Shown here: piece after piece, positions 1 through 32,000 of the stretch
Layout: each line of letters starts with the position of its first letter
Numbering within the stretch: position 1 is the first letter of the stretch
Assembly: GCA_048882505.1 (NCBI GenBank)
Contig: JBHLRO010000006.1
Span: forward strand, 60,001 to 92,000
Source: Candidatus Thorarchaeota archaeon
GTDB taxonomy: Archaea; Asgardarchaeota; Heimdallarchaeia; Hodarchaeales; Hodarchaeaceae
Direction: 5' to 3'
Length of the DNA stretch: 32,000 nucleotides
Notes under the pieces: generated by a model
What the model saw: the letters and a program-made list of their open reading frames with translations, nothing else
What the model was told of the DNA's origin: nothing
The model's database searches: none
Position numbers and translations under genes: made by a program

Positions 1-168
1 GAGGGTACGTTTTTGGTTGCAGAGATTAGAATTCCGTCACTTTGGTATAAGGATTTTGCTACGCATTGGGACAACCTTACTAATTACGAATTAATCCCCA
101 AAGTGGGCGTATTAACACCCGAATTTCACTTGAAACGAAATATAAATGTTTTAGACACTCTTTTTTAG
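1..168 (+). CDS. possible 3' end of a gene truncated by the window edge (55 codons, unknown product)
   Basis: Frame 1 is open from base 1 to TAG at 166-168 (EGTFLVAEIRIPSLWYKDF...LDTLF*); no recognisable motif. Confidence 0.3.
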   Translation, partial: EGTFLVAEIRIPSLWYKDFATHWDNLTNYELIPKVGVLTPEFHLKRNINVLDTLF

Positions 169-345
169 CCATTCATTTTAAATTAGATTTCCGAAATTTC
201 CTAAAAGGTCATCGCGAACTTTTCGGAACCGCTTCTTGATAAGGCTGAGGCGGTAATCTTTGTCGGATTAAAGGCAAAACCATCGTATGGTGGTTTTGAT
301 CGGAGGTGACAAGGAACGTGATGGATCCTTGGCCGTTCGATTGGG

Positions 346-1530
346 TCATAATGCCGAATACACGGGGACAACTGGGAACGTTTCGCGAACTATTCGATTT
401 AAGGTTTCTGACTCTTCAGTAGAGGAATCCATCTCTGGAAAAGTTTTATATAATGACGCAATACGATTGGTTAAGATATCTAGCGAGTTTTTAAGAGCTT
501 TAGAAGTGGTAGAAGTGACTATAATATAGCTAAGATTCTGTTGACGGTTTATTAAAAGGACTGAATCCTCCAGATGTAGTTCATGAAGACCTGAGGCAAG
601 AGCGTCAACTACTGCTTTCATTCCTGGAAAAAAGGCATCTCGATTGTGATGGGGAACTGTGATCCAACTGTACGAAAAGAGTGGTTCCGTAGTGTCCGTG
701 CGGATAATTACGAGTCGTGAGGAGTGAATGGGTAATACAAACAATAGTTTGGGTTCTGAGACAAAGGCAATCATGAAGAGAAAAGATCCAAACAAATGGG
801 CTATTTCTATAAGTCCAATGTCTTGACCTACCAGTTGGGTAAACAGCATAATGAGAGCAAGAAGATACACAAACGCTCCTATCAATGCAATACTAGCCTT
901 GTTCCTTATATCATCCGGTGCATTCAGGTAGAGAGTCCCCGTGTACAGAAGCAAGAGAAGGATTCGAAACCCCCAGAAGGAGAGCTGGATGTAATTTAGA
1001 AACACTGACACCGTCCTGGCCTCCACACCAGGAAGTAATGCGAAGACCACCATTCCAGTCGAGAGGATCGCGTATACGATTAGCTTAATGGGATCTAAGG
1101 ATGGCCGATGCGCGGAATCGACAAAGATAACCAAGAATATGGTAAATCCAGTCAAAATGAAAAATCCCGCAAAACCAAGAACATCTGCGAGGGTCATGGA
1201 TAATACTTCCCCCTTACTCGTTACTTTATACAGAGGAATCCCAATATCGGTCATTAGAACATTTATTGATAGGCTATTGGGATCAAAACCAAGTAAAAGA
1301 ATTTGTAATCCAAGTAACATAAACCAGGCAAACAAACCAGCAAAATCCAAGGAAAGCCACAAGAATTGCCTGTATTGCGTATCTATCCATCTTCTAAATC
1401 CAAAAACAAGGATTATGGAGATTATAAAGGCATGAAACAATGATATCAAGGAAATAAAGAGGAAATCTGCCATTACTTTCAAGTCCTCTGGCATAGTAAG
1501 GATAGATTGCCCTTCCTTGCCCCCCTCCAC
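346..1530 (-). CDS. 7-TM membrane protein with a C-terminal soluble domain resembling a longin/roadblock-like alpha/beta fold
   Basis: 394-aa ORF with seven hydrophobic segments in the first ~260 aa, then a ~130-aa soluble tail (EPLFSYSW...LHELHLEDSVLLINRQQNLSYIIVTSTTSKALKNSLDILTNRIASLY). Alternative ATG start at 1494. Confidence 0.7.
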   Translation of the reverse strand: MEGGKEGQSILTMPEDLKVMADFLFISLISLFHAFIISIILVFGFRRWIDTQYRQFLWLSLDFAGLFAWFMLLGLQILLLGFDPNSLSINVLMTDIGIPLYKVTSKGEVLSMTLADVLGFAGFFILTGFTIFLVIFVDSAHRPSLDPIKLIVYAILSTGMVVFALLPGVEARTVSVFLNYIQLSFWGFRILLLLLYTGTLYLNAPDDIRNKASIALIGAFVYLLALIMLFTQLVGQDIGLIEIAHLFGSFLFMIAFVSEPKLLFVLPIHSSRLVIIRTDTTEPLFSYSWITVPHHNRDAFFPGMKAVVDALASGLHELHLEDSVLLINRQQNLSYIIVTSTTSKALKNSLDILTNRIASLYKTFPEMDSSTEESETLNRIVRETFPVVPVYSAL

Positions 1531-1954
1531 GATTTTCTTGTCGCCTTAAAGTAGGACTTTTCGAGATTCGAATTTTTTGTTACCGATAGCTTTCGAATTC
1601 TTAGCGAGAGAAAACGTTTAACGAAACCACGCCCAAATTTGCATGAAAATCAAAGGGATATCCTTCAATCAGACGAGTATGGGTCTCGAGAACGACATCT
1701 GTGAAGGACTTGAGGAAGTTCCAAGGCGCTGGCTGTCCTTAGGGAGCCCAGCTGATCATTCCCTTAACCAGATTAAGGACCAAACCATCATAGGATTGTC
1801 ATAATTGGCAGCAGTGGGGATAATAGGAAGGTGTTACCACCTGTTGAATTTTCTGGCTCCTCTCAGGATTAGAATCTCACCAGAAAATTCAAATCTATTA
1901 TCCGCTGGCAAAAAGAAAAGCAGATAGGAATGCGATGATGAGGAAGGTTTCGAG

Positions 1955-4879
1955 CTGAGAGCACCTGGAGTCCAGAAAATAACCGGAGGATGGTTAATCC
2001 TTCTCTTTTTGTTCATGCCAGTTTTTGCTCTGGATTCTACTGTGTATATCGTGTTTTCTGCGGAGCACTCGACATCCTATGAAATACATGGGCCAATTTA
2101 CATCGTTGGAAACCAAGATTTTCATACTCAAGCCAGTTCAGAAAATTGGGCGGGAAATGGAACACTAACCTCCCCGTACGTCATCGAGAGCCTCTATTTG
2201 GTCGGCCAAGCTGACTTGATTCGAATAGAAGGTACGGATGTATTTTTTAGTATCAATAATTGCTGGATAGGATTCGGATCTAATGGGATTTCCTTGGCTA
2301 ATGTAACCAACGGGCGGATTATGGGCAATAACATCACCTATAACGACGGTTACGGAATTGATCTCTGGGCTTCCACAAATACTCTCATTTCGGGGAATAC
2401 AATCACAAACAACAATAACATCGGAATAAATCAGAATTACCTGGAAAATACCACGATCTCAGGGAATATAATATCCAAAAACGGCGGGGGGGGAATAGAT
2501 GGAAGTTTCTCTAATAGAAGTTCCATAATTGGCAATACTATTTCTGAGCATTGGGGAACTGGTATTCATATGTATATCTCGATTGGCAATATCATTGACA
2601 GTAATAACCTAACTGGTAACCGAATCAATGGCATCGGCCTTGAAGGGTCATCCAATATCACTATAACCAGCAATACCCTTACGAGTAACGGTGGATCTGG
2701 GATAAATCTAGCCTACTCTGGGAATAATCGCATTATTGATAATAGCCTAGTAAACAATGGTCTAAATATTGATGGCTGGGAGCTTGAGCACTATTTACAA
2801 ACTGAAGTGGCCAATAATTCAGTTAATGGTAAGTTAATAGTTTATTGGCAGCAGATTACTGGGGGAACCGTCCCAACGGGCGCTGGCGAAGTTATTTTGG
2901 TGAATTGCACAGGAATCGAGGTTACTGGACTGACCATTGAGAATGCATCGACAGGGATCCGTGTTGTTTTCGGTTCTAATGTAGTAATACACGATAATAA
3001 CATTTTCAATATGGTTAGATCTGGAATTGATATAGGAAACACACAGAATACTACGATAACGGGGAATACTCTTACCAATAATTCCGATGGCATCATTTTT
3101 CAAAATTCCATATCTGGAATCATCACTGGGAACAAAATTAGAAACAGGGGTGGTCGGGGACGGGGAATGGGAATAAGATTGGATTATTCCCATAAAATTA
3201 ATGTTTCAGGGAACATCATCAGCAATAACGAATACAATGGCATTTGGCTAGAATCATCTGATAGTAATCATATTGCAGCCAACAATATCACTGATAACGG
3301 ACACAACGGCATTCGTTTGGGAGCTTCCAGTAATAACACTATTTTGGGTAATAATATCCTAAATAACTCACACCATGGTATTCGTGTGAGGGATTCAGGA
3401 AACAGTACGGTTTTAGGCAATACTGTCGTTGCCAGCGGCGTGGATGGGATTAATATTGCTAACGCGGGCAGTTCGACCATTTCGAGCAATGCGGTGATTG
3501 ATAATGAGAGAATTGGAATGCATTTTGTTTCTTCGGGAAATAATCGAATTACTGATAACATCCTTGTAAACAATGGCATGGATGTTGAAGGTGGGGCCCT
3601 CGAGGATTATGTACAAGCTGATGTGGGCAATAATTCGATTGATGGGAAACCGATAATTTATTTTCAGCAGGTTACCGGAGCGACCGTCCCATACGATGCG
3701 AGTGAAGTGTTTTTGGTCGATTGTCATGACGTCGCGGTGATCGATTTGACCCTTTCGGACGGTTTGTTAGGTATGGTGGCTGCCTATAGCTCTAACTTGA
3801 GGATTTCCGGTAATAAAATATCCAGTAATGTAAGAGAAGGGATACGTTTGTATCGTACGGATAATAGCATTATTTCTGATAATTCTGTTAAAGACAACGG
3901 ATGGGATGGTATTCATCTGAGTGCCGCAGGTTATAACGTTATATCGGATAACGATGTCATTAATAACGGAGGATGGGGGATTACAGTGTCTGATTCCGAA
4001 ACAAACATCATTTCAGGAAATTTGGTAACGCAAAGTACCGATGGTATTAACATAGACTCCTCGAATAATCCCATCATTACAAGCAATACCGTTAGGGATA
4101 ACAGCGGATCTGGTTTACGGATAAGATTTACGCCAGGAAGCAATATTTCCACCAACACCATTACTAACAACGGAGCCTCGGGAATATACTTGGAAGGATC
4201 TGGGGAGAGCATTATCGGAGAAAATTCTATTACGAGGAGTCATGAGGCAGGCGTCTATCTGCTTCAATCAAACGGTTGCAACATTACCAGCAATATAATC
4301 ATGGAAAATGAAGGGATCGGCCTTGATCTATTCTTTGCTGAGAATGCTGTCGTTTCAGGAAATGCAGTTGGTAATAACAACCTTTGGGGAATTATGTTAC
4401 GTCATTCACAGGACAGCTTAATAATGGAGAATTCAGTAAACGATAATGAAGTCGGTGGCGTCTACCTGTCAGGATCTGGAAGTACTAAAATTTTGGGTAA
4501 TCTAATCGCCAATAACTCATATTATGGAATCTATCTAACCCAATCAGCCGGATGCGTTGTCGCTGGAAATAACTTCATTGGAAACAACAGAGTGAATGAG
4601 CAAGCATTTGATGATAGCCCAAATAATACGTTTATTTTTAATTACTGGAATGACTGGACAGGCCCAGATACCAATCGAGACGGAGTGGTAGATCAACCTT
4701 ACCGCATTGATGGAACAGCAAATAACTACGATAACTTTCCTCTGATTAACCCTGTCGTAGATCACGCAGTTGCAACCCCTGATCATTTGGTTACTGTTTC
4801 CTTTCTGGTTCTCGTGATTCTTGGCGCTATAGGGTTTTCAACTCGGATTAAACGCGGGGACAAAACTGCCAGGATTTGA
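1955..4879 (+). CDS. NosD/CASH right-handed parallel beta-helix surface protein with C-terminal membrane anchor
   Basis: Many I-x-x-N-x-I-x-x-N-x-x-x-G-I-x-L repeats, C-terminal NYW-x-x-W-x-x-PD..DG..D..Y-x-IDG motif, then TM helix and basic tail. The track start (TTG 2009) cuts the signal h-region; the frame is open back to CTG 1955. Confidence 0.9.
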   Translation: MRAPGVQKITGGWLILLFLFMPVFALDSTVYIVFSAEHSTSYEIHGPIYIVGNQDFHTQASSENWAGNGTLTSPYVIESLYLVGQADLIRIEGTDVFFSINNCWIGFGSNGISLANVTNGRIMGNNITYNDGYGIDLWASTNTLISGNTITNNNNIGINQNYLENTTISGNIISKNGGGGIDGSFSNRSSIIGNTISEHWGTGIHMYISIGNIIDSNNLTGNRINGIGLEGSSNITITSNTLTSNGGSGINLAYSGNNRIIDNSLVNNGLNIDGWELEHYLQTEVANNSVNGKLIVYWQQITGGTVPTGAGEVILVNCTGIEVTGLTIENASTGIRVVFGSNVVIHDNNIFNMVRSGIDIGNTQNTTITGNTLTNNSDGIIFQNSISGIITGNKIRNRGGRGRGMGIRLDYSHKINVSGNIISNNEYNGIWLESSDSNHIAANNITDNGHNGIRLGASSNNTILGNNILNNSHHGIRVRDSGNSTVLGNTVVASGVDGINIANAGSSTISSNAVIDNERIGMHFVSSGNNRITDNILVNNGMDVEGGALEDYVQADVGNNSIDGKPIIYFQQVTGATVPYDASEVFLVDCHDVAVIDLTLSDGLLGMVAAYSSNLRISGNKISSNVREGIRLYRTDNSIISDNSVKDNGWDGIHLSAAGYNVISDNDVINNGGWGITVSDSETNIISGNLVTQSTDGINIDSSNNPIITSNTVRDNSGSGLRIRFTPGSNISTNTITNNGASGIYLEGSGESIIGENSITRSHEAGVYLLQSNGCNITSNIIMENEGIGLDLFFAENAVVSGNAVGNNNLWGIMLRHSQDSLIMENSVNDNEVGGVYLSGSGSTKILGNLIANNSYYGIYLTQSAGCVVAGNNFIGNNRVNEQAFDDSPNNTFIFNYWNDWTGPDTNRDGVVDQPYRIDGTANNYDNFPLINPVVDHAVATPDHLVTVSFLVLVILGAIGFSTRIKRGDKTARI

Positions 4880-5489
4880 GGTTGAAACCTAGCGTATTCA
4901 TGGAAATGTCTCTCAAATAGAGCATTCATGTTATATCTGAGTTTGATTGGATATTTCATTAGGGGACTTCTGATGGATTTAGTGGATTTCCTTAATACTT
5001 AAATCCAGAGACGGCAAAGGCTGTGGAGGAGAATTTCCAGGTTATCGAACTACCTTTAGTAAAAACATTAAGAAAAGAGTACAAATCAAAATCCCTATTT
5101 GGTGGAAAAACAAGCCATCAACGACAGACGAAGGAAGCAGGATCTGAAAATACTTAGTCGTCTTGACAAAGTCTATTGCTGCAACGCCCACTGGTCCTTT
5201 GGTAAAGATAAAGAACAAGTTGAATTTATTTTGAGGAAGAAGGAGGAGAGTGGGATAGTACCATGCCCATTACCAGGGCCAAGCTGTTGGATGGAATTTT
5301 AGGAAGGTACTCAAGATCATAAACGGAGTCCAGTGACCTCTCCGCGGCAGTTCTGACAAATAAAATGCATTAGACCAAACAATGGAAGAGATGTCAAATC
5401 CGATAAACACGTCTAGTCCTAAAGCCGCTGTGGAGATTAAAGAAGTTAGGTCTATTCCACATCAAAAAATGCCCAAAAGATATTGGGCC

Positions 5490-5732
5490 TCAAAATCGGT
5501 CCATCTTGGAATTTCGGGGTTCCGTTATCTGAAGATCTTTCTCAAAAGTTCTAGAGATCTCTCTCCTCTTGACATGGACGTTACCACGTAGTCCTGTGTA
5601 AGCAGGTATGCTAGCCACCGCGAAAAGTAAAATATAACCAACTATGGAAACAGCTATGGAGGGAAACAATAACAGAGAAAGAATTATACTTAAAAAGACT
5701 ATTACGAGTAAAACCCCACCTTTTCTTGCCAT
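5490..5732 (-). CDS. small two-TM membrane protein, unknown function
   Basis: 80-aa ORF: ATG start, two hydrophobic helices, charged C-terminal tail; GGAG-like motif upstream. Confidence 0.5.
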   Translation of the reverse strand: MARKGGVLLVIVFLSIILSLLLFPSIAVSIVGYILLFAVASIPAYTGLRGNVHVKRREISRTFEKDLQITEPRNSKMDRF

Positions 5733-5784
5733 TGCGAGAACCCCGACTCCAAATATTTTCCGAATTCATTGGCCCTGAACGGTC

Positions 5785-5949
5785 TTATTTACCTTTCCAT
5801 TGTAGAATAGACACCTCTCTTAATCCAGGAAGCCATAATAGAACAAAGACAACCACCCACACCCATTCCTGACCTATCAGTAAAATATCTACTCCTGGGA
5901 GGGGGATTGACGAAAGAAGAGAGACCAAATTTAATATCAGAATGAACAA
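5785..5949 (-). CDS. possible 54-aa hydrophobic protein (below ORF-track cutoff)
   Basis: TTG..TAA frame reading LFILILNLVSLLSSIPLPGVDILLIGQEWVWVVVFVLLWLPGLREVSILQWKGK; co-oriented with both neighbours. Confidence 0.25.
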   Translation of the reverse strand: MFILILNLVSLLSSIPLPGVDILLIGQEWVWVVVFVLLWLPGLREVSILQWKGK

Positions 5950-5991
5950 AAGTCCTGTTTAATTTTGGTGCAATGCATTCAAAACGCCCTG

Positions 5992-6165
5992 TTAAAATCC
6001 TCTGATTTGGCGCATCAAATTATAGGTGCGGATGTTTTCATATGCCCTTTCCTTTTCTTCTTCTAATTTACGCCTTTTGAATCCTCTTGATTCTTTCAAC
6101 CGTCTATAGTTGTCCACCCTGTGTATCTTTAGAGTAAGAGGTTTGTCACTTCCCTTTATTTTCAT
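5992..6165 (-). CDS. small basic 57-aa protein (below ORF-track cutoff)
   Basis: ATG 6165 to TAA 5992: MKIKGSDKPLTLKIHRVDNYRRLKESRGFKRRKLEEEKERAYENIRTYNLMRQIRGF; purine-rich, coding-like composition. Confidence 0.45.
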   Translation of the reverse strand: MKIKGSDKPLTLKIHRVDNYRRLKESRGFKRRKLEEEKERAYENIRTYNLMRQIRGF

Positions 6166-6621
6166 CCGAACAAGATCTGATTTTCACGTTATTTAGGTTA
6201 TGCATTGCTGGAAAGTTCGGTGCCTGATGGAGAGTTGTCGAAAGTACTCTTTCGTTCCCTCCTAGTCATCCTTCCAGTCGTTCGTCTTTCTCAGAGGGTG
6301 TGAAGGAGATTTCAGATCAGAGCTGAGTGAACGATATTGATTAAGATCTTTCTGGTCGTGTTGAGTTTCTTATTTCCATTCAGTCGCATAACTGGTAAAT
6401 ATCGAAGAAGAGCAGGGCAGACGAGACAAAAGTATCTCTTGCCACGCAGCTCTTCCTCCTTAGATTTTCATTTCGATAATCGGAGGGATAGGCCTTTAGG
6501 GCTAATTAAACTAGGTAAGTTAGTACAAATTGCATTCGAGGAGGCTTCGGAATGATTAATAGCCTCGACAGGAAAGAAACCGTCCTATTTGGGCTTTAGC
6601 TAGTAGCAAATGGTGTAATAA

Positions 6622-9600
6622 GTGATGAAACTTGAATGTAAGTCTTATTTTAGGTTTTTTATTATAAACATCGAGTTTTTGGTTTTGGTCAGTCTGATAA
6701 CGATAACTATGATAACCTTGACACCACAACTGCAACCATCGAATTCTTATTCAAACACGGATCAGAAACAGTCCAGTTTTGAGATAGATGAACCCTTGAA
6801 TACTCCTGTGGATAGGGCAACACCTTCAAATCTCGATAAAACAGTTTCCTCTGCTTTATGGTCTGGATCTTTATCCTTTCAAGAAAATCAGGGGCAATTT
6901 GGAAATTCTGCTGTTCGATATTATTTTAACGGAAGGGATTTTGGAATTGCGTTTTCCAGGACCGGGGTGACATATAAACTAACATCTGCCCTTGCTCAAG
7001 AGAAAAATATTCAGGCTTCTTTGTTTGATCTCGAATCAAGTTATGGACACGAACATCCATCCTTATCGTCTGGCCTGAGCACTTATATTAACATAGTTTT
7101 CGATAACTCCAACGCTGTTCAGCCAATGGGTCGTGAAGTGCATACCCATATGAGAAACTACCTGATCGGAAATGCTCCCGACTCATGGGTGACAGGGGTG
7201 AGGAGTTATGCTAGAGTTTTGTATGAAGAGTTATATTCTGGAGTCGATTTAATTTACTATTTTACTGCTGACGGACTCAAATATGAGTTTAGATTGCAGA
7301 ACGGGGCGGATCCCGCCATCATTCGTATGCGGTACAAAGGAGTAGACGAGCTTGAGATCGATGAACTGGGAAATTTGGTCGCCAGGACGGCTGCGGGCCC
7401 TCTCCAAGACCAGAATTTGTTGATTTATCAGAATACAGCTCATGGGCAGCATGAGATCCGGGGACAGTTTATCCTTTTGGATAGGTTGACTGTTGGCTTT
7501 CAAATACTCGAACCTTACGATCAAAACAGACCGCTTATCATCGATCCTCTGGTCTGGTCAACTTTCCTGGGCGGTGCTTCAGGAGACTTAGGGTATGCAC
7601 TTGCACTGGACACGGCAGATAATGTTTACGTGACAGGGCACACAGCAGATAGCATTCCCGATTTTCCTACTACCCCAGGTGCTTTTAATACGAGCCACAG
7701 TGGTTTCGACGACGTATTTGTTGCAAAATTCAGTGCGAATGGGACTAGATTGCTCTATTCTACGTTCATAGGAGGAAGTGGACCTGATTTCGGCTATGCT
7801 CTAACACTGGACAATGCCAATAATACATACTTGACTGGACTTACGACAAATCATACCATCGATTTTCCCACTACTGCAGGGGCGGTTAATACTACCCACA
7901 ACGGGAATTCCGACGTATTTGTTACGAAACTCAGCGCAGACGGAACCAGTTTGCTGTTTTCTACTCTTTTGGGGGGTAGCGGGGTCGATGTGGGTTATGC
8001 AATTGCGCTGGACCCCTCCAATAATGTCTACGTAACGGGATACACAGAGGACGCCGCGACCGATTTTCCTACGACGGTAGGTGCCTTTAACACGAGTCAC
8101 AATGGTGGAAATGATGTATTTGTTACGAAACTCAGCGCGGATGGCACTAGCTTACTCTATTCCACGTTTTTAGGGGGTAGCGGGATGGACGAGGGCCGTG
8201 CCCTGATGGTAGACGGAGCCATGAATACTTATGTGACGGGGCACACGGAAGATCATACGACCGACTTTCCCACCACTGTAGGTGCGATCAACACGAGTCA
8301 TAACGGGATTTTCGATGTATTTATCTTAAAATTAAGCCCCTCCGGGGGAAGCTTATTGTATTCCACCTTTCTCGGAGGTAGTGGGGTAGATTTCGGTTAT
8401 GCCTTAGCTATGGATGGTGCGAATAATGTTTATATTACTGGGTCAACAGATGACGCCACAACAGACTTTCCCACCACCGTAGGAGCAGTTAACACGACCC
8501 ACAGCGGAGGTTCGGATGTATATATTGCGATAATCAGTGCAGACGGTACGAGCTTACGTTACTCTACATTTTTGGGAGGGAGCGGACTTGATCAGGGTAA
8601 TGCTATCGCCTTAGATAGTGATAATAATATATATGTAACGGGATTCACGGAAGACCATACGACTGATTTTCCCGTTACTACGGTAAGTTATGACGGTACT
8701 CATAATGGAGCGGAGGATGTCTTTGTCAGCAAGCTTGACGCAAATGGTACGGCCCTGAGATATAGTACATTCCTGGGAGGCAGCGGAAGCGAACGGGGAA
8801 ATGCCCTTGCGGTGAATGATGTAAATATGGTTTACGTTGGAGGTAACACAGGTGACGCCATTATCGATTTTCCTGCCACCCCAGGCGCCGTAAATACGAC
8901 CCATAATGGTGGCACTGATTTATTTGCTTTCTTAATTCGAATTCCCACCGTGACATCCCCTCCAGTAGGATTATCTGCTGGTTTAGCTGGAAATCAAGGA
9001 GTTGTTTTATTTTGGAACGCACCTAGTAATGATGGAGATGCGCCGGTTACTTCATACCGCATTTATAGGAGTACAACGAGTGGAAGCTATGGGGTATTAC
9101 TTGCAGAGACTTCAATCCTCAAACTCTGGTTCAATGATTCAACAGTGGTTAGTGGACAGACCTATTATTACGTAGCGACCGCGATAAACGGGATGGGGGA
9201 AAGTGTTTGGTCAAATGAGGTCAGTATTACACTTCTTGCCGCAATCACTATCCCAGGCGTGCCGCAGAATGTTTCCACCTCTGCAGGAAGACACTTTATC
9301 GTAATTACTTGGGATCTGCCAACAAGTGATGGGGGATCCGCTATCATTCATTACAAAGTTTATCGGGGGACAATGAGTGGCGAATACCTATTACTCGGTA
9401 TCTCGATTAATCGTCAGTTCAACGATACTACAGCGGTCGGGGGGATAACCTATTATTATACGGTGACTGCGCTTAATGCTGTTGGGGAGAGTTTCCTTTC
9501 CATGGAGACCAGCAAGACAGCACTTATGGAAATGACTACGATTACCACTACAACAATCGTTACGACAAGCTCAACGACTGCCACGCCAAGCGTATTTCCA

Positions 9601-9669
9601 CAATTGCCACTAATATTGTTTTTTCTGTGCTCCCTTGTGATAGGGACTCATCGAAGAAGTAGAGTGTAG
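6622..9669 (+). CDS. SBBP beta-propeller repeat surface protein with two fibronectin type III domains, Thr-rich linker and C-terminal anchor
   Basis: Signal-like N-terminus; N-terminal FQENQGQ domain typical of SBBP proteins; seven YSTFLGGSG.D.G..(I/L)A.D...NVYVTG repeats; two FN3 units (L.W..P..DG...I..Y.IYR...SG.Y); TTITTTT linker, TM helix, RRSRV tail. Confidence 0.92.
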   Translation: MMKLECKSYFRFFIINIEFLVLVSLITITMITLTPQLQPSNSYSNTDQKQSSFEIDEPLNTPVDRATPSNLDKTVSSALWSGSLSFQENQGQFGNSAVRYYFNGRDFGIAFSRTGVTYKLTSALAQEKNIQASLFDLESSYGHEHPSLSSGLSTYINIVFDNSNAVQPMGREVHTHMRNYLIGNAPDSWVTGVRSYARVLYEELYSGVDLIYYFTADGLKYEFRLQNGADPAIIRMRYKGVDELEIDELGNLVARTAAGPLQDQNLLIYQNTAHGQHEIRGQFILLDRLTVGFQILEPYDQNRPLIIDPLVWSTFLGGASGDLGYALALDTADNVYVTGHTADSIPDFPTTPGAFNTSHSGFDDVFVAKFSANGTRLLYSTFIGGSGPDFGYALTLDNANNTYLTGLTTNHTIDFPTTAGAVNTTHNGNSDVFVTKLSADGTSLLFSTLLGGSGVDVGYAIALDPSNNVYVTGYTEDAATDFPTTVGAFNTSHNGGNDVFVTKLSADGTSLLYSTFLGGSGMDEGRALMVDGAMNTYVTGHTEDHTTDFPTTVGAINTSHNGIFDVFILKLSPSGGSLLYSTFLGGSGVDFGYALAMDGANNVYITGSTDDATTDFPTTVGAVNTTHSGGSDVYIAIISADGTSLRYSTFLGGSGLDQGNAIALDSDNNIYVTGFTEDHTTDFPVTTVSYDGTHNGAEDVFVSKLDANGTALRYSTFLGGSGSERGNALAVNDVNMVYVGGNTGDAIIDFPATPGAVNTTHNGGTDLFAFLIRIPTVTSPPVGLSAGLAGNQGVVLFWNAPSNDGDAPVTSYRIYRSTTSGSYGVLLAETSILKLWFNDSTVVSGQTYYYVATAINGMGESVWSNEVSITLLAAITIPGVPQNVSTSAGRHFIVITWDLPTSDGGSAIIHYKVYRGTMSGEYLLLGISINRQFNDTTAVGGITYYYTVTALNAVGESFLSMETSKTALMEMTTITTTTIVTTSSTTATPSVFPQLPLILFFLCSLVIGTHRRSRV
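7549..8940 (+). repeat. seven intragenic tandem repeats, ~201-nt (67-aa) period, SBBP blades
   Basis: For example gtatttgttacgaaactcagcgc occurs identically at 7915 and 8116 (201 nt apart); STF(L/I)GG-like motifs recur seven times. Confidence 0.9.
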
Positions 9670-9818
9670 CCCAAAATACGAAATTTTCTTTAAAGGCGCG
9701 AACGAACCCCTAACAAGCATCACCGCCCAATAGCCCTTCAATAGCGATGGAGGGCAATTGCTTAGGCCTAACTGAACGTATACGCAATGTCAAAGAGAAG
9801 GAATGGGAAAAATTCAAT

Positions 9819-11054
9819 ATGAGCATAAGAAAACGGCGCGAAATTTTTCACAATGGGATCATTCTAATTATCCTGGTCCTATCGCTGGTTGTTCAGAGTT
9901 TCACTAGTGTTTATACGTTTGCCCTACGAAGTTCAGACTCTTATATAGTTCATCCCCCAATCGTTATCGTCGGTAACCAAAATTTTTTGACACAAGCATC
10001 AACAGAGAACTGGCTGGGAGACGGGACACCTGCGTCTCCGTACACTATTGAAGGTTTAAATATCACCAGTCCGCTAGACACCAGCTTGATAGATATCAGA
10101 AATACGGATGTGTTTTTTCACATCGCCAATTGCCTGCTAGATGGTGGGGCATATGGTATAAAGCTGGATAACGTGACTAACGGGCAGATTTCAGGTAATG
10201 TTATCAACCATAATTTGGGAAACGGAGTTCAGCTAGATCTCGGAAAAGCTACCAACATATCCAATATCATAAGCGATAATCGTGGAAGGGGAATAGACGT
10301 AAATTTTTCGGACAATAGTACTATTACGGGCAATACAGTAGGCAATAACGGTGAACATGGCATACGTATGGATGATTCGCGTGGAAGTACCATTGCGGGG
10401 AACACTTTCAGAAATAATGGAGGTATCGGAATTGTAATAGGTACTTCTGGTAAGAGTACCATAGTAAACAATACCATTATCTCCAATGGAGCTGATGGTA
10501 TTAGTCTAGAAGCTTCAGAAGATAGTGTTATAACAGGAAATCGCGTCGAAGATAACAGAGTCGGCATTCGCCTGTCGATTTCGGATAATAGCTCCATTTG
10601 GGGGAATGTGATTACCATAAATCGGATTTCTGGCTTGGCTCTCGATAACTCGGATGATAGTACCATTTCAGGCAATAACATAACTTTTAATCGTGGGTAC
10701 GGTATCTACTTGGATGACACAGACAATACGATTGTCAAATGGAACTACTTCATCAGTAACAATTCAACAGGAGCCTCACAAGCGTTTGATGATGGTACTA
10801 ACAATATTTTCGACAATAATTACTGGGATGAATGGATTAGGCCAGATAATGATCAGGATGGCGTGGTCGACCGAGCTTACCCTATTGATGGACTAGCTTC
10901 CAATCAGGATGGCGCTCCCCGAGCATCACCTAAGGCCGCTTCCAGGGAGGGAATCCCTTCTCACATAATTCCAGCCTTAATTGTTTTAATGGGAATTCTC
11001 AGCTTTTTAGGAATTTCTGTATTGATCCAAGGACGAAAACGATCAGATCGGTAA
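9819..11054 (+). CDS. NosD/CASH beta-helix surface protein with C-terminal membrane anchor (shorter paralog of 1955..4879)
   Basis: Shares H.PI.IVGNQ.F.TQAS.ENW.G.GT..SPY.IE and AFDD..NN.F..NYW..W..PD...DG.VD..Y.IDG with the first paralog. Signal peptide MSIRKRR+hydrophobic from ATG 9819 (track start 9747). Confidence 0.9.
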   Translation: MSIRKRREIFHNGIILIILVLSLVVQSFTSVYTFALRSSDSYIVHPPIVIVGNQNFLTQASTENWLGDGTPASPYTIEGLNITSPLDTSLIDIRNTDVFFHIANCLLDGGAYGIKLDNVTNGQISGNVINHNLGNGVQLDLGKATNISNIISDNRGRGIDVNFSDNSTITGNTVGNNGEHGIRMDDSRGSTIAGNTFRNNGGIGIVIGTSGKSTIVNNTIISNGADGISLEASEDSVITGNRVEDNRVGIRLSISDNSSIWGNVITINRISGLALDNSDDSTISGNNITFNRGYGIYLDDTDNTIVKWNYFISNNSTGASQAFDDGTNNIFDNNYWDEWIRPDNDQDGVVDRAYPIDGLASNQDGAPRASPKAASREGIPSHIIPALIVLMGILSFLGISVLIQGRKRSDR

Positions 11055-11196
11055 CATATGGCAAGGACCGATTTATCTGATGCGTTACCTTGATCAGATG
11101 CGCCAGGAGCCCCTCATACAAAAAAATCAAGGAAAGGCATGATCAAATCAGCTTCATTATTTGAAGCTGAACGGGGCATGGAACCGCTTTGAAAGG

Positions 11197-11907
11197 CTAC
11201 TTACTCAACGCGCCAAGATTAGATAACGTCAAAAAGTCCTCTGCTATCTGTAACCGATTTTCCATTACTTCTATGAAGCCTTTCTTCCGCAAATTTTTGA
11301 TATAATAAGAAACCAATGCCCTACTGTACCCAGTAGACACAACAAGATCCTTTTGAAAGCAAGCTCCGTTTTTTTCTGTAATATGAGTCAAAATAGTAAC
11401 GATTTTGGAATTCCTCGTCGATGCTAACCATAATTTTTCTTTCATAGAATATCGTGCTGACCTTTCAAAGAAATGACGGCAACGTCCTAGTCTGAAAGAT
11501 TCGATTTTTGTCTCATTCGATTCCAGATTACGAAGGTGATACTGGATCACACCCAAAGCGAGACTCGTTTCTCTTTGGAGTTCCCTAAGTGTGATACCTG
11601 GGTTTTGCACTATTTCTTCATGTAAAAGAGCTCTATTCTTGGGCAGCTTTGCATTTTCGCCTAATTGACCATGAAAATCCTGAGTGGCATTTGCACCTAA
11701 GAATATTGCCACCTGATGAATAGTAGCTGTAGAGGAGGAATACGGAGGTGTAATTGGATGAGAGAGTTCGGTTCCTGGTATACCAGATGTAGTTGATATG
11801 AAATATTGAAAATTGAAAAAGATACTGATAATCACGAACACGAAGACCAGTAATTGAAGAAATTTGAATAGACTCGTCCTCGTGAGTTTCGGAAGGATTG
11901 GCTCCAC
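11197..11907 (-). CDS. membrane-anchored double winged-helix transcriptional regulator (COG3398-like)
   Basis: N-terminal TM helix, Ser/Thr/Pro linker, then R..L...I.QNPGITLREL.R...L..G.IQYHL..L and a second wHTH (Q.DL....G.SRALVSYYIKNL..KG.I). Confidence 0.8.
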   Translation of the reverse strand: MEPILPKLTRTSLFKFLQLLVFVFVIISIFFNFQYFISTTSGIPGTELSHPITPPYSSSTATIHQVAIFLGANATQDFHGQLGENAKLPKNRALLHEEIVQNPGITLRELQRETSLALGVIQYHLRNLESNETKIESFRLGRCRHFFERSARYSMKEKLWLASTRNSKIVTILTHITEKNGACFQKDLVVSTGYSRALVSYYIKNLRKKGFIEVMENRLQIAEDFLTLSNLGALSK

Positions 11908-12060
11908 CCTATTTTGTTGACTTTCGGTTTCATTTAAATTCTTTTTCAGATAATGTCAAAAGATTGTACTACATCTTTTTTTGGGAAGTTAGACAGTACT
12001 ACCTACACATTCTATACCTGGAATGACGTTTACAGCCTGTCAGGACCACCTAGGTTATTC

Positions 12061-12675
12061 TTACAGGTAGAAGCTCAAGATTCCAAACCTCCGATTTTCA
12101 TCGTCTAGGATCTCAGTATATCGTTTCAGGATAGCTACACATATGAAGAGGCCAACCGCTGTTGTGAACACACCAAGGACCTGTGCGATCATAAGCAGCA
12201 CCAGAAAACGTAGACCCCAGGATCTAGCCGATCGTAATTGACTTGATCGGTTATTGGATTTATTGTTGTTAATATGGGAAATCCTGTCAATCATAGAAAA
12301 CCCGATCATTGGCAGCATTATCTGGATATCCGCAATTTCGGGATCCAGCTTGTTTAAGATTTGACGCAGAAAGTAGGTAGAGAAGCCTACGAAGATTAGA
12401 TTATACATAATCCCTCTTGTCAGCCCCGAGAGTGGATTCACGGGACTGATCAATCCCCAATCACCGACCAGTGATTGGGGGGGAGCTAAGAAATAAGCAA
12501 GTCCGCCTACAGGAACATATTGTCCAGATATGGCGTCCCCTCTAAATGTTCCCAACAAATAAACCAGGATATCTGGCGAATTCTGGCCCCCACTTGTAAG
12601 AACATGCCAAACCAGCTGTGCCAGAAATGATAACCCTGAGAACATGACAGAAGTTATAATAACAGGAATAATCAT
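12061..12675 (-). CDS. secY: SecY/Sec61alpha paralog, C-terminal part (TM7-TM10); in frame with 12703..13554 across a single TAG
   Basis: YLMIIPVIITSVMFSGL matches TM7 ([17 protein letters not shown]); GLAYFLAPP matches GLCYYLSPP; IAQVLG..TAVGLFICVAILKRYTEI matches TM9/TM10 (LADFLG..GTGILLAVTIIYQYFEI). Confidence 0.8.
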   Translation of the reverse strand: MIIPVIITSVMFSGLSFLAQLVWHVLTSGGQNSPDILVYLLGTFRGDAISGQYVPVGGLAYFLAPPQSLVGDWGLISPVNPLSGLTRGIMYNLIFVGFSTYFLRQILNKLDPEIADIQIMLPMIGFSMIDRISHINNNKSNNRSSQLRSARSWGLRFLVLLMIAQVLGVFTTAVGLFICVAILKRYTEILDDENRRFGILSFYL

Positions 12676-12702
12676 AAGATAAAGAATATTTCCCTGATAC
12701 TC

Positions 12703-13554
12703 CTAGCTACGGTTCTCTTTTAGTCGGTTCTTGATGGCAATTGTGAACTTGAAAGCACCAAGGTAGTTTAGCAAGAGGAAAAAGATAATAGTAACCAAAA
12801 AAGATAATAATGAATATGCAGGGAGGTTAAGGTTATTTTGGGGATCATATCGAAACAATAATGCCATTATTGCGGCAAACACGTCCTCATGACTGATCCA
12901 GGAAAGAAAGGCGAGTAAAAATCCTCGATTTGATAAAATGCCGCTTTTACCCTCTGAAACTGCTTGGATAGAAAAAAGGTACATGAATAGATCAAGCCCT
13001 ATTGTACTAAGGATAAATAAGGCTATACCAGAGCCATACCCCCAACCTTTGGCTACAACTTCATCTAGGTAGATTGCAATAATCCCCCCTATAATTAATT
13101 GGACAAAGATGCAAAGTTGCGCAGGTAACGGTAGTTTAGTGCCAAAAAATCCGCTGAACGTTACTAAAAGGGCGCCCAGGATTGTGAAAGTGATTGCCAT
13201 ACCTTTTAGGATTGCATTGTAGCTAATTTTTCCTCTTAAGGACTCCAAATCGTTTTCAGCGGTTTTTTTAAACAGGAGAAGTTGCATAACAAGGCCAGCC
13301 AGAAGAATCGGAAATATCCCCAGTGTTCCTATGTATCCCAAAGGCGGAGCATAAATCACCCTGAAGTAAGCAAAGGGATCTGCTTCTCCAACGTTTGCCA
13401 GAATTAATGGTATGGAAATCAAAAGGGAGTACCCTGTAAATGCCATGAATGTCCACAAAAGCTTCTCCTTAGGGGAAAGATCCTGTGAAGGGTGTTTAAC
13501 CGTGGGAAATGTTGTCCCAATCCGTCTGAAAAATTCAAGAAACATCGGTATCAT
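12703..13554 (-). CDS. secY: SecY/Sec61alpha paralog, N-terminal part (TM1-TM6), ending at an internal amber codon
   Basis: P.V..P...LSPKEKLLWT (TM1), ADPFAYFRVIYA (plug), LGIFPILLAGLVMQLL (TM2b), QLIIGGIIAIYLDEVVAKGWGYGSGIALFI (TM4-5). GTGAGG RBS upstream of ATG 13554. Confidence 0.9.
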   Translation of the reverse strand: MIPMFLEFFRRIGTTFPTVKHPSQDLSPKEKLLWTFMAFTGYSLLISIPLILANVGEADPFAYFRVIYAPPLGYIGTLGIFPILLAGLVMQLLLFKKTAENDLESLRGKISYNAILKGMAITFTILGALLVTFSGFFGTKLPLPAQLCIFVQLIIGGIIAIYLDEVVAKGWGYGSGIALFILSTIGLDLFMYLFSIQAVSEGKSGILSNRGFLLAFLSWISHEDVFAAIMALLFRYDPQNNLNLPAYSLLSFLVTIIFFLLLNYLGAFKFTIAIKNRLKENRS

Positions 13555-13589
13555 GTTTTTTCCTCACTAGGATATTTTCGACCGTCATA

Positions 13590-13790
13590 TTACGAAAAAG
13601 ATCTTCCCAGGATAAAAGACACTATCAACCGGACCAAGAATGAGAATAATCCAAAGACCGCAAGTCCAACTGCTGTTTTTTGCACGAGCGTAATAACTTC
13701 TGATTTTGTCGGAGGATTGGAAATTAACAGAGGTTGTGAGTCCTCCCGAAGTGATCTGCGAGATGCCCTCTTCTCCTCTGAGTTTTCCAT
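13590..13790 (-). CDS. secE: SecE/Sec61gamma paralog (66 aa)
   Basis: SNPPTKSEVITLVQKTAVGLAVFGLFSFLVRLIVSFI matches the SecE/Sec61gamma hinge-plus-TM pattern (KP.R.EF..IA..TAIGF...G.IGF.VKLI). ATG 13790; directly upstream of and co-oriented with secY. Confidence 0.75.
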   Translation of the reverse strand: MENSEEKRASRRSLREDSQPLLISNPPTKSEVITLVQKTAVGLAVFGLFSFLVRLIVSFILGRSFS

Positions 13791-14221
13791 TGTCAAATAC
13801 CTAATACTCTTGTTTTTTGGGAATAAATGTAATGACCTATTCACGAAAGGAGATTAATAACTTAAATTAATCTTGCGTTCCCATACAACGTCCAAATTAA
13901 TTTATGATGCTGCTAAGGGCGTTATATTTTATTACTTCTAGTACAATAATTTGACATTGCCTTTCCCTGACGTTTTTCTCTGTTCCCATTTAATAGGGGC
14001 GCTATAATCGCTGATATGAAGATACACGGAGGCCCCGTGTTCCTAGCGGGGATAGTTGTTTACGTGTTCTGTTTTCTCTTTGGATTCGTTTATTACAATA
14101 TCAAACCGATCCCATATTAATCCAAAATTAGGTTCCCCCTCCAATTTGGAAGATGCCCTGAAAAATCCATATAATTGGATTGACGGAGGTTGGTTTTCAC
14201 CAAAAACATGGAAATTTTATC

Positions 14222-15199
14222 ATGAAAGCAATTGTTCTCCCCGAGTACGGAGATCCAGATGTTCTTCAGCTCAAAGAGGTAGCGGATCCTGTCCCGCGAG
14301 AAAATGAAGTTAATGTAAAGATCGTTGCAGCCTCCGTCAACGCCACGGATCTGGAAATTGTGAGGGGAGACTTCATCGTTCGTCTTTCAAGCGGATTACG
14401 ACAACCTTCCAATACAAGACTCGGTTGTGATTTTGCTGGGCGCGTTGAATCAATTGGAAAAAACGTAACGCAATTTGAACGAGGCGATGAGGTTTACGCG
14501 GATTTAATGTACCAACGTCGCGCCTATGGCGCTTTTGCAGAATATGTCTGTATCCCTGAAAAATCATTACGATTGAAACCTGCCAGTATGACATTTGAGG
14601 AGGCTGCTACCATACCTCAGGCTGGGGTTCTCGCCGTACAAGGAATTCGAGGTAAAAAGCCACCTCTTTCTGGGCAAGAAGTGTTAATTAATGGTGCAGG
14701 TGGTGGTGTAGGAACCTTTGCGATTCAGATTGCCAAGTATTTCGGAACCAAAGTCACTGCTGTTGATAATGAGGTTAAATTGGATATGATGCGTTCGCTT
14801 GGTGCGGATCATGTCATTGATTATACCAAACATGATTTTACAAAAAGCGGAAAACAATATGATCTCATTCTTGATGTCGTTGCCAAGCGAGGTATTTTCG
14901 CCTATAGACGTGCATTGAAACCCACGGGCATCTTCCGTATGGTGGGCGGAACCACTGGGCGAATATTCCAAATTCTATTTTTTGGAACCCTGGTTTCACG
15001 ATTCTCTAGTAGAAAAGTAGGTGTTCTTATGGGAAATCCAAACAAGAAAGCAGATATGGATTTTTTAGCTGAACGGTTTGAAGATAAAACGGTAGTGCCG
15101 ATTATAGACAAAATTTATCCCTTAAATGAAGTTGCAGAGGCGCTTCGGTATCTTAAAGATGGATATGCCAATGGAAAGTTAGTGATCAAGATGGAATAG
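14222..15199 (+). CDS. NAD(P)-dependent MDR-family oxidoreductase (zinc-independent, quinone reductase-like)
   Basis: MKAIV...YG.PDVL.L.EV..P.P, AASVN..D, G.DFAG.VE..G, GAFAEY, VLINGAGGGVGTFAIQIAK Rossmann motif, G.A.GKLVI; no Zn-binding Cys motifs. ATG 14222 preferred over track start 14180. Confidence 0.93.
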   Translation: MKAIVLPEYGDPDVLQLKEVADPVPRENEVNVKIVAASVNATDLEIVRGDFIVRLSSGLRQPSNTRLGCDFAGRVESIGKNVTQFERGDEVYADLMYQRRAYGAFAEYVCIPEKSLRLKPASMTFEEAATIPQAGVLAVQGIRGKKPPLSGQEVLINGAGGGVGTFAIQIAKYFGTKVTAVDNEVKLDMMRSLGADHVIDYTKHDFTKSGKQYDLILDVVAKRGIFAYRRALKPTGIFRMVGGTTGRIFQILFFGTLVSRFSSRKVGVLMGNPNKKADMDFLAERFEDKTVVPIIDKIYPLNEVAEALRYLKDGYANGKLVIKME

Positions 15200-15318
15200 G
15201 CTGGATTATTGGGTTTCGTCAACCGTCTTCACTTATAATCTAAGCAATCCATCAATAATAACAGGTAAGATTTATAATCTAGACGTGTGTTCGGTTTTTG
15301 AACAGTGTCTTGGCAGAG

Positions 15319-16146
15319 ATGGCAAAGAGTGAAGTTAAATCCACCGTGATTTGTGTTTTACTGATAATTGTTTACTGGAATTTTCTATTTGATGTAAACG
15401 GAAATGACGACATACCTATAACTCCGAATGATAAATTCTTCACTCAATCAATTGACCTGTTTGATATTGATCCAGACAGCTATAGATTAGAGGTTAGTGG
15501 CGAAGTAGCCAATCCCTTAAGTTTAACACTTGACGAAATAAAATCAATGCCTGTAACCTCAGAAATTGTACGGTTGACGTGTGTTGATTATAAACAGGGA
15601 GCGCTCTCATTAACAGGAGTTGCTAATTGGACTGGCGTCAGACTGTCTCACATTTTGAATCTATCAGGGATAAATTATCTCACTGCAAAAGATATCTCCT
15701 TTTATACTCCTGATTTAAGTCCTTACGGATATACAACCAGTCTAGCATTAGAAGAGGCGTTTTGGGGTGATGTCATTCTTGCTTATGAAATGAATGGAGA
15801 AATTTTGCCAAAGGAACATGGATTTCCTATACGACTTGTCTGTCCTCGATTTTTCGGATATAAATGGATCAAATGGATAACTCATATCAACGTAACGACG
15901 ATTGATTATCATGGTTATTGGGAGAATAGGGGTTATAACGATACACCTTATGTAGATGTACCTCTTCCTATTTATTATTCCCCAGTTGGATCAGACATAC
16001 CAATCCCCGACGTAACATCCAGCGAGTCAATATCTAATCAATCAAAGTCTACACGCTGGCCAGGTATGGAGATAATCCTTCCTATGCTAGCAATAGCTGC
16101 AATCACACGAGTAAAAATTGATCGAAGGAAGGGAAGACAACAATAA
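15319..16146 (+). CDS. sulfite oxidase/MsrP(YedY)/YuiH-family molybdopterin-dependent oxidoreductase, exported and C-terminally anchored
   Basis: YRLEVSGEV.NP.SLTLDEI, LTCVD (Mo-Cys), NWTGVRL, LAYEMNGE.LP.EHGFPIRLV.P..FGYKWIKWI, GYWE.RGY; N-terminal hydrophobic helix and C-terminal TM plus basic tail. Confidence 0.88.
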   Translation: MAKSEVKSTVICVLLIIVYWNFLFDVNGNDDIPITPNDKFFTQSIDLFDIDPDSYRLEVSGEVANPLSLTLDEIKSMPVTSEIVRLTCVDYKQGALSLTGVANWTGVRLSHILNLSGINYLTAKDISFYTPDLSPYGYTTSLALEEAFWGDVILAYEMNGEILPKEHGFPIRLVCPRFFGYKWIKWITHINVTTIDYHGYWENRGYNDTPYVDVPLPIYYSPVGSDIPIPDVTSSESISNQSKSTRWPGMEIILPMLAIAAITRVKIDRRKGRQQ

Positions 16147-16371
16147 GAGCATTTAGGGTTTTGAATCTTCCCAAGAGCTCAGGTCGGTTATGACTACGAT
16201 ATCGCTTTTCTGGAATCTTCCTCGATGGTTTCTTAATTCTTAACGGCCGATTTTCGATTGTAATAGGAACTCAAAGATTGGTTGGCTGGCAGGTGTTCCC
16301 CTAAGGTAGCCTGTTTTGCAGCAGCAACTTGTTAGGTACGTTTTAAATGGGTTTTAATTCCTGACGAAATT

Positions 16372-17544
16372 CTAGAGAGTCAATGGAGGGATCTCTTCAG
16401 GAGATGCATATATCAACTCATAATCAGCTGTCCCGAGGCCTACGGCTTGGCAGAACTCAAATAGTCTCGAATCATCGAACTTAGTTTCTCCTGGTTCTTT
16501 ACAGTTGAGTATGTCGGCTTCAGTCCCCATAATTCCTGCAGCCTTATTGACAAGATCTAGGGAAGCTCGATCGATCGCTACGGGGTCATTACTTACAAGA
16601 ATACCGATGTCAGGAACGATAGGAATGCTATTTAACGATCTACAATCACAGCCCGTGACAATATCATATGCTACGTTGATGTAAGTGAATCTATCTTCAC
16701 CTACTAGATCAATAACAGTTCTACTGATATCTGCAATATATTTCTGTAAGAGGACTTCACTATGTTTTCCTTCTGGGTAAAAAGCTTTCAAAGGACATAA
16801 ACTCTTGCAATTTCCACAGAGAAGACAATACCTTTCATTAATTCGGGCCTTGTTGTTCACGATTTCGATGGCCGAAGGCGCTGGACACTTACTGAGACAA
16901 TTATCAGTACAACTACCACGATCGCACTTCTCCTTGTCAATGTGGAGGGGAGGGTCAAAATGAGCTAGAAATTTGCCAGTTTTTGTGGTGAGTCCAATAC
17001 CCAGGTTTTTTAGAGATGCTGCAATGGATTCGCCACGAGTATAGGGAGAATGACCTTTAAAGTGAGAAAGACTTACTACATGATCCATGTTTAAGATTCC
17101 CCGTGCTATCCAGGCTTCATCTAGAACCAGGCCATTGTTAACTCTAACCTTGACTCCGTCCACTCCCCAAAACCCGTCCAACATTACTAATGGAGCTCTT
17201 ACAGAACCAATAGTTAATCCGTGCCATGTTGCAGCCTCAAGATAGGCTTCTGCTGACTTTTTATGACCGAAGTATCCGTGTCCACAGGTTTCGGCCAAGA
17301 AAGGGCGGCCCCCCGCCTGACGGATCACCTCAACAATGGTCCTATAGATAACTGGACGTAAGACATTCGGATTTCCAGGGTCCCCGAAGTTAGTTTTTAT
17401 GCACACAAGGTCTTCATTGTTAATTTTTTCAGAAAATCCTGAATTAAAAAGGAGTTTTTGAAGTTTTCTAATAATACTGCCGCTTCTATCGCTCGGTTTT
17501 CGATTAGATAACCAAGCAGGGGAATAATATACCTTGCTGGCCAA
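16372..17544 (-). CDS. DUF362 family Fe-S protein with ferredoxin-type domain (COG2768-like)
   Basis: MASKVY start (TTG 17544 after AGGTGA), V.IKTNFG..GN...LRP, SHFKGH, KNLGIG, CLLCGNCKSLCP, CDC, PDIGIL.S.DPVAID.AS.DLV. Confidence 0.88.
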   Translation of the reverse strand: MASKVYYSPAWLSNRKPSDRSGSIIRKLQKLLFNSGFSEKINNEDLVCIKTNFGDPGNPNVLRPVIYRTIVEVIRQAGGRPFLAETCGHGYFGHKKSAEAYLEAATWHGLTIGSVRAPLVMLDGFWGVDGVKVRVNNGLVLDEAWIARGILNMDHVVSLSHFKGHSPYTRGESIAASLKNLGIGLTTKTGKFLAHFDPPLHIDKEKCDRGSCTDNCLSKCPAPSAIEIVNNKARINERYCLLCGNCKSLCPLKAFYPEGKHSEVLLQKYIADISRTVIDLVGEDRFTYINVAYDIVTGCDCRSLNSIPIVPDIGILVSNDPVAIDRASLDLVNKAAGIMGTEADILNCKEPGETKFDDSRLFEFCQAVGLGTADYELIYASPEEIPPLTL

Positions 17545-17799
17545 TGTTATCACCTTATTGCCTGATCGAAGATGATACGATTTATAGAAGATAAGGTTTT
17601 TGAACGAATCTTTAAAAATTTTTATATATAAACGTCTTATGATTTAACAAATGTAAAAAACCATTCCTATTGGCGATCTTAAACGCATAAAAGCGCCTAA
17701 AAAGGTATAGAATTACAGAAATTTATTGAAAGAAATATGTCGATTTGTTAAATAACAAAAAAAACTATCAAAGGTACTAACCAGAAAAATAATCAGGAG

Positions 17800-18210
17800 A
17801 TGAAGGTAATGGTTGAAATCACAGCTAATATGGAGAATTTTCTTCAAGAACAGAGAATGATTCGAGTCGCAACGGTGGCCCCCGATGGATCACCTAATGT
17901 CGCCCCATTTTGTTTTTTTATGAATGAGGGTTCTGTTCACGTTTTGACAAGGCCAGAAACGAAGACAGTAAAGAATATAAGAAAAAATCCAGAGGTAGCT
18001 TTCCTGATAGATTCGTATGATGAGGATTGGAGCAAGAATAGATTTCTTATGCTCAAGGGTATAGCGACATTAATTGAGGATTCAAAGAAGACAGAGGAAC
18101 TTCGGGCTGTTAGGAAGGCGAAATATCCCCAGCAAGCTGATGCGCCTCCTGACCGAAAGTGGACAGTAATCAGAATAAACCCTACGACGATTTTTCCCTT
18201 TCGTATTTAA
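17800..18210 (+). CDS. pyridoxamine 5'-phosphate oxidase-like FMN/F420-binding protein
   Basis: RVATVAPDGSPNVAP, T...T.K.KNI.KNP.VAFLID, ...KYPQ split-barrel pattern. Confidence 0.88.
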   Translation: MKVMVEITANMENFLQEQRMIRVATVAPDGSPNVAPFCFFMNEGSVHVLTRPETKTVKNIRKNPEVAFLIDSYDEDWSKNRFLMLKGIATLIEDSKKTEELRAVRKAKYPQQADAPPDRKWTVIRINPTTIFPFRI

Positions 18211-18298
18211 TAGAAGAAGCATAAAATAATTATTGTTTAAAATAAAGTTCAAATTCTACTTCGTTTTGAAAACCTCGCTTATGGTGTGACCTAGGACG

Positions 18299-18751
18299 AT
18301 GTTGGATTCAAAGGACACTGAAATTCTCAAACTTTTGAAAAAAAACTCAAAAATACCTGCAAAAGAGATTTCAGATAAGGTTGAAGTCTCAATCCCCACG
18401 GTTTATTCACGAATCAAGAAAATGCAGGATAATCAAGTCATAAAGAATTTTACAATCGGGATTGATCATAAGAAGCTAGGAAAAAAGATTTGCGGCCTTT
18501 TGGGTTTAAATGTTCCATCTGCAAAAACGCATAAATTGGCATCCCAGTTCAAGGACTTAAAAGAAGTTTATGAAGTCTATATTACAAACGGCCCAAGTAA
18601 TATGATGCTAAAGATCCGAGTTAAAGATCTTGATGAGTTAAGAGAATTCGTAAGTGAGATTAGTAGAAATGGCGATATTCAAGGATATCACGTTTATATT
18701 GTCATGGATACCATCCTTGATGAGTTTACGAGTTCCTTTAAAGGTGTTTAG
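18299..18751 (+). CDS. Lrp/AsnC family transcriptional regulator
   Basis: LDSKD.EIL.LL..NSK....EIS..V.VS..TV..RIKKM....VIK.FT..ID..KLG plus C-terminal RAM domain (VY..NGP.NMMLKI). Confidence 0.93.
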   Translation: MLDSKDTEILKLLKKNSKIPAKEISDKVEVSIPTVYSRIKKMQDNQVIKNFTIGIDHKKLGKKICGLLGLNVPSAKTHKLASQFKDLKEVYEVYITNGPSNMMLKIRVKDLDELREFVSEISRNGDIQGYHVYIVMDTILDEFTSSFKGV

Positions 18752-19750
18752 ATGATGAGGGACGTTTTTGCTTGCCTTACTTTCGATTTGGAAAGAGACG
18801 TCAGTCGTATGCCCCCCACGTACAAAGGCATAGATGAAGCTCTTCCACTTCTTTTGGATATTTTCAAAGAACACCGGATAAAGGTAACGGGTAATCTCGC
18901 CACTAAGATCATTGAAGAAAGAGGCGATATTCTGAAAGAATTCTTTGCACAAGGTCATGAAATTTGCAACCATGGATATATGCACCGCTTATACAAACAA
19001 GCCATTCGCTTACCGCTGTTGGAATACGAAAAAATCCTGTTTAAACAAATAGGCAGTCAAATAGATCTTCAAATCTTTTCAGGCTTTGATCCTATACCGT
19101 TTACGGATAAAGCTGAAGTCTTCAACATGATCGATGTCAGTACCGACCTAATTACAGATTTTTTTGGAAAGCGGCCGAATTCTTTTAAAATGCCTTTTCA
19201 TTCGTTGGACTGGGATATACTGAGCTATCTGGACTCTAAAGACTATCTCGTTGATACTTCCATCCCCTATTGGAAATATTGGGATTGGAAACCTCCTCAT
19301 CATCCAACTTTCCATGAAATTGTGGACCAGGACGAATCCTTCAAGATTAGCGATAATGATAGAATGCCCTTAAAGCTCCTCGAAATCCCTGCAAGTTTCG
19401 ATCCGTCTCCAGATATCTTGGATAGCATGGAAGTAATCCATAGAACTCTGTCCATGCTTACAAGTAGAACATTGGGTATGAAAAGGGTTGAAAACCTTCT
19501 TGATCGGATAATAGAGAGAACTCCAGAATCTAATCCTGTGATTTTAGTATTTAAATGCTCTATATGGGAATTCACTGAACTAGGCCCTCTGGGTCCTATT
19601 GAACTTGAACAAAATTTTGGTTCAGCAGCTATTCGACTGTTAGAGGATTTATTTACCCTTTTAGAAGATACTCATAAAGCAAAATACGTTACATTGACAG
19701 AATTAAGGGAATTTTGGGAAAGGAATCATTGTCCAGATCATACTTCCTAG
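18752..19750 (+). CDS. polysaccharide deacetylase (NodB/CE4-like) family protein
   Basis: LTFDLE, HEI.NHGY.H metal motif, SFKMPF (usually GFRAP), YL.DTS; own AGGTG RBS inside the Lrp 3' end. Confidence 0.8.
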   Translation: MMRDVFACLTFDLERDVSRMPPTYKGIDEALPLLLDIFKEHRIKVTGNLATKIIEERGDILKEFFAQGHEICNHGYMHRLYKQAIRLPLLEYEKILFKQIGSQIDLQIFSGFDPIPFTDKAEVFNMIDVSTDLITDFFGKRPNSFKMPFHSLDWDILSYLDSKDYLVDTSIPYWKYWDWKPPHHPTFHEIVDQDESFKISDNDRMPLKLLEIPASFDPSPDILDSMEVIHRTLSMLTSRTLGMKRVENLLDRIIERTPESNPVILVFKCSIWEFTELGPLGPIELEQNFGSAAIRLLEDLFTLLEDTHKAKYVTLTELREFWERNHCPDHTS

Positions 19751-19879
19751 TGTTATTTCTGTTCCGAAGCTTTTACCTAACAATCATTGGTTTCACCGGT
19801 CCGACTCACGCTGTGAGGATTCTTGTTTTTGAAACCAAGAAACCGATGGATGATGGAACGGGAAGAGGGGCAAGTACAA

Positions 19880-20866
19880 CTATTCTATGAGCAAATTTCC
19901 GTTCCTTATGATGGGATCCCCATCAAGCGATATAGTTGGGTTTCTAGTCGACGAATCAATATGTGTGTTACTCTGGATAGTTCCCCCGAAATGTGTGTTT
20001 CCCCCGAATCCAATATGTCCTGAACCTGCAACTCTTTCATCTTCTATCAAATCTCCGATGTAGGTAGCTTTCGAGTTTGTCCCACACCCTACTTCACAAA
20101 TCCAATAAGAGTTTTCATCACCTGCAGATAGAATCTTACGAAATTGTTCCGCCTGTTCTGAGTCTCCTAGGATTTTTCCGATCCCATCGGTAACTTCGAC
20201 AGTTATTGGTGGATCTATCAATCCCATGGATTGAATGCTCCCGTTGATTACCCATTTACCCTCTGCACAACCTTTTTGGAGAGGCACTGCGACTACCCCT
20301 GAAGGAAGGGACGTAAGTACCCCTTTCTCCTTGCACAGACCATCAAAATACATTGCCTTCATCCCTTTCAGGGAGAAATGGATATCTGTACCTGCAGAAC
20401 TCCTTACATCTGCTTCTTTCGCCTCAGAAAATCTTTTTGCCACTTCTCTGGTGATCTTAGACAGCCTGTCGTAATCAAGATCAAAGCAGCGTCGGATCAT
20501 GCTTATATCGGCTCTACTCATCGAGAGGATTCTCGCGCCCTCATCCATTGCTTTTTTACGGGAGGAATGGGGAAAGAGCTTGGAATTACAAATAACAATG
20601 AGATCGGAATGATTCATGAATTCTTGCAGGGCATCCGGAAGCATTTTCTCAGCTAAGAGGTCAGCGTGAGGCATAAACAAGATGGTTTTGCCTCCCAAAC
20701 TTTCCGCTGCTTTTACAACAGACAATGGGATCTCTTCATTCTGTGAAAGATCCGAAATCACTAGTACGGACTCGCTTGGTTGAAGATTTGCACACTGTTT
20801 AAGATTTGACCTAATTATACCTTCTATTGACTTCATCTTTCTATAATCCAAACTAAATAGGTACAA
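19880..20866 (-). CDS. M29-like leucyl aminopeptidase (AmpS/AmpT, COG2309) family protein
   Basis: E.VL.ISD, S.AGTD..FS, .EVG.GTN, IEDER..G..HIGFG.N..FGG...SNTH.D, P.I..DG.....NG. Alternative ATG start at 20836. Confidence 0.85.
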   Translation of the reverse strand: MYLFSLDYRKMKSIEGIIRSNLKQCANLQPSESVLVISDLSQNEEIPLSVVKAAESLGGKTILFMPHADLLAEKMLPDALQEFMNHSDLIVICNSKLFPHSSRKKAMDEGARILSMSRADISMIRRCFDLDYDRLSKITREVAKRFSEAKEADVRSSAGTDIHFSLKGMKAMYFDGLCKEKGVLTSLPSGVVAVPLQKGCAEGKWVINGSIQSMGLIDPPITVEVTDGIGKILGDSEQAEQFRKILSAGDENSYWICEVGCGTNSKATYIGDLIEDERVAGSGHIGFGGNTHFGGTIQSNTHIDSSTRNPTISLDGDPIIRNGNLLIE

Positions 20867-22277
20867 TAAGAGAATCGATAAATTCCCCTAGATCTTCAAG
20901 CTCTTCAAGGCGATTGACCTGCTCCCAGATCCTTTCGATGGATGGTGGTTCTAGGAATCCGTGTGTTAGACCGATAATTTTATTCTTCAAATCCTCATCA
21001 GACAATGGCGTATTAGGATCGCCTTTGGGGGATAGAACTGTGGATTCAACGGATCTACCATCTTGTAGCTTGACTTTTACAGTCGATGGCCATGGTCCTT
21101 GTTGAAGATTTCTTGTCATAAAGATTCTTTCAAACTCCTCATCCAGTTCTATTTTAGTGTGTTTGAGTAAATTGATAAATTTAGGATTTTGGACTTTTTC
21201 ATGCCATTTGATGGGAAGATCGTGTTTGCCATCAACCAGAACCGAGACTACCTGGTATGGGTGGCTGAAAATCGCGTTAACATGTGAATGAAAAGAAAAA
21301 GTGGCCCGTCTGGCTGAATCGGAGTTTAATCGGATTATAACCTCCTCTATTTCATCTGGATGAACCCGCTCAACTTGAACCAGATTCAATGCTGCTTCAA
21401 TAGAAGCATGAAGAAACTTACATGCGGGCCAGGGTTTAAAATACCCCTCCTCTATTTTAAATCCTTTTGGGGTTCCTAATTTGTCCAAAAGCCCATTCCA
21501 GTTAACATCGCCAACAATTGACCTTCCTACGGCGGTTTTCCCTTCAAGAATATCTCTAGAGCCCAAAATACCATTTTTTGCCAAGAACGCGGATTGAACG
21601 GCCCTTCTTGATTCCTGCCCACATACCATGTCTTTTTCATGTCCCCCACTAATTGTATATTGGGCGCTTACTATTTGGGCTGAAGCAGCTAAACCCATTG
21701 CTCCAGCTATTTGTTCTTTAGTAAGGCCAAGAAGTTTGCCAGCGGGAATAACTCCCGCAAGCGGGGAAAGAACTACAAAGAACGGACTTCGCTTCGTAAC
21801 CGTCAGTTCCGCAGACCGAAACAGGACATAAGCTAATCGAATATAGGCTTCATACCCAAGAGCTACTGCGGTCAGAAATTCTTTTCCGTTGGCCTGAACA
21901 TTTTCAGCGACTGCCAGAGCTGTAGGAACCACACGATCATTGATATGTCCACCCATGAAATGTCCATCGCTAGCATCCAAAAAATTCGAGAATACACTGT
22001 TGGCAAACGCAGCATCTTCACAGGTGGTTTTAAAACCAGTACCAAGAACTGTCGCTTCTTGATGACCAGCCTTTGTTCGAATATATGCTAAAAGATTTCT
22101 TATAAGAGAATGTTGAGTTCCATAACCTGCTAGTGCAATTCCTGCAAAATCAAAGATAACCTCTTTGGTTCTTTTGATGACTGAAGCAGGTAAGTCTTCA
22201 AAATCTGTGTTAATAACAAACTCCGCAAATTTTTCAGCAATAAAGCTGCTAGATTTTTCAGGTTCTGCAAGGACCAT
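20853..22277 (-). CDS. MmgE/PrpD family protein (2-methylcitrate dehydratase/iminodisuccinate epimerase fold)
   Basis: A.F......DLP..V, AA..N......D..DGH...H....V.P.ALA.AE, F..A..LGYE, A..LA..G..G...ILEG, YFKPWPAC...H, S..F, PKGDP..P. ATG 22277 follows AGGAG. Confidence 0.92.
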   Translation of the reverse strand: MVLAEPEKSSSFIAEKFAEFVINTDFEDLPASVIKRTKEVIFDFAGIALAGYGTQHSLIRNLLAYIRTKAGHQEATVLGTGFKTTCEDAAFANSVFSNFLDASDGHFMGGHINDRVVPTALAVAENVQANGKEFLTAVALGYEAYIRLAYVLFRSAELTVTKRSPFFVVLSPLAGVIPAGKLLGLTKEQIAGAMGLAASAQIVSAQYTISGGHEKDMVCGQESRRAVQSAFLAKNGILGSRDILEGKTAVGRSIVGDVNWNGLLDKLGTPKGFKIEEGYFKPWPACKFLHASIEAALNLVQVERVHPDEIEEVIIRLNSDSARRATFSFHSHVNAIFSHPYQVVSVLVDGKHDLPIKWHEKVQNPKFINLLKHTKIELDEEFERIFMTRNLQQGPWPSTVKVKLQDGRSVESTVLSPKGDPNTPLSDEDLKNKIIGLTHGFLEPPSIERIWEQVNRLEELEDLGEFIDSLIVPI

Positions 22278-22303
22278 TATATCCAACTCCTAAAGAGCTA
22301 TGT

Positions 22304-23317
22304 TTAGTCATAGACAATTCGAGGATCCAACCACCCATAGATAATGTCTACGATTAGGTTAACAAACGCAAAGATCAGAGCGTACCAGAGAATCACAGCC
22401 TGAATGACAGGATAGTCTCTGGATTGGATTGAATCTATCATATATTGCCCTAGGCCATTATATTCAAACACTTTCTCAACGATGATGGAACCACCCAACA
22501 TGGCACCAAAAGCAACTCCAGCTACTGTAATTACGGGTATCATGGCATTCTTTAGAGAATGATGAATGACGACCCTAGACCGAGGTGCGCCTTTTGCCTT
22601 AGCCGTTCTTATGTAATCACTGTTTAAAACCTCAAGCATGGAAGAACGGGTCTGCCGTGCAAGAACAGCCATTAGAAAGGCTGATAGAGTGATGGCGGGC
22701 ATTATTATGTGTTGGATCGAATTTGAAAGTTCATCAAAGAATTCTGAGAATGTTGAGCCTGGGGGAAAGAATAAACCTGGAATGAGAGAAAGAATTCGAT
22801 CATAGTCCCCTGTACCAACAACAGGAAGAAGATCGAACACGACTCCAAATATCCACATCATCATCAAACCTAGCCAAAAAGCTGGTGCAGAAACTCCAAC
22901 CATTGCTGCAATCATGGCTACATTGTCAGTTTTGGAATAAGGTTTTACACTAGATATCGTCCCTGCTAATCCTCCAATGATCAGAGCAATCAAAGTGGCT
23001 GAACTGGCTAGAACTACTGTGTTGGTAAACCGTGGTATTATTTCTTCGAGAACAGGTTGGCCAGTTCGAATTGAAGACCCAAAGTCACCTCTCAGAATGT
23101 TTATCATGAACGTTAGGTACTGTTCAAGAAAAGGCTTGTTTAAACCCCATCTCTCACGAAGAATTTCAACTTGTTCAAATGGTGCGTCCTCAGGAACGAG
23201 CAAGAGCGCAGGATCACCAGGAATCATGCGAACCAACATAAAAACTACGAAAGAGACAACAAAAAGGACTGGAATGACTAGAAAGATCCTTCGAATTAAG
23301 AAAGAGGTAAAAGGCAG
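22304..23317 (-). CDS. dppB: peptide/nickel ABC transporter permease DppB/OppB
   Basis: FLIRR, PGDPA, GL.KP...QY, GDFGSS, RSSMLEVL..DYIRTAKAKG (EAA motif), H.L.NAMIP, IVEKVF...GLG. Probable CTG start at 23317. Confidence 0.93.
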   Translation of the reverse strand: MPFTSFLIRRIFLVIPVLFVVSFVVFMLVRMIPGDPALLLVPEDAPFEQVEILRERWGLNKPFLEQYLTFMINILRGDFGSSIRTGQPVLEEIIPRFTNTVVLASSATLIALIIGGLAGTISSVKPYSKTDNVAMIAAMVGVSAPAFWLGLMMMWIFGVVFDLLPVVGTGDYDRILSLIPGLFFPPGSTFSEFFDELSNSIQHIIMPAITLSAFLMAVLARQTRSSMLEVLNSDYIRTAKAKGAPRSRVVIHHSLKNAMIPVITVAGVAFGAMLGGSIIVEKVFEYNGLGQYMIDSIQSRDYPVIQAVILWYALIFAFVNLIVDIIYGWLDPRIVYD

Positions 23318-23324
23318 GGTTAAA

Positions 23325-23329
23325 TCACC
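23325..23329 (-). promoter_or_regulatory. GGTGA Shine-Dalgarno motif 7 nt upstream of the proposed CTG start of dppB
   Basis: Minus strand ATGGTGATTTAACC-CTG-CCT-TTT-ACC, just after the dppC stop. Confidence 0.55.
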
Positions 23330-23336
23330 ATCGTGT

Positions 23337-24260
23337 TTAATCAGCCACCATACGAGGATCAAGAGCGTCTCTAAGACCATCTCCAACCAAGTTGAATGCC
23401 AAAACTGTCAATATGATGGCAAGGCCCGGGAACAACGATAGATGGATTTTCCCAGTCAAAAGGTAAAGGCGTCCTTGGTTCAACATGACACCCCATTCTG
23501 GAGTGGGTGGTTGTGCTCCAAGGCCCAAAAAACCTAATGCCGCCGCGGATAGAATTGCACTGGCAAAATTGAGGGTAGATTGAACAATAAGGGGCCCTGC
23601 AGCATTAGGTAGGATGTGCCAAGCTAGAATCCTCCAATCTCGGGCACCCACCATTCGTGCTGCTTCGACATAATCGTTTTGTTTGATTGATATAACTTGA
23701 CCGCGGGTTAATCTTGCATAAATAGGGATAAGTGCCATACCAACGGCAACCATTGCATTTTGTAAAGTAGGTCCCAAAATTGCGATTATCATCAGTGCCA
23801 AGAGAAAAGCAGGGAATGCCATCATCACGTCGATTAATCGCATAAAGATATGATCGATCCATTTGCCATAATAACCACAAAGTGCGCCAATTATTGTGCC
23901 GATGACCAAGGCGATCGAAACAGAGACTAATCCTATTGTTATTGAAATCCGGCACCCAAGCATAATCCTGCTAAGCAAGTCTCTTCCAAGATCGTCAAGC
24001 CCTAGGAGATGTTGTGGTGACGGGGATTCACCTATTCGATCCAGACGTTCCGATGTAGGGAGGTGTCCATAGGGATCATAAGGTACCAATAGCGGATTTC
24101 CCCATGGATCCACGGCAAAGATTGCGATAAGAAGAATTATTAGGAGAACTATAAGCCCAAATACCGCACGCTTATTTTTCTTAAACTTATACAAAGTTTG
24201 GGGAAGTCTCGAAACCTTTGTCGTTTTGTCCATTACCTTTGCTGATGTTCCCATTTTCAT
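23337..24260 (-). CDS. dppC: peptide/nickel ABC transporter permease DppC/OppC
   Basis: F.KNK.A..GL, HLLGLD.LGRDLLSRI..G.RIS, YVEAAR..GA....I...HILPN, LGFLGLG.QPP.PEWG, GDGLRDALDP. Confidence 0.95.
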   Translation of the reverse strand: MKMGTSAKVMDKTTKVSRLPQTLYKFKKNKRAVFGLIVLLIILLIAIFAVDPWGNPLLVPYDPYGHLPTSERLDRIGESPSPQHLLGLDDLGRDLLSRIMLGCRISITIGLVSVSIALVIGTIIGALCGYYGKWIDHIFMRLIDVMMAFPAFLLALMIIAILGPTLQNAMVAVGMALIPIYARLTRGQVISIKQNDYVEAARMVGARDWRILAWHILPNAAGPLIVQSTLNFASAILSAAALGFLGLGAQPPTPEWGVMLNQGRLYLLTGKIHLSLFPGLAIILTVLAFNLVGDGLRDALDPRMVAD

Positions 24261-24314
24261 GGACCTCGAAGGTTTAATACATCATTTCACTCAAAGAGTG
24301 CTATTATAATGGAA

Positions 24315-25289
24315 TTAGTTTTGATCCAATGCCCAACAGGCGGCGTAATGTTCATTTCCAAGATCTAGGTAGGGGGGTTCTTGTTCACTGCATTTCGGAA
24401 ATGCTAGCCAGCATCGGGGGTGAAATCTACATCCTGAAGGGGGATTTGCAGGGCTAGGGACATCTCCTTGGAGAATAATCCTTTTCCTCTTAGAATCAAG
24501 AGTCGGTTCAAGAATCGCTGACATCAGTGCCTTTGTATACGGATGTGCTGGATTTTGGAAAATATCGTCTGTTGGGCCATTTTCGACAATTTTTCCTACA
24601 TACATAACCGCAGTACGATCGGACATATATTCAATAATTGATAAATCGTGAGATATGAATAAATAGGAAAGGTTAAAGTCTTTTAAAAGATCCTTAAATA
24701 GATTAAGAACCTGAGACTGGACTGATACATCCAGGGCTGACGTGGGTTCATCTAAAACTATTAAACTGGGATTTAATGCCAAAGCGCGCGCCACGCAGAT
24801 CCGCTGACGCTGGCCTCCAGAAAATTCGTGAGGATGTCTATCCAGATGCTCCTCCTTAAGACCCACCTTGCTTAGAAGCTCTAGTACCCTATCCCTGATC
24901 TCTTGTCTTGGATAGATCCTATTAATGATAAGTGGTTCCCCGACTATTCTTTTTATGGTCATTCGGGGGTTTAATGAAGAGAATGGATCCTGAAATACCA
25001 TCATCATCTGCCTTCTCTGCTTTCGTAATCTTCCTCTATCCATCTGAGTGAGGTTTTTTCCATCAAATCTAATCTCCCCCGATGTGGGTTTCTCTAGCAT
25101 CAAAACCACCCTTCCAACAGTGGTTTTCCCACACCCAGACTCCCCCACTAGGCCCAAAACTTCCCCCTTCCGGATTTGAAAGCTGATATCATCAACCGCC
25201 CTTACCCATCCAACTGTCTTTCTTAATACTCCAGCCCGGATGGGAAAGTACATTTTGAGGTTTTTAACCTCTAATAAAGTCTTTTGCGT
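24315..25289 (-). CDS. dppF: peptide ABC transporter ATP-binding protein DppF/OppF
   Basis: GESGCGKTT, FQDP.SSLNPR, PHEFSGGQRQRI, DEPTSALD, oligo_HPY tail (HPYT, GCRFHPRC). Conserved LLEVKNLK lies upstream of track ATG 25253; proposed ACG start at 25289. Confidence 0.95.
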   Translation of the reverse strand, partial: TQKTLLEVKNLKMYFPIRAGVLRKTVGWVRAVDDISFQIRKGEVLGLVGESGCGKTTVGRVVLMLEKPTSGEIRFDGKNLTQMDRGRLRKQRRQMMMVFQDPFSSLNPRMTIKRIVGEPLIINRIYPRQEIRDRVLELLSKVGLKEEHLDRHPHEFSGGQRQRICVARALALNPSLIVLDEPTSALDVSVQSQVLNLFKDLLKDFNLSYLFISHDLSIIEYMSDRTAVMYVGKIVENGPTDDIFQNPAHPYTKALMSAILEPTLDSKRKRIILQGDVPSPANPPSGCRFHPRCWLAFPKCSEQEPPYLDLGNEHYAACWALDQN

Positions 25290-25295
25290 GGTGAA

Positions 25296-25300
25296 TCACC
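25296..25300 (-). promoter_or_regulatory. GGTGA Shine-Dalgarno motif 6 nt upstream of the proposed ACG start of dppF
   Basis: Minus strand GAAGGTGATTCACC-ACG-CAA-AAG-ACT-TTA-TTA-GAG. Confidence 0.6.
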
Positions 25301-25349
25301 TTCTTCTGCTTCATGTAACCTGTAGCCCGATCTTGTTGAGAGAAATTTG

Positions 25350-26396
25350 TCATGCATATGAATTACAAGCTACAAAGTGTTCTTTATCGACTTCAATGAG
25401 TGTAGGTTTATTTTTTAAACAAACATTCCTTACTTGATCACAACGGGGATGAAATCTGCAGCCAAAAGGTGGATTTATTAAATCAGGGACAGTTCCTTTG
25501 ATAGTGTTCAGTCTCCTCCCTCTACTTTCCCCTAGACGAGGAATGCATTTCATTAAACCGGAGGTATATGGATGAGTTGGATTGTTAAAAAGGGAACGAA
25601 TGTCTGTGTATTCCACAACATTTCCCGCGTACATGACGGCGACCTGTTCGCACATTTCCGCAATCAATCCCAGGTGATGCGAAATTAGCAAGAGTGAAAT
25701 ACCAAATTCTTTTCGTATTCTTTTGATTAACGCTAAAATCTGCGCCTGAATGGTGACATCAAGGGCTGTAGTGGGCTCATCCGCGATAAGAAGCTGTGGA
25801 TTGCAAGCTAAGGCCATTGCAATCATAATTCGTTGTCGCATCCCTCCACTTAATTGGTGTGGATACCTGGTTGCGACCTTCTCGGGTTCTGGTATCCCTG
25901 TTAGATCAATGAGTTCAAGAGCACGTTCAGTTGCCTTCTGTTCAAGATCCCTATTTTCCAATTTGGATACGTCTTCTCTTTTGTTTGATTGTGAGAGTTC
26001 AAAGCCATACGTTTCTGGGTGAAGCAAGATAGCTTCAACAATTTGATTGACAATAGGAATAACTGGATTTAAAGATGTCATAGGCTCTTGAAAGATCATA
26101 GAAATGCTCTTCCCTCTAATTTCCTTTTGCATGTATTTCTCACTCTTTTGCAGGAGGTTAACACCATTGAACCAGATTTCTCCTTGAACAATACGTCCTG
26201 GTGGTTGAGGAATCAACCGCATTATAGACAATGCTGTCACGCTCTTTCCGCAACCTGTTTCTCCTACAAGACCTAGAGATCCATTTCTACCTTTTATCTC
26301 AAGGTTAATGGCATCTATGGCTTTTACGTTACCTGAGTATGTAGAAAAATGAGTAGAGAGGTTTTTTACTCTTAAGAAGGGTTCTAATTCAGTCAT
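25350..26396 (-). CDS. dppD: peptide ABC transporter ATP-binding protein DppD/OppD
   Basis: GETGCGKS, IFQEPMTSLNP, YPHQLSGGMRQR, ADEPTTALDVTIQAQIL, HPYT, GCRFHPRC. Confidence 0.95.
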   Translation of the reverse strand: MTELEPFLRVKNLSTHFSTYSGNVKAIDAINLEIKGRNGSLGLVGETGCGKSVTALSIMRLIPQPPGRIVQGEIWFNGVNLLQKSEKYMQKEIRGKSISMIFQEPMTSLNPVIPIVNQIVEAILLHPETYGFELSQSNKREDVSKLENRDLEQKATERALELIDLTGIPEPEKVATRYPHQLSGGMRQRIMIAMALACNPQLLIADEPTTALDVTIQAQILALIKRIRKEFGISLLLISHHLGLIAEMCEQVAVMYAGNVVEYTDIRSLFNNPTHPYTSGLMKCIPRLGESRGRRLNTIKGTVPDLINPPFGCRFHPRCDQVRNVCLKNKPTLIEVDKEHFVACNSYA

Positions 26397-26778
26397 TGAT
26401 GTTTAACCACGGTTTTAAATTTTGAACAATCACAAAAAGCCCGACTTCGGTTGGAACATTCAGATATTGTTTCAGCATAAGGATAATGCTCCTTATTTAT
26501 CATGAGGGGGGTTTCCAACTGAAATTTACGTGAATCAATTAAAATTCGATTTGTTATTCCAGCTCTGGTTTACATATCTTTGTGTAATTATAGTTAATAG
26601 AAATAATCTCCGAAATCCACTTTTACTGGCAAGTTTATTGTTCCTATACCGCTAGGGGCATTAAAGTTGGACTAATTGGGACCTTGTTCTTTAACCCTGT
26701 AGTTATGACTAATTTGTACCTCACTAATCAATCGAAGCCACATCGAAATCTTACAAACCCGTTAAGAAGCCAATTTAG

Positions 26779-26812
26779 AAAAAATTGTTGTCCCCTTTGA
26801 ATCGGGGACAAC
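26779..26812 (-). terminator. hairpin plus T-tract downstream of the binding-protein gene (terminator or mRNA-stabilising stem)
   Basis: Perfect 9-bp inverted repeat GTTGTCCCC (26787-26795) / GGGGACAAC (26804-26812), 8-nt loop, followed on the minus strand by AATTTTTT; about 50 nt after the stop at 26865. Confidence 0.6.
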
Positions 26813-26864
26813 GAACAACTAAGGTGGAGAATTCACCAAGGGATAACCAAGAAACCTTATGACT

Positions 26865-28580
26865 TCAGTTCTTTTTTTTCAATTTTCGTCCGAAGAAAGC
26901 TTTCTTGCCCATCATGAGGGCCAATGCAATCATCACCAATGGGAATTCAAAACTCGGAGTGACTTGTCCAGGCACGGGGTATCCGGCTTCGTCTAAGAGC
27001 TGTTTAGCCATTTCAATGTCCTGTTCGTAGCTCACATTACCCTCTTGAACTCCATAGGCGTTGGGAGCCATCATGGTATCAATCATGGCGGAGCCATAGC
27101 CCGAGTAAAGCGTTTCAACCATTTTCGTTTGATTGACTGCGTAATTCAGTGCTTGTCTTACTTTTCTGTTTTTAAAGATTTCAAAGTCGTGATTCAAGCC
27201 AATGTGCATCATACGAACTGAAGCTGCTTTGATCATGTAGACTTCAGGATCCGCCATCAATGTGTCAATAGCAGTCGTCGGGGCTTGATGGATGTAGTCT
27301 ACATCTCCAGCTAATAATGCTGTAACACGCGACGCGGAGTCTGTGATTTTCTTCATGATGACTGTCTGAAAAGCAGGTTTCTTACCCCAATAGTTTTCAT
27401 TTCGTTGCAGTGTGATGTGATCGCCTTTTACCCATTCTACAAATTTGTAAGGACCAGTGCCAGAGGGGTCAGTCTGGAAATCTTCACCAGGTACCGTCTC
27501 ATTTGCCTTATGCAGAGCATCACATTGAGTTTTAGATACGATTTCGGATGGCTGATAATTGAAGAAGGGCATCAAGGCAGCGAATCCGATTGTTTCAATC
27601 TTAAGCTGGTACTTGGAGAGAACTGTGATATTCTTTATTGGACCTGAAGGAGGACCAAATGATGATGACGCTAACGCACCGCTGTCAGGAGAAGCTAGAC
27701 GATCCCAGAGGGTATATTTGACATCCTCTGCTGTAAGTTCACTACCATCATGGAAATAAACTCCTTGACGGATGTTGATAGTCCAATTCTCTGCGCTACT
27801 ATCGGTCGACCAGGATTCTGCTAGAACAGGTACAACATCGCCCGTTTCCTGATCTAGTTTCACTAACGTTTCACAGACAAGACGTACGATTCCAAGATTT
27901 GACATTCCAGAAGTATGCTGTGGATCAAATTTGACTGGCTCTGTTCCCAGGGATAATGTAAGAGTATCATTTGACGTTTCTGAATAGGCATCAAATATAT
28001 CAACCGATTCGTCGTGATAAGTCGTGATTCCTTGCACTGATTTTGCTGCATGGAGATTAGGTTCGATTGCAAGAAATATCCAAGGTGCATCGGTCATAAC
28101 GATGTCATTCATTTCTTCGTAGAGATCCATTAGGTTGGCTTCGTTGGCCTCCTTCCGGGATTGAACGAAAAGGTCATCGTAGTGTGTGTTATTGTAGAAG
28201 AGAGGTTCTAATCCTCGCTGGGAGATGAAATTCTTTAATGCCCCATCGGCATTCATCCACGGGTTTCCAAAACCGACAAACCATGCCTGATAATCTCCCA
28301 CTAATTTTGTTCGATTCGATTCCCTCTGAGCCGCTGCAAAAGAAGCCCAATCATGGGATTCTATCTTCATATTGATGTCTACTTCAGCTAGGAATGATTG
28401 AACAGCTTCTACTATCTGTTGGTCCATAGCGTAGCGCCCTGCACCGTAAAATAATGTGAATTCGAATCTATAATCCGCCGCTTTGACTGGTACTGTAGAA
28501 GCGTAGGGTACCAACAGCAAGAGCGCTAGGACTCCGATCTTTAGGTACGAAAATCCTATTTTCCTTCTATTAAACGGCAA
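26865..28580 (-). CDS. dppA: family 5 ABC solute-binding protein (DppA/OppA-like), circularly permuted, with signal peptide and C-terminal anchor
   Basis: TLTL....EP..FDP, ETLV..D..TG...P.LAESW, IR.GV.FHDG..LTAEDV, GTGPYKF.EW..G..I.L.RN..YWG, R.ALNYAVN, AK.LL.EAGY. TTG 28580 follows GAGGTGA (track GTG 28592 is the RBS itself). Confidence 0.9.
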   Translation of the reverse strand: MPFNRRKIGFSYLKIGVLALLLLVPYASTVPVKAADYRFEFTLFYGAGRYAMDQQIVEAVQSFLAEVDINMKIESHDWASFAAAQRESNRTKLVGDYQAWFVGFGNPWMNADGALKNFISQRGLEPLFYNNTHYDDLFVQSRKEANEANLMDLYEEMNDIVMTDAPWIFLAIEPNLHAAKSVQGITTYHDESVDIFDAYSETSNDTLTLSLGTEPVKFDPQHTSGMSNLGIVRLVCETLVKLDQETGDVVPVLAESWSTDSSAENWTINIRQGVYFHDGSELTAEDVKYTLWDRLASPDSGALASSSFGPPSGPIKNITVLSKYQLKIETIGFAALMPFFNYQPSEIVSKTQCDALHKANETVPGEDFQTDPSGTGPYKFVEWVKGDHITLQRNENYWGKKPAFQTVIMKKITDSASRVTALLAGDVDYIHQAPTTAIDTLMADPEVYMIKAASVRMMHIGLNHDFEIFKNRKVRQALNYAVNQTKMVETLYSGYGSAMIDTMMAPNAYGVQEGNVSYEQDIEMAKQLLDEAGYPVPGQVTPSFEFPLVMIALALMMGKKAFFGRKLKKKN

Positions 28581-28846
28581 TACCGTCTTCACCTCGTCAT
28601 TTTACCTTGATTCTGCACGAAATATTTATTACAATTATTAGACGACTTATGTAGGGCCAATATTTAGACGGTTTAGACCTGCATAAGTTAACAAATATTT
28701 TCGACAGATCGCAACTTCATGCTATTATTGACATAATAAACTTTCTGTCTGTTAAACCGATACTTATATACACTTAATAAAAAATAAAAAATGGCAGTCA
28801 TTATTAAGAAATCTCTAAAATTGTGATGCTTATTGGAGGATAAGAA

Positions 28847-29899
28847 TTGATTAGTCGTGAAGAATACCTCAAAATACCGCTTAAAGAGCGATTCATAAAG
28901 CTGGATAAAGTGGAAGAAGAACATGCGGAAGAACTGCATAGAAAAATTATAACCATCGATTTACACAGCCACATTTTATGGGGTGACTATTTTATTATGC
29001 CCCGTATTATGAATTCTGGCGTTTCCGGGTTTGTCGAAGCAGTTCCCGGGGTTTTTGGAGATTTTGACGTAGCAATGGCTTATCTAGGCCAGTTTCTTTT
29101 TCGCGTGAATAAACATGAGGTTTTTACGCCCGTATATCAAGCTCAGGACTTTAGAAGGGCCAAGAAGGAAAACAAGATCGGGGTGATGTTCCAACTAGAA
29201 CCCCAACCGTTTGGAAGAAATCTAGACAATGTTGATATAGCCTATGGCCATGGTATCCGGATGGCCCTTCTGACGTTTAATACCCGCAATTATGTAGGTG
29301 ATGGGTGCGGTGAAAGGACGGATGAAGGTCTGAGTTACTTCGGTTTAGATTTAATTGAAAGGATGAACAAGGTAGGAATGATGATTGATTTATCCCATGT
29401 AGGGGTCAAGACAACGTTGGAAACAATCGAGCATTCCAAAGATCCTGTAATGTGTAACCATGTTGGAGCACGAACTTTATATCCCCAGTGCAAGCGAATA
29501 AAAACAGACGAGGAACTCACAGCTCTTGCGGAAAAAGGCGGAGTAGCTGGAGTTTCTGCCATCCCGAATCAGTTAAGCGGCGATAAGGAGCAAGGGATAG
29601 AGAATCTCCTAGATCATGTCGACTATATGGTTAACCTTATGGGCATTAATCATGTTGCAATAGGATTAGATAATGTTTTTGGCGATCAAGTCGAATCCCA
29701 CCGTAGATCAGCCCAGACGGTGTTCAAAATTTCGTACATCGGCCAAGAATTAAACGCACCTTTCATGTGGGGAATAGAGAGTCCTGAAGAGTGGCCTAAT
29801 ATCACACGAGGACTTGTCCAAAGGGGTTATTCGGATCTGGAAATCGAAAAGATACTAGGTGAGAACTCCCTAAAGCTCATGGAAAGAGTCATTGGATAA
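28847..29899 (+). CDS. membrane dipeptidase (peptidase M19) family protein, paralog 1
   Basis: IDLHSH, QLE, LTFN..N..GDGC.ER.D.GLS.FG...IE.MN..GM.IDLSH.G..T, NH..AR, HV.IGLD, RGYS..EI.KI.GEN; GGAGG RBS. Confidence 0.93.
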   Translation: MISREEYLKIPLKERFIKLDKVEEEHAEELHRKIITIDLHSHILWGDYFIMPRIMNSGVSGFVEAVPGVFGDFDVAMAYLGQFLFRVNKHEVFTPVYQAQDFRRAKKENKIGVMFQLEPQPFGRNLDNVDIAYGHGIRMALLTFNTRNYVGDGCGERTDEGLSYFGLDLIERMNKVGMMIDLSHVGVKTTLETIEHSKDPVMCNHVGARTLYPQCKRIKTDEELTALAEKGGVAGVSAIPNQLSGDKEQGIENLLDHVDYMVNLMGINHVAIGLDNVFGDQVESHRRSAQTVFKISYIGQELNAPFMWGIESPEEWPNITRGLVQRGYSDLEIEKILGENSLKLMERVIG

Positions 29900-29996
29900 C
29901 AGAATCCGCAAGAGTACCCTATATTGGCTTTAATTATAGAAAATCTGAAAAAAAGGTCAAAATTGACCAATGGAAATCTGATAGAAGGTTTAAAGC

Positions 29997-31058
29997 ATGT
30001 TATCGCGAGAAGAATACCTGAAGCTTCCTCTTGAAGAACGTTACATTAAGTTGGATGCGTCTGAGAAGGAAAGAGCTGAGGAGCTCTTTGAAAAATCCAC
30101 CACAGTGGATTTACACACCCACATCTTTGGAAGTGTATTTTTTGAATATGAATATGAGCAGGTACGCCAAATGGGAGTTGATGGACTGTTTGAGGCGGTA
30201 CCTTGTTTATCAGAGGACTTTTTGGAATCTATGAAAATCCTGGGAAGGTACAAAAGTATCACAATGAAGGAACCAGGACTTATTCCAGCCTATACTGCTG
30301 CTGATGTCGAAAAAGCGAAAAAAGAAGGAAAACAGGCCGTTTTATACCAGTTGGAACCCCATACATTCAAGAGAAATCCAGATCTTGTAGAAGTAGCCTA
30401 TGGACTGGGCATTAGAATGGCCCTGCTTACATTTAACTCAAGGAACTATCAAGGAGACGGATGTTCAGAGAGAACCGATTCCGGGTTGAGCTATCTAGGC
30501 ATGGAGCTGATAGAGAGAATGAACAAAATAGGAATGATGGTAGATCTTTCTCATGTGGGGATAAAAACAACCTTGGATGCAATAGAGCATTCCAAAGATC
30601 CGGTTCTTCTAAACCATACAGGTGCCCGGGTTTTAAATCCACCAGTCCTTAGATTAAAACCTGATGAGCCCCTGAAAGCGGTTGCGGAAAAAGGGGGGCT
30701 TATAGGCATCTCTGCCATCCCTAATCAGCTTTCCAGTCAGAAAAAGCAGGGCATTGATGATTTACTTAACCACCTAGACTACTGCATCAAATTGGTTGGA
30801 ATCGATCATGTGGTGATAGGTCTTGATAATGTCTTTAGAGACCAAGTGGCTGGACACAAGAAGCAAGAAGCGAAAAACATGGTAAACTTCGCTCGATCAG
30901 GAATAGTCCTTGCAGCGGACTATATGTGGGGGATCGAATCTCCAGGTGAGTGGCCCAATATCGTTCGTGGATTGGTAAAGAGAGGCTACTCAGACTCAGA
31001 AATCAAGAAAATCATCGGTGAAAACGCGCTCAGGGTTATGAGAAAAATCATAGGGTAA
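29997..31058 (+). CDS. membrane dipeptidase (peptidase M19) family protein, paralog 2
   Basis: Same motif set (VDLHTH, QLE, LTFN, DLSH, NHTGAR, GLD). Confidence 0.93.
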   Translation: MLSREEYLKLPLEERYIKLDASEKERAEELFEKSTTVDLHTHIFGSVFFEYEYEQVRQMGVDGLFEAVPCLSEDFLESMKILGRYKSITMKEPGLIPAYTAADVEKAKKEGKQAVLYQLEPHTFKRNPDLVEVAYGLGIRMALLTFNSRNYQGDGCSERTDSGLSYLGMELIERMNKIGMMVDLSHVGIKTTLDAIEHSKDPVLLNHTGARVLNPPVLRLKPDEPLKAVAEKGGLIGISAIPNQLSSQKKQGIDDLLNHLDYCIKLVGIDHVVIGLDNVFRDQVAGHKKQEAKNMVNFARSGIVLAADYMWGIESPGEWPNIVRGLVKRGYSDSEIKKIIGENALRVMRKIIG

Positions 31059-31101
31059 CGAAAGATAGCAAGAAAATTTGGGCACGTTAGGAGGCGTTGA
31101 G

Positions 31102-32000
31102 ATGATTCCGCTCCAAGAATATCTGGATCTTCCTCTGAAAGAGCGTTTTATCAAACTGGATAAGGCTGAGGAAGAACGTGCGGATGAGCTTTATGAAAAG
31201 TTTATTGCAATAGAACTTCACAGTCACATACTTCTTGATGAGGATTTTATTGTTCCCCGTATTAAAAACTCCGGGATCAATGGTTTTTTCGAAGCTGTTG
31301 CTGCTATAAACGAGAATTTTCACGATTCAATGGATACCCTTGGATATCTGCTCAATCGAACCATCAAACATCCAGATTTTGTGCCTGCATTCAGGGCAAG
31401 AGACTTTAGAAAAGCAAAGGATGAGGGGAAACAGGCTATAATGTTCCAACTGGAACCTCAAACCTTCGGAAACGATCTGGATCGCGTAAACATCGCCTAT
31501 GGTCTGGGAATAAGGATGGCCCTTCTTTCATTCAACACCCGTACCTACGCGGGCGATGGTTGCGGAGAAAGAACCAACCAAGGTCTGAGTTATTTTGGAT
31601 TAGATCTAGTGGAGCGAATGAACAAGGTTGGCATGATGATAGATCTATCTCACGTGGGGATACAAACCACCTTGGACGTTATTGAAGCATCAAAACATCC
31701 TGTTTTGGCTAATCACGTGGGAGCACGTGAATTATATAAACAAAGTAAGCGATTGAAGACCGATGAGGAACTTAAAGCAATTGCAGAGAAAGGGGGTCTG
31801 ATAGGAGTTTCTGCCATCCCGAATCAGCTAAGTGGAGAAGAAAAACAAAGTATCGATGACCTACTGAATCATGTAGAATACATTGTCGACTTAATCGGAG
31901 TAGAGCATGTAGGAATCGGACTCGACAATGTATTTGAAGATCAAGTGGAATATCACCGCCAGGCAGCAAAATCCATTTTCAAATTGGAACACACGGGGCA
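31102..32000 (+). CDS. membrane dipeptidase (peptidase M19) family protein, paralog 3, truncated by the window end (not in the ORF track)
   Basis: AGGAGG RBS then ATG 31102; open to the window end: MIPLQEYLDLPLKERFIKLD...IELHSH...QLEP...DLSHVG...NHVGAR...GLDNVFEDQV. Confidence 0.92.
   Translation, partial: MIPLQEYLDLPLKERFIKLDKAEEERADELYEKFIAIELHSHILLDEDFIVPRIKNSGINGFFEAVAAINENFHDSMDTLGYLLNRTIKHPDFVPAFRARDFRKAKDEGKQAIMFQLEPQTFGNDLDRVNIAYGLGIRMALLSFNTRTYAGDGCGERTNQGLSYFGLDLVERMNKVGMMIDLSHVGIQTTLDVIEASKHPVLANHVGARELYKQSKRLKTDEELKAIAEKGGLIGVSAIPNQLSGEEKQSIDDLLNHVEYIVDLIGVEHVGIGLDNVFEDQVEYHRQAAKSIFKLEHTG

Follow-up and report, generated by a model that had tools for sequence, protein, structure and literature searches.

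Introduction

Divergent, non-essential extra copies of the SecY/Sec61alpha channel that exist beside an intact housekeeping copy are known from yeast, as Ssh1p, and from bacteria, as the SecY2 of SecA2/SecY2. The gene described here is a copy of this kind: like Ssh1p and SecY2 it is fast-evolving and patchily distributed, and it is even accompanied by its own SecE-like paralog. It differs from both in that it arose by a separate duplication, restricted to one genus of Heimdallarchaeia and the relatives of that genus, in that both ribosome-docking loops of its clade are degenerate, and in that it is itself broken by a stop codon. From SecA2/SecY2 it is further set apart by the absence, to our knowledge, of SecA from archaea.

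Channels consisting of two polypeptides cut at a loop, as the locus described here would encode, have been described as engineered yeast Sec61p fragments and as protease-nicked mammalian Sec61alpha (PMC2185549 and PMC8675477). According to PMC2185549, which cites Wilkinson 1997, pairs of Sec61p fragments complemented a null allele unless they were split in loop 6 or 7; the same paper states that cleavage of loop 6 abolished translocation and that the nicked fragments stayed associated. Sec61p and SecY fragments do assemble when split at several other loops (PMC2185549, and PMC8675477 citing Wilkinson 1997). In contrast to these constructs, the split described here is natural, it falls in loop 6, i.e. 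in one of the two loops reported in PMC2185549 not to tolerate it, and its C fragment is a predicted one.

A single in-frame TAG inside a conserved open reading frame is also the mark of the pyrrolysine-encoding methylamine methyltransferase genes. The present gene belongs to an unrelated family, its TAG is not kept in the ortholog, and pylTSBCD was not detected in its genome. With ordinary nonsense pseudogenes of redundant paralogs in prokaryotes it has in common that the stop is restricted to a single lineage, that the ortholog keeps a sense codon, that an intact functional copy exists elsewhere and that the genome contains other stop-broken paralogs; it differs from them in showing so far no sign of relaxed selection or secondary lesions, which fits a very young pseudogene without proving it. 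Here we analyse this locus in a window of 32,000 nucleotides (the whole stretch of DNA under study, to which positions refer), and we favour, as the probable reading, a fresh nonsense pseudogene of a dispensable accessory SecY paralog.

Results

A SecY reading frame interrupted by a single TAG

Three successive reading frames lie on the minus strand of the window: a 66-codon secE-like gene (13593..13790), which is first in the module and a paralog of canonical SecE/Sec61gamma, an ORF of 283 codons (12706..13554), and an ORF of 204 codons closed by TAA (12061..12675). The second frame is the N half of a SecY/Sec61alpha paralog and comprises TM1-TM6, the plug and the first strand of loop 6/7, while the third is the C half and aligns to TM7-10 of Sec61alpha. 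The ORFs at 13554..12703 and 12675..12061 share one frame, and the TAG at 12703..12705 (codon 284) is its sole interruption, with no second stop and no frameshift between or within the two SecY halves. The uninterrupted frame expected of SecY/Sec61alpha (PF00344) is therefore broken by this TAG, and the ORF coordinates and common frame bear out the first-pass annotation, which had described a single in-frame TAG joining two minus-strand ORFs. Between the TAG and ATG 12675 lie nine in-frame sense codons, EYQGNILYL (12676..12702), which correspond by homology to strand two of loop 6/7 and the beginning of TM7; a fragment begun at ATG 12675 would miss these residues.

The N half by itself matched Pfam PF00344 with 64.1 bits (E 1.9e-17; cut-off 32.2). 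When the stop was read through, phmmer aligned query residues 4-493 with residues 4-471 of human Sec61alpha1 (8b6l_A; E 8.9e-42) and placed the stop position opposite an Asn, thereby reproducing the gap-free register with Sec61alpha across the stop that had been noted earlier. An AlphaFold2 model of the read-through protein, built with 78 homologs, reached a pLDDT of 86.2 and a pTM of 0.88, and its best Foldseek match was the Sec61alpha of 7tm3 (E 1.4e-23, TM 0.78/0.83); the Ssh1 structure 2ww9 was among both the sequence and the fold matches. The model has the ten-TM fold of the family, with a plug helix and two pseudo-symmetric halves. In it, TM6 spans residues 249-266 and TM7 residues 290-319, and loop 6/7 forms a hairpin of strands 269-272 and 286-289 with residue 284, the stop, at its tip. 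Because residue 284 falls after TM6 and before TM7, the pieces would be TM1-6 and TM7-10, in agreement with the earlier placement of the stop in cytosolic loop 6/7. Met294, whose codon is ATG 12675, lies in the first turn of TM7.

The TAG allele is found in samples from two studies

The source of the sequence is a metagenome-assembled genome, and a sequencing or assembly error that hides a true sense codon had been among the options raised in the first-pass annotation. The TAG allele was checked on assembled Logan contigs and was found in those of SRR30758835 and SRR20218960, which belong to two studies. A 38-kb contig with a depth of about 29, from what is probably the source run of the genome, encodes the 283-aa product, and its SecY gene is 100% identical to that of the window including the TAG; the SecY gene on a 1.6-kb contig from a 2022 run of the other study is likewise identical including the TAG. 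Given the same allele in contigs from two studies, an error at this codon is very unlikely.

The 2022 contig differs from the window at just two positions over 1559 nt, 13604 and 13718, both in the secE-like gene. The differences alter the SecE-like protein (N25Y and R63G, the latter in a conserved LGRSF motif) and may be errors, since the depth there is below 5.

The interrupted gene belongs to a second SecE/SecY pair

The host genome (4.3 Mb, estimated to be 94.5% complete) carries its canonical SecY on another contig (G000:C16), with 220.6 bits, and the window gene ranks second at 66.1 bits. Canonical SecE also lies outside the window contig, at G000:C24:22927-23076. The secE-like 66-aa gene of the window is 31% identical to it (BLASTP, E 1e-13) and scores 20.3 bits against Pfam SecE, just below the cut-off of 22.7. 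As the 66-aa gene is a paralog of canonical SecE, the locus constitutes a second SecE/SecY pair, and the pair is present in a related genome (G061) too, where a 60% identical secE-like copy lies upstream of the SecY ortholog. Thus, the window SecY is a second, divergent, fast-evolving paralog and not the cell's main SecY. The first-pass annotation had the SecY identity right and did not note this status, which alters the meaning of the stop: the broken gene is not the essential SecY.

SecY paralogs were searched for across the class and placed in a tree, in which a long-branch clade of divergent paralogs includes the window gene together with its G061 ortholog. Such divergent paralogs were found in just 5 of the 22 genomes of the genus and in a few metagenome proteins, a patchy distribution that suggests a gene family which is dispensable and turns over rapidly. 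Furthermore, search and tree revealed repeated SecY duplication within this Heimdallarchaeia genus: many of its genomes have two near-canonical copies (e.g. G058:C1:2764866-2766317 and 3222862-3224316), some have divergent copies as well, and G054 has four copies. Our literature search found no paper describing repeated SecY duplication in this genus.

The loops that dock the ribosome are not conserved in the divergent clade. Mean pairwise identity among its members was 18% in loop 6/7 and 15% in loop 8/9, with deletions and without the PGWR motif, compared with mean identities of 90% and 91% for the same loops in the genus's canonical copies.

Several further features of the family and its surroundings were observed. 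Members of a sister paralog clade carry a C-terminal extension (60-70 residues in P0005, P0006, P0007, P0020, P0021, P0024 and P0063; also present in L022, L025, L026 and L057). The last TM segment of this extension, GLGxFxLRFxxFVILGRE, is similar to the TM anchor of SecE (hhalign: 21 columns, E 1.4e-6, probability 90%), and Pfam SecE gave no match on the extension of the P0005-7 clade. Judged by the sequence likeness, the extension may represent a SecY-SecE fusion with matching topology. Another member of the paralog family, on L057, has an in-frame TGA inside TM6 (positions 26-28 of ENA contig NODE_27944, coverage 3.5), about 26 nt from the contig end, which may be a second broken copy of the family or a low-coverage error. 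At the locus of the G061 ortholog (L004 8407-10578), a gene for an STT3/AglB-type oligosaccharyltransferase follows an HTH regulator, two genes past the SecY paralog; in the window this place is taken by a gene for a NosD/beta-helix surface protein, which runs on the opposite strand. Next to canonical SecY on G000:C16, a gene (L001 1-1059, minus strand) showed a weak match to Ribophorin I (E 1.8e-4, below the cut-off), and by this match it could be an OST-subunit-like gene beside the main translocon gene.

The stop is specific to the window lineage

The sole close ortholog, P0002 of G061, has 497 aa, 73% amino acid identity and no interruption, and it aligns over residues 1-497 without gaps, with homology running across the stop. 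The first-pass annotation had proposed to look up the codon of orthologs at this site; in the G061 gene it is TGC (Cys), a sense codon. The codon corresponding to ATG 12675 is CTG (Leu), so the ATG is specific to the window lineage as well. At the loop tip the two orthologs disagree in eight of nine aligned positions (276-284, counting the stop site). A stop at codon 284 occurs in no other family member, all of which are open there; each of them, like the ortholog, is a single ORF, and the split is thus not kept in relatives. Among 5.8 billion protein clusters we found neither an intact near-identical allele nor a stand-alone C half other than that of the window itself.

A sister-run strain is 94-97% identical, and its 253-nt contig ends 12 nt past the TAG, too near for codon 12703-12705 to be judged. 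The fragment has 10 changed codons (4 synonymous, 6 nonsynonymous), which are too few to interpret. A query with the 84-aa fragment for the protein of this strain returned no match, and a scan of JGI metagenomes with the ortholog found no relative.

We then compared selection on the two halves. By the Nei-Gojobori method, the N half gave a dN/dS of 0.23 against the ortholog and the C half one of 0.20, values that average over a dS of about 0.74 since the species split and have almost no power for a recent event. Amino acid changes specific to each lineage, polarised with outgroups, were likewise balanced: the N half has 19:23 (window:ortholog) and the C half 12:13. Neither dN/dS, nor relative rates, nor extra lesions gave a sign of decay of the C half. 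The clean state of both halves and the balanced changes speak against a fresh pseudogene and are equally what would be seen for a working gene in two pieces, since purifying selection looks equal on both sides of the stop. They are also as expected if the mutation is recent: by a rough estimate, a neutral stretch of 640 nt would gain a second disabling lesion after about 1% divergence, and the clean C half therefore shows just that any neutral phase was short. Of the signs by which an ordinary pseudogene was to be recognised in the first-pass annotation, the sense codon in the ortholog and the absence of detected Pyl machinery (see below) were found, while relaxed selection in the 3' half was not. 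The sense codon TGC together with the intact canonical SecY and SecE elsewhere is what a nonsense pseudogene would be expected to show.

Other genes of the genome are broken by in-frame stops

We scanned the genome for in-frame stops that are spanned by a paralog alignment and found 14 such junctions, made up of 6 TAG, 5 TGA and 3 TAA; some of the TGA junctions are merely tandem genes. When same-frame neighbours were sorted by stop type genome-wide, TAG was not in clear excess, and the TAG-broken genes had no common sequence context. One of the broken genes is a citrate synthase paralog (G000:C1:303242-304510, L060), cut by one in-frame TAG at C1:304040-304042 with exact Pfam continuity, positions 1-123 preceding the TAG and 126-356 following it. 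Orthologs of this gene, 59-63% identical, are intact in nine other genomes of the genus, with frames of about 620 aa and one of 407 aa; in G061 the paralog was not found. The 14 junctions and the cut citrate synthase suggest that stop-broken redundant paralogs belong to the normal state of this genome.

No amber-decoding machinery is detected

An open frame across an in-frame TAG, in an archaeon from a group in some of whose lineages Pyl machinery has been reported, would be compatible with insertion of pyrrolysine or another genetically encoded residue at codon 284. The search for pylTSBCD that had been suggested for this option was run. In this 94.5% complete genome the best scores for PylS, PylC and PylD were 27.8, 24.2 and 21.2 bits, far under the cut-offs of 178, 248 and 150, and PylB (cut-off 348) gave no hit, while the same searches detected PylS, PylB, PylC and PylD in Methanosarcina. 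A CUA anticodon was absent from the 39 ARAGORN calls and from the 27 Rfam tRNA hits. Together with the Cys codon of the ortholog, these results effectively refute the pyrrolysine reading.

ARAGORN at lowered thresholds produced hundreds to thousands of false tRNAs, and these runs were discarded. At default settings it called tRNA-SeC at G000:C16:58002-58095 and 65699-65815; both calls read as well or better as intron-bearing tRNA-Ser (AGA and GCT), and because of this fit we make no claim of selenocysteine.

TAG is a common stop in this genome. It closes 593 of 2144 open frames of at least 250 codons and about 26% of long ORFs, and eight other long ORFs of the window end with it, in keeping with the at least eight other TAG-ended genes counted in the first-pass annotation, which had considered genome-wide reassignment of amber unlikely on this ground. 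That judgement holds.

A further way to obtain the whole channel would be leaky reading of the TAG by a near-cognate tRNA, yielding little full-length protein, yet enough for an accessory function. The frame is open and conserved on both sides of the TAG, the variable loop tip, with its eight differences in nine positions, would tolerate almost any residue, and TAG accounts for 6 of the 14 paralog-spanned junctions. However, the searches turned up no suppressor tRNA, folding of the RNA past the TAG gave no structure beyond that of shuffled sequences (z = 0.03) and hence no stimulatory element, and the TAG-broken genes lack a common context, with a TAG excess that is not significant in a genome where TAG is a normal terminator. 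Moreover, we know of no programmed amber readthrough established in archaea apart from pyrrolysine. We therefore regard leaky readthrough as improbable.

Production of the C half and the break in loop 6/7

Production of the C half as a polypeptide of its own would call for a start signal, in the form of a Shine-Dalgarno (SD) sequence, an overlap or a very short gap, and none was found. The 3' end of the 16S rRNA reads ...GGAUCACCUCCU, and SD-like 4-mers peak genome-wide at -13 to -10 before starts. The secE-like gene (AGGT at -12) and the N half (GAGG at -11; 13562..13565, starting 11 nt before ATG 13554 and conserved in the ortholog) have their 4-mers on this peak. In contrast, ATG 12675 has no SD 4-mer between -16 and -5, the nearest GGAG starting at -29. 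The TAGGAG at 12705-12700, which the first-pass annotation had placed 24 nt from ATG 12675, was confirmed at that distance. The gap between stop and ATG measures 27 nt (12702-12676), and a spacing of about 20 nt was enough to make termination-reinitiation almost disappear in H. volcanii and E. coli (PMC10666635). With such a gap and no SD, the C half would probably be expressed inefficiently. An SD is also missing from many other starts of this genome, about 28% of crude starts having one, and this tempers the argument against a separately made C half, and with it the argument for a pseudogene.

The first-pass annotation had regarded loop 6/7 as the place where a break would be best tolerated. 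The yeast data run counter to this, as Sec61p split in loop 6 was non-functional and cleavage there abolished translocation (PMC2185549). These data bear directly on the idea of a working two-piece channel, in which TM1-6 and TM7-10 would be translated from one transcript and assemble with the SecE-like subunit. Several observations would suit such a channel: an ATG peculiar to this lineage that lies nine codons past the stop, where TM7 begins; the lack of further damage in either half; the recurrence of the TAG allele in samples of two studies; the position of the break in a loop that is hypervariable in the paralog clade and has deletions in other members; and the plastic gene architecture of the family, with a possible SecE fusion in the sister clade. 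Assembly of Sec61p and SecY fragments after splits at other loops (PMC2185549 and PMC8675477) provides a precedent. Furthermore, the result for loop 6 of yeast may not transfer to this gene, because loops 6/7 and 8/9 are degenerate in the paralog clade.

Against a two-piece channel stand the 27-nt gap before an ATG without SD and the failure of the Sec61p split at this very loop (PMC2185549). In addition, the split is unique to this population, all relatives including the ortholog having single ORFs; it is not unusual for an ATG to occur by chance within 10 codons of a given position; and a C fragment that begins with Met294 would be without the second strand of the hairpin (286-289) and without TM7 residues 290-293. 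The two-piece SecY of the first-pass annotation is thus weakened by the gap and the yeast result. What leaves it a minor share of probability, of the order of one chance among several, is the combination of a lineage-specific ATG, an undamaged C half and weak constraint on this loop within the paralog clade.

Discussion

Of the options raised for the stop, a recent nonsense mutation fits best, given the sense codon in the ortholog, the intact canonical SecY and SecE and the patchy distribution of the paralog. We propose that a lineage-specific accessory copy of SecY/Sec61alpha, located behind its own SecE-like gene in a Heimdallarchaeia genome, acquired a real nonsense mutation (TAG at codon 284) at the tip of cytosolic loop 6/7, where conservation is low; canonical SecY and SecE are intact on other contigs. 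Translation would most likely end at the TAG and yield at most a TM1-6 fragment, and the TM7-10 part would be made poorly or not at all, presumably in no useful amounts. The paralog would then be a young pseudogene, caught before further damage accumulates, with the recency of the mutation deduced from the clean state of the gene.

Some of the evidence pulls away from a fresh pseudogene, a reading that we consider somewhat better than an even bet. In particular, the C half has a dN/dS as low as that of the N half, an ATG unique to the lineage sits in the first turn of TM7, nine codons past the stop, the TAG allele occurs in samples from two studies, and with loops 6/7 and 8/9 degenerate the outcome of the loop 6 split in yeast may not apply. 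The same points would be accommodated by a natural two-piece channel with a dedicated SecE paralog, an accessory translocon that no longer docks ribosomes via loops 6/7 and 8/9, which we consider unlikely. If it were true, a break in loop 6, lethal for yeast Sec61p, would be tolerated once canonical ribosome docking has been dispensed with, and the locus would serve as a natural experiment on which SecY loops need to be unbroken.

For a fresh pseudogene, the stop is probably a case of ordinary gene death that tells nothing new about the genetic code, and the two ORFs should be annotated as one disrupted gene rather than as two proteins. Biologically, the accessory SecE/SecY module and the family to which it belongs are of greater interest than the stop. 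This genus harbours a divergent SecY clade that has lost both docking loops and is paired with, and possibly fused to, a SecE paralog, and the clade bears on the origin of translocon diversity in the closest archaeal relatives of eukaryotes.

Follow-up and report, generated by a model that had tools for sequence, protein, structure and literature searches.

The window analysed here, a 32,000-nucleotide stretch of DNA from an Asgard archaeon (Hodarchaeales), contains an open reading frame (ORF) that raises the question of whether a family 5 substrate-binding protein (SBP) can occur naturally with the two parts of its chain in exchanged order and, if it can, why. The ORF lies at 26865..28592 on the minus strand (stop codon 26865-26867) and is 575 amino acids long when counted from the GTG at 28592. 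An alternative start, the TTG at 28580, yields the 571-residue database protein P0002 and has GAGGTG ahead of it at 28590-28595; it was judged the likelier of the two, in agreement with an earlier, sequence-only reading of the window.

Chain order of the binding protein

The Pfam family SBP_bac_5 (PF00496) was matched over two stretches of the ORF with 274 bits (E 2.7e-81), above the gathering cut-off of 32.4 bits, and every sequence and fold match was to a cluster C protein. The sequence-only reading had proposed that the protein is a circularly permuted member of this family, which should produce two high-scoring pairs (HSPs) in swapped order. Such pairs were obtained with phmmer against the PDB for 5u4o, 6ofq and 6hlx, query residues 210-540 corresponding to chain residues 45-361 and query residues 58-176 to chain residues 376-489. 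No single collinear alignment to a DppA or OppA was found among the PDB chains; every match in two stretches was swapped, and no solved cluster C member with the permuted order was found. The same inversion was seen by BLASTP in 103 of 115 database relatives (the remaining 12 gave no HSP pair that passed the filter) and the permuted order in none of the 115; only P0002-P0006 were collinear with the query. When separate hidden Markov models (HMMs) of the N- and C-terminal parts were used, both parts were complete and in the order C-N, with positions 1-154 of the C-part model preceding positions 2-318 of the N-part model. By all three measures (PDB chains, relatives and HMM order), the collinear order of solved PF00496 members is absent from this ORF, and the permutation is thus confirmed; the two blocks jointly span the whole domain, swapped relative to the homologues.

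The block boundaries proposed earlier proved correct to within a few residues (all features on the minus strand). A signal peptide (residues 1-39, 28476..28592; pLDDT below 50 over residues 1-37) was recognized by sequence comparison, and comprises a basic n-region, a hydrophobic core (YLKIGVLALLLLVPY) and a VKA/AD cleavage-type motif, at which we infer that the precursor is cut; the canonical relative P0008 has a homologous signal peptide. Residues 41-203 (27984..28472) correspond to the part that, in a cluster C protein of canonical order, completes the C-lobe and returns to the N-lobe, and match 5u4o 376-489, 6ofq 390-506, 6hlx 328-467, P0008 384-553 (67% identity) and the C-part HMM. The linker SETSN (residues 204-208, 27969..27983; pLDDT about 86), which is similar to the mature N-terminus of a canonical relative (LEPSDDT), connects the native C-terminus (..DAY) with DTLTL.., the start of the mature chain in the native order. 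The N-terminal two thirds (residues 209-539, 26976..27968) end with the helix ..AKQLLDEAGYP, and a Heimdall-CTERM-like sorting signal (residues 540-575, 26868..26975) follows AGYP as the anchor, at the new C-terminus, where it had been placed.

An AlphaFold2 model had a pLDDT of 86.7 and a pTM of 0.82, and was confident over residues 41-545, linker included. Judging from this confidence and from sequence homology, the block of residues 41-203 is probably packed correctly. Foldseek and VIA, both sequential aligners, aligned only residues 203-542 of the model, and residues 209-541 matched residues 1-343 of E. coli DppA (1dpp). The published domain limits of DppA would place the cut inside the equivalent of the C-lobe; the membrane tether should therefore now hang from the C-lobe and not from the N-lobe.

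The reading that we favor, at a probability of roughly 85%, is that the ORF encodes a functional surface-tethered SBP of the adjacent OppBCDF-type importer, and that this SBP has the cluster C (OppA/DppA/GsiB/NikA) fold in a naturally occurring, circularly permuted form. Its chain would run from the signal peptide through the normally last part (the second half of the C-lobe and the return strand into the N-lobe) and the five-residue linker to the N-terminal two thirds, and would end in a C-lobe surface loop immediately after the AGYP helix, from which the anchor would exit. Both hinge crossings would be retained, and Venus-flytrap closure and docking should therefore work as in canonical relatives. 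The cluster C proteins used for comparison were GsiB/YliB (1uqw), B. anthracis 5u4o, H. pylori DppA (6ofq), AccA, AgaA, NikZ/NikA and E. coli DppA (1dpp, 8z1z). The permuted SBP differs from them in that the stretch equivalent to DppA from about residue 350 to its C-terminus precedes the stretch equivalent to residues 1 to about 343, in the linker on the native termini, and in the probable position of both new termini in the C-lobe.

SBPs are the textbook example of a hinged ‘Venus flytrap’ and are a main scaffold for engineered biosensors with designed permutants; natural permutants reveal the cuts that evolution tolerates. A literature search for natural permutation in OppA/DppA-type (cluster C) proteins returned only engineered permutants and a case in cluster B. 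The earlier statement that no description was known thus holds for cluster C, or family 5, in the literature searched, and a cluster B example has been published (PMC4990184). This is TpMglB-2 (Tp0684) of Treponema pallidum, a natural circular permutation designated ‘Type Ic / Cluster Bc’; ligand binding is kept, most of the SBPs in which the Cluster Bc permutation occurs are tethered, and a link to anchoring was put forward as a speculation (Brautigam et al. 2016, PMC4990184). Like the protein described here, TpMglB-2 is a naturally permuted ABC-importer binding protein, but it is a bacterial cluster B (type I) sugar binder, is cut at another position and is lipidated at its N-terminus. The ORF does not have the Cluster Bc strand-order fold, as it matches cluster C only; the two are an analogous phenomenon in separate families.

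Pfam and NCBI apply the label ‘ABC transporter substrate-binding protein’ to the permutants as to any ordinary member of the family. As a sequential aligner covers no more than about 60% of such a protein, the transfer of function from structure and the logic of domain boundaries will go wrong.

Canonical siblings, repeated cuts and the anchor

The nearest relatives of canonical order are P0007, P0008 and an orthologue in genome G020 (G020:C138), all from Hodarchaeales. They share with the permuted SBP 62-68% identity in both blocks, a homologous signal peptide (YLKI..LLL.LPY), a homologous PGF-type C-terminal anchor, which is attached to their native C-terminus, and the operon slot between M19 dipeptidases and oppD; they differ in having the ordinary N-then-C order. 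In G020, the canonical gene occupies the same M19 / SBP-oppD-F-C-B slot, and this genome nests among the permuted-form species by EF-2 and M19 identity, the species relationships taken from the EF-2 locus being those of a single marker. The window ORFs at 2009-4879 and 6622-9669 were also tried as species-tree markers, and were useless, as they encode variable multi-copy surface proteins. Relative to the oppDFCB genes of the permuted loci, those of the canonical siblings are an outgroup, and the permuted and canonical loci differ in the whole cassette, not in the SBP alone.

In a phylogenetic tree, canonical P0007/8 (100/100) formed the sister group of the permuted clade (support 100/93), and both fell within archaeal sequences of canonical order. 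A second permuted clade from Hodarchaeales (clade 2) is 24% identical to the permuted SBP and has the same cut site, and was placed (100/100) within a canonical group that is Firmicutes-like. That the permuted forms are monophyletic was rejected by the AU test (delta lnL 308, p-AU 3e-84); i.e., the clade 2 permutation arose independently. Three further permutants, with a different cut, are encoded in the same genome as the permuted SBP. The same cut was found in the bacterial lipoprotein P0270, which has a lipobox and no C-terminal anchor, and in P0296, which has an N-terminal transmembrane (TM) anchor. A junction-spanning phmmer search of 1.84 billion representatives gave 64 matches, a minimum for the number of permuted forms and not a census. 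The loop after the AGYP helix, cut at least twice in Hodarchaeales, is read as a structurally permissive site and not as an adaptation to the anchor.

The repeated cutting of one loop could instead reflect selection, and not mere permissiveness.

The anchor itself is composed of a spacer (VPGQVT), a PSFEF motif, a short hydrophobic helix (550-567 in the AlphaFold model) and a K/R-rich tail. It shares its tripartite layout (P-G/S-F motif, helix and basic tail) with both the PGF-CTERM/archaeosortase A system of Haloferax and Heimdall-CTERM (NF045529/NF045528), and with the latter a dedicated sortase homologue encoded in the genome: a heimdallarchaeosortase (NF045528) was found at G000:C18 with 267.9 bits against a cut-off of 130. 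The archaeosortase model TIGR04125 was considered and set aside, as it gave only a weak match to the gene that NCBIfam shows to be the heimdallarchaeosortase, and a search of the genome with Pfam Exosortase_EpsH (PF09721) gave no match. At least ten ORFs of the genome end in (T)PGF-TM-basic tails. In contrast to Heimdall-CTERM proper, the tail of the permuted SBP has S for the G of PGF, where its orthologues read PGF, and scored 12.2 bits (E 0.19) with NF045529, below the curated cut-off of 24 bits; the tails of orthologue P0005, canonical P0008 and clade 2 member P0122 scored 22.3, 16.8 and 18.5 bits, respectively. Because the anchor is degenerate in motif, in score and in its length of about 13 hydrophobic residues, its processing by the sortase is uncertain; no demonstration of processing was found in the literature for any Heimdall-CTERM protein. 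The letters FEF occur both at the new N-terminus (RFEFTL) and in the anchor (PSFEF), and were aligned by BLAST; a microhomology or duplication scar is not claimed, because PGF(E/D) is a generic sorting motif.

It had been suggested that the permutation suits a C-terminal anchor that replaces an N-terminal lipid. Canonical P0007, P0008 and the G020 orthologue carry the same signal peptide and anchor, and this rationale is therefore unsupported. A canonical paralogue in the same genome (C25:32186-33868) likewise ends in TPGFE, a TM segment and a basic tail, and the lipobox of P0270 and the N-terminal TM anchor of P0296 accompany the same cut.

A related explanation is that selection favored the permutation for its transfer of the C-terminal tether and the free N-terminus from the N-lobe to the C-lobe, with better docking geometry or dynamics of the surface-anchored SBP on its permease as the benefit. 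The independent cutting of the same loop in two Hodarchaeales clades, both with C-terminal anchors, would fit this explanation, as would the whole-cassette difference between permuted and canonical loci, which is consistent with co-adaptation of the permease; the same idea was raised for the tethered permuted TpMglB-2 by Brautigam et al. (PMC4990184). However, canonical siblings and same-genome canonical paralogues bear the same anchor type on their native C-terminus, P0270 and P0296 combine the same cut with N-terminal attachment, and the three other permutants of the genome use a different cut. Adaptive re-tethering is therefore considered unlikely, and we are similarly doubtful of its general form, in which cluster C SBPs have been re-cut repeatedly and the post-AGYP loop is a selected re-tethering point in tethered archaeal SBPs. 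If it were true, the shift of the anchor to the C-lobe would alter the docking of the receptor on the permease, or its dwelling there; receptor and translocator would co-evolve as an exchangeable cassette, with canonical and permuted versions competing for one locus within a genus; and the Hodarchaeales pairs would be a natural experiment on the tuning of an ABC importer by chain topology and tether placement.

The importer operon

The translocator genes oppD-F-C-B (22304..26396) lie downstream of the SBP gene on the same strand. They encode oppD-like (25350-26396) and oppF-like (24315-25253) ATPases, both with Pfam ABC_tran and oligo_HPY domains, and oppC-like (23337-24260) and oppB-like (22304-23386) permeases, with BPD_transp_1 and OppC_N / BPD_transp_1_N. 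Three divergent M19 dipeptidase genes (28847-29899, 29997-31058, and 31078-31998 and onward, plus strand; Pfam Peptidase_M19, E 1e-58 to 6e-66) lie on the other side, which suggests a peptide-type substrate. By eye, the alpha-amino-binding-Asp motif of DppA/OppA corresponds to GFGNPW in the permuted SBP and GWGNP in its canonical siblings, so that the substrate need not be a plain dipeptide.

Judging from the gene neighborhood, the most likely role of the permuted SBP is still that of receptor for the adjacent OppBCDF-type importer. The opposing view, that it serves no neighboring importer and is a sensor or adhesin-like surface protein that has drifted from transport, could draw on the unclassical binding-site motif, on the fusion elsewhere of family 5 domains to kinases and MCP modules (P0243-P0245), and on the 468-nt spacer before oppD. 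At the start of this spacer, 53 nt past the stop codon, a perfect 9 bp, G+C-rich hairpin followed by a T run (26779..26812, minus strand), read from the sequence, looks like a terminator or attenuator. However, ABC operons commonly raise SBP expression by way of a hairpin placed behind the SBP gene, the permuted SBP has no attached signalling domain, the order SBP-oppD-F-C-B is kept in four congeneric genomes besides its own (five in total), and SBP and opp genes vary together. A role outside transport is thus very improbable.

Conservation and origin of the permuted gene

Collinear orthologues with 96%, 77% and 77% identity were found in genomes G014, G001 and G015, in the same operon, and the permuted architecture is present in four species-level genomes and five protein clusters (NCBI, JGI and Logan). 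The dN/dS of the permuted SBP against orthologues was 0.053 (dS 0.42) and 0.089, and was low in both blocks; the gene is under strong purifying selection. The linker is spanned by a contig (27891-28082) from independent-study run X2, with zero differences. The AGYP/VPG junction (nucleotides 26975/26976) was bridged by no independent-study contig with at least 31 letters on each side, and is spanned only by the source-like run X1. It might be entertained that the ORF arose from wrong assembly of a tandem pair or from a chimeric contig, or is what is left of a duplicate being lost, since the source is a metagenome-assembled genome and the family contains tandem SBP genes and tandem-fused SBPs, but the recurrence of the architecture across genomes and databases, the identical contig across the linker junction, the intact frames, the dN/dS of 0.05-0.09 in both blocks and the confident AlphaFold model leave this reading largely refuted and its probability close to nil.

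The locus is an unusually clean case, in that it combines a canonical sibling of 62-68% identity with matching signal peptide, anchor and operon slot, strong purifying selection, a second independent use of the same cut within the order and other cuts in the same genome. It offers matched natural pairs for testing the effects of connectivity and tether on folding, affinity, hinge dynamics and translocator docking.

The permutation most likely originated by internal tandem duplication and two deletions. Duplication of the mature domain, in tandem and in frame, would have produced a protein of the form SP-N-C-N-C-anchor, from which the leading N block and the final C block would then have been lost, the original signal peptide and anchor staying in place. 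The event is older than the five sampled species of the genus, and a canonical sister lineage persists in Hodarchaeales, with its whole SBP-oppDFCB cassette at the same locus in one congeneric genome. In a search of longer proteins, no SP-N-C-N-C-anchor intermediate was found among the close relatives (the P0001 clade). Natural tandem N-C-N-C proteins do occur in the family (P0242, 26% identity, and P0261), as distant forms of about 26% identity.

Permuted order of P0001

The open reading frame of P0001, the permuted family-5 substrate-binding protein (SBP) of the window, extends from a GTG at 28592 to 26865 on the minus strand and encodes 575 aa, the numbering used throughout. The true start is probably the TTG at 28580, which follows a GAGGTG by 9 nt; the database entry P0002 (571 aa), identical in sequence, begins there. 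A signal peptide (residues 1-39) precedes the canonical C-terminal third (41-203), which is followed by the linker SETSN (204-208), the canonical N-terminal two thirds (209-539, ending ..AKQLLDEAGYP) and an anchor (540-575). The Pfam family SBP_bac_5 matched with 274 bits, in two stretches. The sequence-only reading had claimed a circular permutation that would appear as two HSPs in swapped order, and this was borne out: a phmmer search of all PDB chains aligned residues 210-540 with 45-361 of 5u4o and residues 58-176 with 376-489, and the same swapped pair was found in the best PDB matches 6ofq and 6hlx. When the 120 top-ranking database relatives were compared with P0001, collinearity was confined to P0002-P0006 (76-100% identity). 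BLAST placed 103 of the other 115 in canonical order, as two HSPs, and gave no HSP pair passing the filter for 12; none of the 115 had the permuted order.

An artefact or a dying gene was rejected. Three further species-level genomes of the genus carry collinear orthologues in the same operon (G014, 96% identity; G001, 77%; G015, 77%). Nei-Gojobori dN/dS was 0.053 for the window's genome (G000) against G014 (dS 0.42) and 0.089 for G001 against G015, and was low in each of the two blocks. An identical 192-nt contig (27891-28082) from run X2, of a different study, spans the new C-to-N junction (27969-27983). The circular permutation of P0001, a cluster C binding protein, is real; the protein is under selection and most likely functional.

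Downstream on the same strand, Pfam identified two OppD/F-type ATPases with oligo_HPY tails, two OppB/C-type permeases and then a PrpD/MmgE-family gene; upstream are three divergent M19 dipeptidase genes. A 9-bp perfect G+C-rich hairpin with a T run (26779-26812, minus) lies 53 nt past the SBP stop, where a 468-nt spacer to oppD begins, a possible terminator or attenuator that may yield a separate, more abundant SBP transcript. A 328-aa ORF (19880-20866, minus), without a Pfam match at E <= 0.01, closes the opp-PrpD operon and has the same position in congeners (62-86% identity). Elsewhere in the window, ORFs at 2009-4879 (+, 956 aa) and 6622-9669 (+, 1015 aa) have many partial paralogues dispersed over congeneric genomes (33-54% identity) and resemble a family of variable, multi-copy surface proteins.

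Canonical siblings and origin of the permuted forms

Canonical order is kept by P0007, the P0008 cluster (18 members, NCBI label Hodarchaeales) and a gene of the congeneric genome G020; the identity of these siblings to P0001 is 61-64% over the N block and 65-69% over the C block. They and P0001 have visibly homologous signal peptides (..YLKI..LLL.LPY..), and the anchors are of one kind, the siblings ending in ..GAY-LPSGTDA-PGFGG-hydrophobic-RKQKKRK and the permuted orthologues in ..AGYPVPGAGAPGFE-hydrophobic-RRKSKK. The permuted linker, AY-SETSN-DTLTL, looks like a native C-terminus joined straight to the canonical mature N-terminus (..LEPSDDTVV..). This is the pattern that duplication and deletion would leave: the mature domain alone would have been duplicated in tandem and in frame, giving signal peptide-N-C-N-C-anchor, and the first N block and last C block would later have been lost. 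Tandem N-C-N-C proteins occur naturally in the family (P0242, 1104 aa; P0261, 1192 aa), but both are distant, and so we infer this route of one duplication and two deletions. In P0243 and P0244 (~1860 aa), tandem N-C-N-C family-5 domains share one chain with Ser/Thr kinase modules, and P0245 (1065 aa) joins a family-5 binding domain to an MCP-signal domain.

The canonical gene of G020 lies between the M19 genes and oppD, the slot of the permuted gene in G000, G014, G001 and G015. Simple ancestral retention does not fit the identities: in the SBP (62-65%) and oppD/F/C/B (69-77%) G020 falls outside the other four genomes, whereas its M19 flanks are 90-92% identical to those of G015 and its EF-2 locus DNA is closest to that of G015 (79%, against ~75% for G001 and ~72-73% for G000 and G014). 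The species tree from this single EF-2 marker, ((G000,G014),(G001,(G015,G020))), provisionally suggests that the permuted form was ancestral to the five species and that in G020 a canonical SBP-oppDFCB cassette then took the place of the permuted one at this locus. The oppF-type ATPase of that cassette (L016:12662-14149, +) has ~490 aa rather than ~326, and its Pfam match falls in two stretches, so that ~140 extra residues interrupt the ABC_tran domain.

A second permuted clade (clade 2; ~590 aa, range about 585-605) was found in five congeneric genomes (loci L009-L012 and L014; for example L009:1498-3255, +, in G011) and not in the window's genome, with ~29 clusters labelled Heimdallarchaeota/Hodarchaeales. 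These proteins are collinear with P0001 over their full length at only 24% identity, have an identical cut by N-part and C-part HMMs, begin with a signal peptide and end in an (A/T)GF-TM-RKKR tail; their nearest canonical relatives are Firmicutes-like (~43% identity). In a 56-sequence maximum-likelihood tree, for which permuted members were re-ordered in silico, the P0001 group (clade 1; 100/93) was sister to canonical P0007/8 (100/100) within canonical archaeal sequences, and clade 2 (100/100) fell within the other canonical group. Forcing all permuted forms into a single clade cost 308 log-likelihood units, and a single origin was rejected (p-AU 3e-84); on this phylogeny the two clades are separate rearrangements. 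One clade 2 SBP, P0143 (900 aa, Logan contig), has ~300 extra residues of unassigned fold, Thr/Pro-rich near their end, between the AGY-type domain end and a clear TPGF-type anchor.

C-terminal anchor

Against the Heimdall-CTERM model (NCBIfam NF045529, cut-off 24 bits), tails scored 22.3 bits for the orthologue P0005, 18.5 for clade 2 P0122, 16.8 for canonical P0008 and 12.2 for P0001, whose motif is PSF rather than PGF. The genome has a heimdallarchaeosortase gene (NF045528, 267.9 bits, cut-off 130; G000:C18:53496-53792 region, L020:1411-2169, minus) and at least 10 other ORFs with (T)PGF(E/T)-TM-basic tails, and therefore a sizeable predicted sortase substrate set, which includes a canonical-order family-5 paralogue (C25:32186-33868). 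As judged from these tails, surface proteins here generally bear the C-terminal sorting anchor, and it occurs on canonical and permuted SBPs alike. The proposal that the permutation suits such an anchor is therefore not supported.

Cut position and other permutants

AlphaFold2, run on an alignment (A2) of P0001, permuted relatives and 50 canonical relatives with their two blocks as separate rows, gave a mean pLDDT of 86.7 and a pTM of 0.82; residues 41-545 were confident, the linker region having a pLDDT of ~86. In the 1995 DppA structures the N-lobe reportedly comprises 1-260 and 479-507 and the C-lobe 261-478. Given these limits, the cut, at DppA ~343-350, presumably lies within the C-lobe and keeps both hinge crossings whole. 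The block now first in P0001 contains the region of R383 and D436 (precursor numbering), which bind the dipeptide in E. coli DppA (PMC12136057).

A published case of natural circular permutation is TpMglB-2 ('Cluster Bc'), a sugar-binding protein of cluster B; the authors likewise asked about a tie to tethering (PMC4990184). The literature searched held no description of natural permutation in OppA/DppA-type proteins, and for other SBPs only engineered permutants. Permutation of SBPs is itself already known from cluster B, and that of P0001 is of good value as a natural experiment.

A census of the window's genome found eight family-5 ORFs: four canonical, P0001, and three with a different cut, in the order N[~256-317]-C-N[~32-217] (G000:C6:42410-44440, +, ~15.6 kb before the window; G000:C5:139677-141566, +; G000:C20:1389-4259, minus). 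Two cut types therefore coexist in one genome, beside four canonical paralogues. When 1.84 billion representatives were searched by phmmer across the junction, the P0001 cut was found in a bacterial lipoprotein without a C-terminal anchor (P0270) and in a protein with an N-terminal TM anchor (P0296), and the other cut in a lipoprotein (P0257).
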